Source of the DNA: Escherichia coli
GTDB taxonomy: Bacteria > Pseudomonadota > Gammaproteobacteria > Enterobacterales > Enterobacteriaceae
NCBI RefSeq assembly: GCF_003018255.1
Contig: NZ_CP027440.1
Reading direction: 5' to 3' (one strand)
Length of the DNA: 64,000 nt
Shown: piece after piece, positions 1 through 64,000 of the stretch
How positions within the stretch are numbered: the first letter of the stretch is position 1
How the letters are laid out: every line of letters begins with the position of its first letter
Translations under genes and position numbers: made by a program
The notes under the pieces: model-generated
The model's input: the letters and a program-made list of their open reading frames with translations, nothing else
Told to the model about the DNA's origin: nothing
The model's database searches: none

Positions 1-512
1 TGTTTAATCTCCTGGCATTCTTCAGGAATACCCCCTTTTATTTCCCTGCCATAAGCGCCTACTTTAAACACCACGCACAGGGCATCACGGGAGAGCGACG
101 GGGTCCACCAGGAGTCCATGTTAAACATGGAGGGGATTCTCATTACCCCCAGCTTTTCACAGAGCCAGACAAGGAAATCAGGACGCTTTCTTAACTCGCG
201 TTCAGCGGCTTCAATCATTGCGGCAATCGCCGGTCCTTCAGGGCATGACTCATCAGGTCTGGCAATAAAGCACGGTCCGTCCCCGATAAAAGCCACATCA
301 TCGCGCTTACGCCAGCCCGCAGGCAGAGCACCAGAAAAATAAAACTCACTGATTACGTCCATGGCAAACGGCTTTAAGCGCAATCCGGCAGCGCCTGTAT
401 TTTTCAGTAATGCCCGAAGAATACTGTTGCGTAGCGGTAAAACAGTCTGTTGATATTTGGTGAAATATTTATTTGTCTGCACACGGTCTAATTTGAAATA
501 AAAATATGCCAT
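1..512 (-). CDS. hypothetical phage early protein, N-terminal ~170 codons only (3' end beyond window)
   Basis: Hand translation: ATG at 512-510 preceded by AAGGAACAGG Shine-Dalgarno; frame stays open to position 1. Not in the ORF track because it has no stop in the window. No family recognised. Confidence 0.45.
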   Translation of the reverse strand, partial: MAYFYFKLDRVQTNKYFTKYQQTVLPLRNSILRALLKNTGAAGLRLKPFAMDVISEFYFSGALPAGWRKRDDVAFIGDGPCFIARPDESCPEGPAIAAMIEAAERELRKRPDFLVWLCEKLGVMRIPSMFNMDSWWTPSLSRDALCVVFKVGAYGREIKGGIPEECQEIK

Positions 513-609
513 ATATCCTGTTCCTTATTTTCAGTTTACAGGCGCAGGCAGTCCCCTGACGCGAGCGCCATACTTAAAACGATGTGATATTTAAAGATTT
601 AATGCGGTG

Positions 610-1140
610 TTATTTATTCAGTCCGGCGTCCTGTTCAAAAGGCTCGACATAAAAACTTTCAGCGCCTTTATTCACCTTAATACCGGCAATGCCTTTCACT
701 GCATCCGGCTCCGCCAGGACCGCTTCCTTGTTCACTTCCTCTTTCGTGCGGATGAATCGCTCAAGCCCCATACGGCGCAGCATTTCAATCACACCTTCCA
801 CATCACGGCTGACGCTGCATGATGGATTTCCCAGCCGCCATGATACTGTTCCGGTGGTCAGATTGGCTGTTTTGGTTTTGCCGCCGTTCGTCAGCTCATC
901 GCGGTTGGTTTTGCACCAGTCCTGAATCCCCTTAAAAAGCACTTTGATTTCTTTTTTAAGGTTTTCAATCTGCGGCGTATAACGGGCGGTGATTTCTGCC
1001 ACTTCATCATTCATCGCCGTTTCCAGCCGCAGCGCCTCTCGCTGAATATCGCCCAGGGTACGGATATCGCGGCTGACTTCTTCGCGGGTCTGCGGTGCAG
1101 CCTCGGCTGCGGCCTTTAATTTTGTAACACGTTTAGCCAT
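610..1140 (-). CDS. gam: Gam-like host-nuclease inhibitor (Mu Gam family)
   Basis: 176 aa ORF; sequence (LETAMNDEVAEIT...NRDELTNGGKTKTANL...FIRTKEEVNKEA) closely parallels Mu Gam as recalled; AAGGA RBS upstream of ATG at 1140. Confidence 0.85.
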   Translation of the reverse strand: MAKRVTKLKAAAEAAPQTREEVSRDIRTLGDIQREALRLETAMNDEVAEITARYTPQIENLKKEIKVLFKGIQDWCKTNRDELTNGGKTKTANLTTGTVSWRLGNPSCSVSRDVEGVIEMLRRMGLERFIRTKEEVNKEAVLAEPDAVKGIAGIKVNKGAESFYVEPFEQDAGLNK

Positions 1141-1151
1141 TTTGTTTTTCC

Positions 1152-1445
1152 TTATTGCAGTGTGCCTGATGCTTTATGCACGCGGTGGCGTTTAATGATG
1201 GCATCCGCCCCAAAAGCCTGTACAGATGCCTGAAATTCCGCTGAGAGAAACTGAATAATTTCAGGACTGTGATACTGGAGAATACTTGCATAAACGTCAC
1301 AGAGTGACGTCGGCCTGTTATTCGTATCACGTTCTGTTTTTACATCCACACCAATCTTTTCATGCACTTCAACACAGTCATTGCCTGCCGGTTTTTCGTC
1401 ATGCGAAACATGCTTAAATTCAAAAATAACGCGTACTTTGCTCAT
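1152..1445 (-). CDS. hypothetical small protein (paralog A of a tandem pair)
   Basis: ORF track 1152..1472; likely start is the internal ATG at 1445 (MSKVRVIFEFKHV...) with AGGGG RBS; shares N-terminal motif and a C-terminal segment with the adjacent ORF. Confidence 0.5.
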   Translation of the reverse strand: MSKVRVIFEFKHVSHDEKPAGNDCVEVHEKIGVDVKTERDTNNRPTSLCDVYASILQYHSPEIIQFLSAEFQASVQAFGADAIIKRHRVHKASGTLQ

Positions 1446-1449
1446 GGAA

Positions 1450-1722
1450 TTACCCCTGCTGATTAAATTCATTACCTTTAATAACCCCGGAACGCATGCT
1501 CATATCTTTCATGAGCGCACTGGCTTTCATTGCCACAAGTTCAGCAAAGTCTCTGCTTTCCGCGAGCATAACCACCCCAAAAATCATGGCGGGTCCATCA
1601 CCTTTCTGCTTTATCCCGGTTGAACGTATGTCCAGACTTACCCCCATGCGCACTGTTCCATCAGCGTTTTTATGGATAACGTGCTCCTTGTATTCGAAAA
1701 TAATGCGTACGACTTTACTCAT
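1450..1722 (-). CDS. hypothetical small protein (paralog B of a tandem pair)
   Basis: 90 aa ORF starting MSKVVRIIFEYKEHV; GAGGA RBS; stop overlaps start of the next gene (4 bp), consistent with translational coupling in the early operon. Confidence 0.5.
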   Translation of the reverse strand: MSKVVRIIFEYKEHVIHKNADGTVRMGVSLDIRSTGIKQKGDGPAMIFGVVMLAESRDFAELVAMKASALMKDMSMRSGVIKGNEFNQQG

Positions 1723-2000
1723 CCTCTGGTCCTCGTTCTGTTTGGATAACTGACCCGGCGTCTGACCTCACGGCAGAACCGAATCATGGCATTAAAGGCT
1801 TCTTCCTCCGTCACCGCTTCCGGTATCCCCGGAACCAGTAACTGCTCCTGTTCATCACGTCCATGACGCGCCATAACCTCAATCACATGCCGTACCGTGG
1901 CAGGCTTTCCGGCAACTATCGGCAATGCACCTTCCGGCAGGACGTAACCAAACTCAATAAGACCACTCGACCACGCCCATGCAATGAGATTTTTTTTCAC
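1719..2000 (-). CDS. hypothetical small early protein (GTG start)
   Basis: 93 aa ORF in the tightly packed minus-strand operon; first codon is GTG; no recognisable family. Confidence 0.4.
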   Translation of the reverse strand: MKKNLIAWAWSSGLIEFGYVLPEGALPIVAGKPATVRHVIEVMARHGRDEQEQLLVPGIPEAVTEEEAFNAMIRFCREVRRRVSYPNRTRTRG

Positions 2001-2001
2001 C

Positions 2002-2256
2002 TCACACCTCCCAGTAAACCGTGCAGCCGCTGATGCGGGTGGCCTTCACACGGCGGCGCAGGCCGTTGGTCTGTATGGTGATTTCAATTTCACCGGTTCC
2101 CTGCACGTTGCCTACCGGCGGCGTGGTTTTCAGTGCAAAACGTTGCGGATAGCGCTTACTGCGTTCCAGTACCGCACCGGCAAGTTCGGTCAGACGGCGC
2201 GCGCTGTTCAGGGAGTCGAATAAATTCATTTTGTTACCGCAGGATTGCATATTCAT
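2002..2256 (-). CDS. hypothetical small early protein
   Basis: ORF track 2002..2268; ATG at 2256 has a GAGGTG RBS so is the preferred start; no recognisable family. Confidence 0.4.
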   Translation of the reverse strand: MNMQSCGNKMNLFDSLNSARRLTELAGAVLERSKRYPQRFALKTTPPVGNVQGTGEIEITIQTNGLRRRVKATRISGCTVYWEV

Positions 2257-2268
2257 ATAACACCTCAT

Positions 2269-2490
2269 TTAGCTGACTTGTTTCGCACCAACAGAACGGC
2301 ATATTCCGCTGTAAACGTCTGTCGCACCTTCGCGATCAAGTCCGGCAGATATCACCATTCGTGTGCGGTCATTAAATTCAAAAAGAAAATCGCCACATTC
2401 TTTATTTTCGGCCAGTGAAATCACCTTCACGTTATCGAAATTAACCAGGTAAAAGCGTCCGTAAATATCAGGAATATTAAATACCGCCAT
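2269..2490 (-). CDS. small early protein in the position of Mu kil (73-75 aa)
   Basis: ORF 2269..2496 immediately after the B homolog with a GTGA/TGA start-stop overlap; ATG at 2490 has an AGGTG RBS. Kil assignment is by position and size only. Confidence 0.4.
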   Translation of the reverse strand: MAVFNIPDIYGRFYLVNFDNVKVISLAENKECGDFLFEFNDRTRMVISAGLDREGATDVYSGICRSVGAKQVS

Positions 2491-2492
2491 AA

Positions 2493-3425
2493 TCACACCT
2501 GTGAGAGTAATTCAGGGTTGGTATAAACCTCTTTAAAGGCCGCATTAATATGTTTTTCTGTCAGCGCCGCGCCTTCACCGCTGGCGGTGAGCCACGCCTG
2601 GTTAAGCGTATGTGTCAGAACGCGTAACGCTCCCGGCTTTTCAGCGATAGCCTGCATGACGGCCAGCTCGGCCTCACCACTGATCCCCCACGCCCTGGCA
2701 ATGGCCAGCACATCCGCCTTTTTGGCCTTGCGAAGTTGTTTTGTACGGGCAAGACGGCTGAACAGGCGCGATAAATCATCAAAGGCGCGGCGTCCACCTT
2801 TAAACAATCCGCGCGGGTTACCAATAAGCACCATCCCGATCCCCGTGGCGTCCTGAATTGCCCGGAGTTGCTCCAGACCGTCAATACCAAGATGATCCGC
2901 CTCATCCACAATCACCAGTCCACGCGTTCCCATCAGGCGACGGCGGATGGCGCGGGATAATGCCCCTTTGTTCGCGCGGGTGTAATCAATCCCCAGCGCA
3001 TCGGCCAGCTCCAGCAGACACTCCGTGACGCTGGAGTGCGCGGGTGACAGGGTGATCATCCAGGTGTTTGGTTGCTCCTGGCAGTAATTACGGGCAGTGG
3101 CCGTTTTACCCACACCCGGTACGCCCACAATAACGTTAATACAGCCCATCAGACGAACCGCCTGAAACAGTGCGCGCAGCTCCTGGACTGTCTGCGTTTC
3201 CACAAACTGCGGCGGTTCCGGCAGTGCGCTTTGTTTATTCCAGTTCTCATACCAGGAACGCAGGGAAGCAGCCACAGCAGCGTTATCGCCTTTATATTTT
3301 CCCTTACGGAAAGCCGATAATGTGCCGTCGGAAATTCCCGCCTCTCTGGCGATGGCATACTGCGTCAGTACGCCGCCATCAATAAGTTCATCAATGGTCT
3401 TGATTACATCGTTAATATCAGTCAT
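2493..3425 (-). CDS. MuB-like transposition ATPase
   Basis: 310 aa; Walker A GVPGVGKT, and extended similarity to Mu B as recalled (PEPPQFVETQTV, LVIVDEADHL, KPGALR). Confidence 0.9.
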   Translation of the reverse strand: MTDINDVIKTIDELIDGGVLTQYAIAREAGISDGTLSAFRKGKYKGDNAAVAASLRSWYENWNKQSALPEPPQFVETQTVQELRALFQAVRLMGCINVIVGVPGVGKTATARNYCQEQPNTWMITLSPAHSSVTECLLELADALGIDYTRANKGALSRAIRRRLMGTRGLVIVDEADHLGIDGLEQLRAIQDATGIGMVLIGNPRGLFKGGRRAFDDLSRLFSRLARTKQLRKAKKADVLAIARAWGISGEAELAVMQAIAEKPGALRVLTHTLNQAWLTASGEGAALTEKHINAAFKEVYTNPELLSQV

Positions 3426-3496
3426 ATTATTAACCTCTCATTTGATACCTTGTTTAATCAAATAACCTGAGTCGCCGCTCGGGTTATTTTTTTATT

Positions 3497-5587
3497 TCAG
3501 GCCAGCGGGTCATTTTCTTTTAATTTCGCTTCCAGCAACTGCAATCCCCGCTGGAAATTACGCTCGTATTCTTCATCAGGTTCATCGTCAGCGACCGGTT
3601 GCTGAACGGTCACCGTATTACCCACAGGGCGGTATATGTTTTCCAGCCAGGGCTCCTGCGGCTTGTGCTCCAGCACGTTGACAACCTCATCCTCGGCATC
3701 ACGGATTTTTTCCTCTGCGCGTTTACGCATGCCTTTAAGGCGTTGCTGCTGTTTGTAGTATTCCGCGCTAACCGGGAAGGCTTCGCGTTTATTACCGTCC
3801 CATACCGCCTCGCAAATCACGCTGCCATCCAGGCGACGTACGGTAATTCGTTCGGCATCATGAATGTCATAGCTGATAAGCACCTTACGACCATGCTCGT
3901 CACGCAGCTCGGGCGCGTAGTAAATATTATTCAGCCAGCGTATTTCACAGCGTCTTACAGGGCGTTCCACCATCGGCCGGAACATATCCCGCAGCTCAAC
4001 ATCGGACAGCCATTCAATTTCCGTGTCCTCTTCCGCCAGGCGTTTTTTTCTGAACTCCGCCGGGCTGTAATGCTTGCCGTTCGGCTTCACCGGTAATTCA
4101 TCGTGCGGCCGGTTGTTGTACCACTCAACACCGTCACGAATGGCATCAATCAGTTCAGACCAGGACGGTAAATCACGCATCGCTGACTGCTGCCGGGCGT
4201 TCAGCCGTTTGCCCTGTTGCAGGGCAGTAAATGCCGAGCGTAAATCGCGGTTGGTTTTGCGTAACGTCTCGCGATCTGCACCTTTCCCGAAATAGGTGCG
4301 GTATTTACGGGCTATGCGCATCGGTAATGTGCGGTTAAGCCGTTCGATAATGCCTCGTCCCTGCGGATTACCGGCAATCCCGGTCGGGTGATTAATCCCC
4401 AGTCGCGGCAGTATCCCCACAACCTCCTTATCCAGGATGTCGGCGGTTTCCCCGGAGCCGTTATCCGAGTAATACAGAAACGGTTTGCCGTGATGGCGAA
4501 TGCCGTGCTGTATGGCACCGGCTACGGCGAAAACATTTTCAGCCAGGTCAAGGCTCCAGCCCACCACAAAGCGCGTGCCACCGTCGATAACAAAGGTCAC
4601 TTCCGGTGCAAATGGCCGACCGTGAACCGGGTGTGCGCATTTCAGCTTCATGCCGTGACCGTCACCAATCCAGACATAATTCACCGGCATTCTGGACCAG
4701 TCGCGGCGCGTGAATCCCTCAAGCTGGCGGTATTCACTGCCGGTCACCCGGCCTTTTTGTTTCACCACTTCCGGCAGTTTCTTCATTGCGCGGCGAATGG
4801 TGTCATAAGACGGCATGATATCGAGCATATAAGGCTCATCAGCGTGCCGGTGCTGCCATTCAGCGACAAAATCCTCGTAAGCCTCGGTCATTGGTCGGCC
4901 GTTTGACTGGCGATACTGCGCCAGAAATTCGGGCAGCCAGTTAATATCTTCAGCTTTTATTTCCTGGCGCTTACCCGGTGCCAGTAAAAGCAGGCGTTCA
5001 GCGGCGTTCTGCGCCTTGTTAAAGGCCGCAATCCAGCGTTTCAGCGTTATTTCACTCAACGCACGGCTGTTTCCCTTTTTGGCGTTCGCCGTCTCAACCA
5101 TTGCCACAATGCGCTCGTCCAGTTGCGAACGTGCCAGGTTGTCAACGATAAACCGGATAGCTTTCGCACAGCTGAAACCGGGTTGTTGCGCGACTTTCAT
5201 CACTTCGCTGACGATCGCAATTCGTGCATCAGCCACCTGGCGCTGGTTTTCAGTCAGGGCATTAAGGCGTTCAACCATCAGTTGTGGTGATCCGCGATAT
5301 GCCTCCACCGCATCAACCACGGCAGGCGAGCGTCTGGCCTTTGTCACCACCGGAGCCGGTGATTCATCAGCTTTTTGCGTCATCAGTTGAAGGGCATAAC
5401 GTTCACGCAATACTTGTTGCGCGCCAGAAGGCAAACAATCGATATTAAATTCGATTGCTTTTGTCCCCTTACGTTTGCGTAACATGGCTGCATTTCCCGC
5501 AGCTGCTTTTGTGAGTCGATGGCGAATGTTATGTTCCATCATTGGTAAATCAGGAAGACCAACACATTCTTTTGCTGTTACCCACAT
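3497..5587 (-). CDS. MuA-like DDE transposase
   Basis: 696 aa; N-terminus MWVTAKECVGLPDLP parallels Mu A MELWVSPKECANLPGLP; candidate catalytic D-D-E residues in WIGDGHG, YYSDNGSGE and GIIERLN; GGGGGA RBS. Confidence 0.9.
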   Translation of the reverse strand: MWVTAKECVGLPDLPMMEHNIRHRLTKAAAGNAAMLRKRKGTKAIEFNIDCLPSGAQQVLRERYALQLMTQKADESPAPVVTKARRSPAVVDAVEAYRGSPQLMVERLNALTENQRQVADARIAIVSEVMKVAQQPGFSCAKAIRFIVDNLARSQLDERIVAMVETANAKKGNSRALSEITLKRWIAAFNKAQNAAERLLLLAPGKRQEIKAEDINWLPEFLAQYRQSNGRPMTEAYEDFVAEWQHRHADEPYMLDIMPSYDTIRRAMKKLPEVVKQKGRVTGSEYRQLEGFTRRDWSRMPVNYVWIGDGHGMKLKCAHPVHGRPFAPEVTFVIDGGTRFVVGWSLDLAENVFAVAGAIQHGIRHHGKPFLYYSDNGSGETADILDKEVVGILPRLGINHPTGIAGNPQGRGIIERLNRTLPMRIARKYRTYFGKGADRETLRKTNRDLRSAFTALQQGKRLNARQQSAMRDLPSWSELIDAIRDGVEWYNNRPHDELPVKPNGKHYSPAEFRKKRLAEEDTEIEWLSDVELRDMFRPMVERPVRRCEIRWLNNIYYAPELRDEHGRKVLISYDIHDAERITVRRLDGSVICEAVWDGNKREAFPVSAEYYKQQQRLKGMRKRAEEKIRDAEDEVVNVLEHKPQEPWLENIYRPVGNTVTVQQPVADDEPDEEYERNFQRGLQLLEAKLKENDPLA

Positions 5588-5597
5588 ACATCCCCCA

Positions 5598-5864
5598 TCA
5601 AGCCACTTCTCTGGCGTCCACCTGGTATCTGCTGGGCCAGATTACAGCAGGTTCAACCCCTATTTTTTCGGCGATGGCGGCTTCGTATTTACGGCACTGG
5701 CGGTAAAACACATTGCGCATTGATCCGCTTTTTAATCCTAACTCCCTTTCCAGTTCAGGGAGGTCTGTGCCTTTGTTTTCAAGGGCTGCATATACCGCTT
5801 TAGCAGACCAGTCACACCCCTCTCGAACAAACAAATTATTCGATGCTTGTCTGGATACCCTCAT
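5598..5864 (-). CDS. Ner-like DNA-binding regulator
   Basis: 88 aa; C-terminal VIWPSRYQ and overall alignment to Mu Ner as recalled; AGAGGA RBS; first gene of the early operon. Confidence 0.8.
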   Translation of the reverse strand: MRVSRQASNNLFVREGCDWSAKAVYAALENKGTDLPELERELGLKSGSMRNVFYRQCRKYEAAIAEKIGVEPAVIWPSRYQVDAREVA

Positions 5865-6020
5865 TGTGTGATCCTCTCATGTTTACCTGAACCGATAATC
5901 AAAACCGGTTATCGATTTAGGTAAATCATAATCGCAAAATAATTCGATATCAACGGTTTTTTGCGAGCATATCGAAATTAAATGCGATGTCGATAATTTC
6001 TTTGTTTTATAGGGGGTTAT
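5865..6020. promoter_or_regulatory. divergent immunity/early control region (operators and promoters between ner and repressor)
   Basis: 156 bp AT-rich intergenic region between divergent genes with at least five copies of a CGATA/TATCG half-site (e.g. CGATAA at 5893 and 5991, TTATCG at 5909) in direct and inverted orientation. Confidence 0.55.
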
Positions 6021-6632
6021 ATGGATAAGGCAGAAAAAACCGTATCCAGTGCGGAACGGTTTATTGATATGGAAGGAATAAACCGATTTTCAGAACGCTT
6101 AGCTATGGCTATGGGAAACATGACAAACGTCGAACTGGCGACCCTTTGTGGACTATCTGAAGCCACAGTAAGAAATTACAGGAAGGGGAAAAACTTCCCT
6201 CCTTTGGATAAACTGGCCTTAATAGCTAAAGCCTGTAATTGTTCACTCGAATGGTTGGCCACAGGCAAGAACGAAGATGAATGCGGAAAAATCGAAAACA
6301 ATTGCGATTCAGGTTCGGGTATTGATCAGGCGCTTAGCTCTCTAAGCCCCCAAGAGAAGCAATTAATCCTTACATTCATCAGGCGAGAAGGTACTAATAA
6401 CCTTGTCAGGCTGGCAGCAATGAATACATCTACAATCAGCCAGGATGCGGTAGAAAGCATCATTGATGCCTTGCCATTACGTCCCGTACTAAAAAATGCA
6501 ATAAAGATAGGAATGGCGGGAAGTGAAGAAACAGACAAAGAGATTTTGCGCGTTATTGAGAAGTACAACTCGAGCAATAACGCCACCCAGGAATCAGGGG
6601 CAGTGACAGTAAAGAAAAATGTTGTTGGTTAA
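6021..6632 (+). CDS. prophage repressor, cI/XRE-type helix-turn-helix
   Basis: 203 aa; N-terminal HTH (ELATLCGLSEATVRNYRKGKNFPPLDKLALIAKACNCSLEWL); transcribed divergently from ner toward the prophage end as in Mu c; AGGGGG RBS. Not similar to Mu c itself. Confidence 0.7.
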   Translation: MDKAEKTVSSAERFIDMEGINRFSERLAMAMGNMTNVELATLCGLSEATVRNYRKGKNFPPLDKLALIAKACNCSLEWLATGKNEDECGKIENNCDSGSGIDQALSSLSPQEKQLILTFIRREGTNNLVRLAAMNTSTISQDAVESIIDALPLRPVLKNAIKIGMAGSEETDKEILRVIEKYNSSNNATQESGAVTVKKNVVG

Positions 6633-6776
6633 GCGCCATCGCTATCATGAGGTGGTGCTGTAAATACATATAGAGATCATATGACTCATCCCAAGATAAT
6701 CACGCTATTGAATAGTAATTCATGATGATTATCATACTGATTATAGTTAGATCGATTATGTGAGCATTTTGGCAGT

Positions 6777-6810
6777 TTGAAGATGTTTTGAAGATGTTTT
6801 GAAGAAGATT
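6777..6810. repeat. tandem direct repeats (TTGAAGATGTT x2 plus a variant) in attL, candidate internal transposase-binding sites
   Basis: Seen directly: TTGAAGATGTT TTGAAGATGTT TTGAAGAAGATT about 100-135 bp from the inferred end, similar spacing to Mu L2/L3. Confidence 0.45.
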
Positions 6811-6890
6811 TTAAGGGTAAATTAGCAGTATCAAATGTGTCGCCGTTTTTTGATCTTTTGACTATTTGTTGAGCAGTCGGTATCAAAAAG

Positions 6891-6912
6891 AGTTTTCCGT
6901 CCGAAGTATACA
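6891..6912. repeat. terminal transposase-binding site and prophage left end
   Basis: Reverse complement TGTATACTTCGGACGGAAAACT resembles the Mu terminal site (TGTAT...ACGAAAA) and ends in the TG/CA dinucleotide. Confidence 0.5.
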
Positions 6913-6981
6913 TCACCTGTTTTATTTCAGCATCTTACAGGTGATTTCACCTCCTTTCACTAAAACCCTTGTCGGTATCAA

Positions 6982-7311
6982 ATGATTCACCTGGTTACAA
7001 ACGATGGATTGATTGATAACCTGCCACAAGGATGTTGCGTGGAAGTAGCCTGTCTGGTTGATGCTAATGGCATTCAGCCGACCAAAGTCGGTACGTTACC
7101 TTCGCATCTGGCCGCCCTGATGCAAACCAACATCAACGTACAGACGCTGCTGACCGAAGCCATTCTTACGGAAAATCGCGACCGTGTTTACCACGCTGCG
7201 ATGATGGACCCGCATACTGCCGCCGTGCTGGGCATTGATGAAATATATGCTCTTGTTGACGACCTGATTGCCGCCCACGGCGACTGGCTGCCAGGCTGGT
7301 TGCACCGTTAA
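6982..7311 (+). pseudogene. melA: melA 3' fragment (alpha-galactosidase, glycoside hydrolase family 4 C-terminus)
   Basis: 109 aa ORF with GH4 C-terminal motifs (NDGLIDNLP...VEVACLVD...MMDPHTAA); in-frame stop 7 codons upstream at 6961, so the 5' part of the gene is absent. Confidence 0.6.
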
Positions 7312-7958
7312 GGGGTAATCGCTTCCGGCGCTCTGGTGATTAAGCCAAAGCGCCGTAGCTGGCGGCAATGAAAGCGAGCGAGGAATATCACCGTCGTTAA
7401 TGCGCCAAGCAGCGCGCAGAACATATCGGATTGCGTGTCCCACTGGTCGCCCTGGGTGCCGAGAAAATCATCCGCTCCCTGACCCATTGCCAGCGCCGCC
7501 CACCACTCGATTAATTCATACATCGCGCTTATCGCCAGCGCCACGCAGCAGACCAGAAACGCCACCATCTTATGTCCGTGAACGTACATCCCGCGCACAA
7601 GGATCTCTCGTGCCACCAGTGCAGGCACCAGCCCCTGGAAAAAATGTCCCAGTTTGTCATACGGATTACGGCTCAACCCCAGCCATTCCTGCACCTCAAA
7701 ACCAACGGGGACTTTCGCGTAGGTGTATTGTCCGCCGACCATCAGGATGATGGCGTGAAAGAAAATGAGCGTATAGAGCAGCGGCGTTAACGGATAACGT
7801 TTAGCGGTGGCAAGCAGTAGCGGCACGACAATAATCACCGGTGTCACTTCCATCAGCCAGGTGAGTTTGTCATTGGCCGAAATGCCGGTATAAATCAGGA
7901 TTAACGTTAGCGCCAGTGCGCCGGTGTTAAGAATTAACGGCTTGAGTGTGCGGGTCAT
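7308..7958 (-). CDS. yjdF: inner membrane protein YjdF
   Basis: 216 aa hydrophobic ORF in the K-12 position next to fumB. Confidence 0.75.
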   Translation of the reverse strand: MTRTLKPLILNTGALALTLILIYTGISANDKLTWLMEVTPVIIVVPLLLATAKRYPLTPLLYTLIFFHAIILMVGGQYTYAKVPVGFEVQEWLGLSRNPYDKLGHFFQGLVPALVAREILVRGMYVHGHKMVAFLVCCVALAISAMYELIEWWAALAMGQGADDFLGTQGDQWDTQSDMFCALLGALTTVIFLARFHCRQLRRFGLITRAPEAITP

Positions 7959-8080
7959 GGTGAGTTCGCAAGTCAGGGAAAATACTGACTATTGACCAGT
8001 AAGCGTGAAATTACAATCGCAAAAGAGGTGGCCCAGGGGGATCACCTGGCAGCATGCTGCCAGGCGCTGGGCCGAAGAGG

Positions 8081-9727
8081 TTACTTAGTGCAGTTCGCGC
8101 ACTGTTTGTTGACGATTTGCTGGAAGAAGTCGTTACCTTTGTCATCGACCAGGATAAACGCCGGGAAATCTTCTACTTCGATTTTCCAGATAGCTTCCAT
8201 ACCCAGCTCCGGATAAGCGACGCATTCCAGATGCTTGATGCTCTGCTGCGCCAGTACCGCCGCCGGACCGCCGATACTACCGAGGTAGAAGCCGCCATGT
8301 TTATGACACGCGTCGGTAACCTGCTGACTGCGGTTACCTTTCGCCAGCATGATCATGCTGCCGCCGTGGGATTGCAGCAGATCCACGTAGGAGTCCATAC
8401 GACCTGCGGTGGTTGGGCCAAGTGAACCTGATGGATAACCGGCAGGGGTTTTCGCCGGACCCGCGTAGTAGATCGGGTGATCTTTGATGTACTGCGGCAG
8501 TTCTTTACCGGCGTCAATCAGCTCTTTCAGCTTGGCGTGTGCAATATCTCGGCCCACGATAATGGTGCCGGTGAGCGACAAACGAGTGGAAACCGGATAT
8601 TGCGAAAGCTGGGCGAGGATCTCTTTCATCGGGCGGTTAAGGTCGACCTTCACCGCTTCGCCTTCACCGGCCTGGCGCAGTTCTTGTGGAATGTACTGGC
8701 CTGGATTGCGTTCCAGCTTTTCGATCCAGATACCTTCGCGGTTGATTTTCGCTTTAATGTTACGGTCAGCGGAGCAGGAGACGCCCATGCCTACCGGGCA
8801 GGATGCACCGTGACGCGGCAGACGGATAACGCGAATATCGTGCGCGAAGTATTTACCACCAAACTGCGCGCCAAGACCGAGTTTCTGGGCCTCTTCCAGC
8901 AGTTCCTGTTCCAGCTGGACATCGCGGAACGCCTGACCATGTTCGTTCCCTTCCGTCGGCAGTTCATCGTAATAGTGGGCGCTTGCTAACTTGACGGTTT
9001 TCAGGTTGGTTTCCGCAGACGTACCGCCAATCACAAACGCGATATGGTACGGCGGGCAAGCTGCCGTACCGAGGGTACGCATTTTCTCGACGAGGAAGTT
9101 TTTCAGTTTGCCGGGCGTCAGCAGGGCTTTGGTTTCCTGGTAGAGATACGTTTTGTTGGCAGAGCCGCCGCCTTTCGCAACGCAAAGGAATTTGTACTCA
9201 TCGCCATCTACCGCGTACAGGTCGATTTGCGCAGGCAGGTTCGTGCCGGTGTTGACCTCTTTATACATGTCCAGCGGCGCGTTCTGTGAATAGCGCAGGT
9301 TATCTTCGATATAGGTGTTATAGACACCTTTCGACAGTGCTTCTTCATCACCGCCACCGGTCCACACGCGCTGGCCTTTTTTACCGACGATGATCGCGGT
9401 GCCGGTATCCTGGCAGGTCGGCAGCACGCCTTTGGCGGCGATTTCGGAGTTTCTTAAGAATTGCAGCGCCACGTACTTGTCGTTTTCGCTGGCTTCTGGA
9501 TCGTGAAGAATAGCCGCAACCTGTTTCTGGTGTGCTGGGCGGAGCATGAAAGAAGCGTCGTGAAAGGCTTGCTGCGCCAGCAGGGTCAGGGCTTCTGGTT
9601 CCACTTTCAGGATGGTTTCGCCGTCGAAGTCGGCAACGCTAACGTAATCGGAAGTGAGTAGATAGTATTCGGTATTGTCTTTCCCCATCGGGAAAGGTGC
9701 CTGGTAGATAAAGGGTTTGTTTGACAT
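8081..9727 (-). CDS. fumB: class I fumarate hydratase (anaerobic)
   Basis: 548 aa; recognised sequence and synteny. Confidence 0.9.
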
Positions 9728-9804
9728 AGCTTCCAGCCTGTAACTCTGTATTTGTTATTCGAAAATGGCGTGCCGCGTAGTCACGGGCGGCACGCAAAGT
9801 GCAT

Positions 9805-11145
9805 TTATAAGAACCCGTACATCGCGGCGAAGATCCAGCCGAAGACGCACGATACGCTCACACCAATCAACCCCGGCAGAATAAAGCTGTGGTTGATGAC
9901 GAAGCGACCGATGTGGGTGGTGCCGGAACGGTCAAACTGAATCGCTGCCAGATCGCTCGGATAAGTCGGCAGGATGTAATAACCGTAGCAAGCCGGTGCT
10001 GAAGCCACGATGTATGCCGGATCAACGCCGATCGCCAGCGCGACCGGAACAATCGCCGCCAGCGCCGCAGCCTGAGAGTTTACAAACTTGGAAACCAGCA
10101 GCAGAACAATGGCATAGGCCCACGGATACTCTTTCACCATTTCGCCCAGTACGCCCTGAATTTCAGACATATGCGCACCGAACATGGTTTCAGCCATCCA
10201 TGCGATACCGTACACCGCCACGATGGCGATCATACCGGAACGGAAGACTTCGTTTTTTGAGATAGACGCGGGATTGGTTTTGGTCAGGATAATAATCAGC
10301 GCCCCGGTCAGCAGCATAAACATCTGAATAACCAGTACCATCGACAGCGGTTTGCCACCGAAGGATGGACGCAGGTCCGAATCAGCACCAAGAAGTGCGA
10401 CTACAGCGATTGCCCCGAGGAAGATCCACATTGCAAGCCAGTTGCTTTTCGGCAGTTTTTTATCGAGCAGCGTCGCGGTATCACCGTAAACATACTCACG
10501 GTTTTCCGGTATGGAGATGAATTTCTGGAACTCTTCGTCTTTATCCAGATCTTTACCGCGGAACCAGCTGAAGATACCGATCGCCAGGATACCGATTAAC
10601 GTCGATGGAATGGTGATTGCCAGCAGGTCGAGGAACTCAAGATGGCGACCATCAAAGGTGACATTACCCAGCATCGCAACCAGAGACACGACTGCAACCG
10701 ACACCGGACTGGCGATAATCCCCATCTGTGCACCGATAGAACTTGCCGCCATCGGGCGTTCCGGACGGATGTTGTTCTTAATGGCGACGTCGTAGATGAT
10801 CGGCAGAATGGTGTAAACCACATGACCCGTACCGCAAAGAATGGTCAGCGTACAGGTCACAAACGGCGCGACAATTGAGACATATTTCGGGTTGCGGCGC
10901 AGCAGCTTCTCGGCAATTTGCAGCATGACATCAAGACCGCCCGAAGCTTGCAAGGTCGCCGATGCTGCCACCACCGCAATGATAACCAGCATGACATCAA
11001 CCGGTGGTTTACCTGGCTGAAGGTGGAAGACGAAGACCAGAATGACCAGACCGATACCGCCTAATAAACCCAGCGCGATACCACCCTTTCTGGCACCATA
11101 AAACAGACATATCAGTATTATGATAAGTTGGATAGTAAATAACAT
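9805..11145 (-). CDS. dcuB: anaerobic C4-dicarboxylate transporter DcuB
   Basis: 446 aa polytopic membrane protein, paralog of the ORF at 27873; synteny with fumB and dcuRS. Confidence 0.9.
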
Positions 11146-11715
11146 GTGTGAACCCTCGCGATAATCCTATTTAAATTTTTGCTGAATAGATCACAGTCAC
11201 GTTCTGTTTTGTATGAACTGTTTTCAGAGCCTGACTAAATATCCGTTTGGTCGTTACCGGCTTGAGCAAATACCTCACAGTGAATATTGGCTGATTAAAG
11301 CAGCGGCAAATTTATGCACTGTGATAAGCGGCTTTTTCAGAGAGAAAAACTCTCTGGCGATGGGTTTATAGTTTGTACTGCGCAGATGTTAATGTTTTGT
11401 TTGCTGTTATCTTATTGATATTTATCGGTCTATTTTTTGTTCTCAGGGCAGATATCATTAGGTTTATAGATTAATCTGATCTACCCATTTGTGGGTAAAA
11501 ATACACATAATACGGGTGACATAATAGTTAATTAACTTTTGTTAGCGTTTTGAAATTAAAAACACCGTTCACCTGAAGAGATATTAATTTTTAGCGATGA
11601 TGGAGGGATAATTATATTTGATCTGGCACAAGTTTTACTGATGAAGGATGTAACTTGTGCCAGGGGTATTTTGCATTACAGTAATAATTATTACTTACAG
11701 ATAACCAGCGATCCG
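11146..11715. promoter_or_regulatory. dcuB upstream regulatory region
   Basis: 570 bp AT-rich non-coding region upstream of dcuB, as in K-12 where it carries the dcuB promoter; individual binding sites not mapped here. Confidence 0.4.
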
Positions 11716-12435
11716 TTATTGGCAATATTGTTTCAGTAGTGAGTAGTGTTCTGCCTGAATACGGTAACGGTAAACCGGACGCCCCGTGACGCCATAATGG
11801 ATACTGGTGAACAAGATGTGGCAGTTGACCAGCCAGATGAGGTATTTACGGCAGGAAACACGCGAAATGTTAACCTCGTTAGCCAGCTCGTCGGTTGAAA
11901 ACTCATAGTCCTGATGCGCGTCAATCCACTGACACAGCGTGCGTAACGTCTGCGGCGTTAAGCCTTTTGGCAAGCGACGAGGATCCTGCTCGTTGGAGCT
12001 GCTGCCGTGGATTAGCTGATCAAGCTCGGCCTGGTCATAATACTGATGTTTTTCCAGCGCCATTTTCTTTTGCCGCCAGCCGGTGAGCGCCTCTTCAAAG
12101 CGGGAAGCCTGGAAGGGTTTGATCAGGTAATCCACGACACCGTAATGCAGCGAATCTTTAATGGTTGCCGCATCGGCTGCGGAGGAGATGACAATCACAT
12201 CACTTTTGCAACGCGCGTTATGCAGGACAGGCAGTAAATCGAGCCCGTTCTCTTTTTGCATATAGATATCGAGCAATATCAGGTCGATAGGCGTATCGCT
12301 ATTGAAGATAATCTCTTTGGCTTTCTCCAGCGTCGAAGCCGTTCCACAGCATTGAAAGCCCGGGATTTGTGCCACGTATCGGCGATTCAGCTCCGCGACC
12401 ATTGCGTCGTCATCGATAATTAATACATTGATCAT
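11716..12435 (-). CDS. dcuR: response regulator DcuR
   Basis: 239 aa; receiver domain (LIIDDD...D) plus HTH; overlaps dcuS stop. Confidence 0.9.
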   Translation of the reverse strand: MINVLIIDDDAMVAELNRRYVAQIPGFQCCGTASTLEKAKEIIFNSDTPIDLILLDIYMQKENGLDLLPVLHNARCKSDVIVISSAADAATIKDSLHYGVVDYLIKPFQASRFEEALTGWRQKKMALEKHQYYDQAELDQLIHGSSSNEQDPRRLPKGLTPQTLRTLCQWIDAHQDYEFSTDELANEVNISRVSCRKYLIWLVNCHILFTSIHYGVTGRPVYRYRIQAEHYSLLKQYCQ

Positions 12436-14063
12436 CTGTTCGACCTCTCCCCGTCCCAGGGTATCTGGACAAAAAATTGTGTGAAAATCCCGGGTTCCGA
12501 TTCCACGGCGATGCTGCCGCCGAGATTTTCTACCTGTTGTTTGACAAGTGCTAAACCGACGCCTCGCTCGCTTCCTTTTGTCGAGACACCTTTGTCAAAA
12601 ATGTGATCGATTTTGTCGGGTGCGATCCCCGGTCCATCATCGTTAACTTCGCAGTGCAGCCAGCCGTGACGGTAGTGCAATGTTACGCTAATTTCGCCAC
12701 CGGGTTCCGGTCCTAATGCCTCCAGCGCGTTTTCTATCAGATTTCCCAACGTGGTAATCAGCGTCGCGACCTGATCCTCACTACCGCTGTCTGGCAGCTG
12801 GCTTTCACTGTTTAAAATCAGCGTATGGCCTAAATCGGTCGCGCGGTTAATCTTGCTGATTAAAAAACCAGCGATAACCGGAGATTTGATCTTACCCAGC
12901 AGAGAGCCAATCTCTTCCTGATAGTTATTGGCTGTTTTGAGAATGTAATCTTCCAACTGCTTATAACTCTTCAGATGCAATAATCCGAGAATCACATGCA
13001 ATTTATTCATAAATTCGTGGGATCGTTCACGAAGTGCGTCAGCATAGTTGACCAGACCGTCGAGTCGCTGCATCAGTTTACGTACTTCAGTTTTGTCCCT
13101 GAAGGTTGAAATGGCACCGATGATAACGCCATTACTGCGCACCGGAACGGTGTTGATCAGTAATAGTCGGTCCTTAATCGTAATCTCTTCGTCGCGGCGT
13201 GGAGTACCGTCGCGTAACACTTCCGAGACATCTACCACCTGTGACCACGAGTGGCTTAGCGTCGACAGTTTCTCATCGTCCTGCGACTTACGGTAATTCA
13301 GCAATTCTTGTGCGGCATCGTTGATCAGCGTGACTTCACCGCGATCGTCCACGGCAACGACGCCTTCTTTGATAGACTGCAACATGGCCTGGCGTTGCTC
13401 AAACAGCGTGGAGATTTCGTAGGGTTCCAGGCCGAAAAGGATTTTTTTCAGTACTTTAACCAGAATGCAGGTGCCGATCAGCCCGACCAGCATGCCAAAT
13501 AATACCGACCAGATGATGCTCCAGCGACTGTCATTGATCTGTTGGGTCACGCGACTTAACTCAAGGCCGATCGCCACCACGCCAATTTGTTTATGATTTT
13601 CATCGTAGATGGGGGTAAATACGCGTAAAGCCTGCGCCAGAAAACCGCGATTGATAGCGACATTTTCTTCGCCATTCAGCGCTTTAAGGATGTCATCACC
13701 TTTAAATGGCTGACCAATACGCTGGGCTTCAGGATGCGAGTAGCGAAGACTTTGCATATCGGTAACGACAATAAACAGCAGATCGTTGCGTTTGCGCACG
13801 GCTTCCGCGATGGCCTGGATTCCACTCTCCTGTGGTTTTTTCTGCAAGCCCTGACGGATTTCCGGCGAGTCGGCGAGGGTACGCGCTACTGCCAGTGCCT
13901 TGTTAGCTAGCCCGTCTCGCGTCATATCACTGATTTGCGAGAAGTAAATCAGATGCACCACCAATAGCACCGAGAACAGTACCGCGCTGACCATTAAGAT
14001 CACTGTGGTACTCAATTTCATCGGACGTTTGCGTAACATGCGGTAGGGCAATGAATGTCTCAT
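12432..14063 (-). CDS. dcuS: sensor histidine kinase DcuS
   Basis: 543 aa; N-terminal membrane helix and C-terminal kinase domain; synteny. Confidence 0.9.
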   Translation of the reverse strand: MRHSLPYRMLRKRPMKLSTTVILMVSAVLFSVLLVVHLIYFSQISDMTRDGLANKALAVARTLADSPEIRQGLQKKPQESGIQAIAEAVRKRNDLLFIVVTDMQSLRYSHPEAQRIGQPFKGDDILKALNGEENVAINRGFLAQALRVFTPIYDENHKQIGVVAIGLELSRVTQQINDSRWSIIWSVLFGMLVGLIGTCILVKVLKKILFGLEPYEISTLFEQRQAMLQSIKEGVVAVDDRGEVTLINDAAQELLNYRKSQDDEKLSTLSHSWSQVVDVSEVLRDGTPRRDEEITIKDRLLLINTVPVRSNGVIIGAISTFRDKTEVRKLMQRLDGLVNYADALRERSHEFMNKLHVILGLLHLKSYKQLEDYILKTANNYQEEIGSLLGKIKSPVIAGFLISKINRATDLGHTLILNSESQLPDSGSEDQVATLITTLGNLIENALEALGPEPGGEISVTLHYRHGWLHCEVNDDGPGIAPDKIDHIFDKGVSTKGSERGVGLALVKQQVENLGGSIAVESEPGIFTQFFVQIPWDGERSNR

Positions 14064-14242
14064 CAGCTTCCTTGTGTGACAAATTTCTTAAGCATTATCT
14101 CTGATGAGGCGGGTAATTCAAAGGGAGTAAGAATGATTGGCATATAGGGGAAGAGACTCTGGCAACGGAAACTGCCAGTGCTGTATGAAGATTCCAGGGC
14201 TATGCTTATAGTGAAAACCATACTGATGAGAGAGGGAAGGTC

Positions 14243-14473
14243 ATGGATCAGGCGCTACTGGACAGGGGTTATCGCTGTTATACCGGCGAAAAGATCGATG
14301 TCTATTTCAACACTGCGATATGTCAGCATTCTGGCAATTGCGTACGTGGCAACGGCAAGTTATTTAATCTCAAACGAAAGCCGTGGATCATGCCGGATGA
14401 AGTCGACGTCGCCACTGTGGTTAAAGTGATTGATACGTGCCCGAGCGGCGCGCTGAAATACCGTCATAAATAA
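14243..14473 (+). CDS. yjdI: small protein YjdI
   Basis: 76 aa cysteine-containing ORF in the K-12 position. Confidence 0.7.
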
Positions 14474-14484
14474 GCGAGGGTAAA

Positions 14485-14757
14485 ATGGAAATACGCGAAG
14501 GCCACAATAAATTTTACATTAATGACGAACAGGGCAAGCAAATCGCTGAAATTGTCTTTGTGCCGACCGGAGAGAATTTAGCGATTATCGAACATACCGA
14601 TGTCGATGAAAGCCTGAAAGGGCAAGGGATTGGTAAACAGCTGGTTGCGAAAGTCGTGGAAAAAATGCGTCGGGAAAAACGAAAAATTATCCCACTATGC
14701 CCATTTGCGAAACACGAATTTGATAAAACGCGGGAGTATGATGATATTCGCAGTTGA
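14485..14757 (+). CDS. yjdJ: GNAT-like small protein YjdJ
   Basis: 90 aa ORF; synteny. Confidence 0.7.
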
Positions 14758-14983
14758 TGGGAGAGTACAGAGTCACGATATTTTTCATGCTCTCCGCGGT
14801 GTGATGCAGGAGAGCATCTGAAGGGTAGGGGGATGCACAAAGAATGGGCAGAGAGCGCGTTTTTTTGTCCCAAGTCATCCCCTTTACTGAGCAAAAAAAA
14901 GAATATCTCCTATATGAGAATCATCAATCGGGGTTAATAAGTTTTGCGTCCCCAGAGCGTTTAATATTGATAGGAGTCATATT

Positions 14984-15280
14984 ATGGAAGGTAAAAACAA
15001 GTTCAATACTTATGTTGTTTCTTTTGATTATCCATCATCTTATTCCTCAGTGTTCTTAAGGTTAAGATCATTGATGTATGATATGAGTTTCTCCTCTATC
15101 GTGGCTGATGAATATGGGATACCACGACAACTGAATGAAAACTCCTTCGCAATAACGACATCGTTAGCCGCAAGTGAAATCGAAGATTTAATCAGGCTTA
15201 AATGCTTAGACTTACCGGATATTGACTTTGACCTCAACATTATGACAGTTGATGACTATTTCCGTCAGTTTTACAAGTAG
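14984..15280 (+). CDS. ghoS: GhoS antitoxin (type V toxin-antitoxin, endoribonuclease)
   Basis: 98 aa ORF immediately upstream of the ghoT-like small ORF; K-12 synteny. Confidence 0.8.
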   Translation: MEGKNKFNTYVVSFDYPSSYSSVFLRLRSLMYDMSFSSIVADEYGIPRQLNENSFAITTSLAASEIEDLIRLKCLDLPDIDFDLNIMTVDDYFRQFYK

Positions 15281-15307
15281 CCAGGAAGGATAAGAAGAAC
15301 ATAAAAA

Positions 15308-15481
15308 ATGGCACTATTCTCTAAAATATTAATTTTTTATGTGATTGGTGTGAACATATCCTTTGTCATTATCTGGTTTATCTCACATGAGAAAACACAT
15401 ATTCGTTTACTTAGTGCATTTCTGGTCGGAATAACCTGGCCAATGAGTCTGCCTGTGGCATTACTTTTTTCTCTCTTTTAG
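15308..15481 (+). CDS. ghoT: GhoT small membrane toxin
   Basis: Hand-translated 57 aa hydrophobic peptide MALFSKILIFYVIGVNISFVIIWFISHEK...; below the ORF-track size cutoff. Confidence 0.75.
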   Translation: MALFSKILIFYVIGVNISFVIIWFISHEKTHIRLLSAFLVGITWPMSLPVALLFSLF

Positions 15482-15599
15482 GAGCTGTAGTTGAGTGGAC
15501 CCGCTGGTTATCTTGAAACGAAGCGTCTCTCCTCAAAACTGGATTTGCGGAATGACGAACGAAGCAGTCGCCTGACTGCTTCGTTCATTAAAGTGAAAT

Positions 15600-17117
15600 T
15601 TATTTCAGTGGGCGCATCGCCGGGAAGAGAATAACGTCGCGAATAGTATGACTGTTTGTAAACAGCATAATCATTCGGTCGATACCAATACCCAGACCAG
15701 CGGTTGGCGGCAGACCATATTCCAGCGCAGTTACGTAATCTTCGTCATAGAACATGGCTTCGTCGTCACCTGCAGCTTTAGCGTTAACCTGTTCCTGGAA
15801 ACGTTCAGCCTGATCTTCTGCGTCGTTTAATTCGCTAAAACCATTACCAATTTCACGACCACCGATGAAGAATTCAAAACGGTCGGTGATTTCCGGGTTA
15901 ACATCATTACGGCGCGCCAGCGGTGACACTTCTGCCGGATATTCCGTGATAAAGGTTGGCTGAATCAGATGTGCTTCTGCCACTTCATCAAAGATCTCCG
16001 TGACAATGCGTCCCAACCCCCAGCTTTTCTCTACCGTAATTCCGATAGATTCAGCTAATGCTTTAGCAGCATCAAAATTATCCAGATCCGCCATATCGGT
16101 TTCTGGACGATATTTTTTGATTGCTTCGCGCATGGTGAGTTTTTCAAACGGTTTGCCGAAATCAAACACATGCTCGCCATAAGTGACTTTAGTGGTACCC
16201 AGTACCTCTTGTGCCAGAGTGCGGAACAGTGATTCCGTCAGTTCAATCAAATCGTGGTAATCCGCATACGCCATGTAGAGTTCCATCATCGTGAACTCAG
16301 GATTATGACGAACAGAAATACCTTCATTACGGAAGTTACGGTTGATTTCGAATACCCGTTCAAAACCACCTACAACCAGACGTTTCAGATATAGCTCCGG
16401 CGCGATACGCAGGTACATATCTAAATCCAGAGCGTTATGATGGGTAATAAACGGGCGAGCAGATGCTCCACCTGGAATTACCTGCATCATCGGGGTTTCT
16501 ACTTCCATAAAGCCGCGAGCGACCATGAACTGACGGATAGCGGCCAGAATTTTTGAACGGACAACAAACGTTTGACGGGATTTATCGTTAGCGATGAGGT
16601 CCAGATAACGTTGACGATAACGGACTTCCTGATCCTGCAGACCATGGAATTTATCTGGTAAAGGACGTAGTGCTTTAGTCAGCAGGCGCAGCTCAGTACA
16701 GTGAATGGAAAGCTCACCCGTTTGCGTCTTAAACAGCGTACCGCGGGCACCGATAATGTCACCCAGATCCCATTTTTTAAACTGATCGTTATAAACACCT
16801 TCTGGCAGGCTATCTCTTGCAACGTACAGTTGAATACGGCCACCGACATCCTGCAACGTTACAAAGGAGGCTTTCCCCATAATACGACGGGTCATCATTC
16901 GGCCAGCAACCGAGACTTCAATGTTTAAGGATTCCAGTTCCTGGTTATCCTTCGCATCAAACTCTTCGTGCAACTGGTCAGAGGTATGGTCGCGGCGAAA
17001 ATCATTGGGAAACGCCACACCTTGCTGACGTAGTGCCGCCAGTTTTTCGCGGCGATTTCTCAGTTCATCGTTAAAATCAATAGCCTCATTGGCTCCCCGT
17101 GTTTCTCGTTCAGACAT
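15600..17117 (-). CDS. lysU: lysyl-tRNA synthetase, inducible
   Basis: ORF 15600..17144; start set at [12 protein letters not shown] matching the class II LysRS N-terminus; lies next to the cad operon as lysU does. Confidence 0.9.
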
Positions 17118-17353
17118 TTTGGTTCCTCTAAATCCAGCTTTCAATTTAGCGTAGATAAAGAGACAGATCGGTACACTGTATTATCTGCCTCGACTATTAA
17201 TAACTCAGTTTATCTTATCGAAACTAACGCTTACCTCAAGTTGATATCACTAATAAATAACCATAAAAATGGTTTAAATGACTTATTAATCTCGATTTGC
17301 TAGTGTGATAAACTGAAAGTTAATTTATTCATAACCAATTGTTTTTACGACAG

Positions 17354-18811
17354 TTAATCGTTGCTCTCCTGTATCATATTCGTCGGCGTGCTAAACAGAA
17401 AACGGGTAGCAAAGGCCAATACCACGATGATCGCGACACAAGCCAACGTCCACTCTCCCATCTGAGAAAAGAATCGCTGGTAAGCGGCAATTGCCATACC
17501 GCTAATTTGCGACTCTGTCGTCTGCTGTGCCACGACGCCTGCCAGCCAGTTGGCGACCGCGCCTGTTGCCAGCATATAAATACCGGTTAATACGCCAGAC
17601 ATTTTCAGACGCGTGATTTGCGCAATCGCCACCGGGTCAATAAAGAGTTCAGCAAAGCCCATTAGCGCCAGCCCGGATATCATCACGCCCATTGACGCTT
17701 GACCGCCAGCCGCTGCATGTCGGGCATCAAATGCCAGCAACATAAAGCCACAAGCCATCAGCAGTAGGCCAAAGGCAAACTTCAGCCAGACGCGCAATGC
17801 TGAATTGCCGCGGCTTTCTGGCGACGCCAGCCAGGCCAGAACAACCCCAGCGAGCATCACCGCAATAGCATTCACCGACTGGAATAGTGCTGTAGGTACT
17901 TCAATATTGAATGCCTGACGATTCACAAAGCGATCGATAAACAAGCTGATGGTACTGCCGCCCTGTTGTGCCAGTACCCAGAACAACGTCCCGACAAACA
18001 TCAACAATACAATTTGCCAAAGAGCACGGCGGTGTTCGGGGAATTTGATCATCATGCGGGCAATGATTTGTGCTGCAATGAGGCAAACGATCGCCAGCAA
18101 ATATCCGGACCAGTCGTTCTCCAGCAGCAGGGTAAAAAATACTGGGGCTAAACAGAGCATCACCACTAACCAGCTCCATACTGGTAAGGCAAATTTGACG
18201 CTAGTGAGCGCTTTTTTATCCATACTACGCGTGGACTGGAAATGACGATGACCACTTAAGAAAATCAACAAACCGATAAACATGCCGCCTCCCGCAAGGG
18301 CAAAGCCAACATGCCATCCATACCACTGAGCAGCCAGGCCGCAGGCGATGGGCGCGGCGATAGAACCGATATTGCCCGCAGCATATAGCAGCGAAAAACC
18401 GCCATCACGTCGATGATCGTTCTCGTCGTAGAGCTCGCCAAGCAAACAGCTGATGTTTGATTTGAATAAACCGTAGCCACAAATAATGATTGCCAGCGCC
18501 AGATACAGGCTAAAGGTTGAATTTGTATCAATGCCCAGCACCACATGGCCAAGGGTCATTAACAGCGCGCCGGCAATCACTGCAGTGCGGTTGCCGAGCA
18601 GGCGGTCGGCAAGCCAGCCGCCGAGAATAGGGGTAACGTAAACCAGAGAAGCATATGCGCTGAACAGGCTGATGGCATGGTTATCATCAAAACCAAGCTG
18701 ATGGGTGAGATAGAGAATGAGTAAGGCACGCATGCCGTAAAAACTGAAGTACTCCCAGATTTGGATCGCCACGATATAGTATATCGCGCGCGGCTGTGAG
18801 GGTGTTTTCAT
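17354..18811 (-). CDS. dtpC: dipeptide/tripeptide permease DtpC
   Basis: 485 aa POT-family transporter; synteny between lysU and cadA. Confidence 0.85.
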
Positions 18812-18869
18812 GTGTTCTCCTTATGAGCAAAAAAGGGAAGTGGCAAGCCACTTCCCTTGTACGAGCTAA

Positions 18870-21017
18870 TTATTTTTTGCTTTCTTCTTTCAATACCTTA
18901 ACGGTATAGCGGCCATCAGCCTGACGGTATGCACCGTGAATATCGGTTTCAAAGCCCGGATAGTGAGCGCCGATTTCACACAGCATCTGCAGGAACTCCA
19001 GAACCGGACGGCTTTCTTCGGTGATCATTTCACCCGGCATTACCAGAGGAACTCCCGGCGGATACGGAAGGATCATATTGGCGTTAATACGACCTACCAT
19101 TTCGTCGAGGTAAACTTCTTCGGTCATACCGTGCAGCTCTTTCTGGAACGCCGCATACGGAGTCATAACCATTGTCGGCAGAACTTCAAATGCGCGATAC
19201 ATCAGATCCGGCAGATTGTGGTGAACAATCAGTTTGTGGATATTCTGAGCCAGTTCCTGAATACGCATATCTTCATAGAATTCAGGATCTTCACGATATA
19301 GAGACGGCAGCATGTTTTTCACACGCAGGTTCAGGTCGAACGCACGTTTGAAGTCAGTCAGAGCACGCAGCAGGCTCAATGCTTTGGTCTTATCAATACC
19401 GATGCTGAACAGGAACAGCAGGTTATACGGGCCGGTTTTCTCAACAACGATGCCATGTTCGTCGAGGTATTTCGCCACGATGCTGGCCGGAATACCAAAG
19501 TCGCTCATGGTGCCGTCTTTTTCCATCCCCGGGGTCAGCAGGGTGACTTTGATCGGGTCAAGATACATGTGCTCATTGTCGATGTTCTTGAAGCCGTGCC
19601 AGGAGCTGTCAGAACGCAGCGGCCAGCATTCAGTGGTATCGATATGATCCGGCTGCCATACATCAAAGAACCAGCCATCAGATTCCGTTCTCAGACGTTT
19701 GATCTCTTTACGGAACTTGATCGCACGTTCAATGGAACCGTTGATCAGACGCTTACCAGCATTACCTTTCATCATCGCCGCAGCGGTTTCAGTGGACGCC
19801 ACGATACCGTAGTGCGGAGAGGTGGTGGTGTGCATCATGTAGGCTTCGTTAAAGGTTTCTTCGTTTACGTCACCTTTAACGTGGATCATGGAAGCCTGAG
19901 AGAACGCCGCCAGCAGTTTGTGAGTGGACTGGGTTTCGTAAATCACTTTCCCTTCTACACGGCCACCGCTCATACCGCATTTACCTTCGTAAATCGGCGA
20001 GAAGTTGGTGTAAGGCACCCACGCGGAGTCAAAGTGGATGGATTTCACATCCAGCGTTTTCTTGATGAAGTCGGTGTTGTACAGCAGACCATCATAGGTA
20101 GAGTTGGTAATTACGGCATGTACCGGCCAGGTTGCGTTTGGTGTTTCTTTAACGCGCTTAGCAATGGTTGCGTGCTGGAATTCACTCTGTGGGATACCAC
20201 CAAGAATACCGTAAGCGTTACGGGTCGGGCGGAAATAGATTGGGGTAACATCGCTCATCATCATTAGGTGGGTTAGCGATTTGTGGCAGTTACGGTCAAT
20301 CAGAATGGTGCTGCCTGCCGGAGCAGAGTACATACCGACAATTTTGTTCGCAGTGGAAGTACCGTTGGTCACCATGTAGCTGCGGTCTGCGTTAAAGACG
20401 CGAGCGATATACTGTTCCGCTTCTTTGTGTGGACCGCTGTGATCCAGCAGAGAACCCAATTCAGATACTGAAATGGAAATATCAGATTTCATGGTGTTCG
20501 GACCAAAGAAATCATAGAACAGGCTACCTACCGGGCTTTTCTGGAATGCAGTACCGCCCATGTGACCAGGAGTACAGAAAGTATATTTACCTTCACGAAC
20601 ATATTTAAACAGTGCTTTGGTCAGCGGAGGCAGAATAGTGTTGATATATTCGTCAGTGGTCTGCTTGATCTTGTTAGCAATATCATCAGCAGCACCCAGC
20701 GCATATTCAAAGAAGCTAATCTGTAAACGCAGATCGTTCAGGCTTACATCGAGTGTGGAATACGTATTAGCGAACGCGTACAACGGCAGGTTCTCGTTCA
20801 TTTTGCTAATTTCTTCGCACAGCTCGAGATTATATTTATCCCAGTCAAAAATAACACCGCACAGACGCGCATTGTTTTCGATCAGTTTTAATAAGTCGTC
20901 ACGGTCATTCGGGTAAACAATCTGGAAGTTCAGACGTTCAAGCGCGCGATGAAGTTCACGGATGGGTTCTTCTTTAAAATAAACACCCATGTGATTCAAT
21001 ATTGCAATAACGTTCAT
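18870..21017 (-). CDS. cadA: inducible lysine decarboxylase
   Basis: ORF 18870..21056; start set at MNVIAILNHMGVYF giving 715 aa; PLP-dependent decarboxylase sequence. Confidence 0.95.
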   Translation of the reverse strand: MNVIAILNHMGVYFKEEPIRELHRALERLNFQIVYPNDRDDLLKLIENNARLCGVIFDWDKYNLELCEEISKMNENLPLYAFANTYSTLDVSLNDLRLQISFFEYALGAADDIANKIKQTTDEYINTILPPLTKALFKYVREGKYTFCTPGHMGGTAFQKSPVGSLFYDFFGPNTMKSDISISVSELGSLLDHSGPHKEAEQYIARVFNADRSYMVTNGTSTANKIVGMYSAPAGSTILIDRNCHKSLTHLMMMSDVTPIYFRPTRNAYGILGGIPQSEFQHATIAKRVKETPNATWPVHAVITNSTYDGLLYNTDFIKKTLDVKSIHFDSAWVPYTNFSPIYEGKCGMSGGRVEGKVIYETQSTHKLLAAFSQASMIHVKGDVNEETFNEAYMMHTTTSPHYGIVASTETAAAMMKGNAGKRLINGSIERAIKFRKEIKRLRTESDGWFFDVWQPDHIDTTECWPLRSDSSWHGFKNIDNEHMYLDPIKVTLLTPGMEKDGTMSDFGIPASIVAKYLDEHGIVVEKTGPYNLLFLFSIGIDKTKALSLLRALTDFKRAFDLNLRVKNMLPSLYREDPEFYEDMRIQELAQNIHKLIVHHNLPDLMYRAFEVLPTMVMTPYAAFQKELHGMTEEVYLDEMVGRINANMILPYPPGVPLVMPGEMITEESRPVLEFLQMLCEIGAHYPGFETDIHGAYRQADGRYTVKVLKEESKK

Positions 21018-21096
21018 AGTCATATCTCCAGGTAAAAAAGGCCCCTCCCAACACATGGGACAAAATGAAAGGAGGAGCCTCGGAAAATACTTTTAA

Positions 21097-22431
21097 TTAA
21101 TGTGCGTTAGATGCTGTGTGGTTATCCATTGAGTGGCTCTGGCGCTCGTGCATTTTGCGAGCGTAGAACATCAGGATAATCAGGCTGACGATGAAGGTAC
21201 CAGCCAGCTCGAAGGAGCTTGCGCCCATCAGAGCGATGAAGCAGAACACGCAACCCAGTACAGAGCAGATCAGGCTGACAAAGTTGCGGATGTTAACGCC
21301 TTCAAAACGAATCAGGTCAACGCAAGAGTAGAAGTACGGCAGCATAGTCAGCAGTACTGCGATACCGGTCAGTTCACCGAACAGGTCAGATGCTTTACCA
21401 CCGGCAGAGTTCATCAGAGTGATGAGGATCATCAGGGCAGTCATTTTCACTGCAGCCAGCAGCAGACCTTTTTTCGGAATACCGTTGCTGTCGACTTCAC
21501 CATAAACTTTCGGGAAGTTACCGTCGTTAGCGGCACGCACACCTGCCTGGCCGACCAGCATCATCCAGGAGCCCAGAGAAGTCAGGCACGCAAAAGCGGT
21601 GAATGCAGAAACCATCGGCGCAGCCCAGTTACCCAGGATAGTAGAAGCACTGATTGCAAACGGAGCACCGGAGCCTGCCATTACAGAAGACGGATACATA
21701 CCGGAAAGAACCTGAGTCGCAGCAATGTAAACAATACCTGCTAAACCAGTCCCCAGCATGGTTGCCAGTGGAACAGTACGTTTCGGGTTTTTAACCATAC
21801 CAGTACTTACAGCTGCGGATTCCACACCCACGAAGGCCCACAGGCAGAGCAGAATACTTTTAATGATTGCATGACCATCAGTAGTACCTGCGGTATTCCA
21901 GTTAGCTGCATAAGTTGCAGCATCAAACCAATGCCAGCCAACAATAGCAGTCATAACCACAGGAATAAGAACCAGTACCAGGCCAATAGTGGTTAAACGG
22001 CTTACCCAGGTACCGCCGAGCATATTTACAAAGGTAAATACCCAGACGATAGCAATACAGGCGATACCCGCCGGAGCAGGATCATTTAATACTGGGAAGA
22101 AGGTGGAAAGATAAGATACAGCGGTAATACCAATTGCCAGGTTACCAATCCAGTTAGCATGGTAATAAAGAACACCTGTCTGAAAACCAAATGCAGGAGA
22201 AATTTCTCCGGCATACGCAATTGGGCCACCTTGTTGCGGGTTTTTTGTTGCCAGTCGGGCATATACATATGCCAGCGACATTGCACCAATAATAGAGATA
22301 ATCCAACCCCAGATAGCAATACCACCGATACTTGCTAGGTTCGCAGGTAATAATGCAATACCGCTCCCCATCATATTACCGGCAACAACACCGGTACAGG
22401 CAAATAGCCCGATCTTCTTGGCAGAACTCAT
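21097..22431 (-). CDS. cadB: lysine/cadaverine antiporter
   Basis: 444 aa APC-family transporter upstream of cadA. Confidence 0.95.
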   Translation of the reverse strand: MSSAKKIGLFACTGVVAGNMMGSGIALLPANLASIGGIAIWGWIISIIGAMSLAYVYARLATKNPQQGGPIAYAGEISPAFGFQTGVLYYHANWIGNLAIGITAVSYLSTFFPVLNDPAPAGIACIAIVWVFTFVNMLGGTWVSRLTTIGLVLVLIPVVMTAIVGWHWFDAATYAANWNTAGTTDGHAIIKSILLCLWAFVGVESAAVSTGMVKNPKRTVPLATMLGTGLAGIVYIAATQVLSGMYPSSVMAGSGAPFAISASTILGNWAAPMVSAFTAFACLTSLGSWMMLVGQAGVRAANDGNFPKVYGEVDSNGIPKKGLLLAAVKMTALMILITLMNSAGGKASDLFGELTGIAVLLTMLPYFYSCVDLIRFEGVNIRNFVSLICSVLGCVFCFIALMGASSFELAGTFIVSLIILMFYARKMHERQSHSMDNHTASNAH

Positions 22432-22796
22432 GCTCTTCTCCTAATTTCATTTTTGAATTTGGAGTCCGGGTCATGATGTATAACTATTTCCTGACCAGAC
22501 CAAACTGGCGCTAAGATTACTCACGAAAAAAGGATTAATCCTAAAGATTAGGTGAAATAACACAAAAGTTTCTGTAAGTGAGAACTTGAGGTTTTTTATT
22601 AACACATCAGGATCGCAAGTTGATATCATGAAAAGATAAACATTCAATGTTTACAATGTGTTATGTGACATTTTCTGGTTAAATTTATGTAATAAAAATT
22701 ATGCGACAAATAAATTGCCGCAACATATTATACCAACAGGAACATACAAAAACTCAACAACAAATATTCCCGAGCATGAATCAACCCGGGAGTTAC
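22432..22796. promoter_or_regulatory. cadBA promoter region (CadC-dependent Pcad)
   Basis: 365 bp AT-rich intergenic region between cadC stop and cadB start; known location of Pcad in K-12. Individual CadC sites not mapped here. Confidence 0.5.
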
Positions 22797-24335
22797 TTAT
22801 TCTGAAGCGAGAAATTTGTCGAGATAAGGTACAACATAAGGAACAGAAGTCTGGAATATACCATTTTCAATCCAGTAAAGGGTGTTTGCCCCTGGGCGTA
22901 AATTAAAGGCGGTGAGATATGCATCAGCTGCTTCCCGGTTCATCCCCTTCATTTCATAAACCTTGCCAAGCAACACATAATTTAGCCAGGACATTTCAAG
23001 ATCAATGCCAGTATTTATCGCCTGATAAGACTCATCTGTTTTACCTTTTACCAGGGCACTGACCGCTTTTATTTGATATATAATGGACAGGTTGTTCAAT
23101 TCCGGCAGTGTAACAATGTTATCTATTTCTGTGTTAAGTGCTGCTAATTGTTTTTCGTCTAAAGGATGTTGAGAATGGCGCACGATATCAACTAATGCTT
23201 TTTCTGCTCTCGCGTAGGTAAATTCTGGGGATGATTGAACAATCTCACCTAATAATTCACTGGCACGATCCAATGATTTATCATCACCATGCAGTAAATA
23301 ATCATGTGCCTGATAAAAATTAGTTAATAACGCACCACGATGCGGCAAAATTTGCTGGAGCATCTCCTGCATTCGTTGTGGCCACGGTTGGTTTAACGCT
23401 TTTGATAAACTCTCCAGTAAATCATTTTGAATCGCCAGCTGATTACCGTTAGTGATGACATAACGTTTATCCAGCATGGTTGAACCATCTGCATTGTCTA
23501 CCAATTTTACCGACATAAAGCATTGTTGAGCACGGTATTGGCGCTGATTAACAAACGCAATAGATAATGTTTTACCGGAACTGCTCGGTTCATCAATGTT
23601 GTAGTTGATTTTGTCATGCACCATAAAGGTGGAGAAGGTGTTAAGTGATGTCGCCACCAAATCACCCACGCCTATCGCGTAAGAGAGCTGATACGGGGAA
23701 CTCCAGCTGTTACAACTTTTATTTACCATATTAATGTCAATATCGCGTGGATTGAGCAAAATACGCGATTTGCTCATCGGAAGACGTGTATCAAGACTTG
23801 AAAACGCTACCAGTGCTACACAGATACCTAACGACAACAGGAAAAAAAACCATACCCAAAAGGTAGTGAATCGTTTGCTTTTAACTGGGGATTGTTCAGG
23901 TGGCGTTGCGGTGTTTTGAATGTTAAGACTGTGGGAGGGAGAATCTGTGGCAGGAACCGCCTCTGGTATAGGGGGAGGCGAAGATAGCATTATTTCCTCT
24001 CCCTCTTCTTCGCTGTACCAGATAACCGGCACCATTAATTTATAGCCGCGCTTTGGTACAGTAGCGATATAGACAGGACTATCTTCATCATTATCTTTTA
24101 ATGACTTACGTAGTTCTGAGATACTCTGCGTCACAACGTGATTGGTGACAATACTTCTCTTCCAGACATTATCGATAAGTTCATCCCTGCTAAGTACTTC
24201 GCCACTGTGTTGAGCAAAGAAAACCAGAAGGTCGATTAATCTCGGCTCAAGGGTAAGTTGACGCCCATTGCGGCTAATTTGGTTTATGGACGGAGTAACA
24301 AGCCATTCGCCAACGCGAACTACAGGTTGTTGCAT
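22797..24335 (-). CDS. cadC: membrane-bound transcriptional activator CadC
   Basis: 512 aa; N-terminal winged-helix (ToxR-like), single membrane helix, periplasmic domain. Confidence 0.9.
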   Translation of the reverse strand: MQQPVVRVGEWLVTPSINQISRNGRQLTLEPRLIDLLVFFAQHSGEVLSRDELIDNVWKRSIVTNHVVTQSISELRKSLKDNDEDSPVYIATVPKRGYKLMVPVIWYSEEEGEEIMLSSPPPIPEAVPATDSPSHSLNIQNTATPPEQSPVKSKRFTTFWVWFFFLLSLGICVALVAFSSLDTRLPMSKSRILLNPRDIDINMVNKSCNSWSSPYQLSYAIGVGDLVATSLNTFSTFMVHDKINYNIDEPSSSGKTLSIAFVNQRQYRAQQCFMSVKLVDNADGSTMLDKRYVITNGNQLAIQNDLLESLSKALNQPWPQRMQEMLQQILPHRGALLTNFYQAHDYLLHGDDKSLDRASELLGEIVQSSPEFTYARAEKALVDIVRHSQHPLDEKQLAALNTEIDNIVTLPELNNLSIIYQIKAVSALVKGKTDESYQAINTGIDLEMSWLNYVLLGKVYEMKGMNREAADAYLTAFNLRPGANTLYWIENGIFQTSVPYVVPYLDKFLASE

Positions 24336-24910
24336 AATAGAAACTCATTCGAAAAGGGAATGGTGCAATGATAATTGGCATAACCTATTTTTACCATCTA
24401 TAGATGGGTTTATTTACATATTATTGGTGAATGCAAGACGTTATTTTTACCAGACATAAACTTCTTGATTACATAGTGTTGAGAAAGGATTTTACTGAGA
24501 ACCAGAAGTAATATTCCTTACCATCAAAATTCATCATCTTTGCCAAAGAAAAATGTTCAGAAAATAATCCATGGAAAATTGTCCGGAGCGCTTACTATTT
24601 TAATGGATTGTTAGTCTTTGCATGAGCAAACGGACTGATACATTTCTCTTTGTTCTCATTCAGAAAATCTCATCAGTTGGCGTTCTGCCCGATGTTGTGC
24701 TTTATGGGTGCGTTACGCTCCTGATGACGTCATTTGACGTTCAACAGCATCACGGGGCCGCACGACATTTCACGTCAGTCAGCGCTATAGCTCAGAAACA
24801 AATTTTCCCGAATTGGAATATGCCCGCAAATTGCTGGGGATGTGGGGAGAATCTGGTTGAGTTCGGTAGAATTGATTTGGCGGCAGGACGCTTAAATCGT
24901 GGCGTCCTGA

Positions 24911-24938
24911 AACGAAAAACGGACCTCCGTGGAGGTCC
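24911..24938 (-). terminator. rho-independent terminator of pheU
   Basis: GGACCTCC GT GGAGGTCC hairpin followed on the minus strand by GTTTTTCGTT just downstream of the tRNA 3' end. Confidence 0.6.
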
Positions 24939-24951
24939 GTTTATATGAATT

Positions 24952-25027
24952 TGGTGCCCGGACTCGGAATCGAACCAAGGACACGGGGATTTTCAATCCC
25001 CTGCTCTACCGACTGAGCTATCCGGGC
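24952..25027 (-). tRNA. pheU: tRNA-Phe (GAA)
   Basis: 76 nt; reverse complement reads GCCCGGATAGCTCAGTCGGTAGAGCAGGGGATTGAAAATCCCC...GGGCACCA with a GAA anticodon. Confidence 0.95.
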
Positions 25028-25133
25028 AACGGGGCGCATTAAACCGTAATCTGCACATCTCGTCAACCTAATTTCAGTAAAAGCGATTCAACTGCTTAAG
25101 ATTGCGGCAAATCGCTTCTTTTCTGTGTTTCTG

Positions 25134-25733
25134 TCAGGTCAAAGCACCACCCTGGCGGCAGCGGGCGAAGCGCAGGATATCTTCCGCCAGCCGATGTGCG
25201 GTGTCGACATCCGCCTGGCTACGATTCACCAGCATTCGGCTTAAACAGCCTTCCAGCACCAGTTCCATCTGCTTTGCTACCATCGCCGGATCGTCAACTT
25301 CCAGTGTGGTTAACAGTTCGTGGGTGAAATCGTAGGCCGCGCTTTTTTGCTGATCGGCCAGTTGATGAATAGGGTGGCCAGGATCGGGATAAAACGTACA
25401 GGCAGCGATAAATAGACAGCCCGGATAGCGGTTGTTTTTAACGCACTCCGATAACGCCTGATAACGTGCCAGCAGCTTTTGTTCGGCGGTTTGCGTTTCG
25501 TCCAGCATCAGCTGACGACGCCAGGCATCTATCTGTTGGCTAAGATAACGCAGCGCATCGTAGAGGATTGCCTCTTTGTCTGGCCAGAAGCGGCGTAGCT
25601 CGTCCAGTGGGTAATCCACACGTTCAGCAACCATCTCAAGCGTGGTGTTGGCAATCCCTTGTAATTCTAATAATTTCAGGGCTTCTCCCAGTACATCTTC
25701 ACGTTGCACGCTATTTTCCTCCGTCTTTCCCAC
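25134..25733 (-). CDS. yjdC: TetR-family transcriptional regulator YjdC
   Basis: 199 aa ORF with N-terminal HTH; synteny next to dsbD. Confidence 0.75.
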
Positions 25734-25745
25734 TGCAAGTGTCGT

Positions 25746-27443
25746 TCACGGTTGGCGATCGCGCAAATGTGCGCTGAAGGTTTCAGCATCCATAAAGCCC
25801 GTGACGCGTGCTTGTGGATGCTCCTGGCCTTGTCCGTCAAAAAAGAGAATTGTCGGTAGGCCAAGGACATTAAGATGCTTTAACAGCGCCACATCTTGTG
25901 CGTCGTTGGCAGTTACGTTAGCCTGAAGTAAGACCGTGTCTGCTAACGCTTTTTGCACCTGCGGGTCGCTGAAGGTGTATTTCTCAAACTCTTTACAGGC
26001 GACGCACCAGTCGGCATAGAGATCTAACATCACTGGTTTGCCTTTGGCTTCAACGAGCGCCTGATTTAACTCATCTACCGTTTTGATTTGTGTAAAGTTG
26101 AGATGCGTCTGAGTTTGCGCGGTATGTGTTGCACCAAATGCCCAATCCTGAAGTGGGCGCACGCTAACCAATGCCGCTGCCAGCAGGATTATTTGCACCA
26201 CGCGCATCCAGCCGCGTTTGGCCTGTAGGCTGGTGATAAAGGCCCAGCCAAAGAATGCGACACCAAGCGCCGACCACAAGCGTAATCCCCATATATCGCC
26301 AATCACTCGCTCCAGCAGGAAGACCGGCAGTGCGAGGATCACAAAACCAAACGCGGTTTTGACTTGTTCCATCCACGGGCCGCTTTTCGGCAGCAGGCGG
26401 TTACCAAAGACGGTTATTAGCATCAGCGGCAGGCCCATGCCCAACGCATAGAGATAAAGCGTGCCGCCCCCCAGCCACATGTTCCCGCTTTGGGCGATAT
26501 ACAACAGAATCGCGCTAAGCGGTGCGGTGGTGCATGGTGAACAGATCAGTCCGGCAATCGCTCCCATAACAAACACACCGCCAGGTGAGCCGCCCTGTTG
26601 GCGATTGCTCATCAGCGTGAGGCGCGTTTGCAGCGAAGAGGGGAGTTGCAGGGTAAACAAACCAAACATTGACATCGCCAGCAAGGTAAAGACGATGGCG
26701 AGGCCAATGAGCACGTATGGGTGCTGTAGCGCCGCCTGGAACTGTAACCCTGCGGCGGCAACTACCAGACCCAGCGCCGTGTAAGTCAGTGCCATCCCCT
26801 GCACATAAATAAAGGTCAGCAACAATGCTCTGGCAGTGGAGAGCCGCTGTTTACCACCCAGCACGATACCAGAAATCAGTGGGTACATTGGCAGCACGCA
26901 TGGCGTAAAGGCGATACCAATACCGATCAACAACGCCCAGAGCGCGGAAAAGGGCAATTGCGCGGTGGGCTGCTCTTGCTGCGGAACAGACACAGGCTGT
27001 GACGCTGCGTTGTTGGCGACCACTTCGCTTAACGGAACGGTTTTGGTTTCTGGCGGATAACAGAAACCGGCATCAGCACAGCCCTGGTAGGTGACAGTTA
27101 ACGTCGCTCCCGCACTCGCCTGGTTGATGGTTACGGGAAGCGTCAGCCGATCGCGGTAAATCTCGCTTTTGCCGTAAAACTCATCTTCATGCCAGACGCC
27201 TTGTGGCAGCTGCACGTTGGCAATTTTCGCGTGTTCCGGCGTAATGCGGATCTGTTTACGGTAGAGGTAATAACCGTCTTTGATCTGCCAGGTCAGATTC
27301 AGGTCATGTTGGTTTTGCTGAAAATCAAAAGCAAAGGCTTGATCCGCGGGGACAAATTGTGAACGTCCCGGCGCGTCGAATAATCCGGCAAAAACGGAAG
27401 TGCTGCAAAGTAGCAGGATCAGCGTAAAGATGCGTTGAGCCAT
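25746..27443 (-). CDS. dsbD: thiol:disulfide interchange protein DsbD
   Basis: ORF 25746..27524; start set at [14 protein letters not shown] (signal peptide) giving 565 aa; C-terminal thioredoxin-like CVAC motif. Confidence 0.9.
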
Positions 27444-27757
27444 GAGAGGTAATCTGTGTCTCCGTGTGTAACAGGTAAAACCAGAAGTTCCGGGGTTTGA
27501 TATGGATGATGAGACTTCAGGCATTCCAGCAGTGCCTGCTGGTGAGATACGGTAGTTTTTAAAATCATCTGCACTTCGTATTCTTGCTCCAGCTTACCTT
27601 CCCAGTAATAGAGAGAAGTAGCGCCGGGGATCAAGGTCGCGCAGGCCGCCAGTTTTTCCGCCAGCACTTTGGCGGCTAAATCCTGGGCTGTCGCTTCATC
27701 CGGTGCGGTACATAGCACCACGACAGACGCGGTATTCGAACTTTTTTCATCAAGCAT
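27419..27757 (-). CDS. cutA: divalent-cation tolerance protein CutA
   Basis: ORF 27419..27763; start at [21 protein letters not shown]; overlaps the dsbD start. Confidence 0.85.
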
Positions 27758-27872
27758 AAACACCTCGCAAGAACAGATGGAACCGCAAGAGAGAGGTCAC
27801 TATACAACGGACGGGGGAAGGATGTTAGTCGGCGGGAAAGAAAGCGGGGCGTGAACGCCCCGCGATTGATCA

Positions 27873-29174
27873 TTACAGCATGAAGCTACCCAGCACGAAG
27901 CCGAAGCAAACGGCCAGGGCAACACCCAGAGTACCCGGGATGAAGAACGGATGGTTGAAGACGAATTTACCGATACGGGTAGTACCCGTGTCATCCATCT
28001 GTACCGCAGCAACCAGCGTCGGGTAGGTCGGCAGAATGAACAGACCAGACACCGCAGCGAAAGAAGCAACAGCGGTCAGCGGAGAAACGTTCAGTGCCAG
28101 AGCCATCGGCATCAGTGCTTTTGCGGTTGCAGCCTGAGAGTACAGCAGAGCAGAAGCAAAGAAGAAGATGACGGCCAGCAGCCACGGATGACCCTGAATC
28201 ACTTCACCAGCGGTATCTTTGATCCAGTCGATGTTGTTGGAAACGAAAGTATCGCCCAGCCACGCAACACCCAGGATACAAATACAGGCGCTCATACCTG
28301 CTTTGAAGGTGCTGGAGTTGAGGATGTTGTCGGTATCGACTTTACAGATAACGGTGGTCAGAGTTGCAACGCTGAGCATGATGATCAGGATTGCGTTGGT
28401 GGTGTTCATCAGCGGTTTTTCAACCAGACCCATGCTTGGGCTGTTGATGATTGCATAGATAACAACGCCAACTACGCCCAGCAGGAACAGCCAGACGGAC
28501 GTTTTTGCACCGGATTTGATTTCAATCTGCTTTTCACCGCGCAGTTCAACCAGGCCTTCTTCCAGACGCTTGCGATAAATCGGATCGTCAGAGAGTTTGG
28601 AGTTGAACAGCATAGTGACCAGGAAGGACATCACCAGAACCGCCAGCAGGGTGGACGGGATGACCACGGAGAGCAGATGGAGGTAGCTGATGCCATGACC
28701 TTCCATTACGGAAGACATGTAAACCACTGCCGCTGAGATTGGCGATGCGGTGATCGCAATCTGCGCGGATACCACTGCAGTAGACAGCGGACGGCAAGGT
28801 TTAACGCCTTGTTCCTTCGCAACTTCAGCGATAACTGGCAGTGTCGCCAGAGAGATGTTGCCAGTACCAGCAAAGATTGTCAGGAAATAGGTCACGATCG
28901 GTGCGAGGATCGTGATGTATTTCGGGTTACGGCGCAGCAGCTTTTCTGTCTGATGAACCAGATAGTCCAGACCGCCAGCAACCTGCATGGCAGAAATAGC
29001 GGCGATAACCGCCATGATAATGGAAATGACATCGAACGGGATGTTACCGGGTTTAACGCCAATAGCGGCAAGAACCAGCACCCCCAATCCGCCTGCAAAA
29101 CCAATACCTATTCCCCCCAATCTGGCGCCCAAGAAGATCGCCAGCAAAACTATGATGAGTTCTACAACTAGCAT
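27873..29174 (-). CDS. dcuA: C4-dicarboxylate transporter DcuA
   Basis: 433 aa membrane protein, paralog of DcuB; immediately downstream of aspA. Confidence 0.9.
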   Translation of the reverse strand: MLVVELIIVLLAIFLGARLGGIGIGFAGGLGVLVLAAIGVKPGNIPFDVISIIMAVIAAISAMQVAGGLDYLVHQTEKLLRRNPKYITILAPIVTYFLTIFAGTGNISLATLPVIAEVAKEQGVKPCRPLSTAVVSAQIAITASPISAAVVYMSSVMEGHGISYLHLLSVVIPSTLLAVLVMSFLVTMLFNSKLSDDPIYRKRLEEGLVELRGEKQIEIKSGAKTSVWLFLLGVVGVVIYAIINSPSMGLVEKPLMNTTNAILIIMLSVATLTTVICKVDTDNILNSSTFKAGMSACICILGVAWLGDTFVSNNIDWIKDTAGEVIQGHPWLLAVIFFFASALLYSQAATAKALMPMALALNVSPLTAVASFAAVSGLFILPTYPTLVAAVQMDDTGTTRIGKFVFNHPFFIPGTLGVALAVCFGFVLGSFML

Positions 29175-29240
29175 ATTAGCCTTCCTTGTTTTTTTAACAA
29201 GTTGATATTAGATTGTTATTTTTAAGTTACTGCTCACAAG

Positions 29241-29277
29241 AAAAAAGGCACGTCATCTGACGTGCCTTTTTTATTTG
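29241..29277 (-). terminator. hairpin terminator between aspA and dcuA
   Basis: GGCACGTCA TCT GACGTGCC stem-loop flanked by A and T runs (AAAAAAGGCACGTCATCTGACGTGCCTTTTTTATTTG). Confidence 0.6.
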
Positions 29278-29292
29278 TACTACCCTGTACGA

Positions 29293-30729
29293 TTACTGTT
29301 CGCTTTCATCAGTATAGCGTTTTGCTTTGTAAGCCGGGTGCATCAGATTCTGTACGGAGAAAATATCGTCAAGTTCCGCTTCAGTCAACAGACCGCGTTC
29401 CAGAACGACTTCACGTACACTCTTACCGGTTTCGGCACAGATTTTACCCACGATGTCACCGTTGTGGTGACCGATGAACGGGTTCAGGTAAGTAACGATA
29501 CCGATAGAGTTGTAAACGTAACCTTCGCACACTTCTTTGTTAGCAGTGATGCCGTTAATGCATTTTTCCAGCAGGTTGTAGCAAGCGTTGGTCAGAATGT
29601 GAACGGATTCGAACATGGCCTGGCCAATGACCGGCTCCATAACGTTCAACTGCAGCTGACCTGCTTCTGCTGCCATGGTAACAGTGGTGTCGTTACCGAT
29701 GACTTTGAAGCATACCTGGTTAACCACTTCCGGAACAACCGGGTTTACTTTAGCTGGCATGATGGAAGAGCCCGCCTGCAGTTCCGGCAGGTTGATCTCG
29801 TTCAGGCCGGCACGTGGGCCTGAAGAGAGCAAGCGCAGGTCGTTACAGATTTTGGACATCTTCACAGCCAGGCGTTTCAGCGCGCCGTGAACCATAACAT
29901 AAGCGCCGCAGTCAGAGGTCGCTTCGATCAGGTCTTCAGCCGGTACGCATGGGAAGCCAGTGACTTCAGCCAGTTTTTTCACTGCCAGCGGAGAGTACTC
30001 TTTCGGCGTGTTCAGACCAGTACCGATTGCTGTTGCGCCAAGGTTAACTTCCAGCAGCAGTTCAGCGGTACGTTGGATGTTTTTCACTTCTTCTTTCAGC
30101 AGGATGCTGAAAGCGCGGAATTCCTGACCGAGGGTCATCGGTACTGCGTCCTGCAGCTGGGTACGACCCATTTTCAGGATGTCCTGGAATTCGACAGCTT
30201 TACGTTCAAAGCCTTCACGCAGTTGGTTAATCGCATCTACCAGCTTAATCAGGGAAGAGTAAACTGCGATACGGAAACCGGTCGGGTAGGCGTCGTTAGT
30301 GGACTGACATTTGTTAACATGGTCGTTCGGGTTCAGGTACTGATATTCACCTTTCTGGTGACCCATCAGTTCCAGACCGATATTGGCCAGCACTTCGTTG
30401 GTGTTCATGTTTACGGAAGTACCTGCGCCGCCCTGGTAGACGTCTACCGGGAACTGATCCATGCATTTTCCGTTGTTCAGGACTTCATCACATGCGGCAA
30501 TGATGGCATTCGCTACACTTTTAGGAATGGTTTGCAGCTCTTTGTTTGCCATAGCTGCGGCTTTTTTAACCATTACCATACCGCGAACAAATTCAGGAAT
30601 ATCACTGATTTTGTTGTTGCTGATATAGAAGTTTTCAATCGCTCTCAGAGTGTGAACACCATAGTAGGCATCAGCTGGAACTTCCCTGGTACCCAACAGA
30701 TCTTCTTCGATACGAATGTTGTTTGACAT
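29293..30729 (-). CDS. aspA: aspartate ammonia-lyase
   Basis: ORF 29293..30774; start set at [18 protein letters not shown] giving 478 aa; fumarase/aspartase family sequence. Confidence 0.95.
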
Positions 30730-31065
30730 GTGAACCTTCTTTTTCAAGCTGCCAATGATTTGCTTTAAACACACAGAATATATGTGGTTTCGAATGTTTT
30801 TCGACCGACGATTATCCCCTGCATCGACCGAATACCCGAGATCATATGCTGCTTGAGGATTTCTACCGTAATCTGGATCACTTTAAGTGTCGGTTTTTAC
30901 CCCTTAATTATTAATTTGTGAAATAGATCACCGCTTTGGGATTACTACCAAAAATAGTTGCGCAAACATCTTGAAATTTTGCTAATGACCACAATATAAG
31001 CTGAACGCGATTCGCAACCCATTCAGGTAGCCGGGTTTAACCGGCTGCTATTACAGGAGAAACCT

Positions 31066-31542
31066 TTGCGCTGGTTACCTTTTATTGCCATTTTCCTTTA
31101 TGTCTATATTGAGATTTCAATCTTTATTCAGGTTGCCCATGTATTGGGGGTATTGCTGACTCTCGTGCTGGTTATATTCACGTCAGTTATCGGTATGTCA
31201 CTGGTACGTAACCAGGGCTTTAAGAATTTCGTGCTGATGCAGCAAAAAATGGCGGCGGGTGAAAACCCAGCGGCGGAGATGATTAAAAGTGTTTCGCTGA
31301 TCATTGCCGGTTTGCTGCTTTTATTACCGGGCTTTTTCACCGACTTCCTCGGTCTTCTGCTTTTGTTGCCGCCGGTGCAAAAGCATCTGACAGTGAAGTT
31401 GATGCCGCATTTGCGCTTTTCTCGCATGCCAGGCGGCGGTTTTAGCGCCGGGACCGGTGGCGGTAATACTTTTGATGGTGAGTACCAGCGAAAGGATGAT
31501 GACCGCGACCGCCTTGATCATAAAGACGATCGCCAGGATTAA
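31066..31542 (+). CDS. fxsA: inner membrane protein FxsA
   Basis: 158 aa; synteny between aspA and yjeH. Confidence 0.85.
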   Translation: MRWLPFIAIFLYVYIEISIFIQVAHVLGVLLTLVLVIFTSVIGMSLVRNQGFKNFVLMQQKMAAGENPAAEMIKSVSLIIAGLLLLLPGFFTDFLGLLLLLPPVQKHLTVKLMPHLRFSRMPGGGFSAGTGGGNTFDGEYQRKDDDRDRLDHKDDRQD

Positions 31543-31557
31543 TGTCGAAACGCCGGA

Positions 31558-32814
31558 TTATGTGGTTATGCCATTTTCCGGCGTTTTTCGTTTTGGCAGA
31601 AACAGCCATAACCCCGCCAGCATGATCAGCGCATAGAGACTTTTCCAGCCGACCATTGTCAGTAACAGAACGCATAACAGCCCGCCAACCACCGCCAGTA
31701 GTCGATAACGTCCTTGCAATAATTTACAGCCTGCCAGCATGCATAACAGATAAATCATAATAAAGATGCCATTGGCATAAATAATAAGAGCGTCCAGATT
31801 GATCTCTAAAGCATGAATCACCAAAGTGCTCACCACGCAGCAGCCGAGCACCGCATTGAGGGCATTATTCGGGATATGGCGAGAAGAGAGGCGTGACAGG
31901 TAGTGGTCAGGATTATGTTGCGCCTGCGACCAGACCAGGCGGGCGAAGCTCTGTATATAAATGTTGAGACTGGCAAAGCAGGCCAGATAGCCAATCACGC
32001 AGGCAATCCATAACGCTCCTACACCGAACAACTGCACTACAATTTTTGGAAGCGATGCTGCCGCCGCCATTTTTTCACCATAGGCGTCGAAGTGTAAGAC
32101 GACTACCGTACATCCCCAGTAGACTAATCCTGCCAGCAGCAGACCAATCATCAAAGCACGAGGAAAATCACGCTCTGGATTTTTAAATTCCGAGGCGAGA
32201 TGGGCAAATGCCTCCAGACCGACAAAACACCAGAACATCACTGATAACGCAGCAAATAACCCGGTAAGTTCGATATTACCAGGTGCCGGGAAGGGGATAT
32301 TCGCAGGTTTGATATCGCCCGCCCACCAGATAGCGACAATCAGCGCGACGATAAGTCCGGCAATAACGGTTTGTAGATTTGCACTGGAACTGGCACCGCG
32401 AGTACCGATATACCACACCAACGCCAGCGTACCGAGTTCTGCCAACAACAGTTGCCAGCTATGCCAGCCAAACATTGCCTGGCCGAACCCGGCGGCAATT
32501 TGTAGTGCGGCAGGCAAACCCACGGGAATGACCGATAAAAACAGCCAGCCGGTGACTCGCTCAAGCCGCGAACCAAACGCCATACCGACGAAGTGCGCGA
32601 CGCCGCCTGCGCTGGGATAGTGGCGACCCAGAATCGCAAACACAATCGCAATCGGGAACACTAAGATAATCAAAACGGGCCACGCCCACAGGCTGTTATT
32701 GCCCGCTACCAGTGCAGCTAACGCAGGAACGGCAAACACGCCAGTGCCTAATAATGACGTCGATAGCAGGCCAATGCCCTGGGCCAGCCCCAGTTCTTGT
32801 TTGAGTCCACTCAT
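31558..32814 (-). CDS. yjeH: amino-acid exporter YjeH
   Basis: ORF 31558..32874; start at MSGLKQELGLAQGIG giving 418 aa; APC-type membrane protein. Confidence 0.85.
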   Translation of the reverse strand: MSGLKQELGLAQGIGLLSTSLLGTGVFAVPALAALVAGNNSLWAWPVLIILVFPIAIVFAILGRHYPSAGGVAHFVGMAFGSRLERVTGWLFLSVIPVGLPAALQIAAGFGQAMFGWHSWQLLLAELGTLALVWYIGTRGASSSANLQTVIAGLIVALIVAIWWAGDIKPANIPFPAPGNIELTGLFAALSVMFWCFVGLEAFAHLASEFKNPERDFPRALMIGLLLAGLVYWGCTVVVLHFDAYGEKMAAAASLPKIVVQLFGVGALWIACVIGYLACFASLNIYIQSFARLVWSQAQHNPDHYLSRLSSRHIPNNALNAVLGCCVVSTLVIHALEINLDALIIYANGIFIMIYLLCMLAGCKLLQGRYRLLAVVGGLLCVLLLTMVGWKSLYALIMLAGLWLFLPKRKTPENGITT

Positions 32815-32976
32815 GGGTTGATGTCCGATTGCGCCCAAATTTTGGGCAACTGCGTAGATTTTCGATGGTAGCACAATCAGATTCGCTTATGACGGCGATG
32901 AAGAAATTGCGATGAAATGTGAGGTGAATCAGGGTTTTCACCCGATTTTGTGCTGATCAGAATTTTTTTTCTTTTT

Positions 32977-33010
32977 CCCCCTTGAAGGGGCGAAGCCTCA
33001 TCCCCATTTC
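32977..33010 (+). promoter_or_regulatory. groE heat-shock (sigma-32) promoter
   Basis: CCCCCTTGAA (-35) and CCCCATTTC (-10) with about 15 bp spacing upstream of groES, matching the sigma-32 consensus. Confidence 0.7.
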
Positions 33011-33038
33011 TCTGGTCACCAGCCGGGAAACCACGTAA

Positions 33039-33383
<345 letters not shown>

Positions 33384-33414
33384 TCCGCGCACGACACTGA
33401 ACATACGAATTTAA

Positions 33415-35073
<1,659 letters not shown>

Positions 35074-35097
35074 TTGCCCTGCACCTCGCAGAAATAA

Positions 35098-35136
35098 ACA
35101 AACCCCCGGGCAGAAATGTCTGGGGGTTTTTCTTTT
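35098..35136 (+). terminator. groE operon rho-independent terminator
   Basis: AAACCCCCGGGCAGAAATGTCTGGGGGTTTTTCTTTT hairpin plus T-run right after the groEL stop. Confidence 0.7.
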
Positions 35137-35210
35137 GGTCATCTTTCTAGTATAAGATTCAGACACGGACGACGCGAGTGGCGTCCAGCTCATTGATTAT
35201 GGGGAATAAC

Positions 35211-35564
35211 ATGCACGTAAAATACTTAGCAGGGATTGTCGGTGCCGCGCTACTGATGGCGGGTTGTAGCTCCAGCAACGAATTGAGTGCTGCCGGTCAG
35301 AGTGTACGCATTGTGGACGAGCAGCCAGGCGCAGAGTGCCAGCTGATTGGTACTGCGACAGGTAAGCAAAGCAACTGGCTTTCCGGGCAACACGGAGAAG
35401 AAGGCGGTTCTATGCGCGGCGCAGCAAACGATCTGCGCAACCAAGCGGCTGCAATGGGCGGTAACGTGATTTATGGCATCAGCAGCCCGTCGCAGGGAAT
35501 GTTGTCCAGTTTTGTCCCGACGGATAGCCAGATTATCGGCCAGGTATATAAGTGCCCGAACTGA
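35211..35564 (+). CDS. yjeI: lipoprotein YjeI
   Basis: ORF 35178..35564; start at MHVKYLAGIVGAALLMAGCSS (lipoprotein signal, lipobox LMAGC). Confidence 0.8.
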   Translation: MHVKYLAGIVGAALLMAGCSSSNELSAAGQSVRIVDEQPGAECQLIGTATGKQSNWLSGQHGEEGGSMRGAANDLRNQAAAMGGNVIYGISSPSQGMLSSFVPTDSQIIGQVYKCPN

Positions 35565-35613
35565 TGTGATCCAGAGGCTGGATACTTCCAGCCTCGTAGT
35601 AAAACAGATGGGA

Positions 35614-36483
35614 TTATTTCGCCTGTGGTGCAGTTTTGCTGGTGGATTGAACACGTAAGTGATGCAGCGCGCGTAAGCATTGATCCTGGGTTAGCGGTTG
35701 GGCGTTATTTGCCGCTACGGTGCGAACATAGACCTGACATGGCACACCCGCGAGTTTTTTCAGTCGGGGGCTGAAATCAAGCATTCGGCGAGTGATCGCC
35801 TCCACTTCTTTACCCGGCGTTGCTTCACGCGTTTTCACCACTGCGCCGCTAAATTGTTCTTTGCCACTTTCATCTTTAAAGCGGTAAAGCACCGCCAGAT
35901 AATGGTTGAACAAGTTATGTTTCCATTCCGGTTGGGAATAGGTGTCATATTCCAGATTGCCATTGTCCTGGCAGTCAACGTCGTATAACGGCAGGAAATC
36001 TAACAGTGAAGTAATACGTAATGCCAGTTCACGCATTTCCGCATTATTAATTGCATGAATGATTGCTCGCGCCAGCATTTCAATCTGTAATTCATTGATG
36101 ACTAACTCACATTTGCTACCGTCATGTAGTGTTAATACGAAGGTAAGATTTTCGCCCTGATTATCGGTAAGTTCCAGCGTGTTAACCCGACGATTAATAT
36201 CGGCATTTTTAAGCTCATCAACCAGAATTTCTGGGATATTTTCTGCCATTTTCTTAATGACTTTATCGCGAGCTTGCTCATACTGAAGGCGTGCAGCAGC
36301 ATCCAGTTTATGCTTTTGATGCAGACGGCTTTCCAGCGCAATCAGCAGGTCGCGCAGTTCCATGACAGACAGAAAGAACAACGATTCTTTATTGCGAGGC
36401 TCTTTAATTTTCAGCGCCAGTGCAATGAAATTATTGCTCTTGCGAATAACACCGGTATTAACACCCTTGATGCTTATGGCCAT
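35614..36483 (-). CDS. yjeJ: uncharacterised protein YjeJ
   Basis: ORF 35614..36513; start at MAISIKGVNTGV; K-12 synteny. Confidence 0.75.
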   Translation of the reverse strand: MAISIKGVNTGVIRKSNNFIALALKIKEPRNKESLFFLSVMELRDLLIALESRLHQKHKLDAAARLQYEQARDKVIKKMAENIPEILVDELKNADINRRVNTLELTDNQGENLTFVLTLHDGSKCELVINELQIEMLARAIIHAINNAEMRELALRITSLLDFLPLYDVDCQDNGNLEYDTYSQPEWKHNLFNHYLAVLYRFKDESGKEQFSGAVVKTREATPGKEVEAITRRMLDFSPRLKKLAGVPCQVYVRTVAANNAQPLTQDQCLRALHHLRVQSTSKTAPQAK

Positions 36484-36717
36484 GTAGGTTCTCCCTAACC
36501 ATTTCTCAATCAAATAATTAATTTTAATTTATAAGCCAGATAAATGGGCTTGGTAGTAATAGTTGTTAAAATAACATAAATAGCCGTGCTCACTCTATAT
36601 AAACAGAAAAGAAAGGTTAATTATTGGTGTTGGTTATATAAAAAGTAATAACAGCAATGTATATGAATAATTAAAGGTTATGCAACGTGCAAAGATTAAA
36701 CTTCCCTGTTTAATCAG

Positions 36718-37746
36718 TTACTGCTGGCGTAGCTGGAGATCCAGCGGCGTTTTGCTGGGTTCGCCGCCAATTTCTCGCGCCAGTTTAGGCACCAGATATC
36801 CCGACACCAGTGTCAGCAACTCACGCATAATCTGCCGTGCTTCGTCATCACTCACCATAAAATGCGCCGCGCCCTGTACTTTATCGAGCACATGCAGGTA
36901 ATACGGCATCACGCCCGCATCGAACAACGCATTACTCAGGTTTGCCAGCGTTTGCGCGTTATCGTTCACACCACGTAACAGAACGCTCTGGTTGAGCAAA
37001 GTAACGCCTACCCGGCGCAACTTAGCCATCGCCTGACGGAATGTTTCATCTACCTCATTGGCATGGTTAATGTGATTCACCAGCAAGATTTGCAGCGTAG
37101 AATGAGAAAAGCGTTCAACCAGCGCATCTGTGATGCGTGCCGGGATCACAATCGGCAGACGGCTGTGAATCCGCAGACGTTTGATATGCGGGATGGCTTC
37201 CAGTTGTGTGAGCAACCAGTCCAGCTCGTGATCTTTCGCCATCAGCGGATCGCCGCCGGAGAAAATCATCTCGTCCAGTTCCGGATGCGCAGCAACATAC
37301 TCAAGTGCAGTCTGCCAGTTACGCTTGTTGCCCTGATTTTCGGCATAGGGGAAGTGGCGACGGAAGCAATAGCGGCAATTTACCGCGCAGCCGCCTTTGA
37401 CCAGCAAAAGCGCCCGGTTGTGGTATTTATGCAACAAACCTGGCACTACGCTGTGCTGTTCTTCCAGCGGGTCGGTGGAGAATCCGGGCGCGACAACAAA
37501 CTCATCTTGCGAGGTAAGTACCTGACGCAAAAGCGGATCGTTCGGATTGCCTTTCTCCATGCGATCGATAAATGAGCGGGGCACACGCAGGGCAAACAGC
37601 TTTTTGGCGCTGCGCCCGGCCAACAGTTTTTCGTCCGCGTCTATATTCAAAAGACGCAGAAGTTCATCAGGATCGGTCACAACATCGGCAAGTTGCGTTA
37701 ACCAATCTTCTCTGGATGGGGTATTTAGGGTTACAATATGCGCCAT
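36718..37746 (-). CDS. epmB: EF-P beta-lysylation protein EpmB (lysine 2,3-aminomutase-like radical SAM)
   Basis: 342 aa; CxxxCxxC radical-SAM motif (CAVNCRYCF); divergent from efp. Confidence 0.9.
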   Translation of the reverse strand: MAHIVTLNTPSREDWLTQLADVVTDPDELLRLLNIDADEKLLAGRSAKKLFALRVPRSFIDRMEKGNPNDPLLRQVLTSQDEFVVAPGFSTDPLEEQHSVVPGLLHKYHNRALLLVKGGCAVNCRYCFRRHFPYAENQGNKRNWQTALEYVAAHPELDEMIFSGGDPLMAKDHELDWLLTQLEAIPHIKRLRIHSRLPIVIPARITDALVERFSHSTLQILLVNHINHANEVDETFRQAMAKLRRVGVTLLNQSVLLRGVNDNAQTLANLSNALFDAGVMPYYLHVLDKVQGAAHFMVSDDEARQIMRELLTLVSGYLVPKLAREIGGEPSKTPLDLQLRQQ

Positions 37747-37787
37747 TTTGTGGCTTAGCTACCAATTAACAAATTTCAGAGGGCCTT

Positions 37788-38354
37788 ATGGCAACGTACT
37801 ATAGCAACGATTTTCGTGCTGGTCTTAAAATCATGTTAGACGGCGAACCTTACGCGGTTGAAGCGAGTGAATTCGTAAAACCGGGTAAAGGCCAGGCATT
37901 TGCTCGCGTTAAACTGCGTCGTCTGCTGACCGGTACTCGCGTAGAAAAAACCTTCAAATCTACTGATTCCGCTGAAGGTGCTGATGTTGTCGATATGAAC
38001 CTGACTTACCTGTACAACGACGGTGAGTTCTGGCACTTCATGAACAACGAAACTTTCGAGCAGCTGTCTGCTGATGCAAAAGCAATTGGCGACAACGCCA
38101 AATGGTTGCTGGATCAGGCAGAGTGTATCGTAACTCTGTGGAATGGTCAGCCGATCTCCGTTACTCCGCCGAACTTCGTTGAGCTGGAAATCGTTGATAC
38201 CGATCCGGGCCTGAAAGGTGATACCGCAGGTACTGGCGGCAAACCAGCTACCCTGTCTACTGGCGCTGTGGTTAAAGTTCCGCTGTTCGTACAGATCGGC
38301 GAAGTCATCAAAGTGGATACCCGCTCTGGTGAATACGTCTCTCGCGTGAAGTAA
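37788..38354 (+). CDS. efp: elongation factor P
   Basis: 188 aa [22 protein letters not shown]... with the modified-lysine loop KPGKGQA. Confidence 0.97.
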
Positions 38355-38405
38355 TGCGGTTGTGGTGCGGCCTGCAGGCTGCACCATCACTTATTCAGGT
38401 CAGAG

Positions 38406-38531
38406 ATGATGAAACGCCTTATCGTTCTTGTTTTGCTTGCCAGTGCGCTGCTCACGGGCTGTAACACCGCTCGCGGTTTTGGTGAAGACATTAAACATCT
38501 CGGCAACTCCATCTCCCGCGCTGCCAGCTAA
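38406..38531 (+). CDS. ecnA: entericidin A lipoprotein (antidote)
   Basis: Hand-translated 41 aa MMKRLIVLVLLASALLTGCNTARGFGEDIKHLGNSISRAAS with lipobox. Confidence 0.8.
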   Translation: MMKRLIVLVLLASALLTGCNTARGFGEDIKHLGNSISRAAS

Positions 38532-38641
38532 TTTTTCTTCTCCTCCGAAAAATCATCAGATTTCCATCATTTTTGGCGATGTTGTCTATTATTAATTTGC
38601 TATAGGCAAACATAAATAACATTACCTAAAAGGAAGACGTT

Positions 38642-38788
38642 ATGGTGAAGAAGACAATTGCAGCGATCTTTTCTGTTCTGGTGCTTTCAACAGTATTAAC
38701 TGCCTGCAACACCACGCGTGGCGTTGGTGAAGACATTTCTGATGGCGGTAACGCGATTTCTGGCGCAGCAACGAAAGCGCAGCAGTAA
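38642..38788 (+). CDS. ecnB: entericidin B lipoprotein (bacteriolytic toxin)
   Basis: Hand-translated 48 aa [48 protein letters not shown]. Confidence 0.8.
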
Positions 38789-38794
38789 GCAATA

Positions 38795-38830
38795 ACGGTA
38801 CGACAGCTGTGTCGTGCCGTTTGTTTTTTT
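38795..38830 (+). terminator. rho-independent terminator after ecnB
   Basis: Imperfect hairpin GGTACGACA GCTG TGTCGTGCC followed by GTTTGTTTTTTTT. Confidence 0.55.
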
Positions 38831-38963
38831 TGCGATAGTCACAAAGGTAATAGTTGAAATTCCCCTGCCACCTGGCAAAATATCCGTTCAACCATCAGCT
38901 TTGCAGGACGACCTGCAAACGCCTCTTTTCACCGGGGACGGCCCCAATTCTCCGGAGCCTGAT

Positions 38964-39281
38964 ATGTCCTGGATTATCTTAGTTATTGCTGGTCTGCTGG
39001 AAGTGGTATGGGCCGTTGGCCTGAAATATACCCACGGCTTTAGTCGTTTGACGCCAAGTGTTATTACTGTGACGGCGATGATTGTCAGTATGGCGCTACT
39101 TGCCTGGGCGATGAAATCGTTACCAGTAGGGACGGCTTATGCCGTGTGGACGGGTATTGGCGCAGTCGGCGCGGCCATCACCGGCATTGTGCTGCTCGGC
39201 GAGTCCGCTAACCCGATGCGCCTGGCGAGTCTGGCGTTAATCGTATTGGGGATTATTGGTCTGAAACTCAGCACTCACTAA
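38964..39281 (+). CDS. gdx: SMR-family guanidinium exporter Gdx (SugE)
   Basis: 105 aa [26 protein letters not shown]... within ORF 38814..39281. Confidence 0.9.
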
Positions 39282-39815
39282 CTAACTACCGGGCTGCTGT
39301 ACCCAAATAAACTTACTGACATCAAACCCTTCCCGGGTCGCGACTGCCAGCATCTCCTGTTTCACTTCGTCAGAAATGGTTGGCGTGCGGGAGAGTATCC
39401 ACAGGTAGTCGCGGTCCGGACCGCAAACCAGCGCATGGCGGTATTCCCGATCGAGTGCAATAACGTTATAACCGCCATAGAAAGGACCAAAGAATGACAC
39501 TTTCAGCGCAGCGCGAGTTGGTGCGCCGGTAAAGTACGCTTTCCCTTCACTCTGCTGCCACATTTCTCTGTCAGGGTTATAGCCTTTATTAATGACATTC
39601 AGGCCGCCGTCATCACGCAGGCTGTATGTTGCGGTGACTTTTTCCAGTCCACGTTCAAAACGGTGATCAAAACGGGCAATCTCATACCAGGTACCGAGAT
39701 AGCGTTTAGCATCGAAATTATTCACTACGGTCACGCCACGGGGCGGCGTAGGAGAACTGCAGGCAACGACCAGAAATGCAGCTGTCGCTGCGGCAACGAG
39801 AGGGAGCAGGCGCAT
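39282..39815 (-). CDS. blc: outer-membrane lipocalin Blc
   Basis: 177 aa with lipoprotein signal (VVACSS); synteny next to ampC. Confidence 0.9.
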   Translation of the reverse strand: MRLLPLVAAATAAFLVVACSSPTPPRGVTVVNNFDAKRYLGTWYEIARFDHRFERGLEKVTATYSLRDDGGLNVINKGYNPDREMWQQSEGKAYFTGAPTRAALKVSFFGPFYGGYNVIALDREYRHALVCGPDRDYLWILSRTPTISDEVKQEMLAVATREGFDVSKFIWVQQPGS

Positions 39816-39903
39816 AAATGTTTCCTTACTGGTTTTTTTCTAAGTGTAGATGACAGCAAGGAAAAGCGGAGAAAAGGTCCAAAAATTCGGACCCGATGAA
39901 ATT

Positions 39904-41459
<1,556 letters not shown>

Positions 41460-41469
41460 CTCAGGCTCC

Positions 41470-42602
<1,133 letters not shown>

Positions 42603-42610
<8 letters not shown>

Positions 42611-44411
42611 TCGCCTTCTCCTTCTTATTGGCTGCTTCCGCCTTATCGGCTGCATCCGCTTCGCCACCGTAAACACGTTTAGCTGGCGGCAGCGTAGTAA
42701 TCTTCACGTCGCTGTACTCCAGGCGAGTTGTGCCATCAGCATCGCGGAAGGCGAGGGTGTGTTTGAGGAAGTTGACGTCGTCACGCTCGGTGCAACCTTC
42801 GTCCAGACGCTGGTGCGCGCCGCGGGACTCTTTACGTGCCATTGCGGAGTGCGCCATACATTCAGCAACGTTCAGACCGTGGCCCAGCTCAATGGTGTAG
42901 AGCAGGTCGGTGTTGAACACGCTGGAAGTGTCGGTGATGCGCACGCGCTTGAAGCGTTCCTGCAGCTCTGCCAGCTTGTCGATGGTTTTCTGCATCAGTT
43001 CCGGCGTACGGTAGATACCGCAGCCTTCTTCCATGGCCATGCCCATTTCGTCGCGGATCTTAGCCCAGTTTTCGCCGCCATCCTGGTTAACCAGATCTTT
43101 CAGGCGCTGTTCAACGCCAGCAACCTGAGCATTGATTGCTGCATCGTTGCCATTACCGGCAGTAGATGCGCGTTCCATAGCTTGCTCACCGGCCAGACGA
43201 CCGAAGACCACCAGTTCCGCCAGCGAGTTGGAGCCCAGACGGTTCGCACCGTGCAGACCAACAGAGGAACATTCACCCACGGCGAACAGACCTTTAATGC
43301 GGGTTTCACAGTTCTGATCGGTTTCGATACCGCCCATGGTGTAGTGTGCGGTCGGACGTACCGGAATCGGTTCTTTAACCGGATCGACGCCAACGTACGC
43401 TTTCGCCAGTTCGCAGATGAACGGCAGACGTTCATGCAGTTTTTTCTCGCCGAGGTGACGCAGGTCGAGATAAACCACATCGCCACGTGGCGTGGAGATG
43501 GTGTTGCCTTTACGCCATTCGTGCCAGAAGGCCTGAGAAACTTTGTCGCGTGGACCCAGTTCCATATATTTGTTTTTCGGCTCGCCCAGCGGAGTTTCCG
43601 GGCCCATGCCGTAATCTTGCAGATAACGGTAGCCATTTTTGTTGACCAGAATACCACCTTCACCGCGGCAGCCTTCTGTCATCAGGATACCGGAACCGGG
43701 CAGACCGGTTGGGTGATACTGAACGAATTCCATGTCACGCAGCGGAACGCCGTGGCTTAGCGCCATACCCATACCGTCACCGGTAACGATGCCGCCGTTG
43801 GTGTTGTAACGATAAACGCGACCCGCACCGCCGGTAGCCATAACGACCGCGTTAGCACGGATCTGCACCAGCGTGCCTTCCATCATGTTCATTGCTACCA
43901 GGCCGCGAACATGACCATCATCAACCAGAATATCCAGCACGAAATGTTCGTCAAAACGCTGGATCTGCGGGAATTGCAGAGAGGTCTGGAACAGCGTGTG
44001 CAGCATATGGAAGCCGGTCTTATCGGCGGCGAACCAGGTGCGCTCGATTTTCATGCCGCCGAAGCGACGTACGTTGACGCTACCATCCGGGCGACGGCTC
44101 CATGGGCACCCCCACAGTTCCAGTTGGGTCATTTCGGTTGGGCAGTGGTGGACGAAATAATCCACGACATCCTGCTCACACAACCAGTCGCCACCCGCTA
44201 CTGTATCGTGAAAGTGATATTCGAAGCTGTCATGATCCTGCGCGACAGCGGCGGAGCCCCCTTCTGCAGCAACGGTATGGCTACGCATCGGGTATACTTT
44301 TGAGATTAGTGCGATTTTTGCATTTGGATTTGCCTGCGCGGCAGCAATTGCAGCACGTAATCCCGCGCCACCGGCGCCTACAATGGCAAGATCGGCTTGA
44401 AAGGTTTGCAC
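42603..44411 (-). CDS. frdA: fumarate reductase flavoprotein subunit
   Basis: 602 aa [24 protein letters not shown]... with FAD-binding fold. Confidence 0.97.
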
Positions 44412-44735
44412 GACATTCCTCCAGATTGTTTTTATCCCACAGCCCCGTACTTCAGGGTAAGTGCCTGAAAGTTACGGTCTGCGAACGCTATTCCACTGCT
44501 CCTTTATAGGTACAACAGTATAGTCTGATGGATAAGTCTGAAATTTGACGAGATCGATTTTTTTAGTGCGCAAGAGGGCTAAATTATCACTGAAGATGAT
44601 TAATTTAATTACTAAACCATCAGATCGTGCTTTTTTTAGTCACTGCCCACCCTTGTTTGATTCCTGCGTAAAATTTGTCTCGCCGTCGCGTTGCGAGTAG
44701 ACTTCGTGCCCTTGTCAAAAACTGGAGATTTAACT

Positions 44736-45713
44736 ATGAGCGAAACGGCATCCTGGCAGCCGAGCGCATCCATTCCTAACTTATTAAAACGCGCGGCGAT
44801 TATGGCGGAGATCCGTCGTTTCTTTGCCGATCGTGGAGTGCTGGAGGTGGAGACGCCTTGTATGAGCCAGGCGACGGTAACCGATATTCATTTGGTCCCG
44901 TTTGAGACACGTTTCGTAGGCCCCGGGCATTCGCAGGGGATGAATCTCTGGTTAATGACCAGCCCGGAATACCATATGAAACGCCTGCTGGTTGCTGGTT
45001 GTGGGCCGGTATTCCAGCTGTGCCGCAGCTTCCGTAATGAAGAGATGGGGCGTTATCACAACCCTGAGTTCACTATGCTTGAGTGGTATCGACCGCACTA
45101 TGATATGTACCGGTTGATGAACGAGGTGGACGATCTCTTGCAACAGGTGCTGGACTGTCCGGCAGCAGAAAGCCTTTCTTATCAACAAGCTTTCTTGCGT
45201 TATCTGGAAATTGACCCACTCTCTGCCGACAAAACGCAACTGCGGGAAGTGGCAGCGAAACTGGATTTGAGCAACGTTGCCGATACTGAAGAAGACCGCG
45301 ACACGCTTCTACAATTGCTGTTTACCTTTGGCGTAGAGCCAAATATTGGCAAAGAAAAACCGACCTTTGTGTACCACTTTCCAGCCAGCCAGGCATCACT
45401 GGCGCAAATCAGTACCGAAGATCATCGGGTCGCTGAACGCTTTGAGGTTTATTATAAAGGTATTGAGCTGGCGAATGGTTTCCATGAATTGACGGATGCC
45501 CGTGAGCAGCAACAACGCTTTGAACAAGATAACCGTAAGCGCGCGGCGCGCGGTTTGCCGCAGCACCCCATTGACCAGAATCTGATTGAAGCCTTGAAAG
45601 TCGGTATGCCTGACTGTTCCGGCGTGGCATTAGGCGTTGATCGTCTGGTGATGTTGGCGCTGGGCGCGGAGACACTGGCTGAAGTCATCGCCTTTAGCGT
45701 TGACCGGGCATAA
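44736..45713 (+). CDS. epmA: EF-P lysine-34 lysyltransferase EpmA (PoxA)
   Basis: ORF 44691..45713; ATG at 44736 ([14 protein letters not shown]) gives 325 aa; class II aaRS-like core. Confidence 0.9.
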
Positions 45714-45931
45714 TTCTGAAAAATTACTGAATTAACCGCGAAGAATGGCGTGATAAGCGCCATTCTGTAGCATATGTTTTCATTTTTCCGCTAAAGGCCA
45801 CAATTTAAGACTGGATATTTGATATCATCCAGGTATCAATTCTGTATTGGTTTTTACGCTGCCCGCTCAATGTTGGGCAGTGCAGTTCAGTGGGCGCGTT
45901 TTATACACGCGCTGAAATGAAGGATGTTTTC

Positions 45932-47434
45932 ATGCCTCACACGATAAAAAAGATGAGTCTGATAGGACTCATATTGATGATCTTTACTTCCGTATTTGGA
46001 TTTGCCAATAGCCCATCGGCTTATTACTTAATGGGTTATAGTGCGATTCCCTTTTATATATTTTCTGCATTGTTATTCTTTATTCCATTCGCCTTAATGA
46101 TGGCTGAAATGGGAGCTGCTTATCGCAAAGAAGAAGGCGGTATCTATTCCTGGATGAATAATAGTGTCGGACCACGTTTTGCCTTCATTGGTACGTTTAT
46201 GTGGTTTTCCTCTTATATCATCTGGATGGTGAGTACCTCCGCGAAAGTTTGGGTACCGTTCTCAACATTCCTCTATGGTAGCGACATGACCCAGCACTGG
46301 CGTATTGCCGGACTGGAGCCTACGCAGGTGGTTGGTCTGCTGGCAGTGGCATGGATGATTCTGGTCACCGTCGTTGCTTCAAAAGGGATTAATAAAATTG
46401 CCCGCATTACTGCGGTGGGCGGTATTGCAGTAATGTGTCTGAATTTAGTATTGCTGTTAGTAAGCATTACTATTTTGTTATTAAATGGTGGGCATTTCGC
46501 GCAGGATATTAATTTCCTTGCATCACCGAACCCAGGTTATCAGTCCGGTCTGGCAATGCTATCGTTTGTGGTATTTGCTATTTTTGCCTATGGTGGAATT
46601 GAAGCGGTTGGTGGTCTGGTCGATAAAACGGAAAATCCAGAAAAGAACTTTGCCAAAGGTATTGTTTTTGCCGCTATTGTTATTTCAATCGGTTATTCGC
46701 TGGCAATATTTTTATGGGGCGTCAGCACAAACTGGCAGCAGGTATTAAGTAATGGTTCCGTTAACCTCGGCAATATTACCTATGTGCTGATGAAGAGCCT
46801 CGGGGTGACGCTGGGTAACGCACTGCATTTGTCACCTGAAGCGTCATTGTCGCTGGGCGTATGGTTTGCGCGTATTACCGGACTTTCGATGTTCCTCGCT
46901 TATACCGGTGCGTTCTTTACGCTTTGCTATTCACCGCTGAAAGCCATCATCCAGGGGACGCCGAAAGCGTTGTGGCCGGAACCGATGACGCGCCTGAATG
47001 CGATGGGGATGCCGTCTATCGCCATGTGGATGCAGTGCGGGTTGGTTACTGTCTTCATCCTGCTGGTTTCGTTTGGTGGCGGTACCGCATCGGCGTTCTT
47101 TAACAAGCTGACGCTGATGGCGAACGTGTCTATGACGCTTCCTTACCTGTTCCTCGCGCTGGCTTTCCCATTCTTTAAAGCACGTCAGGATCTCGACAGA
47201 CCGTTTGTGATTTTCAAAACGCATATGTCGGCAATGATTGCAACAGTGGTTGTCGTACTGGTGGTGACATTTGCGAACGTCTTCACCATCATTCAACCTG
47301 TGGTTGAAGCTGGAGACTGGGACAGCACATTGTGGATGATTGGCGGCCCTGTCTTCTTCTCGCTGTTAGCGATGGCGATTTACCAGAACTATTGCAGTCG
47401 CATGGCGAACAAACCTGAGTTAGCTCTCGACTGA
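45932..47434 (+). CDS. yjeM: APC-family transporter YjeM
   Basis: ORF 45890..47434; start at MPHTIKKMSLIGL gives 500 aa; polytopic membrane protein. Confidence 0.85.
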   Translation: MPHTIKKMSLIGLILMIFTSVFGFANSPSAYYLMGYSAIPFYIFSALLFFIPFALMMAEMGAAYRKEEGGIYSWMNNSVGPRFAFIGTFMWFSSYIIWMVSTSAKVWVPFSTFLYGSDMTQHWRIAGLEPTQVVGLLAVAWMILVTVVASKGINKIARITAVGGIAVMCLNLVLLLVSITILLLNGGHFAQDINFLASPNPGYQSGLAMLSFVVFAIFAYGGIEAVGGLVDKTENPEKNFAKGIVFAAIVISIGYSLAIFLWGVSTNWQQVLSNGSVNLGNITYVLMKSLGVTLGNALHLSPEASLSLGVWFARITGLSMFLAYTGAFFTLCYSPLKAIIQGTPKALWPEPMTRLNAMGMPSIAMWMQCGLVTVFILLVSFGGGTASAFFNKLTLMANVSMTLPYLFLALAFPFFKARQDLDRPFVIFKTHMSAMIATVVVVLVVTFANVFTIIQPVVEAGDWDSTLWMIGGPVFFSLLAMAIYQNYCSRMANKPELALD

Positions 47435-47496
47435 TCATATGAAATCCTGCAACTCATCGTCTCTCCGGCGATGAGTTGTCTGGAAAGGAAGACGTT

Positions 47497-47811
47497 ATGG
47501 ACGACGCTAGTCGGGATCCAGTGATAACCGAAGATGAAATCAGGGAGCTGCAATTTTCTGCCGGGGATGTGGCGGAAATAGAGCAAACGGTCCTCTCTTT
47601 TGTCGATACCCGCCACACCCGCAAAGTAGCGATGGTGGTGGGTAACACTATTAATACCCTCAAAGAGCGCGATGGTCCGCGGTGGGGAAACCTGCCGGAT
47701 ATCTATTGCGCTTATCTTATTAGATGTCTGGTTTTTCGCGGAGAATTAGTGGGATACGGCGATTTGTTTCGTATGCGCTATAGCGAAATTAAGCGACCGA
47801 TTATCTCATGA
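47497..47811 (+). CDS. yjeN: uncharacterised protein YjeN
   Basis: ORF 47476..47811; ATG at 47497 with GGAAAGGA RBS gives 104 aa. Confidence 0.7.
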   Translation: MDDASRDPVITEDEIRELQFSAGDVAEIEQTVLSFVDTRHTRKVAMVVGNTINTLKERDGPRWGNLPDIYCAYLIRCLVFRGELVGYGDLFRMRYSEIKRPIIS

Positions 47812-48122
47812 GTGCGCGCATGTTTATCTTGTGCTGCATCTGGTTTATTGTGGCGTTCCTCTGGATAACCATCACTTCCGCGCTGGACAAAGAGTGGATG
47901 ATTGATGGACGCGGGATTAATAACGTCTGCGATGTGCTGATGTATCTCGAAGATGACGATACCCGTGATGTCGGTGTGATAATGACGTTACCGCTCTTTT
48001 TCCCTTTTCTCTGGTTCGCTTTGTGGCGAAAAAAACGCGGCTGGTTTATGTACGCCACCGCGCTGGCTATTTTCGGCTATTGGCTGTGGCAGTTTTTTCT
48101 GCGCTATCAGTTTTGCTTATAA
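47808..48122 (+). CDS. yjeO: inner membrane protein YjeO
   Basis: 104 aa hydrophobic ORF overlapping the yjeN stop. Confidence 0.7.
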   Translation: MSARMFILCCIWFIVAFLWITITSALDKEWMIDGRGINNVCDVLMYLEDDDTRDVGVIMTLPLFFPFLWFALWRKKRGWFMYATALAIFGYWLWQFFLRYQFCL

Positions 48123-48152
48123 GCCGGATGGGTTCATCCGGCCACAAAGACC

Positions 48153-51100
48153 TTACAAACTTCCCGCCTGACGACCTTTGCCCGCAGAAGTTAATGTTCT
48201 CCCCGTTTGCTTACCATTCAGGCTTTCCAAACGCATCTGGAAGGGCGGGAATGGCATATCAATACCGTGGGCATGGAATCCTGCCAGAATTAGCTGGTGA
48301 ATCTCATGGCGTAGTGGCATACGGTGACCCATCTCAGCGGCGTAAATACGCAGCTCGAAAATTTGAATCCCCTGTTGCAGATCCACCAGGAAGACTTCCG
48401 GTGCTGGGTTATCGATTACCAGCGAGCAGCGACGCGCTGCGGTGAGCAGGATTTCCGTCACTTCTTCACTGTTGGCATCGGCAGGGGCCGGAATCGTCAA
48501 CACCACGCGCGTGACCGAGTCAGAGAGCGACCAGTTGATAAACTGCTCGGTAATAAACGCCTTGTTCGGCACGATAATTTCTTTGCGGTCCCAGTCGCTG
48601 ATGGTGGTGGCGCGGGTGTTAATTTTCGTCACACTACCGGTAAGATCGCGGATCGTTACCGTATCGCCAATGCGAATCGGTTTTTCGAACAGGATAATCA
48701 GGCCAGAGATAAAGTTGGCGAAAATTTCCTGCAAACCAAAACCGAGACCAACACCGAGCGCGGCGACCAGCCACTGCAATTTCGACCACTCAATACCAAT
48801 CATCGAGAAGCCGACCAGCCCGCCAATCAGCATCAGCAGATATTTGGTGATGGTGGTGATGGCGTAGCCCGTACCCGGCGTTAAATCCAGGTGCTGCAGA
48901 ATCGCCAGTTCCAGCAGCGCGGGCAGGTTGCGCACCAGCTGCGTGGTGATGATAAACACCAGAATGGCAATCAGCACCGCACCGAGGGTAATCGGCTCCA
49001 GGCTTTCTACGCCCTGTACCGTGGAAGTGACATCCCACAGCGAAATATTTTCGAGGAAGCCGAAAGCGGAATGGATTTCTGACCACAGCACAATGACCGA
49101 AAGCAGGGCGATCAACATCAAAATTGAGCGCACCAGCCGCAAGGATTGCGCACTGATGGCATCGAGATCGACTTCGCTTTCATCGACTTCAATTGCTCCT
49201 TCCGGGCTACTGTGATGATGCGCTTCCTCTTCGCCACGCGCACGCTGCGCTAACATCTCTGCCCGGCGATGCTTCGCCCGGTCAAACGCCAGCCTGCGGC
49301 GCTGGATCAGCATCCAGCGGCGGATAACGTGATAAACCACCAGTAGCAGGAACCAGATGGCAACCGAGGTTTCAAGCCTCGCTAACAGCGCCTGCGCCGT
49401 TGCCAGATAACCCACCGCCGACGCCAGAATGGCAACCAGCGGTGCGCCAATCATCATGTTCCACAGCATATGGTTGGTAATGTTGTCGCCGCTGCCTTCT
49501 TTGTTGAGATACAGCGGGATCCCGGCCTTTTTCAGACTGAGAGTGACCACCGCCAGCGCACCGCAAATGAGGATAAAGCAAAGCCGTCCCAGCGAACCGG
49601 AGAATTCACGGTCGTCGAGGTTATCGAACATCATCAGCGCCATAATCAGCGGCACAATAAGCCCGATGCTCATCAGGTAGTAGCGCATCCCACGGGAAAC
49701 CCGTTCGCGCGGCCAGCCAAAATGAGCGATAAACAAGCCGTTCGGGCGGGCAAAGGTGGCGCAAATCATCACTACCCACAGCAGCGGCACGGTGGCTGTT
49801 ACGCCATCACCAATCGCGACCGCCAGCGGATAAGGCCACGCCTCGCGCAAGCCGTAACCCAGCGTCATCCACAGCACAGGCAGCGGTGACGCGACGAGAA
49901 TCGACCAGAAAAGAGTGCGTAACGTCAGCCAGAAGTGATCCTGAGTCACTTTGCCGACTTTCGCCGCCGAACGTTCAAGAAAACGGGTGAAATAGCGGCG
50001 CGAGTAAATACTGCAACCGACCAGAATCAACGCGCCAAACAGCGGCAAAATCGTCTCTTTACTGGTCAGCATCATTACACTGGCTTTGCCCAACTGACTG
50101 AAGGTGTCCAGCGAAATGAGACGACGCAGATCCTGGGCGATTTCCAGCGGCCAGGCGATGGTCATCGGGCGCACGTCAGAGGTCCAGAACAGATAGCGGT
50201 GCGTCGCTTCATTCACCTCTTTCAGCGCATCCTCCAGTTGCCCGTTGGAGACTTTCAGCTTGGTCAGTTCCAGTAGTAGCGTGTCTCCACCCTGCAACAA
50301 TGAGTTCAGCAACTCACGCTGAGTGCGTAGCTGTGCTTCCAGAATACGGTTTTGCTCGGCGGTCAGCGGCTGACCGTCGGCCTGATGGATTTGCCGTAGC
50401 AGCGGCTGTTTATTTAGCAGATCCTCATAACGTAACCGTTGCACACGCAACTGCGCCATTTCGGTATCAAGCTGTTGTGGTTTTGGCATTTCCGGTAGCC
50501 GTGCCACCTGCGCCCGCAACGCTTCGCCGAGCAGGTTGGACGAGCCCAGCCATTGCGACTGTTCACGCAGCGTATTCAACGCCTGCCGGACCTGTAACGT
50601 CTGGCTGGCAGCCTGACGCTGTTGCGAGGCAACGAGATCCATCCGCTGCGCCTGTTGATTCAGCGCTGCCGATAGTTCGCGGTTAATTTTGAATTGCGCG
50701 ACGATATCTTTCGGCAAATCGGCACTGTTTTCTGCCAGTAATTCGGTACTTTCCAGCGCCCGCTCCGCCTCAAGCTGACGTTGGCTGTTCAACTGATTAC
50801 GTAAGGCCTGCAAATACGCATCCAGTTGCTGGCTCTCTTTTTCCGCCAGCTCTGAGCGTAAGCGCGCTAATTCCTGACGGTTATTGGCAGACAGCTGCGC
50901 CAGTTCCAGTTCATCGACGAGCGCTTTCAGGCGTGCGGAGTCAGACTGCAACGCGAAATTTTGTGCCTGATTGAGCGGGGAATTGCCGGTAAGCGTCCCC
51001 AGGCGGCGCTCGATTTCATTTAACTGACGGCGGGCATCGGTTTGCTGTTGCGGCAGTTGATTCAGCGAATCGGCAATCTCGCGGGCGCGTTCCTGCTCTT

Positions 51101-51476
51101 GCTGGGCCTGACGGCTTTTATCCAGCAACTGGCTGCTGACCTGGAGAATTTCCTGATTCAGCGCGTCGGTAGACATTCCCGGTGACACGCTGCGCGGTTC
51201 GTCACGCATGTTGTTTAATTGTGCGCGCAGAGTAGCGGAAAGTTTCGGGTAATTATCAATGACTTCTTGATATTGCTTGATGCGCTCAAGGGAACCTTTT
51301 CGTTCCTCAAGCGCATTTAAGGCGGACTGGAGCGCCTCTACGACTTCCGGCTGCGCGGGTTTCGCCGCTTTTGCCTGCTCCAGTTCTTGTGAGATTTGTT
51401 TGCTATCGGGGGCCGTCGCGGCGTACGCCCCCCAACTGAGGCACCAGGCCATCAGAAAAGTGATAATCAGGCGCAC
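48153..51476 (-). CDS. mscM: miniconductance mechanosensitive channel MscM (YjeP)
   Basis: 1107 aa; signal peptide, long periplasmic coiled-coil domain, C-terminal MscS-like channel domain. Confidence 0.9.
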   Translation of the reverse strand: MRLIITFLMAWCLSWGAYAATAPDSKQISQELEQAKAAKPAQPEVVEALQSALNALEERKGSLERIKQYQEVIDNYPKLSATLRAQLNNMRDEPRSVSPGMSTDALNQEILQVSSQLLDKSRQAQQEQERAREIADSLNQLPQQQTDARRQLNEIERRLGTLTGNSPLNQAQNFALQSDSARLKALVDELELAQLSANNRQELARLRSELAEKESQQLDAYLQALRNQLNSQRQLEAERALESTELLAENSADLPKDIVAQFKINRELSAALNQQAQRMDLVASQQRQAASQTLQVRQALNTLREQSQWLGSSNLLGEALRAQVARLPEMPKPQQLDTEMAQLRVQRLRYEDLLNKQPLLRQIHQADGQPLTAEQNRILEAQLRTQRELLNSLLQGGDTLLLELTKLKVSNGQLEDALKEVNEATHRYLFWTSDVRPMTIAWPLEIAQDLRRLISLDTFSQLGKASVMMLTSKETILPLFGALILVGCSIYSRRYFTRFLERSAAKVGKVTQDHFWLTLRTLFWSILVASPLPVLWMTLGYGLREAWPYPLAVAIGDGVTATVPLLWVVMICATFARPNGLFIAHFGWPRERVSRGMRYYLMSIGLIVPLIMALMMFDNLDDREFSGSLGRLCFILICGALAVVTLSLKKAGIPLYLNKEGSGDNITNHMLWNMMIGAPLVAILASAVGYLATAQALLARLETSVAIWFLLLVVYHVIRRWMLIQRRRLAFDRAKHRRAEMLAQRARGEEEAHHHSSPEGAIEVDESEVDLDAISAQSLRLVRSILMLIALLSVIVLWSEIHSAFGFLENISLWDVTSTVQGVESLEPITLGAVLIAILVFIITTQLVRNLPALLELAILQHLDLTPGTGYAITTITKYLLMLIGGLVGFSMIGIEWSKLQWLVAALGVGLGFGLQEIFANFISGLIILFEKPIRIGDTVTIRDLTGSVTKINTRATTISDWDRKEIIVPNKAFITEQFINWSLSDSVTRVVLTIPAPADANSEEVTEILLTAARRCSLVIDNPAPEVFLVDLQQGIQIFELRIYAAEMGHRMPLRHEIHQLILAGFHAHGIDMPFPPFQMRLESLNGKQTGRTLTSAGKGRQAGSL

Positions 51477-51497
51477 GTCAGCGTTTCCTTTGATGGA

Positions 51498-52466
51498 TTA
51501 GACCTGGTCTTTGTTGTCGTCAACCAATGGGTTGGCGTCGTGTTCTGCTTCGATCTCTTCAGCAGGAAGCGGGGCCGGTTCAGCGTCTGGTGTAACAAAG
51601 GTTTCGGTAGATACTGCCAGCGGCTGGCCAATTTTCGTGACAGACAGGCTTTCCAGTTGCTCAACCAGATTCACTTTACCCGGTGCAAACAGGTTGATAA
51701 CGGTGGAACCGAGTTTAAAGCGACCCATTTCCTGGCCTTTCAGCAGTGCCACAGAACCGTCGTTTTCCCCGGCAGGCCAGGTCCAGCGCTTGATGATACC
51801 TTCGCGCGGCGGCGTAATGGTGCCCGCCCAGACCGTCTCAATGCTGCCTACAATCGTCGCCCCGACCAGAATCTGCGCCATTGGGCCAAATTCGGTATCG
51901 AACAGGCAGATCACGCGTTCGTTACGGGCAAACAGATTCGGCACGTTCTGAGCGGTGAGATGGTTAACGGAAAAGAGATCGCCCGGCACGTAGATCATCT
52001 CACGCAGAATACCGTTGCACGGCATGTGTACGCGGTGGTAGTCACGTGGGGAGAGGTAAGTGGTCACAAACGTACCGTTGCGGAACAGGTCCGCCATCAG
52101 ATAGTTGCCAGCCAGCAGGGCTTCGAGGCTGTAGTTGTGGCCTTTGGCTTGCAGGATTTTATCTTCTTCGATTTTACCCAACTGGCTGATAACGCCATCG
52201 GCAGGCATAACCAGTACATTCGGATCGGTATCGATTGGGCGTACTTCGTCACGCAGCGGACGGACAAAGAATTCGTTAAAGGTGCGGTAGCTGGCGGTGT
52301 CCGGCTTTTGCGCCTCTTTCATATCGACCTTGTAGTATTTAACGAACAGATCGATAACCAGTTTTGTCAGCCATCCTGCCCGCTTGCTTGCGCCCCAACC
52401 CGCCAGGCGAGTAAGCCATAGTTTCGGCAGAATGTACTGTAGCGAAAGTTTAAATGAATTTAACAA
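51498..52466 (-). CDS. psd: phosphatidylserine decarboxylase proenzyme
   Basis: 322 aa with the LGST self-cleavage motif (FKLGSTV) near the C-terminus. Confidence 0.95.
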
Positions 52467-52562
52467 GGTAGCCTCCAGGCCATTGTTTTGTCGTTCCTGA
52501 TCCGGCCTACATGCCGGATCCTGAAAAAAAGGGGACGATTCTAACGACGGTTAGCTTAATTG

Positions 52563-53615
52563 TCAGTCATCCGTATCAGAAAAGTTTTTACGCGTTTTTA
52601 CCTGCGCCATGCTTTCCAGAATACGGTGATAGTTTTCGAAACGGGTTTCCGCGATTTTTCCTTCCTCAACCGCTTCCCGGATAGCGCAGCCCGGATCGGT
52701 ATCGTGTTTGCAATCGCGATATTTACACAGACCTAAGTAGTCATGGAATTCGACAAAGCCCTGAGTGATTTGTTCCGGCTCCAGGTGCCAGAGGCCGAAC
52801 TCACGCACTCCTGGGGAGTCAATCACATCACCGCCGTGCGGGAAGTGATACAGCCGAGCGGCGGTCGTGGTGTGCTGACCGAGACCCGAGTTGTCAGAGA
52901 CATCGTTGGTCAGGATCTCTTTTTGCAGACCCAGCAATGCGTTCAGCAGGCTGGATTTGCCAACGCCAGACTGCCCGGCAAAAATGCTGATGCGCCCGGT
53001 CAACGCCTCTTCCAGCGGTTTCAGCCCATCCTGAGTATGACTGGAAACCATCAATACGCGATAACCGATATTGCGGTAGATATCCATCTGCTCGTTGACG
53101 AATGCCATGCCTTCGTCGTCCAGCAGGTCTATCTTGTTGAGCACAATAATCGGCTCAATCTGCAAGGTTTCGCAGGCCACCAGGTAACGGTCGATAATAT
53201 TGAGCGACAGCTCCGGCAAAATGGCGGAGACAATGACAATCTGGTCGATGTTGGCAGCAATAGGTTTCACACCGTCGTAAAAATCCGGGCGCGTCAACAC
53301 TGAGGTGCGCTCATGCACCGCTTCCACGATCCCTTTGACATTTACGCCTTCCGCCGCTGGTTTACCCGGACGCCAGACTACGCGGTCGCCGGTCACCAAC
53401 GAACGGATGGTACGGCGAATATTGCAGCGGTGAACGTCGCCATCGGCGGATTCCACATCAGCGTGCATACCAAAGCGGCTGATGACGATACCTTCATCAG
53501 GCTCGCCAAACAGATTGTCGTCGTAGTCGGGCTTCTCCTTAGACGTTTTAAGACGACGCTGGTGATTGGCGTTCACGCGGCGCTGCTGGCCTTTGGAGAG
53601 TTTATTTTTACTCAA
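52563..53615 (-). CDS. rsgA: ribosome small-subunit biogenesis GTPase RsgA
   Basis: ORF 52563..53648; TTG start at 53615 ((M)[12 protein letters not shown]) gives 350 aa; GTPase motifs and C-terminal zinc cysteines. Confidence 0.9.
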
Positions 53616-53709
53616 TCGTACAGACTCCTGGTCGCCCCTGATGGGCAAAACATCTATGATACACGCAATTGTGGATCAATATAGTCACTGTGAATGGGTG
53701 GAAAATAGC

Positions 53710-54255
53710 ATGAGTGCCAATGAAAACAACCTGATTTGGATCGATCTTGAGATGACCGGTCTGGATCCCGAGCGCGATCGCATTATTGAGATTGCCACGC
53801 TGGTGACCGATGCCAACCTGAATATTCTGGCAGAAGGGCCGACCATTGCAGTACACCAGTCTGATGAACAGCTGGCGCTGATGGATGACTGGAACGTGCG
53901 CACCCATACCGCCAGCGGGCTGGTGGAGCGCGTGAAAGCGAGCACGATGGGCGATCGTGAAGCTGAACTGGCAACGCTCGAATTCTTAAAACAGTGGGTG
54001 CCTGCGGGAAAATCGCCGATTTGCGGTAACAGCATCGGCCAGGATCGTCGCTTCCTGTTTAAATATATGCCGGAGCTGGAAGCCTACTTCCACTACCGTT
54101 ATCTCGATGTCAGCACCCTGAAAGAGCTGGCGCGCCGCTGGAAGCCGGAAATTCTTGATGGTTTTACCAAGCAGGGGACGCATCAGGCGATGGATGATAT
54201 CCGTGAGTCGGTGGCAGAACTGGCTTACTACCGCGAGCATTTTATCAAGCTGTAA
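53710..54255 (+). CDS. orn: oligoribonuclease
   Basis: ORF 53566..54255; start at [23 protein letters not shown] gives 181 aa; DEDDh exonuclease motifs. Confidence 0.93.
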
Positions 54256-54380
54256 AATTTTTCCTGGTCACGTAAGCGCCGGAATCCACTTGCGGCGGCG
54301 TGATTTTGACGCTAAATTGAACGTCTTGCTGATAATTTCAGCACTTGAGATAAAAACTCAAAAAAAATTTTTTAGGGGGG

Positions 54381-54408
54381 TTGCAGAGGGAAAGATTTCT
54401 CGTATAAT
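54381..54408 (+). promoter_or_regulatory. glyVXY tRNA operon promoter
   Basis: TTGCAG (-35), 16 bp spacer, TATAAT (-10), upstream A/T-rich UP-like tract and GC-rich discriminator GCGCCTCCCG typical of stringently controlled stable-RNA promoters. Confidence 0.65.
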
Positions 54409-54465
54409 GCGCCTCCCGTAACGACGCAGAAATGCGAAAATTACGAAAGCAAAATTAAGTAGTAC

Positions 54466-54541
<76 letters not shown>

Positions 54542-54698
54542 AAATTTGAAAAGTGCTGCAAAGCACAGACCACCCAATCGCAGTATTTCGAATTGCGACA
54601 AGGCGGCAACTGAACGAATCCTTGGGAACTTACAAAAGTAAGTGACTAAGGTGAGTGAAGGCAGCCAAGGCAGTAGCGGTTCGAAAGACGAAGATTAA

Positions 54699-54774
<76 letters not shown>

Positions 54775-54809
54775 AAATTTGAAAGTGCTGTAAAGCACAG
54801 ACCACCCAA

Positions 54810-54885
<76 letters not shown>

Positions 54886-54899
54886 AATTCTTCTCTCAA

Positions 54900-55160
54900 T
54901 AAAATATCCACAGCGACGCGATGCGTTATTGCTGGTTTTTGTTGTCTCTGACAAACTCTTGTAAACAGAGTTATCCACAGCCTCAGGCCGTAATCTTAAT
55001 TTCAAAGAAACTTCGCACGGTGAATAGTATTTTTTTAACCTATTGATAGATAAGTTAAAAATTAAGATTTCGTTTTGTCGAGTCGATCACTTGACGATTT
55101 TATTCGTCTTGAATTGCAATGCGTTTTTATTTTTATTCACAAGCTGTGGATGAATCAGGC
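54900..55160. promoter_or_regulatory. datA: DnaA-box cluster, probable datA (DnaA titration) locus
   Basis: Three DnaA-box-like 9-mers: ATATCCACA (54904-54912), perfect TTATCCACA (54971-54979), and TGTGGATGA (55145-55153, reverse complement TCATCCACA). datA maps downstream of glyVXY in K-12 (recalled); extent here is approximate. Confidence 0.5.
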
Positions 55161-56292
55161 GTCACGCGGTAACCCTTTTTCAATCACCCGAACCAGACGC
55201 TGTTTTTTGGGTAATTGCACTTCGACCACGCACGCATTTCGCCTCTCGATTTGCTGCGCAATCGCCCACGCTATGTGCTCATCAAGAAGTGGGTGCTCAC
55301 CTTTACGACTTTCCAGCGCTGTCAAAATCGTTTCATCCCAGGGGGCATTGCCTAATGCTACGGCGATATTACGCAGCCAACGCAGGTGACCTATACGGCG
55401 AATCGCCGAACCTTCCGTGACTTTTAAAAACTTCTCTTCACTCCAGGCGAATAACTCAATGAGTTCCGGTGCGTGTAGCGGCTTACGCGGGCTGAAATCG
55501 TCTTCTGTAGTGAGTTGCGAATAGCGATTCCACGGGCAGATAAGCTGGCAGTCATCGCAACCGTAAATACGGTTTCCCATTAACGGTCGCAACTCTTCCG
55601 GGATCGCCCCTTCCAGTTCGATGGTGAGATAAGAGATACAGCGGCGAGCATCGACGGTATATGGCTCGACGATGGCACCGGTCGGGCAAATCGTCATACA
55701 GGCCACGCATTTACCGCATCCTTCCTCGACTGGTTGATCCACGGGCAGCGGAATATCGACCAGCAATTCGCCTAAAAAGAAGAACGAACCGGCCTCGCGA
55801 TTGAGGATAAGTGAGTGCTTACCTGTCCAGCCAAGACCTGCTTTTTCAGCTAACGGGCGCTCGAGAATAGGCGCAGAATCGACAAACGGTCTAAAATTCA
55901 GCGAAACACAATGTTGCTGAATCATCTCGCCCAGCTTTTTGAGTCGGTTGCGCAGAAGCTTGTGATAGTCACGGCCCAGCGCATAACGGCTAACATAGCC
56001 GAGTTTGGGATTTTTCAGCGTGCTGGCAAATGCGGCGTTAGCAGGAAGGTAATTCATCCGAACGCTGATCACGCGCAGCGTACCGGGCAATAATTCGTGA
56101 GGACGAGCACGCAGCATACCGTGACGCGCCATCCAGTCCATTTCGCCGTGGTATTGTTTGTCCAGCCATGCTTGCAGTTTGGGCTCGGACGCGCTGAGAT
56201 CGGTATCGGTAATACCTACCTGCTGAAAGCCCAGTTCCAGCCCCCACTGTTTAATATTTTGCGCTAATTGATTGAGATCGAGGGGCTCTGAC

Positions 56293-56294
<2 letters not shown>
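55155..56294 (-). CDS. queG: epoxyqueuosine reductase QueG
   Basis: ORF 55155..56402; start at MSEPLDLNQLAQ gives 379 aa; 4Fe-4S ferredoxin-type cysteine motifs (CGKCVACMTICP, CDDCQLICP). Confidence 0.9.
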
Positions 56295-58273
<1,979 letters not shown>

Positions 58274-58291
58274 CCTTTGAAAGGTGGCGGG

Positions 58292-59629
58292 ATGATGTAT
58301 CGCATCAGAAATTGGTTGGTAGCGACGTTGCTGCTGCTGTGCGCGCAGGTGGGTGCCGCGACGCTCTCTGATATTCAGGTTTCTAACGGTAATCAACAGG
58401 CGCGGATAACGTTGAGTTTTATTGGCGATCCTGATTATGCGTTTAGCCATCAAAGCAAACGCACCGTGGCGCTCGATATCAAACAAACGGGCGTGATTCA
58501 GGGACTGCCGTTGTTGTTCAGCGGCAATAATCTGGTGAAGGCGATTCGCTCTGGAACGCCTAAAGATGCACAAACGCTACGGCTGGTGGTCGATCTTACC
58601 GAAAATGGTAAAACCGAAGCGGTGAAGCGGCAGAATGGCAGCAATTACACTGTCGTCTTTACGATTAACGCCGATGTGCCGCCACCGCCTCCTCCGCCGC
58701 CTGTGGTTGCGAAACGCGTTGAAACGCCTGCGGTTGTCGCACCGCGCGTCAGCGAACCGGCGCGCAATCCGTTTAAAACGGAAAGTAACCGCACTACGGG
58801 TGTTATCAGCAGTAATACGGTAACGCGTCCGGCAGCGCGTGCGACGGCTAACACTGGCGATAAAATTATCATCGCTATTGATGCCGGACACGGCGGTCAG
58901 GATCCTGGCGCTATCGGCCCCGGTGGTACGCGGGAGAAAAATGTCACCATCGCCATCGCGCGTAAATTGCGTACTTTGCTCAATGACGATCCGATGTTTA
59001 AAGGCGTTTTAACCCGTGACGGGGATTACTTTATCTCGGTGATGGGGCGCAGCGATGTGGCACGTAAGCAAAACGCCAATTTCCTCGTGTCGATTCACGC
59101 TGATGCCGCACCGAACCGCAGTGCGACTGGCGCTTCCGTATGGGTGCTCTCTAACCGTCGCGCCAACAGCGAAATGGCCAGCTGGCTGGAGCAGCACGAG
59201 AAACAGTCGGAGCTACTGGGCGGAGCGGGCGATGTGCTGGCGAACAGTCAGTCTGACCCCTATTTAAGCCAGGCGGTGCTGGATTTACAGTTCGGTCATT
59301 CCCAGCGGGTAGGGTATGATGTAGCGACCAGTATGATCAGTCAGTTGCAACGCATTGGCGAAATACATAAACGCCGACCAGAACACGCGAGTCTCGGCGT
59401 TCTGCGTTCGCCGGATATTCCGTCAGTACTGGTCGAAACCGGTTTTATCAGTAACAACAGCGAAGAACGTTTGCTGGCGAGCGACGATTACCAACAACAG
59501 CTGGCAGAAGCCATTTACAAAGGCCTGCGCAATTACTTCCTTGCGCATCCGATGCAATCTGCGCCGCAGGGTGCAACGGCACAAACGGCCAGTACGGTGA
59601 CGACGCCAGATCGCACGCTGCCAAACTAA
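58292..59629 (+). CDS. amiB: N-acetylmuramoyl-L-alanine amidase AmiB
   Basis: ORF 58277..59629; start at [19 protein letters not shown] gives 445 aa; Amidase_3 domain; internal run of eight prolines. Confidence 0.93.
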
Positions 59630-59638
59630 GGACGATTG

Positions 59639-61486
59639 ATGCCAATTCAGGTCTTACCGCCACAACTGGCGAACCAGATTGCCGCAGGTGAGGTGGTCGA
59701 GCGACCTGCGTCGGTAGTCAAAGAACTGGTGGAAAACAGCCTCGATGCAGGTGCGACGCGTATCGATATTGATATCGAACGCGGTGGGGCGAAACTTATT
59801 CGCATTCGTGATAACGGCTGCGGTATCAAAAAAGACGAGCTGGCGCTGGCGCTGGCGCGTCATGCCACCAGTAAAATCGCCTCTCTGGACGATCTCGAAG
59901 CCATTATCAGTCTGGGCTTTCGCGGTGAGGCGCTGGCGAGTATCAGTTCGGTTTCCCGCCTGACGCTCACTTCACGCACCGCAGAACAGCAGGAAGCCTG
60001 GCAGGCCTATGCCGAAGGGCGCGATATGGACGTGACGGTAAAACCGGCGGCGCATCCTGTGGGGACTACACTGGAGGTGCTGGATCTGTTCTACAACACC
60101 CCGGCGCGGCGCAAATTCCTGCGCACCGAGAAAACCGAATTTAACCACATTGATGAGATCATCCGCCGCATTGCGCTGGCGCGTTTCGACGTCACGATCA
60201 ACCTGTCGCATAACGGGAAAATGGTCCGCCAGTACCGCGCCGTGCCGGAAGGTGGACAAAAAGAGCGCCGTTTAGGGGCGATTTGCGGCACCGCTTTTCT
60301 CGAACAAGCGCTGGCGATTGAATGGCAACACGGCGATCTCACGCTGCGCGGCTGGGTGGCAGATCCGAATCACACCACGCCCGCACTGGCGGAAATTCAG
60401 TATTGCTACGTGAATGGTCGCATGATGCGCGATCGCCTGATCAATCATGCGATCCGCCAGGCCTGCGAAGACAAACTGGGGGCCGATCAACAACCGGCGT
60501 TTGTGTTGTATCTGGAGATCGACCCGCATCAGGTGGACGTCAACGTACACCCCGCCAAACACGAAGTGCGTTTCCATCAGTCGCGTCTGGTGCATGATTT
60601 TATCTATCAGGGCGTACTGAGCGTGCTACAACAGCAACTGGAAACGCCGCTACCGCTGGACGATGAACCCCAACCTGCACCGCGTGCTATTCCGGAAAAC
60701 CGCGTGGCGGCGGGGCGCAATCATTTTGCTGAACCGGCAGTTCGTGAGCCAGTAGCTCCGCTTTACACTCCTGCGCCCGCCTCAGGCAGTCGTCCGGCTG
60801 CCCCCTGGCCGAATGCGCAGCCAGGTTACCAGAAACAGCAAGGTGAAGTGTATCGCCAGCTTTTGCAAACGCCCGCGCCGATGCAAAAACCAAAAGCGCC
60901 AGAACCGCAGGAACCTGCACTTGCGGCGAACAGTCAGAGTTTTGGTCGGGTACTGACTATCGTCCATTCCGACTGTGCGTTGCTTGAGCTCGACGGCAAC
61001 ATTTCACTTTTAGCCTTGCCAGTGGCAGAACGTTGGCTGCGTCAGGCACAATTGACGCCGGGTGAAGCGCCCGTTTGCGCCCAGCCGCTGCTGATTCCGC
61101 TGCGGCTAAAAGTTTCTGGCGAAGAAAAATCTGCATTAGAAAAAGCGCAGTCTGCCCTGGCGGAATTGGGTATTGATTTCCAGTCCGATGCGCAGCATGT
61201 GACCATCAGGGCCCTGCCTTTACCCTTACGCCAACAAAATTTACAAATCTTGATTCCTGAACTGATAGGCTACCTGGCGAAGCAGTCCGTATTCGAACCT
61301 GGCAATATTGCGCAGTGGATTGCACGAAATCTGATGAGCGAACATGCGCAGTGGTCAATGGCGCAGGCCATAACCCTGCTGGCGGACGTGGAACGGTTAT
61401 GTCCGCAACTTGTGAAAACGCCGCCGGGTGGTCTGTTACAATCTGTTGATTTACATCCGGCGATAAAAGCCCTGAAAGATGAGTGA
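59639..61486 (+). CDS. mutL: DNA mismatch repair protein MutL
   Basis: 615 aa [39 protein letters not shown]... (GHKL ATPase). Confidence 0.97.
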
Positions 61487-62429
61487 TATCAGTAAGGCGA
61501 GCCTGCCTAAGGCGATTTTTTTGATGGGGCCGACGGCCTCCGGTAAAACGGCGTTAGCCATTGAGCTGCGTAAAATTTTACCAGTAGAGTTGATAAGCGT
61601 TGATTCTGCCCTTATTTACAAAGGGATGGATATCGGGACGGCGAAGCCGAACGCTGAAGAGTTACTCGCCGCGCCGCACCGATTGCTGGATATTCGCGAT
61701 CCGTCGCAGGCTTACTCGGCTGCTGATTTTCGCCGCGATGCGCTGGCGGAAATGGCCGATATCACCGCGGCGGGGCGGATCCCACTGTTAGTGGGCGGTA
61801 CGATGTTGTATTTCAAGGCATTGCTGGAAGGGTTGTCGCCGCTACCGTCGGCAGACCCGGAAGTGCGGGCCAGAATTGAGCAACAGGCGGCAGAGCAAGG
61901 TTGGGAGTCATTGCATCGTCAACTTCAGGAGGTAGATCCGGTTGCGGCAGCAAGGATTCATCCAAATGATCCACAAAGGCTTTCCCGGGCACTGGAAGTT
62001 TTTTTCATTTCGGGTAAAACTTTAACGGAACTGACGCAAACGTCAGGAGACGCTCTACCGTATCAGGTGCATCAGTTCGCCATCGCCCCGGCGAGCCGTG
62101 AACTGCTCCATCAACGAATTGAGCAGCGTTTTCATCAGATGTTGGCTTCAGGTTTTGAAGCAGAAGTCCGGGCGCTTTTTGCCCGAGGAGATTTGCATAC
62201 GGATTTGCCTTCCATTCGTTGCGTGGGTTATCGCCAGATGTGGTCTTACCTTGAAGGCGAAATCTCATACGATGAAATGGTTTATCGAGGTGTTTGCGCC
62301 ACGAGACAGTTGGCGAAGCGGCAGATAACCTGGCTGCGTGGTTGGGAAGGGGTTCACTGGCTTGACAGTGAAAAACCAGAACAAGCGCGTGACGAAGTAT
62401 TACAGGTTGTTGGTGCTATCGCAGGCTGA
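61479..62429 (+). CDS. miaA: tRNA dimethylallyltransferase MiaA
   Basis: 316 aa with P-loop GPTASGKT; overlaps the mutL stop. Confidence 0.95.
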
Positions 62430-62502
62430 ATGTGTACAATTGAGACGTATCGTGCGCAATTTTTTCAGAATCGAAAGGTTCAAAGTACAAATAAGCATAT
62501 AA

Positions 62503-62823
<321 letters not shown>

Positions 62824-62899
62824 GGTTTCGGGCTGTTTTTTTTACACGGGGAGCCAGCGATCCTGCGTTCCCCGCTGATCTATTTAGAGGGTTATACGC

Positions 62900-64000
62900 T
62901 TGTTTGACCGTTATGATGCTGGTGAGCAGGCGGTACTGGTACACATCTATTTTACGCAAGACAAAGATATGGAAGACCTCCAGGAGTTTGAATCTCTGGT
63001 CTCTTCCGCCGGTGTCGAAGCATTGCAGGTGATTACCGGTAGCCGTAAAGCGCCGCACCCAAAGTATTTTGTAGGTGAAGGTAAAGCAGTTGAAATTGCG
63101 GAAGCTGTCAAAGCGACGGGTGCTTCGGTCGTTCTTTTTGACCATGCCCTGAGCCCGGCGCAAGAGCGTAACCTGGAGCGTTTGTGCGAGTGTCGTGTTA
63201 TCGACCGCACCGGCCTTATTTTAGATATTTTCGCCCAACGTGCGCGTACCCATGAGGGTAAGTTGCAGGTTGAGCTGGCGCAGCTGCGCCATCTGGCTAC
63301 GCGCCTGGTGCGTGGCTGGACCCACCTTGAAAGACAGAAAGGCGGGATAGGTTTGCGTGGTCCGGGTGAAACCCAGCTCGAAACCGACCGTCGTTTGTTG
63401 CGTAATCGCATCGTGCAGATACAGTCGCGCCTGGAAAGAGTTGAAAAGCAGCGTGAGCAGGGGCGGCAATCGCGTATCAAAGCCGACGTTCCTACTGTTT
63501 CGCTGGTGGGATATACCAACGCCGGTAAATCTACCCTTTTCAATCGCATCACCGAAGCGCGGGTCTACGCGGCAGACCAGTTGTTTGCCACCCTCGACCC
63601 GACGTTGCGGCGTATTGACGTCGCAGATGTCGGTGAAACCGTGTTGGCAGATACCGTAGGGTTTATTCGCCACCTGCCGCACGATCTGGTGGCGGCATTT
63701 AAAGCCACGTTACAAGAGACGCGGCAAGCCACATTGCTGCTGCACGTCATTGATGCGGCGGATGTGCGTGTACAAGAAAACATCGAAGCGGTGAATACGG
63801 TTCTTGAAGAGATCGACGCTCACGAGATCCCAACCCTGCTGGTGATGAACAAGATCGATATGCTGGAAGATTTCGAACCGCGTATTGATCGGGACGAAGA
63901 GAACAAACCGATCCGTGTCTGGCTTTCCGCACAGACCGGAGCGGGGATACCACAGCTTTTTCAGGCTTTGACGGAGCGGCTTTCCGGCGAGGTGGCGCAG
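62900..64000 (+). CDS. hflX: GTPase HflX, 5' portion (continues beyond window end)
   Basis: TTG start at 62900 followed by [17 protein letters not shown]...; G1 motif GYTNAGKST; frame open to window end. Confidence 0.9.

Follow-up and report, generated by a model that had tools for sequence, protein, structure and literature searches.

The beginning of the window, the 64-kb stretch of Escherichia coli DNA analysed here, raises the question of which element occupies it, where that element ends and how it came to interrupt the host chromosome. Positions 1-6999 very probably represent the early arm (c-side, or 'left') of a Mu-like transposable prophage of Sp18 type, inserted by transposition at codon 349 of melA. 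On sequence comparison the element is already known, as a member of the described Sp18 family of Shiga-toxin E. coli. The window contains 18% of the prophage; sibling copies in other genomes are ~38.8-39.0 kb long, and the other junction lies outside the window. A sequence-only reading had likewise placed most of the prophage beyond the window.

The early region is composed of a repressor gene on the + strand and, across a control region, a series of - strand genes: ner, A, B, five small genes including a Kil-like one, and gam. This Mu early-region order had been proposed from the sequence alone, and the coordinates and the PHROG and Pfam matches agree with it (PHROG E-values of the early proteins from 1e-28 to 1e-209). 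Profile and protein comparisons also assign A, B, Gam and Ner to Mu-family transposition and early proteins, as had been expected. The Ner-like protein is a small HTH regulator of 88 aa (5598-5864, - strand; phrog_769, Ner-type repressor, 2.5e-28). The MuA-like DDE transposase A (3497-5587, - strand; 696 aa) matches phrog_310 (4.8e-209) together with Pfam Mu-transpos_C (3.5e-17) and HTH_Tnp_Mu_1 (1e-4). Two of its candidate catalytic residues, D309 and D375, correspond in alignment to D269 and D336 of MuA; the third, E415, was left unplaced by the automatic alignment and is assigned from its motif only. The adjoining gene encodes a MuB-like AAA+ target-capture ATPase of 310 aa (2493-3425, - strand; Pfam Phage-MuB_C, 5.1e-25, and AAA_22, 9.6e-18; phrog_296, DNA transposition protein, 1.7e-109) with Walker A (GVPGVGKT) and Walker B (LVIVDE) motifs. 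Three features expected of a Mu-like phage, a DDE transposase of MuA type, an adjoining MuB-type ATPase and an early region in Mu order, are present.

The small early genes are all carried by the - strand. Gene 1 (2269-2496; phrog_3375, 1.9e-46) is a homologue of Sp18 ECs_4947. Gene 2 (2002-2268; phrog_2679 'Kil protein', 7.5e-46) is Kil-like, of the septation inhibitor family, and shares 33% identity with Mu Kil over 39 aa (E 2.7e-4). Gene 3 (1719-2000; phrog_1518, 9.4e-43; Sakai annotation) is a homologue of ECs_4949 with the family label 'host nuclease inhibitor', and gene 4 (1450-1722; phrog_4107, 4.6e-61) a homologue of ECs_4950. Gene 5 (1152-1472; phrog_2230, 1.7e-40; War annotation) corresponds to ECs_4951; RefSeq places its start later, equivalent to 1152-1445. 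These are followed by the Gam homologue (610-1140, - strand; 176 aa; phrog_491 'Mu Gam-like end protection', 4.7e-70), with a predicted role in DNA-end protection or host nuclease inhibition, and by a further early gene, a homologue of ECs_4953 (1-512, - strand; phrog_2260, 3.5e-68), whose last ~10 codons lie to the left of the window and which matches a CDS of the War annotation (L002 35300-35842). PADLOC returned only generic HTH matches and no defence system for the small genes and the repressor, Rfam gave no RNA family match on 1-7400 (E <= 0.1), and there was no NCBIfam match at the curated cut-off.

The right end of the element is located at 6999 (…GGTTACA; terminus …TTACA at 6995-6999, with the terminal CA at 6998-6999). 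The sequence-only reading had recognised a Mu-like terminal site and had placed the end at 6912: the end sites stand, with three repeats and a terminal CA, but the boundary moves 87 bases further right. This position follows from sibling matches, which, among those listed (30 of the 34 near-full E. coli matches), all stop at 6999 or at most 6 bases beyond by chance; from E. coli strain War (NZ_CP074717.1), identical at 6999 of 6999 bases, immunity cassette included; and from the intact melA of strain E04, which aligns from window position 7000 onward. A c-end shifted by one base was rejected, as base 6999 is A in the window and T in melA. The end itself (6826-6999) carries three candidate transposase-binding sites on the - strand (6971-6982, 6876-6887 and ~6826-6837; core TTTGATAC(C/T)G), all within the last 175 bp and with Mu attL-like spacing, and an exact 12-nt repeat, GTCGGTATCAAA, whose copies are 95 bp apart. 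Repeated sites and the …TTACA end conform to termini of the 5'-TG…CA-3' type. Sibling copies carry the same core motif at their opposite end, where the tip is TA, not CA.

Immediately outside the element lies the 3' fragment of melA severed by the insertion (7000-7311, + strand; codons 349-451 and stop, by alignment with E04 melA, L001 2957-4312). An ORF at 6982-7311 looks native but is chimeric, its first 18 bases being the phage end and the remainder melA codons 349-451; exact look-ups of this 109-aa product and of the predicted truncated MelA(1-349)+V gave no match. The claim that the first kilobases are not native chromosome is upheld by related strains, where the region is absent at the same locus and, in E04, melA is intact. 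Beyond the insertion the host DNA belongs to the E. coli core chromosome but is not K-12-like: melB is missing from the interval that separates melA and yjdF, a state shared by 23% of E. coli. The melA insertion marks a recent transposition into a lineage already without melB. The S-end of the prophage, TATAGCGCGGCG…, would be expected ~31.8 kb upstream, abutting …GGCAACGTCCGTAACG of melA.

The bases AACG at 7000-7003 are the predicted copy of a 4-bp target duplication, whose other copy lies outside the window (intact melA reads …GTCCGTAACGATGG…). A test for a 5-bp duplication matching 6913-6917 had been proposed. The element ends at 6999, so that the bases concerned are 7000-7003/4, and the duplication is 4 bp in all seven sibling insertions, compared with 5 bp for Mu. 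Indeed, the empty betT site, rebuilt with one copy of the duplication, matches at 196 of 196 bases, which confirms 4 bp. A 5-bp duplication with an element starting ATAGCG was rejected, as the fifth base matches in only one of the seven insertions. AACG also fits the family pattern of a purine at the fourth target position. The literature searched contained no paper reporting a duplication of 4 bp for Mu-like phages of E. coli.

The same prophage is carried by War and ~32 other complete genomes at different sites (a lambdoid portal gene in War; betT, siiEA, etk and a plasmid in others), which supports the earlier description of the element as transposable. With further copies in sorM, near bssS (intergenic) and next to gabP, there is no fixed attachment site. 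An insertion at the melA site was seen in none of 5426 complete E. coli genomes.

The only segment that differs from Sp18 is 5462-6824, which has no nucleotide similarity to it and contains the start of A (its first ~45-58 codons) together with ner, the control region and the repressor gene. Just inside the end sites, this cassette-specific DNA also includes ~3 copies of an 11-bp tandem repeat, TTTGAAGATGT (6776-6815). The repressor (6021-6632, + strand; 203 aa) is of CI/XRE type (Pfam Phage_CI_repr, 3.2e-9; HTH_3, 1.4e-8; phrog_3037 'transcriptional repressor', 3.3e-59) and showed no similarity to Mu c, in accordance with the non-Mu immunity module suggested earlier. It is the predicted immunity determinant of this variant. 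It shares 21-25% identity with the repressors of five other Sp18-family copies, and Ner is 33% identical to the Ner of other copies of the family. In A, residues ~59 to the end form the conserved Sp18-type body and residues 1-58 a cassette-specific, predicted DNA-binding segment. A comparison of cassette structure among six Sp18-family copies shows this N-terminal part of A to be variable. The segment 5462-6824 is a putative swappable immunity cassette, which would make the window variant heteroimmune to, rather than homoimmune with, Sp18 within the same family. It is found in 33 of 5426 complete E. coli genomes (identity >= 97%), at different sites, whereas the Sp18-family terminal 90 bp are present in 232.

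The divergently oriented ner and repressor genes are separated by a control region (5865-6020) that shows no similarity to that of Sp18. It contains a leftward early-promoter-like candidate (-35 at 5953, -10 ending at 5925), whose 10 of 12 matches do not exceed those obtained with shuffled sequence, as well as two inverted repeats, at 5882-5925 and 5931-5988, which are candidate operators. When 5500-7100 was scanned for promoters and terminators, the scores were likewise no better than those of shuffled sequence, and the regulatory sites are candidates. By analogy with Mu biology, the CI/XRE-type repressor would bind the inverted repeats and shut the leftward early promoter, keeping ner, A, B, kil and gam silent within the lysogen. 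On induction, A would assemble on the end sites and B deliver target DNA; the genome would then replicate by transposition, with Gam protecting DNA ends.

In Mu, repressor and transposase share operator/enhancer recognition. This rule may not apply to the window element, because no homology was found between the repressor and the N-terminus of its own A. We consider it possible, at slightly less than an even chance, that the family departs from Mu in two mechanistic details: a 4-bp target stagger with one TA-ended terminus, and an immunity region made of independently swapping units, in which the N-terminal ~58 residues of A travel with Ner and not with the non-homologous repressor. Such an association of the A segment with Ner, without repressor homology, suggests that the transposase reads an enhancer-like site separate from the repressor operators. 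If the units do swap independently, the copy in the window would carry the most divergent allele of each of the three. Neither the 4-bp stagger with a TA end nor independently swapping immunity units was found reported for the Sp18 family in the literature searched.

An arm seen from one side could also be a defective remnant, in which only the part beside melA survives, the late region having been deleted or rearranged, and which is no longer a phage. The window begins inside the element, the remainder being outside view; no second prophage end, other prophage piece or melA 5' part was found elsewhere in it; and a sibling in strain 2010C-3347 has unrelated flanks at its ends, so rearrangements do occur in the family. 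However, all 11 visible genes are intact, and the 6999 bases match at 100% identity a complete copy of 38.8 kb, that of War (L002 3490-42329), which has late genes of Mu type together with Mor, Com/Mom and an invertase. Late genes are seen in such identical sibling copies and lie outside the window for the melA copy. This identity argues for recent acquisition, and a remnant seems improbable. A still smaller likelihood attaches to an assembly artefact at 6999/7000, joining a prophage contig to the mel region. It is true that the junction was found in no genome of the collections searched, neither among the genome contigs nor among the viral contigs scanned, and that the predicted S-end junction did not occur in the genome contigs scanned. 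Yet the breakpoint lies precisely on the terminal CA that closes every sibling copy, a coincidence that makes a random mis-join unlikely, and the target bases follow the fourth-position purine pattern of the family.

The least credible alternative, with a practically negligible likelihood, equates the element with Mu or D108 (genus Muvirus) in closely similar form, or with a laboratory-made Mu derivative in melA. The gene order is that of the Mu left end, and sugar genes are a classic target of Mu insertion in the laboratory, but a megablast search of 50,697 phage records returned no Mu match, A is 23% identical to MuA, the repressor is of CI/XRE type and unrelated to Mu c, and the end sequence, TGTAACCAGGTG, is unlike the TGTATTGATTCAC of Mu. 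Megablast and protein comparison refute this identity. The sequence-only reading had also set the element apart from Mu and D108 on the strength of moderate identities, which proved to be 48% for B, 57% for Gam (over 175 aa) and 37.5% for Ner.

With an Sp18-type prophage in melA as the preferred reading, the value of the locus is mainly one of annotation: a common Mu-like phage associated with STEC has recently transposed into melA, and the boundary is corrected to 6999. The 4-bp duplication, the TA tip and the modular repressor, Ner and A N-terminus cassettes could be of interest to those who study transposition geometry and the evolution of phage immunity. These family-level side results concern a known family and not a new kind of element.

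Sp18 of O157:H7 Sakai (NC_002695.2 5040971-5079729) is 97.99% identical to the window over 5461 nt (window 1-5461), in one collinear, ungapped-like block. From A and B through gam, gene order and gene lengths agree, whereas the repressor and ner genes differ in length; the repressor is 24%, Ner 33% and residues 1-58 of A 43% identical, compared with 94% for A overall. Similarity resumes in the end: 6825-6999 is 81% and the terminal 90 bp are 96.7% identical, with the same core motif. Sp18 is inserted in sorM, the window element in melA. Sp18 has been described as an intact Mu-like prophage, neither circularised nor mitomycin-inducible (PMC2669165), and Sp18-like phages occur at variable sites among STEC (PMC10132054, PMC7430833).

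Mu (NC_000929) shares with the window element the early order c, ner, A, B, kil … gam, a DDE transposase with Mu-transpos_C, a MuB-type ATPase and Gam. The window end resembles Mu attL in the layout of its sites, of which one lies close to the tip and the other two ~110-175 bp in. Mu differs in its c-type repressor, in the CA tip of its S-end, where the Sp18 family has TA, and in the 42% identity between c and A over 52 aa, which has no counterpart in the window repressor and A N-terminus. The difference in cassette between the window element and Sp18 parallels the immunity swap of the Mu/D108 pair, which, in work of Mizuuchi et al. from 1986, reportedly reaches into the 5' end of A.

Leaving aside the Sp18-type inserts present in records of Stx phages, and two Yersinia phages, A and the repressor have their nearest relatives among isolated phages in transposable phages of Pseudomonas. 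The Yersinia phages, vB_YpM_5 and vB_YpM_6, share 81.6% nucleotide identity over 1.46 kb of A (window 3601-5058), the only segment in which these two match at megablast level. Among the Pseudomonas phages, A is 47% identical to that of VW-6B and ~30% to those of the DMS3/JBD group, and CI-like repressors, 44-46% identical over the HTH, occupy the same left-end position (VW-6B; D3112/DMS3/JBD). These phages, however, are siphoviruses of another host genus without nucleotide similarity to the element, whereas the B and Gam proteins of the window and the late genes of its siblings are those of a Mu-type myovirus.

The end of the Mu-like arm lies at window position 6999, within melA; the sequence-only reading had placed it at 6912, 87 bases too early. 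When 5426 complete E. coli genomes were searched by megablast with positions 1-7400, 34 near-full matches resulted; among the matches listed (30 of the 34), all end at 6999 or at most six bases past it, the excess arising by chance. Strain War, which carries a complete sibling prophage, is identical to the window element at 6999 of 6999 bases. In strain E04, which is without the element, melA is intact and its sequence …GTCCGTAACGATGGATTG… comes into alignment with the window at base 7000 (AACGATGG…); at 6999 the window has an A and melA a T. The common limit of the sibling matches, this alignment and this mismatch together place the terminus, …CACCTGGTTACA-3', whose tip is the usual CA. The insertion point is exactly between melA codons 348 and 349, and the 6982-7311 ORF is chimeric, with 18 phage bases fused to the melA tail. 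Three copies of the core TTTGATAC(C/T)G occupy the - strand of the last 175 bp (6971-6982, 6876-6887 and approximately 6826-6837), one near the tip and two about 113-174 bases inward. The sites of Mu attL are laid out as L1 / L2-L3, an arrangement which the window end resembles. The same core is also present in three copies at the other end of sibling prophages.

Six-frame ORFs and family scans (PHROG, Pfam) bear out the gene list previously proposed. All genes of the arm are on the - strand, the repressor alone being on the + strand. A gene cut by the window edge (1-512; phrog_2260, 3.5e-68) is followed by Gam (610-1140; phrog_491, 4.7e-70) and by five small genes assigned by family scans (1152-2496), an interval which holds a small gene of a 'host nuclease inhibitor' family (1719-2000) and a Kil-like small gene (2002-2268). 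The MuB-type ATPase (2493-3425; Pfam Phage-MuB_C, 5.1e-25) has both Walker A and Walker B motifs. The MuA-type transposase, A (3497-5587; phrog_310, 4.8e-209; Pfam Mu-transpos_C, 3.5e-17, and HTH_Tnp_Mu_1, 1e-4), has residues D309 and D375 aligned with the catalytic D269 and D336 of MuA; the third catalytic residue, E415, is assigned by motif alone. A Ner-like protein (5598-5864; phrog_769, 2.5e-28) and a 203-aa repressor with a CI/XRE-type HTH (6021-6632; Pfam Phage_CI_repr, 3.2e-9, and HTH_3, 1.4e-8) complete the arm.

Judged by nucleotide identity, the element belongs to the already known Sp18 family and has an identical copy in public genomes. Sp18 of E. coli O157:H7 Sakai (NC_002695.2 5040971-5079729) matches positions 1-5461 at 97.99% identity, and nucleotide comparison of 5462-6824 found no similarity to Sp18. 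Identity is 81% over 6825-6999 and 96.7% over the last 90 bases. The earlier end coordinate, 6912, happens to fall next to 6910, where this rise occurs; 6910 marks a mosaic breakpoint within the element and not the terminus. Published work describes Sp18 as a Mu-like prophage that appears intact and is neither circularised nor mitomycin-inducible (PMC2669165), and Sp18-like phages occupy variable sites in STEC lineages, often within other prophages (PMC10132054, PMC7430833).

The complete sibling of strain War is 38.8 kb long and encodes Mor, lysis genes, Mu-type head and contractile-tail genes, an invertase and Com/Mom. The window thus covers only about 18% of the prophage, in agreement with the earlier view that its bulk lies outside. 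In the late region of the War prophage, RefSeq annotates a 'tRNA-OTHER' amid the head morphogenesis genes (L002, the War locus, 24379-24458). Such a small visible fraction could be that of a truncated remnant, but this is unlikely: the visible genes are intact and the arm is 100% identical to a complete copy. No collection searched contains the exact element/melA junction. That the junction is a product of mis-assembly is very unlikely, since the join falls on the exact terminal base of the element. Mu, D108 or a laboratory Mu is refuted by the lack of any Mu match in megablast of the arm and by low protein identity to Mu (A 22.6%, B 48.3%, Gam 57.1%, Ner 37.5%); Kil matches Mu Kil weakly and the repressor has no match among Mu proteins. 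The sequence-only reading of a distinct Mu-like element, neither Mu nor D108, is thus correct, the element being one of the Sp18 family; its genes stood, and its end coordinate and target bases did not.

The target duplication was determined from seven sibling insertions with simple flanks in other E. coli genomes (L002 3486-3493 and 42326-42334; L005/L006; L007/L008; L004; L009/L010; L011/L012; L013/L014). In all seven, the four bases past …TTACA are those preceding the other end, 5'-TATAGCGCGG (CTGG, GTTG, GGTG, TTTA, TATG, AAGG and CGTG); only one insertion also shares the fifth base. Moreover, when the empty betT site is reconstructed with one copy of GTTG, it is found ungapped, at 196 of 196 bases, in thousands of genomes. 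The duplication of the Sp18-type family is therefore 4 bp, not the 5 bp of Mu, and the tip of its S-end, the end opposite to that in the window, is TA, not CA. Documented duplications measure 5 bp in Mu and 6 bp in B3 (PMC8705779); no report of a 4-bp duplication or a TA tip in the Sp18-type family was found in the literature searched. The window copy is predicted to have duplicated AACG (7000-7003), and the five bases at 6913-6917 previously put forward are wrong. Its S-end, which lies beyond the window, is predicted to be …AAAAAAATCGCCGCGCTATA on the - strand (5'-TATAGCGCGGCG… inward) and the melA/S-end junction, with the 4-bp AACG duplication, to read GGCAACGTCCGTAACG/TATAGCGCGGCG, the slash marking the join. 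At 8/8 sites, including the predicted one, the duplication has a purine in fourth position (N-N-N-purine). In E. coli 2010C-3347 (NZ_CP034806.1; L015 / L016), one prophage end is flanked by an Ig-like domain gene and the other by an unrelated DUF5682 gene, with no duplication, which suggests that copies have rearranged with one another or that transposition was accompanied by an inversion or deletion.

The melA fragment is followed by yjdF, fumB, dcuB, dcuR and dcuS. The melibiose permease gene, melB, is missing and melA directly adjoins yjdF, their stops overlapping at 7308-7311 (4309-4312 in L001, the E04 locus). K-12 lacks this arrangement, which 1264 of the 5413 complete E. coli genomes show. 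Before melA was cut by the prophage, the host was probably already unable to import melibiose. Identity of at least 99% over 7000-12000 is reached by only 4 of 5417 matching E. coli records (best E04, 99.7%), so that the host comes from a sparsely sampled lineage. The earlier mention of a 'K-12 backbone' is, on both counts, loose wording.

The segment that differs from Sp18 is an immunity cassette comprising the first ~45-58 A codons, ner, a 156-bp control region, the repressor gene and ~190 bp up to the inner end sites. It occurs in 33 of 5426 E. coli genomes, and the terminal 90 bp of the Sp18 family in 232. Among six family copies (the window; L004 and L017-L020, sibling loci), every pair is 96.6-99.1% identical over A residues 59-end. 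Over A residues 1-58 there are three types, in exact co-variation with three Ner types (window 5414-5587 and 5598-5864); the repressors make up five types, 21-42% identical to one another, which swap independently. The window alleles are the most divergent for A 1-58, Ner and repressor alike. Sakai and STEC2018-607 have ner, the control region and the N-terminal ~49 repressor codons in common; the rest of the repressor differs. The control region contains two inverted repeats and a leftward promoter-like site (5953 to 5925, 10/12 matches), which are candidates only, because a promoter scan of the region scores no better than shuffled sequence. An 11-bp tandem repeat, TTTGAAGATGT, specific to this cassette, occupies 6776-6815 in about three copies, past the repressor stop and short of the inner end sites. 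G+C is 0.37-0.44 over 5500-7000 (cassette and end) and 0.50-0.57 elsewhere in the arm and in the host flank, which fits a separate origin of the cassette. The modular cassette structure and the 4-bp duplication are modest family-level observations that may merit a note.

The anatomy of the arm, its identity with complete prophages and the many family insertion sites with a short duplication are established; the working of the element can be proposed from Mu biology. In a lysogen, the repressor would silence the leftward early operon. Upon derepression, A would bind the end sites and B capture target DNA, the genome would be replicated by transposition, Gam would guard the ends and the Kil-like gene would stop division. 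The cassette would make this variant heteroimmune to Sp18.

The gene order of the arm is that annotated at the left end of Mu (NC_000929). In Mu, c and A have a common N-terminal DNA-binding domain (42% over 52 aa), whereas no similarity was found between the repressor and the A N-terminus of the window element. The immunity module was rightly called non-Mu, its CI/XRE-type repressor being unlike any Mu protein. With Sp18-type inserts in Stx phage records set aside, the Yersinia pestis phages vB_YpM_5 and vB_YpM_6 are the sole isolated phages at megablast-level similarity (window 3601-5058, 1.46 kb of the A gene, at 81.6% nucleotide identity). Pseudomonas phage VW-6B is nearest after them (A 47% identical). 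In the DMS3/JBD group A is ~30% identical, and the left-end CI-like repressors of this group are the nearest isolated-phage relatives of the window repressor.

Follow-up and report, generated by a model that had tools for sequence, protein, structure and literature searches.

The window is the whole stretch of DNA analysed here, 64,000 nucleotides of the Escherichia coli contig NZ_CP027440.1. Its first 6999 nucleotides hold the early end of an Sp18-type Mu-like prophage, in which the gene order is repressor (on the plus strand), ner, A, B, five small ORFs, gam and finally the gene under study, which is cut by the edge of the window (hereafter the edge gene, encoding the edge protein). An annotated twin of this locus, L001, lies in E. 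coli O157:H7 NZ_CP038309.1. The features needed for the description are the following.

1..6999, minus strand: early (left) end of the Sp18-type Mu-like prophage (ORF list, annotated twin locus, alignment limits)
1..512, minus strand: early gene, its first 170 codons and 2 nt of the next (translation and 100% identical annotated genomes)
521..526, minus strand: ribosome-binding site AAGGAA (read from the sequence; 8 nt spacing to the ATG at 512)
541..569, minus strand: GC-rich hairpin (GGCGC...GCGCC) in the leader (alignment; common to Mu and SfMu)
610..1140, minus strand: gam, host-nuclease inhibitor Gam (Pfam Phage_Mu_Gam, E 1.5e-41; PHROG 491; RefSeq annotation)
5598-5864, minus strand: ner, in the early operon (ORF list, twin locus)
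6021-6632, plus strand: HTH repressor (ORF list, twin locus)
L001:7768-8283: Gp12 homologue, the gene after the gp11-like gene, outside the window

Beyond the edge gene, the twin locus continues with a homologue of Mu gp11 (Gp11_C, E 8e-40) and then the Gp12 homologue, followed further on by a 183-aa HTH protein (D5-like), several small ORFs, GemA, Mor and lysis genes. At the other end, the alignment of the window to L001 stops at 6999, and the match to the host begins at 7000 in melA. The left end of the prophage (TGTAACCAGGTGAATC... on the minus strand) interrupts this host gene (alpha-galactosidase), with yjdF next, and a search of 5426 complete E. coli genomes found the 6999/7000 junction in none of them. 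The junction is consistent with random Mu-type transposition and predicts an inactivated melA and a melibiose-negative host. Two otherwise similar prophages, L051 and L052, encode a MuA 93% identical to that of the window, a Ner that is just 33% identical and a different repressor gene, which points to an immunity module exchanged between them and the window prophage, giving heteroimmune variants. The small ORFs between MuB and gam (2002-2496 and 1152-2000) show 70-95% identity among close relatives, and one of them is absent in prophage L050; because these small ORFs vary too, the whole stretch from B to gp11 appears to act as a variable accessory region.

A minus-strand ATG is located at 512-510, and reading from 512 to 1 yields 170 sense codons uninterrupted by a stop. 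The original prediction had named a minus-strand ATG at 512, a good ribosome-binding site and about 170 open codons, and all three elements were recovered, the site being AAGGAA. The chance of an open run of 170 codons is approximately (61/64)^170, or about 3e-4 by our own arithmetic, and the remaining frames of 1-512 hold ORFs of 74 and 44 aa at most in the mechanical ORF list. The frame itself is missing from that list because it runs off the window, in agreement with the earlier remark that a complete-ORF track misses it. The start codon is backed by the RefSeq call and by an N-terminus, M..YFK, that is found family-wide. A purine tract (AGGA or GAGGA) is kept at the position of the ribosome-binding site in Mu, SfMu and other Mu-like loci, AAGGAA itself being variable.

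Positions 1-1200 of the window match over a dozen complete E. coli genomes at 100% identity, and a close copy of this segment is present in 231 of 5426 complete E. coli genomes. In NZ_CP038309.1 the same frame is an annotated CDS of 180 aa (L001:6689-7231), and WP_000323221.1 ("hypothetical protein") is identical to the window protein over codons 1-170. Truncation by the window edge, a further part of the original prediction, is real, the window ending inside codon 171, and was overstated: the sole part absent is HSEYVALTEE plus the stop, merely 10 of the 180 codons. Extension to the left, which had been proposed for obtaining the full ORF and for exposing a possible frameshift, yielded an intact ORF of 180 codons, free of frameshifts, in the identical genomes. 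The frame at 1-512 is a genuine protein-coding gene, encoding a protein of 180 aa, and it falls within the semi-essential early region of the prophage.

The leader downstream of gam is 97 nt long (513-609, minus strand). In Mu, gam (Mup10) is followed by a 98-nt gap and then by gp11; the window prophage and SfMu have the equivalent gap and leader, but the edge gene or its SfMu counterpart comes next instead of gp11, and the gp11 homologue begins 4 nt past the stop of the edge gene. Because the shared leader precedes the edge gene here and gp11 in Mu, the edge gene looks like a cassette placed exactly between the shared leader and gp11. Between gam (or a DUF3164 gene) and gp11, the number of copies is 0 in Mu, 1 in SfMu as well as in the O157 prophage, and 2 in the Mu-like viral contig L042. 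In every Mu-like locus recovered from IMG/VR and assemblies, a gene of this type lies directly before the gp11-like gene. On its upstream side stands Gam, except in five loci, where a DUF3164 protein apparently takes that place.

The DNA of the leader is conserved across the window prophage, SfMu, Mu and one more distant Mu-like locus, irrespective of the gene that follows. For the hairpin at 541-569 RNAalifold predicts 10 pairs, one of which shows a compensatory change (CG->UA), and its single-sequence folding z-score is just -0.5. It was left uncalled by the terminator-consensus scan, and Rfam gave zero matches on the prophage part of the window, hairpin included. The tandem genes of the DUF5420 family in L042 (L042:5001-5549 and L042:5525-6130) stand ahead of the gp11-like gene; one of them is nearer to the window protein, and its partner belongs to the classical DUF5420 type (PF17457, E 1.9e-13). 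A Gam homologue was not found in L042, L044, L045, L046 or L048, and in the two of these five that were checked (L042 and L044) a 212-aa DUF3164 protein (PHROG 846) fills the Gam slot, at about 4273-4911 in L044.

A simple consensus scan of the minus strand of 1-1300 returned no sigma-70-like promoter and no intrinsic-terminator-like site, and for this reason the edge gene most simply belongs to the early operon, in which it would be co-transcribed with gam. Both the description as an extra early gene downstream of gam and that as an uncharacterised candidate are borne out: the gene is genuine and still uncharacterised, lies on the same strand as gam and shares the conserved leader downstream of it.

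The edge protein had been described as having no recognisable family. This holds at the level of the Pfam models, since hmmscan of the 180-aa protein returned no family even at E <= 1, so that the PF17457 threshold was not reached; scans with NCBIfam and PADLOC likewise matched nothing. The description fails on more sensitive comparison. The protein matches PHROG 2260 at E 1.1e-74, with residues 1-180 on profile positions 3-192 of 192, and is related to SfMu ORF11, which also fails the Pfam PF17457 model. That model is matched by 23 of 31 aligned relatives (best E 9.3e-28), the edge protein itself not being among those that match. With hhalign, the profile of its close relatives aligned to a set of distant relatives with a probability of 99.9% (E 2.5e-31, 176 aligned columns, full-length and colinear), this set being drawn from the 31-member alignment with its 23 PF17457 matches, the members that carry the matches being unrecorded. 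Because relatives match PF17457 and the profiles align at 99.9%, the edge protein is evidently a divergent member of DUF5420 / PHROG 2260 that is missed by the Pfam model.

Motifs common to the edge protein and DUF5420 are the N-terminal YFK, P.F..W and the C-terminal EIK[KH]SE[FY][IV]ALTEE. The DUF5420 motif set that was tested consisted of YFK, the basic loop PDRRYKEGK, P.FS.W, S.AG and the C-terminal EIKKSEFIALTEE; the edge protein keeps YFK, P.F..W and the C-terminal motif, with the loop replaced by PDESCPEGP and S.AG by SRDA. A tblastn search against phage genomes recovered SfMu ORF11 along with three Mu-like phages of Yersinia. Among 5.8 billion proteins, a word-indexed search gave only 14 relatives (one protein cluster having 2247 member sequences), and an exhaustive profile search of 1.84 billion representatives gave 33 at E <= 1e-3, nearly all of them 180-210 aa long. 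With 33 representatives among 1.84 billion, the DUF5420-type family is small. A lack of conserved homologues in related prophages had been named as grounds for dismissing the gene; the homologues are conserved there. Literature searches for DUF5420, PF17457, phrog_2260 or these protein accessions found none.

An AlphaFold2 model built from the 31-sequence alignment reached a pLDDT of 95.5 and a pTM of 0.86, with the element order b-a-a-b-b-b-b-a-a-b-b-b-a. Foldseek against the PDB gave nothing under E 0.5, and sequence profiles gave no credible match to the PDB. MutS fragments were rejected as structural relatives (best E 0.5, TM 0.19, Foldseek against the PDB). A search of BFVD returned uncharacterised phage proteins only, of similar size and with a TM of about 0.7. 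The predicted fold is therefore one for which these searches found no solved relative, and the model offers no functional lead. The protein has a pI of 7.58, with 23 acidic and 24 basic residues, a GRAVY of -0.15 and no membrane or signal features evident in its sequence; it is a soluble, near-neutral alpha/beta protein. A DNA-mimic anti-restriction protein of the Ocr/ArdA type was considered and rejected, as the protein, at this pI, is not acidic. In the alignments, conservation is concentrated in residues 84-125 and 166-180, with variation elsewhere; the positions that are invariant across the family are mostly Gly or aromatic, and a conserved catalytic constellation is absent.

Compared with three close E. 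coli prophages, the edge protein is 65-70% identical in amino acids (dN 0.18-0.21, dN/dS 0.43-0.61), against 95-98% for Gam (dN 0.01-0.03, dN/dS 0.05-0.11) and 93-95% for the gp11-like protein (dN 0.03-0.04, dN/dS 0.24-0.25). Its dN exceeds that of every other early gene for which each of the three prophages has a close homologue, ner being excluded from this ranking because the immunity module of L051 and L052 is a different allele, and its dN/dS is the highest among the larger early genes. The ratios still point to purifying selection. Its dS is somewhat raised (0.31-0.42), which indicates that allele swapping contributes. Length is conserved at 180-184 aa among relatives that are 30-40% identical, and the C-terminal motif is invariant.

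The gene is absent from Mu, single in SfMu, the Yersinia Mu-like phages and the O157 prophages, and present as a tandem pair in L042. Outside Mu-like phages, DUF5420 genes occupy the early regions of unrelated phages, in one context after a CII-like activator in a lambdoid-type arrangement, and in others after a beta-clamp-like/RusA-like gene or near a D5 primase and a methylase. No conserved upstream or downstream partner was found across these unrelated phages, and because the contexts outside Mu-like phages have no such partner the gene appears to be autonomous. Its role would be optional and accessory, outside the core machinery of transposition, and, since Mu does without it, it is presumably dispensable for the core cycle. 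Of the operational marks of an accessory gene used by Silas et al., variable presence between conserved flanks and rapid diversification compared with the neighbours were found; for a third, dispensability combined with an action on host defences or competitors, the absence from Mu may speak for dispensability, and PADLOC gave no hit.

A link to Mu Gp12 was also found. Gp12 proteins open with MFFK and close with EILSDEF.AA, which resembles the termini of DUF5420. In 4 of 4 combinations, hhalign of DUF5420 alignments against Gp12 alignments gave full-length colinear matches (153-156 columns, E 3.2e-5 to 1.5e-3, probability 16-73%), whereas the controls (reversed sequences; gp11, Gam and the 183-aa protein) gave short matches only, with E at least 0.14 and a probability of at most 0.4%. 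The profile of the edge protein's own close relatives, taken alone, gave a non-significant E of 0.11 against Gp12, the edge protein did not match Pfam PF26885, and direct BLASTP of it against Mu gp11 and gp12 was not significant. The AlphaFold model of the Gp12 homologue is of moderate confidence (pLDDT 73.6), and at that confidence its predicted element order equals that of the edge protein: strand, helices, strand pair, low-confidence middle, two helices, strand pair, strand, C-terminal helix. On these profile alignments and models, DUF5420 is a probable, not a proven, distant paralogue of Mu Gp12.

If the link is true, the window prophage has two distant paralogues flanking gp11, and Mu retains gp12 alone. 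A far-reaching extension, which we consider improbable, would make DUF5420 and Gp12 one superfamily with a fold unseen in solved structures and a new class of early counter-defence or host-takeover proteins, whose paralogues flanking gp11 (the edge gene with gp12; the tandem genes of L042) would have diversified for different targets. One 212-aa database protein combines the domains Mor (PF08765) and Gp12 (PF26885); since the genes gp12 and mor sit a few kb apart on the same strand, it may have arisen through an in-frame deletion that fused the two, as opposed to being a designed architecture. A literature search for Mu Mup11 and Mup12 by name found none, the name matches being mouse urinary proteins.

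The preferred reading of the edge protein, to which a probability of roughly 40% is given, is that of a stoichiometric, non-enzymatic binder of a protein of the host, of a defence system or of a rival element. The gene would be read from the early promoter along with ner-A-B-kil-gam, as its position suggests. Because of this position in the early operon, the protein would be made only after infection or induction and not in the lysogen, and it would bind its partner early in lytic growth. It would act stoichiometrically and not as an enzyme, because the invariant residues are mostly Gly or aromatic, the catalytic constellation is absent and the basic loop has given way to another sequence. Contact with the partner would be made through the conserved core, composed of the helices at 92-121 and the invariant C-terminal strand-helix EIKHSEYVALTEE, and the fast-changing rest of the protein would track variation in the bound partner. 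A precedent is Mup07/gnarl2, another gene of the Mu early block, which a screen marks as an accessory gene acting on the host (bioRxiv 10.1101/2023.04.06.535777). Several points tell against this binder. Scans with Pfam, NCBIfam and PADLOC matched nothing, the structure searches found no solved structure resembling the model, and the protein, not being acidic, is no DNA mimic. Fast evolution with a dN/dS below 1 could equally fit relaxed constraint or a swapped divergent allele, and the strict adjacency to gp11 in every Mu-like locus would also fit a role tied to gp11 and gp12.

The latter point leads to the next reading, that of a helper of Mu-type replication or transposition, or of the handling of DNA ends ('arm'-like), acting with gp11 and gp12 or with Gam, which is possible though doubtful. 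Non-essential early functions of Mu that stimulate replication map to this region. The constant place directly upstream of the gp11-like gene at a gap of 4 nt in Mu-like loci agrees with such a helper, as do the probable distant paralogy to Gp12, which is encoded just after gp11, and the neighbours of relatives in other phages (a beta-clamp-like/RusA-like gene, a D5 primase with a methylase, a CII-like regulator). However, Mu has gp11 and gp12 without the edge gene, relatives outside Mu-like phages have no gp11, gp12 or Gam as partner, and the edge gene evolves much faster than gp11, gp12 and gam. In addition, the basic loop of classical DUF5420, which might contact nucleic acid, is lost in the edge protein.

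A function directed at rivals, in which a protein made in lytic growth would block a competing phage or mobile element instead of host defence, is unlikely. Optional presence, tandem duplication and rapid divergence apply to it as much as to the binder, and, according to the accessory-gene screen, characterised accessory genes antagonise other phages too (bioRxiv 10.1101/2023.04.06.535777). The usual setting for exclusion is the lysogen, however, which a repressed early operon would not protect; the protein, with no membrane or signal features evident, is near-neutral and mildly hydrophilic (pI 7.6, GRAVY -0.15), and PADLOC gives no match.

Still less likely is a small regulatory protein that contacts DNA or RNA polymerase to adjust transcription in the early or middle phase. 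Its neighbours do include regulators (the D5-like HTH protein of 183 aa, GemA and Mor), and in lambdoid-like contexts the gene follows a CII-like activator, but searches of Pfam, PHROG and NCBIfam detected no HTH or other DNA-binding family in the protein, which has a near-neutral charge and a model unlike that of any regulator in the structure searches. An ORF in decay or a spurious one, without function, to which the top dN/dS among the larger early genes might point, is effectively refuted by the conservation data, that is, by the intact frame, the 180-184 aa kept across relatives 30-40% identical, a dN/dS clearly below 1, the very confident fold prediction (pLDDT 95.5) with the invariant C-terminal motif, and the 2247 member sequences of one protein cluster. 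The four other readings, from binder to regulator, are inseparable by sequence tools alone.

On its own the finding is of minor weight, as hundreds of E. coli genomes already list the ORF as a hypothetical protein and its family is named, the divergent member being what is new. A modest value is added by the family assignment missed by Pfam, by the probable link to Gp12, and by the recognition of the fastest-diverging optional early gene, with a confidently predicted fold for which the searches found no solved relative. The gene is a reasonable and cheap candidate for accessory-gene or anti-defence screens, and SfMu, which was isolated as an infective phage, carries a homologue.

Among known systems, the genes of the Mup07/gnarl2 type are comparable in kind. 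Mup07/gnarl2, a gene of the Mu early block, scored in a screen as an accessory gene that modifies the host, and the main text of Silas et al. mentions neither SfMu nor DUF5420 (bioRxiv 10.1101/2023.04.06.535777). Such accessory genes are, like the edge gene, small, optional and fast-diverging, and lie between conserved flanks in the Mu early block; they differ in having no sequence relationship to it, and Mup07/gnarl2 differs in its published phenotype. Mu Gp12 (PF26885, Mup12/E13) is, like the edge protein, of similar size (171-176 aa) and encoded in the early block, and the two have in common the N-terminal FFK/YFK, a PR/PD loop and a C-terminal EI..[SD]EF helix. DUF5420 (PF17457) / PHROG 2260, with proteins of approximately 180-210 aa, is matched by the edge protein over its full length in a colinear profile alignment; the edge protein differs in the loss of the family's basic loop and in scoring too low for the Pfam model. 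Another close counterpart is SfMu ORF11 / gp11 (YP_009152197.1), which according to the SfMu paper has no homologue in Mu or D108 (PMC4406740), is labelled DUF5420 in RefSeq and is uncharacterised too. It has 184 aa, compared with 180 for the edge protein, and differs from it in 60% of residues, the two being 40% identical end to end (E 1e-43) with the common C-terminus IKHSE[FY]VALTEE. Like the edge gene, it occupies the slot between gam and the gene for a Gp11_C protein, and the Yersinia Mu-like phages vB_YpM_3, 23 and Tongde carry homologues of both, one copy each.

Follow-up and report, generated by a model that had tools for sequence, protein, structure and literature searches.

The closest described counterpart of the locus analysed here is the semi-essential early region of phage Mu, which comprises kil, E5-E8, gam and what lies downstream of gam. 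Expression of Mu kil kills the host or alters its morphology, according to the references cited in a GenBank note, and the Kil protein of phage lambda inhibits FtsZ (PMC3961180). Mu Gam is a Ku-like protein that binds DNA ends (PF07352), and a Gam of the Mu type makes related phages vulnerable to Gabija defence (PMC12407980). Sp18 of Escherichia coli O157 Sakai is a described Mu-like prophage of the O157:H7/EHEC group and is predicted to be intact (PMC2669165).

We analysed a block of five small genes, referred to here as O1 to O5, in a 64,000-nucleotide stretch of E. coli DNA (the window). The DNA here matches, at 100% identity, a Mu-like prophage of E. coli O157:H7 and other EHEC strains, with a match to the prophage in 231 of 5,426 complete E. 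coli genomes. This prophage appears to resemble Sp18. Prophages of this type, common in EHEC, occur in up to 4 copies per genome and appear still able to transpose. The block is like the semi-essential region of Mu in its position, in the packing of small genes, in its membership of the early operon and in its dispensability. The overlap in gene content is partial: Kil and gp7 are common to both, while a homolog of gp8/E7 is present in variant prophages only; we detected no counterparts of Mu gp6 or gp9 in the block and no counterparts of O1 or O3 in Mu. The earlier note had assigned the five genes to the slot of Mu kil and E6-E9. They do occupy the kil slot, between B and gam, but the E genes found there in Mu are E5-E8.

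The block is flanked upstream by a gene for a MuB-type AAA+ transposition protein (2493..3425, minus strand; 48% identity to Mu B; phrog_296, E = 7.7e-110) and downstream by a Mu Gam homolog (610..1140, minus strand; 57% identity to Mu Gam over 175 aa; phrog_491, E = 3.5e-70). The interval from B to gam is filled by five minus-strand ORFs, non-overlapping as called apart from the 4-nt ATGA shared by O3 and O4; our coordinates agree with those of the earlier note, and the NCBI PGAP annotation of identical E. coli genomes has the same proteins (73, 84, 93, 90 and 97 aa for O1 to O5). The remaining gaps are 2 nt between the B stop and the O1 ATG, 12 nt between O1 and O2, 1 nt between O2 and O3, 4 nt between O4 and O5 and 11 nt between O5 and gam, and each of the five starts is preceded by a Shine-Dalgarno-like motif (AGGTG, GAGGTG, GGAGGTG, GAGGA, AGGGG). 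Five ORFs of 73-97 aa that share a strand and are spaced by -4 to 12 nt bear out the tight packing that had been noted, and this packing is consistent with the translational coupling claimed along with it. No promoter-like or terminator-like sites were found within the block on the coding strand, and Rfam and tRNA scans revealed no RNA feature inside it. Upstream of the block, sigma-70-like sites on the coding strand were seen only before ner (5925..5993, minus strand). They match the Mu early promoter Pe in position and are a predicted candidate for the early promoter of ner-A-B-O1..O5-gam.

We consider it likely that the block is a variable accessory ('semi-essential') segment in the early operon of a Mu-like transposable E. 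coli prophage, put together as a mosaic of two layers. O2 and O3 form the conserved layer, and O1, O4 and O5 the lineage-specific one, AT-rich and restricted to enterobacterial Mu-like prophages. GC content is 42-45% in O1 (42%), O4 and O5 versus 52-56% in B (55%), Kil, O3 and gam, and synonymous divergence (dS), 0.09 in B, jumps to 0.78 in O1 and is back at 0.08 in O5. Almost no relatives of O1, O4 and O5 exist among 1.84 billion representative proteins, where a HMMER search with the three sequences concatenated gave 19 matches. One of these, the 534-aa repeat protein P0025, was judged spurious on account of its low-complexity repeats. The block also varies between prophages: in one variant O3 is deleted save for its last 22 codons, in another O1 and O3 are fused in frame and Kil is removed, in a third O1 has a premature stop, and some variants carry an additional Mu gp8/E7-like gene. 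As O1, Kil and O3 are deleted or shortened in natural variants, these three genes are dispensable for prophage maintenance.

Upon induction or infection, a single message running ner-A-B-O1-O2-O3-O4-O5-gam would most likely be made from the early promoter, and the small proteins would then be produced through coupled translation. From its homology to Kil, O2 would be expected to halt growth of the host or kill it through effects on division or cell shape. O3, a soluble protein encoded beside Gam or its positional alternative DUF3164, might serve the handling or protection of phage DNA ends, a role in the same early step being suggested because it is almost always found beside one or the other. 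O1, O4 and O5 would be AT-rich insertions, O5 and probably O4 having descended from the Mu gp7/E6 family, and all three most likely serve takeover of the host while being expendable for the phage. The early region may thus be split into a conserved core, B-Kil-O3-Gam/DUF3164, and the lineage-specific insertions O1, O4 and O5. The block is an ordinary piece of a familiar type of operon, not a new system, and its analysis leaves the current understanding of Mu-like phages unchanged. As the prophage is common in EHEC and apparently still able to transpose, its host-killing and takeover genes could nevertheless affect strain fitness upon induction.

Judged by its sequence, O2 (2002..2256, minus strand) is a Kil-family protein, 84 aa long from the PGAP start and with a conserved core from the ATG at 2229. 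Its PHROG matches are phrog_2679 ('Kil protein for bacterial septation inhibition'; E = 6.6e-46) and phrog_2743 (E = 9e-4); Mu Kil matches phrog_2679 reciprocally (E = 9.3e-5), and a profile comparison of O2 with Mu Kil yields P = 2.4e-5 over the C-terminal 38 residues. Pfam family PF26843 (Kil_protein) is recorded on O2 homologs of 91% and 73% identity, and PGAP gives the product the name 'Kil protein family'. O2 and Mu Kil (gp5) align collinearly, share TxPP and G..R.V...R..GC...W motifs and are alike in size, in pI (10.3 and 10.2, respectively) and in their early position just after B. However, identity is 26% overall and similarity is significant in the C-terminal 38 residues only. O2 starts 237 nt past the B stop in the early operon of a transposable phage, with O1 alone intervening, an insertion between B and kil that sets the block apart from Mu; Kil-type genes hold the same slot in most of 54 related loci. 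Kil of this Mu type and lambda Kil appear to have the name alone in common.

O3 (1719..2000, minus strand; 93 aa, GTG start) belongs to a widespread family, neighbour of Gam or DUF3164, that bears the misleading name 'host nuclease inhibitor'. A word-indexed search with O3 alone gave near-identical proteins only, and a profile search was needed to reach distant ones; the latter delineated a family of 1,251 clusters under this name, found in alpha-, beta-, gamma- and delta-proteobacteria. O3 is similar to DMS3-12, JBD69 gp14 and BcepMigl gp54 (phrog_1518), with 43-50% identity, 15 invariant positions and a VPGxPEA motif, and like them it is encoded in the early region near gam. In the Pseudomonas phages the O3-type gene lies downstream of gam, whereas here it lies upstream, separated from gam by two genes, O4 and O5.

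The family name appears to stem from a 1-nt frameshift in the GenBank record of D3112, which fuses gam to the next gene. O3 aligns with residues 176-248 only of the 266-aa D3112 'Gam', that is, with the downstream gene, read through via a 1-nt deletion. We also considered this 266-aa protein as a true fusion of Gam with an O3 domain, but rejected it on the grounds that alignment with DMS3 shows the 1-nt deletion in the D3112 record. BLAST found no similarity of O3 to the Gam of the window or to Mu Gam, and a test of O3 for a Ku-like fold of the Mu Gam type was negative. The predicted O3 structure (pLDDT 77) had no fold match, and profile comparisons with Mu gp9, gp6 and other families gave nothing significant. 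Only the family name and the genomic neighbourhood connect O3 with Mu Gam. O3 is not a Gam-type nuclease inhibitor, and we found no experimental basis for the name in DMS3-12-type proteins. The value of this result is mainly corrective: more than 1,000 clusters are named 'host nuclease inhibitor', a label from which no function should be deduced.

What does the genomic neighbourhood of O3 tell us? Among 54 diverse viral loci with an O3 homolog, 50 have Gam (20) or DUF3164 (30) within 1.1 kb, 23 have one of them within 100 nt, and 47 carry Mu-type A or B. O3 is upstream of Gam or DUF3164 in 36 loci and downstream in 14. Such closeness could be mere conserved gene order of a short early operon. 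Alternatively, O3 might be a dedicated partner of Gam and DUF3164 that binds them, or the same DNA ends, and tunes protection against RecBCD-type nucleases or end-sensing defences, a reading that we hold possible but, on balance, rather improbable. Consistent with it are the adjacency itself, which is kept in 50 of the 54 loci despite changes in gene order, and the coupling of the gam stop to the start of the O3 homolog in DMS3 (TGA-c-ATG), as well as the spread of the family over four proteobacterial classes and its moderate rate of evolution (dN/dS about 0.2). On the other hand, the sole apparent Gam-O3 fusion is the frameshift artefact described above, the early region of Mu, which has Gam, yielded no homolog of O3, and in 4 of the 54 loci, including those of the Burkholderia podoviruses BcepMigl and KL4, O3 occurs with no Gam or DUF3164 detected nearby.

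Profile comparisons identify O5 (1152..1445, minus strand; 97 aa) as a homolog of Mu gp7 (E6; phrog_10252) by transitivity. It matches phrog_2230 (E = 1.3e-40), which Mu gp7 matches over its full length with E = 0.009. Direct comparison of O5 with Mu gp7 was not significant; the connection runs through the gp7-like protein of L079, which compares with the O5 family at P = 3.9e-7 and with Mu gp7 at P = 1.1e-7. When Mu gp7 and the L079 protein were taken together, the O5 family aligned with them at P = 1.3e-6 (90% probability, 68 columns), while the lowest P in a shuffled-column control of these comparisons was 0.07. O5 is also like Mu gp7 in length, in its predicted hairpin-plus-helix layout and in its position between kil and gam, and its Salmonella-type and L110 homologs sit in the same slot.

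O4 (1450..1722, minus strand; 90 aa) is probably another Mu gp7/E6 homolog, a divergent paralog of O5, so that the gp7-type gene would be present here as two tandem copies, unlike in Mu. It matches phrog_4107 (E = 1.1e-61) and has one distant representative only, of 55% identity, among the 1.84 billion representative proteins. O4 and O5 have the N-terminal motif MSKV(V)R(I)IFE(Y/F)K in common and a similar predicted topology, a long beta hairpin and a long helix, in regions of the model with a pLDDT of about 50-60. The model, of O1, O4 and O5 concatenated, was uninformative overall (pLDDT 48). Profile comparisons of O4 are weak, with P = 2.3e-4 against Mu gp7 plus the L079 protein and 0.9-2.2e-3 against the O5 family. 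The earlier statement that none of the five genes is recognisable does not apply to O2 (Kil), to O5 and probably O4 (Mu gp7/E6), or to O3, a member of a large family with a misleading name. O1, O4 and O5 match no family of known function, Mu gp7/E6 itself being uncharacterised. Nor are all five homologous to characterised Mu early proteins, which the earlier note had named as an outcome that would count against its idea: Kil is the sole characterised Mu counterpart.

Is the block an anti-defence cassette? At least one of the small proteins, most plausibly one of O1, O4 and O5, which evolve fast and are narrowly distributed, would then inhibit bacterial immunity early in infection. The genes are small, early in the operon and variably present between prophage variants, O4 and O5 show a dN/dS of 0.27-0.48 against 0.03 for core genes, and GC content is atypical and distribution extremely narrow. 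The exposure of Gam-bearing phages to Gabija adds a rationale, as a counter-measure encoded nearby would make sense. However, no similarity to any characterised protein, inhibitor or other, was found; none of the five is strongly acidic as DNA mimics are; every dN/dS is well below 1; and Mu itself has an O5 homolog with no known anti-defence phenotype. No result supports an anti-defence cassette, and we regard one as unlikely. The searches behind the first of these points were a partial test, covering PADLOC (no match for O1-O5 at E-values up to 1), NCBIfam (none for four of the five proteins, and a chance-level match for O5, E = 0.07) and PDB sequences (nothing at E <= 0.001), and gave neither a known defence or anti-defence family nor a fold match. 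Pfam-A scans of O1-O5 gave nothing either, but cover older families only, Mu Kil likewise scoring nothing, and newer precomputed Pfam annotation places no family on homologs of O1, O3, O4 or O5. In the literature we found no functional study of O1-O5 or of DMS3-12-type proteins. Taken further, the O3 family would be an undescribed, widely conserved partner of Gam/DUF3164 in transposable phages that might shield the end-bound genome from RecBCD-type or Gabija-type attack, while the enterobacteria-specific O1 and O4/O5 might represent novel inhibitors acting on host defence or physiology; we think this doubtful, and retain the accessory early segment as the preferred reading.

O1 (2269..2490, minus strand; WP_000257929) is a soluble protein of 73 aa encoded directly after B, with an alternative GTG start at 2496. 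It matches phrog_3375 (unknown function; E = 1.8e-46), and only four distant cluster representatives, of 43-55% identity, were found among the 1.84 billion representative proteins. Where context is available, homologs lie directly 3' of MuB in enterobacterial Mu-like prophages, and they conserve an N-terminal motif, PDIYGRxYLxNFDxVK. The AlphaFold2 model predicts, with low confidence, three strands followed by a helix. A borderline match to the small subunit of an archaeal DNA polymerase among PDB sequences (E = 0.01) was taken as chance, and profile comparison with Mu gp8/E7 was not significant. The constant place of O1 after B, its start only 2 nt past the B stop, together with the conserved motif, could mean that it modulates transposition, through MuB or the transpososome, instead of acting on the host. 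We find this highly improbable: O1 is absent from Mu, D3112 and most Mu-like phages, natural variants carry it with a premature stop or fused or deleted, and its AT-rich composition suggests recent insertion.

Finally, the notion that some of these ORFs are decaying or spurious frames of a defective prophage, to which the existence of truncated and fused variants and the very few homologs of O4 and O5 might lend colour, is very improbable, as all five have a dN/dS below 0.5, a Shine-Dalgarno site and a full-length PHROG match (E-values of 1e-40 to 1e-62), at least 1,000 contigs encode the exact proteins and 226 complete genomes keep the layout of five genes intact. O1-O5 are real genes, more than chance ORFs, and are under purifying selection: comparison with diverged prophage variants gives a dN/dS of 0.15 for O1, 0.07-0.09 for O2, 0.21-0.22 for O3, 0.27-0.35 for O4 and 0.38-0.48 for O5, compared with 0.03 for B and gam.

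Between positions 1 and 5900 of the window, every coding gene lies on the minus strand. In transcription order, ner (5598-5864), a Mu-type transposase A (3497-5587) and the AAA+ protein B (2493-3425) come first, followed by five small ORFs that we call O1 (2269-2490, 73 aa), O2 (2002-2256, 84 aa), O3 (1719-2000, 93 aa), O4 (1450-1722, 90 aa) and O5 (1152-1445, 97 aa), and last by a Gam homolog (610-1140). The tight packing described in the earlier note is borne out: the successive gaps from B to gam are 2, 12, 1, -4 (an ATGA overlap), 4 and 11 nucleotides, every start is preceded by a Shine-Dalgarno-like motif, and NCBI PGAP annotates the same five genes in identical E. coli genomes. On the coding strand, we saw no promoter-like or terminator-like site within the block, and promoter-like sites occur only upstream of ner. 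The dN/dS ratios against diverged prophage variants are 0.15 for O1, 0.07-0.09 for O2, about 0.21 for O3, 0.27-0.35 for O4 and 0.38-0.48 for O5 (0.03 for the flanking genes B and gam). These are real genes. In E. coli and Shigella sonnei, their exact protein sequences are present on at least 1,000 public contigs, where all but O3 are named hypothetical. The five proteins lack transmembrane segments, and none is strongly acidic in the manner of a DNA mimic.

By profile comparison, O2 is a Kil-family protein. It matches PHROG 2679, 'Kil protein for bacterial septation inhibition' (E 6.6e-46), and PHROG 2743, to which Mu Kil itself belongs (E 9e-4); reciprocally, Mu Kil matches PHROG 2679 (E 9.3e-5). 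The O2 and Mu Kil profiles align with a P-value of 2.4e-5 over the C-terminal 38 residues, and the alignment is collinear over the full length. PGAP uses the product name 'Kil protein family' for O2, and the Pfam family PF26843 (Kil_protein) is recorded on O2 homologs of 91% and 73% identity. Our own Pfam-A scan of O2 was blank, but so was that of authentic Mu Kil, so the Pfam copy used appears to lack the Kil family; PF26843 is present in the precomputed annotations, and blank Pfam-A scans say nothing about recently added families.

The N-terminal motif MSKV(V)R(I)IFE(Y/F)K is common to O4 and O5. Compared directly with Mu gp7 (E6), the product of one of the small genes between B and gam in Mu, they gave no significant score, so we enlarged the alignments with homologs from related loci. 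A gp7-like protein of locus L079 then bridges the two families: it matches the O5 family with a P-value of 3.9e-7 and Mu gp7 with 1.1e-7, and the O5 family matches the pair formed by Mu gp7 and this protein with 1.3e-6 over 68 columns, while the P-value never fell below 0.07 in 30 column-shuffled comparisons. Mu gp7 also matches PHROG 2230, to which O5 belongs, over its full length (E 0.009). These profiles identify O5 as a homolog of Mu gp7. The scores of O4 are weaker, with P-values of 2.3e-4 for the gp7 pair and 0.9-2.2e-3 for the O5 family, and it is probably a divergent paralog within the same group; in a low-confidence model (pLDDT 48), both proteins form a long beta hairpin and then a long helix.

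The block forms the accessory segment of an early operon of the Mu type. It has Kil and gp7 in common with Mu, whereas Mu gp8 (E7) has a counterpart only in variant prophages, none was detected in the window block for gp6 and gp9, and none was found in the Mu early region for O1 and O3. The earlier interpretation holds in part: the genes do occupy the accessory slot of such an operon, but they are not all unrecognizable, since O2 is Kil.

O3 matches PHROG 1518, 'host nuclease inhibitor', and this name is carried by nearly all named members among the 1,251 clusters retrieved by profile search, mostly of about 90 aa and from Salmonella, Pseudomonas, Burkholderia and others. None of the clusters listed bears a Pfam domain, and we found no similarity between O3 itself and Gam. 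Where does the name come from? In Pseudomonas phage D3112, the annotated 'gam' product (L004:4476-5276, that is, AY394005 7567-8367) has 266 aa, of which residues 1-161 match the Gam of the window and residues 176-248 match O3; two sister phages, DMS3 and JBD69, have the two parts as separate genes. DNA alignment with DMS3 reveals one missing base near the 3' end of gam in the D3112 record (ccctg-acacc versus ccctgaacacc), so that the frame shifts and gam is read through into the next gene. The family name was most likely carried over from this frameshifted entry. Fused gam ORFs of this kind appear to underlie PHROG 18351 (298 positions, also 'host nuclease inhibitor'), and small unrelated proteins in more than 1,000 clusters now bear the name. 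In JBD69, a 125-aa gene between Gam and the O3 homolog (gp13, L042:2116-2493) bears the annotation 'Mu Gam-like end protection' but does not obviously resemble Gam, and its label may be another name spilled over from the adjoining gene.

We mapped marker genes around O3 homologs of 40-59% identity in 54 diverse viral loci. A Mu-type transposase or B gene is present in 47, and Gam (20 loci) or DUF3164 (30) lies within 1.1 kb of O3 in 50, at 100 nucleotides or less in 23 and 400 or less in 40. O3 stands upstream in 36 loci, typically in the order B-Kil-O3-Gam/DUF3164, and directly downstream in 14, as in D3112; the other four, including those of the Burkholderia podoviruses BcepMigl and KL4, have no mapped marker. 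Since the adjacency is kept in both gene orders across these loci, we infer that O3 acts at the early step served by Gam and DUF3164. Mu, on the other hand, has Gam, yet its early region yielded no O3 homolog, and O4 and O5 stand between O3 and gam in the window. Gam and DUF3164 swap at the same early-operon position and were detected together in none of these loci (L066-L119); DUF3164 may thus be a functional substitute for Gam.

The anti-defence role proposed from position has no direct support: searches of PADLOC, NCBIfam and PDB sequences with O1-O5 gave no meaningful match. A counter-measure against defence encoded beside gam is nevertheless conceivable, because the Mu-type Gam and GemA sensitize the related phage JBD30 to Gabija, according to a 2025 preprint that is silent on the O3 homolog (PMC12407980).

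Among 1.84 billion proteins, distant relatives of O1 (43-55% identity) are limited to four cluster representatives. In the loci examined, O1-type genes are the first after MuB in enterobacterial Mu-like prophages; a low-confidence prediction gives three strands and one helix, and profile comparison showed no relationship with Mu gp8/E7 or other families tested. The GC content of O1, O4 and O5 is 42-45%, versus 52-56% for B, Kil, O3 and gam. This agrees with the narrow distribution of O1, O4 and O5 and suggests that these three were inserted later into the conserved core B-Kil-O3-Gam/DUF3164.

The gene content of the block is indeed fluid, as variant prophages show. Thirteen E. coli genomes have an extra gene between O1 and Kil, whose 140-aa product is homologous to Mu gp8/E7 (33% identity over 76 aa, E 2e-8); in the same genomes, O3 is lost except for its last 22 codons (remnant at L006:4295-4360). 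On one contig, Kil is gone and residues 1-55 of O1 are fused in frame to residues 59-93 of O3 (L033:3863-4108); on another, O1 has a premature stop (L034:4056-4187). Salmonella-type prophages have O1-like, E7-like, Kil, O3-like and O5-like genes, then DUF3164 replacing Gam. Between the window (610-3425) and variant L006, dS varies about ten-fold (B 0.09, O1 0.78, Kil 0.50, O4 0.36, O5 0.08, gam 0.12), a pattern of jumps that points to recombinational exchange inside the block and implies that its breakpoints lie close to the B/O1 and O4/O5 junctions.

The kind of region and the prophage were already known, and the sequences are catalogued in hundreds of genomes. What is new is modest: the source of a misannotation that has spread widely, a conserved pairing in which O3 accompanies Gam or DUF3164, and the link of O5, probably also O4, to Mu gp7. 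Sequences 100% identical to the block occur on chromosomes of several E. coli strains, O157:H7 and O111 among them, and 231 of the 5,426 complete genomes of this species have a match. Matching genomes hold up to four copies, and one copy is plasmid-borne (NZ_CP074995.1, 166 kb), which is consistent with ongoing transposition. A 'Mu-like phage' with the same block is also inserted within two Stx-converting phages. Sp18, a Mu-like prophage of O157 Sakai, belongs to the same group and is predicted intact (PMC2669165); the chromosomal site of related copies differs between strains (PMC2669165; PMC7430833). In the window, the plus strand carries the prophage repressor gene (6021-6632), and the left prophage end lies near position 6900; the remainder is E. 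coli chromosome. From about 6922, the annotation of the identical strain has a pseudogene of some 15 kb for a SiiEA/BapA-like giant adhesin, and the chromosomal part, outside the O1-O5 block, also contains a tRNA-Phe gene (24952-25027), a guanidine-II riboswitch (38900-38946) and three tandem tRNA-Gly(GCC) genes (54466-54885).

Follow-up and report, generated by a model that had tools for sequence, protein, structure and literature searches.

An ancient pair of small paralogs in the early operon of an Escherichia coli Mu-like prophage and its possible relation to Mu gp7 (Gnarl2)

Two adjacent small genes, here called ORF-A and ORF-B, in the early operon of a Mu-like prophage are very likely paralogs over most of their length, and their sequence divergence indicates an old duplication. 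They were identified in a 64,000-nucleotide stretch of Escherichia coli contig NZ_CP027440.1 (hereafter the window). Both genes are under purifying selection, and their alleles form deep lineages that have been reshuffled by recombination. Phage Mu gp7, also known as Gnarl2, is probably a distant relative of both. The explanation that we favor as a whole, with slightly more confidence than doubt, is that ORF-A and ORF-B are ancient paralogs whose products would bind host proteins in the manner of Gnarl2.

The first approximately 7 kb of the window represent the early (left) end of the prophage. The initial annotation had placed two ORFs with starts at 1722 and 1445 in tandem within a phage early operon, and both are indeed found there, adjacent and on the minus strand, as are all other early-operon genes discussed here. 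The order of transcription is transposase A, MuB-like ATPase, orf75, kil-like gene, orf93, ORF-A, ORF-B and gam. The features are as follows.

5587..3497, minus strand: transposase A (ORF list and PHROG matching)
3425..2493, minus strand: MuB-like ATPase (ORF list and PHROG matching)
2496..2269, minus strand: orf75 (ORF list and PHROG matching)
2002..2268, minus strand: kil-like gene, upstream of orf93 (phrog_2679, E 7.8e-46)
1719..2000, minus strand: orf93, the module upstream of ORF-A (phrog_1518)
1723..1760, minus strand: leader and ribosome-binding stretch upstream of ORF-A, which also codes for the 3' end of orf93
1450..1722, minus strand: ORF-A, 90 aa (phrog_4107, E 1e-61)
1672..1722, minus strand: shared N-terminal beta-strand motif MSKVVRIIFEYKEHVIH, ORF-A codons 1-17
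1152..1445, minus strand: ORF-B, 97 aa from the ATG at 1445 (phrog_2230, E 1.3e-40)
1401..1445, minus strand: shared N-terminal motif MSKVRVIFEFKHVSH, ORF-B codons 1-15, and recombination junction between the ORF-B lineages B1 and B2
610..1140, minus strand: gam (Mu Gam-like DNA-end protection), directly downstream of ORF-B (phrog_491, E 3.5e-70)

The run of genes is tightly packed. The stop codon of orf93 overlaps the start codon of ORF-A (ATGA), 4 nt separate the ORF-A stop from the ORF-B start, and 11 nt separate the ORF-B stop from the gam start. A Shine-Dalgarno-like sequence is present at each start, that of ORF-A (GAGGA/AGAGG) immediately preceding its ATG, and neither a promoter-like nor a terminator-like site was found between these genes on the coding strand. 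The mechanically defined reading frame of ORF-B starts at 1472; its homologs and the RefSeq annotation begin at MSKV. The current annotation of both genes is restricted to "hypothetical protein". Among the neighbors, the product of gam is 57% identical to Mu Gam, homologs of the kil-like gene in related loci are assigned to PF26843 (Kil_protein), and orf93 is labeled "host nuclease inhibitor" in PHROGs (phrog_1518) and in some PGAP records and has no match in Pfam, even at E 10.

At positions 600-2500, the window shares 97% identity with a "Mu-like phage" that has inserted itself into an Stx2c phage (LC727881). The match to this Mu-like element covers positions 1-5421 of the window, and positions 6910-6999 match the end of the element; the immunity region in between (5422-6909, the repressor/ner side) gave no blastn match to this Mu-like phage, which is otherwise 97.5% identical. 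Since the last 90 bp match the phage end and nothing matches beyond them, we place the prophage boundary near position 6999.

The similarity of the two proteins is concentrated in the N-terminal motif noticed in the initial annotation. Here MSKVVRIIFEYKEHVIH and MSKV-RVIFEFK-HVSH are identical at 12 of 17 positions (BLASTP E 9e-4), and only one of 2000 shuffles reached the local score of the two proteins (z approximately 5). The C-terminal segment also claimed to be shared is a different case: with the N-terminus removed, the similarity of the two sequences is at the chance level (z 1.4), and overall identity is about 20%, so that this part of the claim finds no confirmation in the two sequences alone; a comparison of families extends the match. 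For this purpose, alignments of the A and B families were built from homologs and compared profile to profile using hhalign. The first alignments yielded E 1.1e-5 over 42 columns; with the Salmonella clade added to the B family, the match extended over 63-74 columns, about two thirds of the protein length (probability 86.7%, E 4.4e-6). The score of this match was 35.2, compared with 11.5 +/- 2.3 (maximum 20.4) in 200 column-shuffled controls (z approximately 10).

These values leave a practically negligible probability that the similarity is due to chance or that one copy is a non-functional remnant. Such a reading could appeal to the shortness of the proteins and their low identity, but it is contradicted by the BLASTP, shuffling and hhalign results, by dN/dS ratios well below one for both genes, and by the presence of both as intact genes in about 230 genomes, which also disposes of a frameshifted copy. 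Another explanation, which we consider very unlikely, is that the two genes share only a module: a common N-terminal beta-strand would have been spread by recombination at the conserved 5' joint, and the remainders of these mosaic genes would be unrelated. In its favor are the chance-level pairwise similarity outside residues 1-17, the confinement of the hhalign match between the A family and the B1 clade to residues 1-25, and the behavior of the motif segment as a recombination junction, the B1 and B2 lineages being identical over the first 30 nt of ORF-B and then differing with pS of 0.5-0.74. However, a comparison of motif-free profiles aligned residues 23-64 of A with residues 26-68 of B, in register, with a score of 18.2 (null 10.2 +/- 2.2, null maximum 19.7, z approximately 3.6). 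Register is likewise kept when the A family is aligned with B2, the second E. coli clade of B, along almost the entire length (1-80 with 1-84, E 3e-5) and with the Salmonella clade in the middle part only (27-58 with 30-62, E 0.019), and the proteins are alike in length and in the order of predicted secondary structure elements. Paralogy over most of the length is thus the reading with which we proceed.

ORF-A and ORF-B are full-length, high-scoring members of phrog_4107 and phrog_2230, respectively, which the remote-homology clustering of PHROGs keeps as separate families, both of "unknown function". At the level of sequence profiles, our comparison indicates that they form one superfamily. 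An exhaustive search of 1.84 billion representative proteins with the joint profile produced only 14 hits, and hence bridging sequences are absent from that library.

The duplication had been described as recent, which is at odds with several observations. Beyond the low overall identity, in the motif itself 5.5 of 8 synonymous sites differ between ORF-A and ORF-B (pS 0.69, near saturation), compared with 4.5 of 37 non-synonymous sites (pN 0.12), and in locus P0063 an ORF-A allele only 55% identical to that of the window already adjoins an ORF-B that is 93% identical. The DNA of the start regions can be aligned, as had been noted; given the number of synonymous differences in it, the motif is conserved at the protein level. 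The same differences rule against gene conversion keeping the N-termini alike.

To characterize selection, we calculated dN/dS ratios by the Nei-Gojobori method for genes from 13 loci. The ratios are 0.25-0.40 for ORF-A and, in well-diverged pairs, 0.3-0.45 for ORF-B, compared with 0.03-0.1 for gam and 0.1-0.27 for orf93. This demonstrates that both genes are real and constrained by purifying selection, which is 3-10 times more relaxed than in gam. In the 13 loci, no gene-wide ratio exceeded one, apart from pairs that differ by very few substitutions. Replacements among alleles cluster at the hairpin tip, in the loop and in the C-terminal part; in those of these regions where the synonymous counts were usable, pN/pS is 0.46-0.85, and the diversifying selection suggested in the initial annotation therefore finds no support either gene-wide or regionally. 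Alleles hardly vary in the N-terminal strand, in strand 2 and in helix 1, and ORF-A alleles show zero non-synonymous differences in codons 1-13.

The structural terms refer to AlphaFold2 models. For ORF-B (pLDDT 83.1, pTM 0.68), the model confidently predicts a long two-stranded beta-hairpin that begins within the first few residues (strands 4-21 and 24-39) and two consecutive helices (48-58 and 60-77) packed along it. The model of ORF-A has low confidence (pLDDT 53.7, shallow alignment) and features strands 3-18 and 24-35, a short strand 45-51 and a helix 54-73, so that for ORF-A the hairpin-plus-helices topology is only suggested, and ORF-B is the one protein of the pair for which the fold is shown. 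The sole non-self structural neighbor of ORF-B was an unnamed protein of 85 aa in AFDB50, A0A071LTF3 (Foldseek probability 0.95, TM 0.50-0.55, 22% identity, E 0.41), which may be a further member of the family.

Among 5426 complete E. coli genomes, 227 carry ORF-A (270 places in total) and 231 carry ORF-B (273 places); both genes are intact in about 227-231 of the 5426. The carriers are mostly O157:H7, O111, O26, O103 and O145 strains, and all 41 close homologs of ORF-A come from E. coli. A plasmid of 166,865 bp in strain 8479 carries one of the 273 copies of ORF-B (NZ_CP074995.1, positions 74589-74882), so that a Mu-like element has apparently been inserted into this large plasmid. TBLASTN of both proteins against 50,697 phage records yielded matches only in two Stx phages with an inserted Mu-like phage. 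In the libraries searched, members of the family occur only in Mu-like phages and prophages of enterobacteria.

Copy number does vary among related Mu-like prophages, a point that the initial annotation had proposed to check: a survey of gene order at 57 loci with family HMMs identified both one-copy and two-copy loci. The order kil, orf93, ORF-A, ORF-B, gam was found in at least 30 loci and the order kil, ORF-A, ORF-B, gam in at least 14; orf93, missing at the latter, is thus an optional module. ORF-A lies directly upstream of ORF-B in at least 50 loci. ORF-B-type genes unaccompanied by ORF-A are found in some Mu-like prophages of E. coli, where three loci (CI5, L009 and L055) have the order kil, ORF-B, gam, and in Salmonella, with the order kil, orf93, ORF-B, DUF3164. 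ORF-A without ORF-B was observed in one locus only (L017, strain 23CRST049). The widespread ORF-B type is basal, and ORF-A is an optional extra copy. A leader homologous to that of ORF-A in two-copy phages precedes the one ORF-B-type gene of CI5, which is the trace expected from a tandem duplication, or from its reversal by unequal recombination via the similar 5' ends.

Several loci depart from these arrangements in detail. In the Salmonella loci L006 and L007, the gene next after the ORF-B-type gene (4303-4941) encodes a DUF3164 protein (PF11363) and not Gam; DUF3164 at the gam slot of Salmonella Mu-like prophages looks like a replacement. In L017 (1-1744), ORF-A has an altered C-terminus and is followed by ISEc22, an element of the IS66 family, and the expected ORF-B and gam are not present there. 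In strains NCCP15648 and FORC_069 (L011, 1175-1477, and L014, 1521-1823), ORF-A has lost its stop codon and gained 10 extra codons, so that it comprises 100 aa and overlaps the start of ORF-B. Where orf93 is absent (L004, L008, L012, L015 and L016), kil is followed by a 74-nt spacer; in the window, the last approximately 38 nt of the counterpart of this spacer code for the C-terminus of orf93 and hold the ribosome-binding site of ORF-A.

Deep allelic lineages reshuffled by recombination are seen in place of diversifying selection. The lineages B1 and B2 share about 59% protein identity (dS 0.7-1.2). The gam genes that accompany them have dS of no more than 0.25, and the accompanying ORF-A proteins are identical. 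Thus, the ORF-A and Gam proteins of the window and of L005 are identical, whereas their ORF-B genes belong to the two different lineages (dN 0.32, dS 0.97), with no differences in codons 1-10 and pS of 0.5-0.74 thereafter. Since the first ten codons are identical between the lineages, the recombination junction is placed in the segment coding for the motif. Alleles of the two genes are also combined freely: relative to the window, strain JNEC-KY203 has an ORF-A with 98.6% and an ORF-B with 71% identity, and strain 600029 an ORF-A with 86.8% and an ORF-B with 96.3% identity.

The protein with a phenotype that comes closest to the pair is Gnarl2, which is phage Mu gp7 (E6, Mup07, orf63, NP_050611.1; Silas et al., Nat Commun 2025, PMC12373910; bioRxiv 10.1101/2023.04.06.535777); the identity of Mup07 and Gnarl2 was confirmed by the sequence in the supplement of PMC12373910. 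Expression of Gnarl2 in wild E. coli shifted the O-antigen ladder downwards in ECOR1 and ECOR22 and increased plating of T5 by 10^5-10^6-fold (PMC12373910). Mu gp7 was first suggested as a relative by comparison with the Mu early genes by eye; BLASTP of the window proteins against Mu early proteins linked only gam and kil. In a MAFFT alignment, Mu gp7 is collinear with both the A and B families, it matches phrog_2230, the family of ORF-B, weakly over the full length (E 0.009), and it ranks first among 138 Mu ORFs in a search with the A+B HMM (E 0.23). We gathered 12 relatives of Mu gp7 from IMG/VR for a profile and compared it with the A+B profile using hhalign. The score was 15.8 in the local mode (null 9.6 +/- 2.1) and 13.0 in the global mode (null 3.9 +/- 2.6), reached in each case by one of 60 shuffles, which is marginal (hhalign probability about 1%, P 0.015-0.03). 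A scan of genome contigs returned no relatives of Mu gp7, and Mu gp7 itself has no match in Pfam, even at E 10.

In the published AlphaFold model of Mu gp7 (residues 1-67 analyzed by C-alpha trace; per-residue pLDDT 67-97), a strand (1-14), a turn (15-18) and a second strand (19-33) are paired in register (2:32 to 16:19) and followed by a helix (38-50), a kink at Ser51 and another helix (52-67). The order of elements, by which the two models were compared, is common to Mu gp7 and ORF-B, and the serine at the helix kink is nearly invariant in the joint alignment. A BFVD fold search gave no Mu protein among the 50 best matches listed, and no listed match had E below 0.18. A hairpin with two helices is a simple topology, and its independent origin in these models could be conceived. 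We nevertheless regard a distant relationship of Mu gp7 to ORF-A and ORF-B as probable.

Searches with ORF-A and ORF-B themselves produced no match in Pfam, even at E 10, nothing meaningful in NCBIfam and in PADLOC, whose models describe defence and not anti-defence, and chance hits only in sequence-profile searches of PDB (E of at least 0.09). No similarity to Gam (PF07352) or to other nuclease-inhibitor families was found in Pfam, NCBIfam and PDB, and fold searches returned weak generic matches or the proteins themselves. Judging from residue counts, neither protein is strongly acidic, which makes a DNA mimic unlikely, and no hydrophobic stretch is long enough for a membrane helix when judged by eye, which speaks against a membrane or secreted protein.

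We propose that ORF-A and ORF-B are ancient tandem paralogs from a family of small cytoplasmic proteins of enterobacterial Mu-like phages, and that both would be translated from a polycistronic early transcript, between kil or orf93 and gam. A duplication may have given rise to ORF-A, or a divergent allele may have become stacked in this slot, and purifying selection would have maintained the extra copy ever since. The conserved N-terminal strand would form the structural core, with the variation among alleles placed at the hairpin tip and in the C-terminal part. By analogy with Gnarl2, each protein would bind and perturb a host protein soon after induction, the most likely targets being in cell-envelope or O-antigen biosynthesis, and the two paralogs, together with their deep allelic lineages, would be directed at different targets in the host or at variants of a target. 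That the two proteins are small non-enzymatic binders of host proteins is reasonably likely, and an inhibitor-like character, as had been supposed, is plausible by the same analogy. A specifically Gnarl2-like effect on the O-antigen is a tentative suggestion. A more elaborate version, in which the pair is a diversified Gnarl2-like inhibitor set, each member binding a different or serotype-variant enzyme of O-antigen or LPS synthesis, the surface of Stx-producing E. coli (O157, O111, O26, O103) is remodelled on induction, and the A and B alleles track the O-antigen machinery, appears unlikely.

Two other functional explanations were weighed against the proposal of host-protein binders. The two proteins could be obligate partners in a heterodimer that is joined by their hairpins and works as a single unit; this is quite unlikely, since the ORF-B type occurs on its own in prophages of Salmonella and in CI5, L009 and L055, and the free reassortment of A and B alleles in JNEC-KY203 and 600029 argues against a tightly co-evolving interface. 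Alternatively, they could have a different function and act with Gam or DUF3164 in transposition or in the handling of DNA ends, for instance by assisting end protection. That the gene directly after the ORF-B type is always gam or, in prophages of Salmonella, the DUF3164 gene would fit such a role, as would the label of the adjoining orf93. Yet Mu has gam with no adjacent ORF-B-type gene, ORF-B types that are only about 59% identical stand beside a nearly invariant Gam (the window and L005), which would be unexpected of a Gam partner, and homology to nucleic-acid-binding or nuclease-inhibitor proteins was not found in Pfam, NCBIfam and PDB. We consider this role very improbable.

In summary, about 4% of the complete E. 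coli genomes, most of them from Shiga-toxin-producing lineages, contain Mu-like prophages with the pair, and its analysis would join two PHROG families without a function into one superfamily. We propose that the pair represents duplicated, divergent variants of the barely characterized Gnarl2 kind, of which Mu gp7 is the only protein with a phenotype (O-antigen alteration and phage sensitization), and this provides a testable lead. If the lead is true, small proteins without enzymatic activity would allow these prophages to modulate the O-antigen in pathogenic serotypes, and the diversity of paralogs and alleles would constitute a natural collection of inhibitors with different specificities. 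Should the lead prove wrong, the pair would remain a clean case of an old duplication that has been retained in the accessory region of a phage and whose conserved 5' coding segment doubles as a recombination joint.

Compared with ORF-A and ORF-B, Mu gp7 is of similar size (87 aa versus 90 and 97 aa), has its gene between kil and gam in the early operon (the semi-essential early region) of a phage from the Mu family, and has an N-terminal strand, AKVIIEIK, that resembles VRVIFEFK and VRIIFEYK. Like ORF-B, it is modeled as a hairpin from residue 1, a loop, a helix, a serine at the kink and a second helix. It differs from the pair in sequence (about 20% identity, and a separate PHROG, phrog_10252), in being single-copy in Mu, and in its distance from gam, gp8 and gp9 being situated in between; the O-antigen and T5-sensitization phenotype has been shown for Mu gp7 only. 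Duplicated and diversified small accessory or counter-defence genes are known in phages, for example in the accessory regions described by Silas et al. Unlike counter-defence genes, ORF-A and ORF-B are candidates only, with no PADLOC matches and with dN/dS below one throughout. Like phage accessory and counter-defence genes, they are small and have no recognizable domains, and they share with accessory genes the presence/absence polymorphism, the deep allelic lineages and the mosaic recombination beside conserved core genes.

Follow-up and report, generated by a model that had tools for sequence, protein, structure and literature searches.

A probable hybrid repressor, with a lambda-type head and a Mu-type tail, and its candidate operators at the left end of a Mu-like prophage of Escherichia coli

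Introduction

The immunity region of the transposable phages Mu and D108 is organised in the order c - O1-O3 - ner - A - B. One stretch of Mu DNA acts there as both operator and enhancer because the repressor and the transposase share a DNA-binding domain. The I-alpha domain of MuA binds the enhancer (PMC3362531), Mu Rep and MuA are treated as homologous in references given in PMC3820752, and Mu Rep is degraded by ClpXP via a C-terminal determinant (PMC10584840). XRE/cI-type repressors are also already known in Mu-like phages, namely in the Pseudomonas D3112/B3 group, where the repressor RepC of phage Fc02 has a lambda CI-like N-terminal domain (PMC9936078).

Here we describe the corresponding region in a stretch of 64,000 nucleotides of E. 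coli DNA (the window). Pathogenic E. coli and Salmonella often carry Mu-like prophages of this kind, and beyond the domain swaps described below the locus is an ordinary phage immunity region.

Materials and Methods

The genes and the control region of the window were compared with 12 related loci, which were divided into four groups (A-D) by the recognition helix of the repressor, group A including five Salmonella loci. Eight distant loci (29-47% identity), obtained from a profile search of genome contigs with the repressor alignment, were left out of the comparisons. The features and their coordinates are collected in Table 1.

Table 1. Features of the prophage left end, in window coordinates
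Feature	Position	Strand	Details
MuB-like ATPase	2493-3425	-	Phage-MuB_C 2.5e-25, AAA_22 4.1e-18
MuA-like transposase, 696 aa	3497-5587	-	Mu-transpos_C 1.5e-17
Predicted Mu-type winged-helix (I-alpha-like) domain of the transposase, residues ~2-63	5399-5584	-	HTH_Tnp_Mu_1 4.2e-5
ner-like gene, 88 aa	5598-5864	-	Pfam HTH_35 1.7e-20; PHROG 769 2.5e-28
Divergent control region, 156 bp, 34% G+C	5865-6020		between the ner-like start (5864, -) and the repressor start (6021, +)
Palindrome I1, 44 bp	5882-5925		TTTACCTGAACCGATAA N10 TTATCGATTTAGGTAAA; 17-nt arms, 88% complementary
CGATA motif 1	5893-5897	+	
CGATA motif 2	5910-5914	-	
Candidate early promoter Pe of ner-A-B	5925-5953	-	-35 TTGATA (5953..5948), 17-nt spacer, -10 TATGAT (5930..5925)
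Oa, candidate repressor operator, 14 bp	5933-5946		CGCAAAATAATTCG; CG-N10-CG; positions 2-15 of the Pe spacer
CGATA motif 3	5945-5949	+	
CGATA motif 4	5970-5974	-	
Ob, candidate second repressor operator, 14 bp	5973-5986		CGAAATTAAATGCG; 40 bp from Oa
CGATA motif 5	5991-5995	+	
Repressor gene, 203 aa	6021-6632	+	RBS AGGGGG at 6011-6016
cI/XRE helix-turn-helix domain, residues ~22-85	6084-6275	+	recognition helix SEATVRNYRKGK
Disordered linker, residues ~86-97	6276-6311	+	pLDDT <50 for residues 87-98
All-helical C-terminal domain, residues ~98-190, and disordered tail ...VKKNVVG	6312-6629	+	six predicted helices
Left end (c-end) of the Mu-like transposable prophage	6633-6999		ends ...GGTTACA at 6999, inserted in melA

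Results and Discussion

The switch lies at the left end of a Mu-like prophage

The region, at the left end of a Mu-like transposable prophage, is its switch between lysis and lysogeny. Positions 7000-7308 of the window encode the last 102 residues of alpha-galactosidase, the homology with other E. coli genomes ends at position 6999 and is followed by different host genes, and near-identical full-length copies of the 1.6-kb left-end segment were found in 33 E. coli genomes with differing flanking genes. The first-pass annotation of this DNA had compared the immunity module with that of Mu; the ner, MuA-like and MuB-like genes together with the copies at different chromosomal sites in these 33 genomes bear out a Mu-like transposable prophage. 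The gene order and orientation of the left end are those of Mu and D108, with the switch about 1 kb inside it, a repressor gene divergent from ner, a dyad just upstream of ner, and genes for MuA-like and MuB-like proteins. One control region serves the repressor gene (plus strand) and ner-A-B (minus strand), an arrangement present in 12/12 related loci, and the motif G.MRNVFYR was invariant in the alignment of the Ner proteins (A3).

A repressor with a cI/XRE-type head and a Mu c-related C-terminal half

The repressor matched PHROG 3037 ('transcriptional repressor') over its full length (3.3e-59); it is named 'helix-turn-helix domain-containing protein' in RefSeq, and no NCBIfam family scored above threshold for it. 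Judged by its profile and fold matches, the N-terminal head is a helix-turn-helix of the cI/XRE type: Pfam assigned residues 25-85 to Phage_CI_repr (1.6e-9, 38.4 bits against a cut-off of 22) and also reported HTH_3 (4.1e-9, 36.8 bits against a cut-off of 23), residues 21-80 were modelled by AlphaFold2 with a pLDDT of ~85-91, and a Foldseek search with the full-length model matched phage HTH/cI repressors only, over the HTH domains alone. In the family alignment (A1) the residues E, T and R of the recognition helix were common to all repressor groups, and the linker behind the head was variable in sequence and length. Pfam reported no match of the repressor to Peptidase_S24 at E values up to 0.1, and none to the Mu winged-helix domain (HTH_Tnp_Mu_1, PF02316). 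The head had been described as a classical XRE helix-turn-helix, on which Pfam, PHROG and fold matches agree, with no Mu-type winged helix; the HMM search proposed as a check placed it in the cI/XRE class, and an alignment to the winged helix of Mu c or MuA was not seen. The remark that no LexA-like peptidase motifs are evident was likewise in line with the missing S24 match and the all-helical C-terminal half.

Among isolated phages, the closest heads were those of cI-like repressors of D3112-type Pseudomonas transposable phages (tblastn, 44% identity over residues 15-82). Like the D3112/B3 repressors, Fc02 RepC for example, the window repressor has a cI/XRE helix-turn-helix and is encoded at the left end, divergent from a ner-like gene. 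Unlike them, it differs behind the head, as the similarity ends after the HTH and covers 33% of the query (tblastn), and at least one repressor of that group (phage F_HA0480sp/Pa1651) is annotated as peptidase S24-like, whereas the C-terminal half in the window is of the Mu c type.

This half had been described as a domain of unknown function. When the window repressor was compared with Mu c directly, the match was not significant (BLASTP E 2.2, hhalign ~0.06, HMM 0.015), and the homology was therefore traced through bridging proteins. P0105 was 40% identical to the window repressor over residues 1-152 (8e-39), and a profile of the C-terminal domain of Mu c in turn matched P0105 in its C-terminal half (2.9e-11; collinear in both halves). 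P0097, with a Mu-type head (Pfam 2e-14), links the C-terminal domain of the window repressor (6e-8) with that of Mu c (1e-7), and P0071, the repressor of locus L027, combines a Mu-type head (4.8e-13) with a C-terminal half that shares 54% identity with the window's (9e-25). Within the domain, residues ~140-190 are linked to Mu c only by a short ALP...EIL motif. A search with the profile of the C-terminal domain returned only 43 representatives among 1.84 billion proteins, some of them with a Mu-type N-terminus. The predicted 3D model of the domain was weak (pTM 0.33), and a fold search with it alone against the PDB returned no matching solved structure, with E at least 1.6. The bridges through P0105, P0097 and P0071 place the domain in the Mu c C-terminal-domain family. 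By these sequence comparisons, the C-terminal half of the repressor and the C-terminal domain of Mu c are homologous, this domain is found in nature behind either XRE-type or Mu-type heads, and the repressor is a two-domain hybrid in which a lambda-type DNA-binding head is carried on a Mu-type tail. It resembles Mu c in its C-terminal domain and in its lysine-rich tail, and departs from Mu and D108 in its head, which is a cI/XRE helix-turn-helix instead of the winged helix common to Mu c and MuA. Its operators, also unlike those of Mu and D108, cannot be Mu-type repeats.

The transposase N-terminus does not match the repressor of the same locus

The N-terminus of the transposase scored just above the Pfam cut-off for HTH_Tnp_Mu_1 (24.3 against 23.3 bits), its residues 2-63 matched PHROG 7148, a Mu-type repressor family (5.1e-6), and its only match in local BLASTP was the Mu c-type repressor P0065 (3.7e-6). 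No similarity was found between this N-terminus and the repressor of the window, whereas the N-terminus of MuA is 40.6% identical to Mu c (2e-16) and that of the L027 transposase is 55% identical to its own repressor (2e-17). A search for a Mu-type repressor with a head matching the transposase N-terminus of the window returned four transposase fragments only. Unlike in Mu and D108, this domain has no matching repressor head. Going by these matches, the transposase retains a Mu-type N-terminal domain which no longer matches its repressor. Since the enhancer-binding domain of the transposase is unlike the repressor head, the two proteins would not compete for DNA via homologous heads as they do in Mu.

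Two loci resemble the window in part. In L027, the transposase is 77% identical to that of the window from residue 100 to the end and the repressor shares the C-terminal domain, but the repressor head, the control region, ner and the transposase N-terminus are swapped as a block for Mu-type counterparts with matching heads. In L021, the C-terminal domain of the repressor (P0043) is 57% identical to that of the window, and yet another XRE head stands beside a clearly Mu-type transposase N-terminus. The sibling repressors P0071, P0043 and P0105 have the C-terminal domain in common with the window repressor and carry Mu-type (P0071) or other heads. There are, in other words, natural domain swaps in which one repressor tail goes with a Mu-type or an XRE-type head and one transposase core with a matched or unmatched N-terminus, and these swaps therefore allow a direct test of whether shared heads are needed for immunity and enhancer function. 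They would also allow a test of whether ClpXP-dependent induction via the Mu-type C-terminal domain is independent of the head.

Palindrome I1 goes with ner and the transposase N-terminus rather than the repressor head

The palindrome I1 (p ~0.005 against shuffles) includes CGATA motifs 1 and 2 and has the core GATAATC-N6-GGTTATC at 5894-5913, and this core was present in 12/12 related loci, across the four recognition-helix groups. Its retention whatever the recognition helix of the repressor points to a Ner operator, possibly a transposase site. Both outer arms of I1 change together in L011, L020 and L023, and never one side alone. In group A the I1 segment was 88-95% identical, against 74-83% for the ner coding sequence. 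In L016, Ner is 99% identical and I1 has one change, while the repressor head is only 43% identical and the right half of the control region is unrelated; motifs 1 and 2 stay with ner at this recombination junction. Counted from the ner ATG, I1 spans 18-61 bp upstream and has 6 nt between the halves of its core, and the dyad of Mu, which we take to be the Ner site, lies 35-76 bp upstream of ner with likewise a 6-nt gap. I1 is absent from L021 and L027, where Ner is of another type and the transposase N-terminus varies likewise. Over the loci compared, I1 appears to be inherited with ner and the transposase N-terminus and not with the repressor head, and we regard it as most likely the Ner operator in the leader of Pe, as in Mu. 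A repressor site common to all groups may also lie within I1, as E, T and R are shared in the recognition helix.

Ner and the transposase N-terminus were inherited together in every locus examined, and I1 could therefore equally be a transposase/enhancer site. On such a reading I1, alone or with the Pe core, would be the transposition enhancer for the transposase N-terminus, apart from the repressor operators, and not (or not only) the Ner operator. Co-inheritance with I1 is as tight for the transposase N-terminus as for Ner, L027 and L021 pair a different transposase N-terminus with a different control region that has no I1, the region is about 1 kb from the left end like the Mu enhancer, and Pfam recognises the Mu DNA-binding domain in the transposase above threshold. 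However, a strict dyad with a 6-nt gap upstream of ner is the pattern found at the Ner site of Mu, and the Mu enhancer is, to our knowledge, not a single palindrome; we consider an enhancer at I1 unlikely, and keep the Ner operator as the preferred reading.

Early promoter Pe and the 14-bp elements Oa and Ob

The candidate promoter Pe agrees with the consensus at 10/12 positions, and its layout (-35, 17 nt, -10) was located at an equal distance from ner in 11/12 loci and 12 nt further in L167. A CG-N10-CG 14-mer occupied the identical register in the Pe spacer (positions 2-15) in all 12 loci. This element, Oa, reads CGCAAAATAATYCG in group A, CGAACAATAATCCG in groups B and D, and CGAAATAAAATCCG or CGAAGCAAAATTCG in group C. 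Only two or three of the 14 positions differ between groups A and B, and Oa may be the site of a conserved protein rather than of an immunity-specific repressor.

In the window and in the diverged loci L018 and L167, a second CG-N10-CG was located at a distance of exactly 40 bp from the first; in L023 the distance is 31 bp. The second site of groups B and D repeats the first in inverted orientation at 11-12 of 14 positions (p ~0.003). The window Oa and Ob agree at 9/14 positions, a match without significance by itself, and the five Salmonella relatives of group A have an Ob without the second CG. The Ob 14-mer was unchanged in close variants with altered flanks in which CGATA motif 4 is lost. 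The 64 kb contain the pattern CG[ACT][AT]8[AGT]CG at only three positions, 5440, 5933 and 5973. The copy in the transposase gene (5440-5453) was rejected as an operator: it matches Ob at 12/14 positions, but the codons for IEFNID account for it, and it shows no special conservation. Oa and Ob are, on this pattern of conservation, most likely the operators of the repressor. We presume a likeness to the 434/P22-type operators of Cro/cI-family HTH dimers, in the length of 14 bp, the partial symmetry, the outer CGAA/TTCG-like 4-bp half-sites and the AT-rich centre of Oa and Ob; unlike the 434/P22 operators, the candidate sites are two and 40 bp apart instead of three and adjacent, and one of them lies inside the promoter spacer.

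CGATA motifs probably belong to more than one kind of site

The first-pass annotation had counted at least five CGATAA/TTATCG motifs in 156 bp and read them as a plausible operator array. The length of 156 bp and five copies of CGATA were recovered, with strands alternating + - + - + (Table 1), but the hexamer CGATAA/TTATCG is present at three of the five only, the other two being CGATAT/ATATCG. CGATA occurs 187 times on both strands of the window, which gives an expectation of ~0.44 per 156 nt, and the control region is the sole 156-nt stretch of the window with five copies. The enrichment is moderate (Poisson p ~1e-4; p ~0.003 when the local sequence, with 34% G+C, is modelled as a first-order Markov chain), and ATCGA/TCGAT is slightly more enriched in the control region (5 observed, 0.32 expected), so that CGATA is not the sole reading of the pattern.

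The five Salmonella loci of group A, whose HTH helices 2-3 are identical to those of the window, kept motifs 1 and 2 in 5/5 cases, motif 3 in L020 only, and motifs 4 and 5 in none, and motif 4 was lost in the near-identical variant L033. Motifs 1 and 2 were also kept in groups B, C and D, with different recognition helices. The operator array fails on this point, because motifs 3-5 are not kept with the same helix and motifs 1 and 2 are kept despite a change of helix. Absence of the repeats from homologous elements, which the annotation had named as evidence against its array, was seen for motifs 4 and 5 and mostly for motif 3, with motifs 1 and 2 retained. Motif 3 overlaps the -35 hexamer of Pe, motif 4 overlaps the left edge of Ob, and motif 5 lies just to the right of Ob. 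The CGATA motifs themselves are real. They are probably divided among two or more distinct binding sites instead of making up one operator array, and motifs 3-5 would be incidental to the Pe -35 hexamer and the edges of the 14-bp elements.

The whole cluster might go further in this direction and have no function of its own, as a by-product of an AT-rich region with conserved CpG elements and promoter hexamers. It speaks for this that the local-composition p value is no lower than stated above with 512 strand-collapsed pentamers to pick from, that three of the five motifs are evolutionarily labile, and that motif 3 is explained by the -35 TTGATA followed by CG; however, the palindrome that holds motifs 1 and 2 is clearly under purifying selection, so that at least these two are part of a functional site, and we find the reading quite improbable. 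The least probable reading is that the XRE-type repressor covers the DNA from ner to its own gene through a single array, with each of the five CGATA(A/T) motifs as a half-site, for although CGATA is locally enriched on alternating strands, the 14-mers have outer halves (CGCAAA, CGAAAT) similar to the half-site CGATAA, and the shared E, T and R would make a common core contact such as CGA possible, the losses of motifs 3-5 in the five relatives with identical helices and of motif 4 in L033 stand against it, as do the persistence of motifs 1 and 2 beside differing recognition helices and with ner at the recombination junction, and a spacing of hexamers (10 bp in I1, 2 bp in the 14-mers) that misfits one dimer geometry.

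Proposed switch

Returning to the reading that we prefer, namely a hybrid repressor acting on Oa and Ob, I1 as the Ner operator, and a transposase head uncoupled from the repressor, we give it as a whole a probability of about 0.55. The repressor would bind Oa and Ob and, bridged via the C-terminal domains, which presumably hold the repressor subunits together, would shut Pe, and Ner would bind I1 in the Pe leader. The lysine-rich tail may be the target of a protease, ClpXP in the case of Mu, and induction would proceed by proteolysis or unfolding and not by RecA-driven self-cleavage.

A broader claim, which we put forward tentatively and hold to be rather doubtful, is that the Mu rule of competition between repressor and transposase via homologous heads is broken altogether. 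The transposase would then read I1 and the Pe core, the XRE repressor would control transcription only, from the 14-mers, access to the enhancer would be left to Ner or be lost, and the repressor head with the right half of the control region would form an exchangeable immunity module on a fixed module of enhancer, Ner and transposase.

Other elements of the control region

A metagenome scan with the 15-mer ATTGTGTGATCCTCT gave matches of which 120/120 were attributable to chance, with no ner-like gene, the pattern being too short for a collection of that kind. An IHF-like site noted by eye near 5948-5960 was not conserved across the loci and was discarded. On the plus strand upstream of 6021, no candidate promoter of the repressor gene exceeded the scan threshold. 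By eye, TTTAGG (5915) and AATAAT (5938), separated by 17 nt, form a conserved but weak possible repressor promoter.

A Mu-family repressor with a cI/XRE-type head

The element is a Mu-family repressor whose head (N-terminal helix-turn-helix, HTH) has been replaced by one of cI/XRE type, and its switch has separable modules on the ner side and the repressor side. Pfam matched the repressor to Phage_CI_repr (1.6e-9, residues 25-85) and HTH_3 (4.1e-9) and found neither the Mu DNA-binding domain nor Peptidase_S24, which upheld the first-pass annotation in its choice of an XRE helix-turn-helix over the Mu c / MuA winged helix and in seeing no LexA-like peptidase. PHROG 3037 'transcriptional repressor' covered the full length (3.3e-59). 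In the AlphaFold2 model the HTH domain (about residues 21-80) was confident (pLDDT about 85-91), the linker 87-98 and the tail were disordered, and the C-terminal domain 98-190 was helical (pLDDT 60-80); a Foldseek search of viral models with this structure returned only HTH/cI repressors. The nearest heads among isolated phages belonged to cI-like repressors of D3112-type Pseudomonas transposable phages (44% identity, residues 15-82) and to Klebsiella phage Kp4866-3 (32% over 12-145), indicating that cI-type repressors in Mu-like phages were already known, one having been described previously (PMC9936078). The general arrangement is likewise known from Pseudomonas Mu-like phages.

Among 1.84 billion representative proteins, a profile built on the C-terminal domain (alignment A5) matched only 43, most of them with XRE-type heads; P0071 (4.8e-13), P0086 (1.5e-7) and P0097 (2e-14) carried the Mu DNA-binding domain PF02316 in place of the XRE head. 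P0071 was 54% identical to the window repressor in the C-terminal half (9e-25) and had a head similar to Mu c (3e-8), and P0097 gave a full-length alignment to Mu c (7e-12), another to Mu c by the C-terminal domains alone (1e-7), and one to the first half of the window repressor's C-terminal domain (6e-8). Moreover, the C-terminal columns of the Mu c profile matched the C-terminal half of XRE-headed P0105 (2.9e-11), the alignment running collinear across both halves of that domain, and residues 1-152 of the window repressor aligned with P0105 (40% identity, 8e-39). Direct matches between the window repressor and Mu c were weak but in the same register. We conclude from these alignments that the C-terminal domain, previously annotated as of unknown function, is a member of the Mu c family by way of P0071, P0097 and P0105, and that XRE or Mu winged-helix heads have been shuffled with C-terminal subtypes, all four combinations being present. 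A similar solved structure of the C-terminal domain was sought and not found. In Mu, the C-terminal region of the repressor also serves oligomerisation. The Mu repressor is degraded by ClpXP via a C-terminal recognition determinant (PMC10584840). The window domain may act as that of Mu in both respects. Some members of the C-terminal-domain family (P0077, P0080, P0095, P0098) are 300-330 aa long, and alignment A6 suggests that they may carry two tandem XRE-type HTH domains before the C-terminal domain, with partial Pfam support for P0077 and P0095.

Composition of the control region

The CGATA cluster between the repressor gene and ner is a composite of different elements (motifs 1-5 are its copies numbered from the ner side). 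The 156-bp length and the five CGATA copies were reproduced, and only three of the five have the exact hexamer CGATAA/TTATCG first reported, two being CGATAT/ATATCG. No second stretch with five copies in 156 nt occurs within the window, and the cluster was significant against the window-wide frequency (Poisson p ~1e-4) and a Markov model of the local AT-rich sequence (p ~0.003). ATCGA/TCGAT was enriched in the control region at least as strongly as CGATA. The cluster is real; as evidence for a CGATA unit it is ambiguous.

Eleven related loci and the window (12 loci) fall into four recognition-helix groups: A (SEATVRNYRKGK; window, L009, L011, L013, L014, L020), B (SETTIRKYLQGK; L016, L017, L023), C (TEATIRNYRKGK; L018, L167) and D (SEATIRKYIAGK; L022), with three helix residues common to all. 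Among the five Salmonella group-A loci, whose HTH helices 2-3 are those of the window, L020 alone had motif 3, neither motif 4 nor motif 5 occurred in any, and a near-identical variant from a viral-contig collection was without motif 4. The proposal that the CGATA repeats form one operator array is not supported, because motifs 3-5 are mostly lost in same-helix relatives while motifs 1 and 2 persist across helix groups.

On the ner strand, all 12 loci pair a -35 TTGxxx with a -10 TAxxxT across a 17-nt spacer (Pe in the window, a candidate early promoter toward ner-A-B), and spacer positions 2-15 are a CG-N10-CG 14-mer in every locus (Oa in the window). A second one lies exactly 40 bp off in the window (Ob), L018 and L167, and 31 bp off in L023; that of L018 is a perfect palindrome, CGAAATTAATTTCG. 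In groups B and D an inverted 14-mer copy lies at 30-31 bp (11-12/14 positions matching, p ~0.003), both sites carry AACAA, and the helix has K in place of the N of groups A and C; the 14-mer interiors of groups A and C are A/T only. Only three AT-rich CG-N10-CG elements occur in the 64 kb, all inside 5440-5986. The third, in the transposase gene, matches Ob at 12/14 positions, consists of IEFNID codons whose synonymous positions vary in relatives, and is probably a coding coincidence.

Motif 3 joins the predicted -35 hexamer of Pe to the terminal CG of Oa; the two remaining motifs, 4 and 5, flank Ob and are labile. We infer that Oa and Ob are the best candidate repressor operators: they are of a length and partial symmetry that would fit a dimer of Cro/cI-type HTH domains, one lies between the -35 and -10 of Pe, the distance separating them is conserved, and their sequence tracks the recognition-helix group. 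The weak points of this reading are that Oa varies little between groups, that Oa and Ob are equal at only 9/14 positions in the window, that every group has three recognition-helix residues in common, and that Ner and the transposase N-terminus always went together in these loci.

I2 is a further long dyad, also imperfect. Its 20-nt arms (75% complementary, 18 nt between) each include one 14-mer, and its centre is just upstream of the Pe -35. The perfect 8-nt pair of I2 survives in 4/6 group-A loci with no more than one base altered, and group B has CGAACAA / TTGTTCG at that place.

Features of the prophage left end and its control region
Feature	Position	Strand	Sequence or basis
Repressor ORF, 203 aa	6021-6632	+	ORF call, Pfam
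Repressor/ner control region	5865-6020		
CGATA motifs 1-5	5893, 5910, 5945, 5970, 5991	+, -, +, -, +	
I1 arms	5882-5898 / 5909-5925		
Pe (candidate)	-35 5953..5948, -10 5930..5925	ner strand	TTGATA, TATGAT; 10/12 consensus positions
Oa (candidate)	5933-5946		CGCAAAATAATTCG
Ob (candidate)	5973-5986		
Third CG-N10-CG	5440-5453		CGATATTAAATTCG
I2	5931-5988		
I2 8-nt pair	5932-5939 / 5959-5966		TCGCAAAA / TTTTGCGA
Ner-like protein, 88 aa	5598-5864	-	ORF call, Pfam
MuA-like transposase, 696 aa	3497-5587	-	ORF call, Pfam
MuB-like ATPase	2493-3425	-	ORF call, Pfam

Palindrome I1 beside ner

Motifs 1 and 2 fall within the palindrome I1, which has 17-nt arms (88% complementary, p ~0.005). The I1 core, GATAATC-N6-GGTTATC, was found in all 12 loci, whatever the group. 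The outer arms read TTTATCT...AGATAAA in L011, L020 and L023 (two repressor groups) as against TTTACCT...AGGTAAA, a change (window equivalent 5882-5888 / 5919-5925) that was always two-sided, with a one-arm change in 0 loci. Within group A, identity was 88-95% for the I1 segment, 74-83% for the ner coding sequence and 66-73% for the repressor-proximal part of the region. Between L016 and the window, Ner was 99% identical and I1 had one change, whereas the repressor head was only 43% identical and all DNA right of about 5926 was different, which puts I1 and ner together on one side of a recombination junction. Across these loci I1 does not track the repressor-head type.

In Mu, a dyad with a 6-nt gap lies upstream of ner at the position equivalent to I1. 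This Mu dyad is the Ner site. I1, with motifs 1 and 2, is most likely the Ner site here; alternatively, it may be the site of the transposase N-terminal domain, Ner and the transposase N-terminus having been inseparable across the loci examined.

In L167 (viral contig IMGVR_UViG_2896227970_000003), a 13-14-bp insertion within I1 adds an extra GATAATC half-site; a TATAATC-N6-GATTATC core remains, and Pe and both 14-mers are displaced equally with the 40-bp spacing kept.

Coupling of repressor and transposase

The N-terminal I-alpha domain of MuA binds the enhancer at the operator (PMC3362531), and it is homologous to the Mu c head (40.6% identity, 2e-16). The sibling prophage L027 is Mu-type in its repressor head and control region as well as in ner and the N-terminus of the transposase. 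Its repressor head shares 55% identity with its transposase head (2e-17), and from residue 100 onward its transposase is 77% identical to that of the window. There (L027 3322-4127 and 1020-3107), the Mu-type set replaces the head, control region, ner and first ~70 transposase residues together, the repressor C-terminal domain and transposase core remaining window-type, with recombination joints inside both genes. The N-terminal domain of the window transposase is also of Mu type (Pfam 24.3 bits, cut-off 23.3; PHROG 7148, 5.1e-6), and no similarity between it and the window repressor was found. L021, a sibling with another XRE head, likewise has a Mu-type transposase N-terminal domain without similarity to its own repressor. 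Across loci, the transposase N-terminus followed ner and I1 in its inheritance rather than the repressor head. An enhancer, if any, would more likely lie in the conserved DNA close to ner than in the part that is immunity-specific, and competition between repressor and transposase could be steric only. Such natural domain swaps make operator/enhancer coupling experimentally approachable.

Prophage end and insertion site

A Mu-like prophage in minus-strand orientation occupies window 1-6999 with its left end, the one that carries the repressor. With the left-end segment 5400-7000 (1.6 kb) as query, near-identical copies were found in 33 complete E. coli genomes at differing chromosomal places, their similarity stopping at window 6999 (...GGTTACA). 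The prophage interrupts melA, the last 102 residues of alpha-galactosidase being encoded by 7000-7308. In 7000-7958 the melA stop overlaps the end of a convergent yjdF-like gene (PRK09867), and no melB-sized ORF was found in this interval; in E. coli K-12 melB lies between melA and yjdF. Its absence beside the insertion could be an adjacent deletion or a lineage feature.

RefSeq begins the transposase at Met17 (5539-5587, minus), giving a 680-aa product. The 16 N-terminal residues so dropped (MWVTAKECVGLPDLPM) are kept in all related loci and are part of the Mu-type winged-helix domain, and the true start is probably that of the longer ORF, at 5587, 10 nt past the ner stop codon.

Follow-up and report, generated by a model that had tools for sequence, protein, structure and literature searches.

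Mu-like prophages of the Sp18 type, which are known from Shiga-toxin-producing Escherichia coli, are reported to be common and to vary in their location (PMC2669165, PMC7430833, PMC10132054), and Sp18 itself is reported to be intact and packaged (PMC2669165). In the literature we found no published description of the end sites of Sp18-type elements. For other transposable phages, a target duplication of 5 bases (Mu) or 6 bases (B3) has been reported (PMC8705779), and the spacer between the L1 and L2 sites of Mu measures 74 bases (PMC3820752).

The locus described here is part of a 64,000-nucleotide stretch of E. coli DNA (hereafter the window). Its positions 1-6999 belong to a Mu-like prophage of the Sp18 type, of which they form the repressor-proximal part; the prophage lies on the minus strand and sits in melA. 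Positions 6776-6999 very likely form attL of this transposable prophage, with the terminus at 6999 and, as read from the sequence, three putative transposase sites that share the core TTTGATACYG. The reading rests on the position of the terminus, the positions of the repeats, their conservation and the gene content, and it would add protein binding as well as roles for the spacer and for the array of short motifs that are discussed below. The copy in melA is thus one more insertion of an already known element, with an ordinary left end.

The preliminary description of this DNA had placed the left end of a Mu-like prophage here, which is correct in kind. The genes next to the end, read inward from it, are a convergent repressor gene, a ner-like gene, A and B:

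2493-3425, minus strand: MuB-family AAA+ ATPase, 310 aa (Pfam Phage-MuB_C, 2.5e-25)
3497-5587, minus strand: MuA-family transposase, 696 aa (Pfam Mu-transpos_C, 1.5e-17, and HTH_Tnp_Mu_1)
5598-5864, minus strand: ner-like gene, 88 aa (Pfam HTH_35, Ner type)
5865-6020, no strand: putative divergent operator/promoter region, from its position between the repressor and ner-like genes
6021-6632, plus strand: repressor gene, 203 aa, CI/HTH_3 type (an HTH protein in annotated relatives)

The 696-aa transposase aligned with MuA over the full length at 23% identity (E 1e-13), and by this alignment and the Pfam matches a DDE transposase and a MuB ATPase lie inside the end, after the repressor and ner-like genes. 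The repressor gene reads toward the end of the element, as Mu c does, with no sequence relationship between the two. Promoter-like sites were seen in the operator region on the minus strand (5953-5925 and 5993-5966), at numbers not above shuffle counts. A promoter and terminator scan of 5800-7100 likewise gave counts at or below those of shuffles, with nothing convincing within 6633-6999, and an Rfam scan of 5500-7400 (E up to 1) gave no match. An ORF of 76 aa on the minus strand (6686-6916), which overlaps L2, L3 and the tandem repeat, was rejected as a gene, because it has no Pfam match, is not annotated as a CDS in relatives and would be put out of frame by the 11-base indels of two of them (L004 and L005). 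The operator region (5865-6020) contains repeated TATCGA/GATTAT motifs, and GATTAT is found three to four more times between the repressor stop and the tandem repeat (6695-6760), a segment that also carries an inverted repeat (6695-6702 / 6726-6733); the GATTAT motifs in 6695-6760 may be a second set of repressor sites.

The end itself, from the innermost element outward and into the host gene, consists of the following features:

6776-6815, minus strand: 11-base tandem repeat, the phased TTHAAA array (CTTAAAATCTT CTTCAAAACAT CTTCAAAACAT CTTCAAAC)
6824-6852, minus strand: L3, putative third transposase site (TTTGATAC core at 6828-6835, 165 bases from the terminus)
6876-6904, minus strand: L2, putative second transposase site (TTTGATAC core at 6880-6887, 113 bases from the terminus)
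6891-6912, minus strand: 22-mer, variable sequence that flanks L2 on its outer side (reverse complement TGTATACTTCGGACGGAAAACT)
6912-6970, minus strand: L1-L2 spacer, candidate pac or bending region, near-invariant across immunity lineages
6971-6999, minus strand: L1, putative terminal transposase site (TTTGATAC core at 6975-6982, 18 bases from the terminus)
6999, minus strand: left-end terminus, the last base of the element being the A of ...CCTGGTTACA and the minus strand reading 5'-TGTAACCAGGTGAATCA... (from melA homology, ten insertions and LC727881)
7000-7311, plus strand: 3' part of the interrupted melA (from the melA alignment)

The boundary between prophage and host DNA lies at 6999/7000, where the junction reads ...CCTGGTTACA|AACGATGG, as follows from the start of melA homology, from the sequence shared by independent insertions and from the annotation of relatives. 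With 6600-7400 as query, melA homology began at 7000 in 5401 of the 5426 complete E. coli genomes, and alignment with uninterrupted melA gives the empty site as ...GTCCGT|AACGATGG; in the search with 6600-7400, positions 6600-7005 matched a prophage that adjoins etk in strain EH031. Ten independent insertions (in melA, etk, an Stx2c phage, ydeE, an ABC permease gene, betT, a type I restriction gene, a PilZ gene, torZ and a TerC gene) share ...TGATTCACCTGGTTACA up to the base that equals 6999 and continue into unrelated flanks. The 367 bases of 6633-6999 recur at 283 places in 232 genomes, and the sampled flanks were all different genes, as expected for insertion at many unrelated chromosomal sites. 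Most of the sampled matches stop at the base that equals 6999, and the rest end 2 bases short, with a terminal substitution in those lineages. The depositors of LC727881 ended their Mu-like phage at the base that matches 6999, and the annotation of Sakai puts the end of Sp18 within a few bases of the equivalent position. Furthermore, the terminal bases 6998-6999 are CA, as at Mu-type ends, and the minus strand starts with TGTAACC. The prophage-melA junction of the window itself was present in none of the 5426 complete E. coli genomes.

The boundary had earlier been put at about 6912, 87 bases further in. The empty-site comparison, which had been set beforehand as the test by which that position was to be judged, gave 6999/7000 and not 6912. 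It follows that the insertion interrupts melA at codon 350 and that the left end of the element is not truncated, which bears on prophage boundary calls and on the annotation of the disrupted melibiose locus. Comparison of independent insertions was decisive here; resemblance to Mu sequence cannot call ends when the transposase is this diverged.

On the host side of the junction, an ORF of 109 aa (6982-7311) starts with an ATG inside the L1 site and runs in frame into the 3' fragment of melA (MIHLVT|NDGLIDNL...). An exact protein look-up gave no match for this fusion ORF, and it is probably incidental. The yjdF gene (7308-7958, minus strand) overlaps the melA stop codon, and there is no melB between melA and yjdF. 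In K-12 the order is melA-melB-yjdF. The melA-yjdF arrangement without melB was found in a minority of E. coli genomes (H2-H7; L020). In most of the sampled genomes the match on the melA side ends at the melA stop (7311).

The core TTTGATACYG occurs on the minus strand at 18, 113 and 165 bases from the left terminus (6973-6982, 6878-6887 and 6826-6835, respectively). The slightly wider pattern TTTGATACYR was found four times in the 64 kb window versus 0.6 times expected, and three of these occurrences lie on one strand within 157 bases; the fourth, TTTGATACCG at 59821-59830, is isolated and far from the prophage, consistent with chance. The TTTGATAC core starts at exactly 18, 113 and 165 in all six immunity lineages, with intervening sequence that is only 50-65% identical. 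Mean pairwise identity among the six lineages was 0.94-0.96 for the L1 and L2 cores, 0.84 for L3 and 0.95 for the 17 terminal bases. At the right ends of relatives (LC727881, EH031 and Sakai Sp18) the same core was found at 18, 40 and 75, in the same orientation to the terminus, and a core at 18 is present at both ends in all lineages. The predicted sites are therefore laid out as at Mu-type ends, with a terminal site, a gap and two more sites on the left and three closely spaced sites on the right.

From this repetition, register and conservation we infer that the cores represent L1-L3 and R1-R3 of the MuA-family transposase of Sp18-type elements. The transposase would bind three sites of the same orientation, each with the core TTTGATACYG. 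L1 would abut the terminus (core 18 bases in) and put the catalytic site on the terminal YA, and L2 and L3 would follow 95 and 147 bases further in than L1. The resulting layout would be asymmetric in the manner of Mu, with L1, a gap, L2 and L3 at one end and R1, R2 and R3 at the other, the latter taken from relatives.

Another finding concerns position 6912. Judging from the alignment of lineages, this is a mosaic breakpoint, where a shared terminal module meets a lineage-specific immunity region, and not the element boundary. Positions 6912-6999 (1-88 from the terminus) show almost no variation in any lineage, and from position 89 inward the identity collapses. The 22-mer at 6891-6912 (positions 88-109) does read TGTATACTTCGGACGGAAAACT in reverse complement, as had been quoted. 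In the preliminary description it was taken as a Mu L1-like terminus at about 6912, with the TTGAAGATGTT repeats about 100 bases inside as L2/L3. The 22-mer indeed starts with TGTAT like Mu L1 and contains CGGAAAAC, which recalls the CGAAAA of Mu; moreover, 6912 is a real discontinuity, at which identity between lineages collapses, and the repeat is at a Mu-like L2/L3 distance if measured from 6912. However, all independent insertions include 6913-6999 as part of the element, and melA sequence is not reached before 7000. The resemblance to Mu L1 turned out to be at chance level, since 8666 of the 127,948 window positions (6.8%) reach the same score or a better one in a semi-global alignment with the 27-base Mu L1, and a Mu site sequence is not expected in the first place, given a transposase that is only 23% identical to MuA. 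The 22-mer is also non-terminal and unrepeated at right ends, and no other stretch of the end is as poorly conserved (mean pairwise identity of 0.50 among the six lineages), and the tandem repeat is absent from right ends and changes in copy number. An end at 6912 is refuted by the empty-site and multi-insertion comparisons, and we attach practically no probability to it.

Hardly more credible, and still very improbable, is that 6912-6999 constitutes a separate module (a packaging cassette or a short mobile insertion) lying outside an older end, with the 22-mer as the ancestral terminus. A near-invariant block of 88 bases beside a mosaic interior would agree with this, as would two matches (H73 and H74) that cover the terminal 88-base block alone, at 97.7%, and the Yersinia phage vB_YpM_5, which has a Mu-like spacer instead, so that the spacer is exchangeable. 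On the other hand, the block holds L1 in the register of R1 (core at 18) and hence carries the working terminus, vB_YpM_5 exchanges the spacer only and keeps the terminal L1, and the other lineages lack a TGTAT terminus-like motif at the position of the 22-mer.

The spacer between L1 and L2 (6912-6970) contains a perfect 9-base inverted repeat (6912-6920 / 6937-6945) with a 16-base loop (hairpin z-score of -4.7), as well as direct repeats of the TCACCT type. In vB_YpM_5 (L023) the L1 and L2 cores are kept and the spacer is swapped for one that aligns to Mu 30-67, indicating that the spacer behaves as a module apart from the transposase sites. In Mu, the L1-L2 spacer contains the pac site and is the place where HU binds. 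By analogy, the spacer at 6912-6970 probably serves packaging recognition and/or DNA bending.

The tandem repeat lies inward of L3, and 20 bases separate its start from that of the L3 core. Tandem Repeats Finder reported 6776-6805, with period 11, 2.7 copies, 100% matches and a score of 60, and a repeat search added a third copy (83%) that ends at 6815. Within the 64 kb window, exact TTGAAGATGTT is confined to positions 6777 and 6788, which shows the repeat to be real and not due to chance. To this extent the preliminary description holds; its placement of the repeats at L2/L3 does not, because they lack the TTTGATAC core, have no counterpart at right ends and vary by one unit in either direction. 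Strain 110 (L004) has one unit more and NE 1092-2 (L005) one unit less, in elements that are otherwise near-identical. The repeat can be described in terms of a shorter motif, TTHAAA, which is found at +185, +196, +207 and +218 from the terminus, and even the shortest allele (L005) keeps at least three motifs. We observed TTHAAA phased at 10-12 bases at +185, +196 and +207 in L003, L009, L010 and vB_YpM_5, and in degenerate form in L007 and L008. In Mu itself (L022, 205-222), TTCAAAA occurs twice inside L3, at 205 and 216, with a spacing of 11 bases. The four-motif phased chain was obtained in 0 of 5000 shuffles, and in six of the eight ends the counts were 0-18 in 5000; these counts are indicative only, as the motif was chosen after the data had been seen and the lineages share ancestry. 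The background density of TTHAAA is 0.03 motifs per 60 bases, and no phased array was seen at right ends. The tandem repeat is the local version, prone to slippage, of this phased TTHAAA array next to L3.

Whether the array, or the tandem repeat, has a function in cis at the left end or is neutral slippage-prone DNA was weighed on both sides. It lies at the same distance from the terminus in lineages with unrelated repressors, in vB_YpM_5 and in Mu, its background density is low, at least three motifs persist in the shortest allele, and in its plus-strand form (GTTTTGAAG) it loosely resembles the operator/enhancer repeat of Mu (CTTTTCAGTAAT). Against this stand the polymorphic copy number, the degenerate form in two lineages, the right ends without array, the post hoc choice of the motif and the lack of supporting literature among the sources searched, and such periodicity is common in AT-rich intergenic DNA. 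On balance we consider a function rather unlikely. If there is one, the array may be an intrinsic bend, may bind a host architectural protein or may offer accessory sites to the N-terminal (enhancer-binding type) domain of the transposase. A comparison by eye of the cores and the array with the IHF consensus gave no full match, and a literature search for a site of Fis or another factor at Mu positions 200-230 yielded nothing usable. Repressor operators, which were also considered for the tandem repeat, are unlikely since the array theme is retained in lineages whose repressors are unrelated; no array-like motif was found in the operator region (5865-6020).

The 64 kb window does not contain right-end sequence, and the target duplication was derived from relatives. 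Flanking direct repeats of 4 bases were found in all eight complete relatives (GATG, TATG, GTTG, AAGA, CAGA, GTCG, TAAA and CACG; L003, L011/L002, L012/L006, L013/L016, L014/L017, L015/L018, L021 and L024), and the annotation of LC727881 gives a 4-base duplication too. The 4-base repeat requires the right terminus to be at TATAGCGCGG..., and the same placement sets the R1 core at 18, the register of L1. None of the eight relatives has the 5-base duplication of Mu, and no placement of the terminus gives one. With the terminus so placed, the right termini of relatives read TATAGCG (TA and not TG), and the left termini of L007 and L008 are TATAACC. A further regularity, the same base flanking the 4-base target on both sides, held in five of the first six pairs, failed in Sp18 and 6535WT, and was dropped.

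By analogy with these relatives, AACG (7000-7003) is predicted to be one copy of the 4-base target duplication of the insertion in the window. The other melA junction is predicted to read ...GGCAACGTCCGTAACG|TATAGCGCGGCGATTTTTTTGATACC..., with AACG repeated and an element of about 39 kb. Species-representative genomes were scanned for exact matches to the left junction as observed and to the right junction as predicted, the latter with 0-4 free bases, and none was found.

Several of these side observations may interest specialists in transposition, namely the 4-base repeats, the TA termini, the exchangeable spacer and the array shared with Mu. A more far-reaching proposal would be that the TTHAAA/TTTTGAAG array is an undescribed conserved cis element of Mu-type left ends (a bend or an accessory protein-binding array in transpososome assembly) and that Sp18-type transposases cut with a 4-base stagger on TA/CA ends. 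We regard this combination as speculative and as somewhat less probable still than a function of the array as such. The array is common to Mu and Sp18-type phages despite transposases that are only 23% identical.

Compared with known systems, the element is closest to Sp18 of Sakai O157:H7 and to LC727881 (Mu_JNE082796), the latter being 97.5% identical over 79% of window positions 1-6999. The terminal 88 bases are near-identical to those of both, and the core positions and the lengths of the A and B proteins are the same; for Sakai Sp18 the terminal sequence and the core layout are identical. The high DNA identity, which includes the termini, makes the element a member of the Sp18 type. The exact attL type (6633-6999, 367 of 367 bases, 100%) is found in EH031, Show KS 470-1 and a plasmid of strain 8479. 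The element differs from Sp18 across the immunity region, which begins at position 89 from the terminus and extends inward to include the repressor gene, and from Sp18 and the other relatives in its insertion site, which here is melA.

Similarly, in the Yersinia phage vB_YpM_5 (MT374853, Muvirus) the TTTGATAC cores are found at 18/122/164 and 18/40/75, L3 is followed by a phased TTHAAA array, and the transposase gene is 81.6% identical in DNA. Unlike the element described here, with its Sp18-type block and inverted repeat, vB_YpM_5 has a Mu-like L1-L2 spacer (Mu 30-67).

With Mu, the element shares a repressor gene that is convergent on the end and followed by ner, A and B, three sites per end with a terminal L1, a long L1-L2 gap and a close R1-R2 pair (core starts 22 apart), a left terminus that reads TGTA and insertion at many unrelated sites; the two TTCAAAA motifs 11 bases apart inside Mu L3 can be compared with the TTHAAA array. 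In contrast to Mu, its transposase is only 23% identical to MuA, its core is TTTGATACYG and not the ...CGAAAA-type 22-mer, all six cores point the same way (those of the right end being taken from relatives) whereas Mu R3 is inverted, and its repressor is of the CI/HTH_3 type and not Mu c. The right terminus of relatives is TA, and the flanking repeats are 4 bases long as against 5 in Mu (PMC8705779). The layout of the Sp18-type end is as expected for a diverged relative of Mu.
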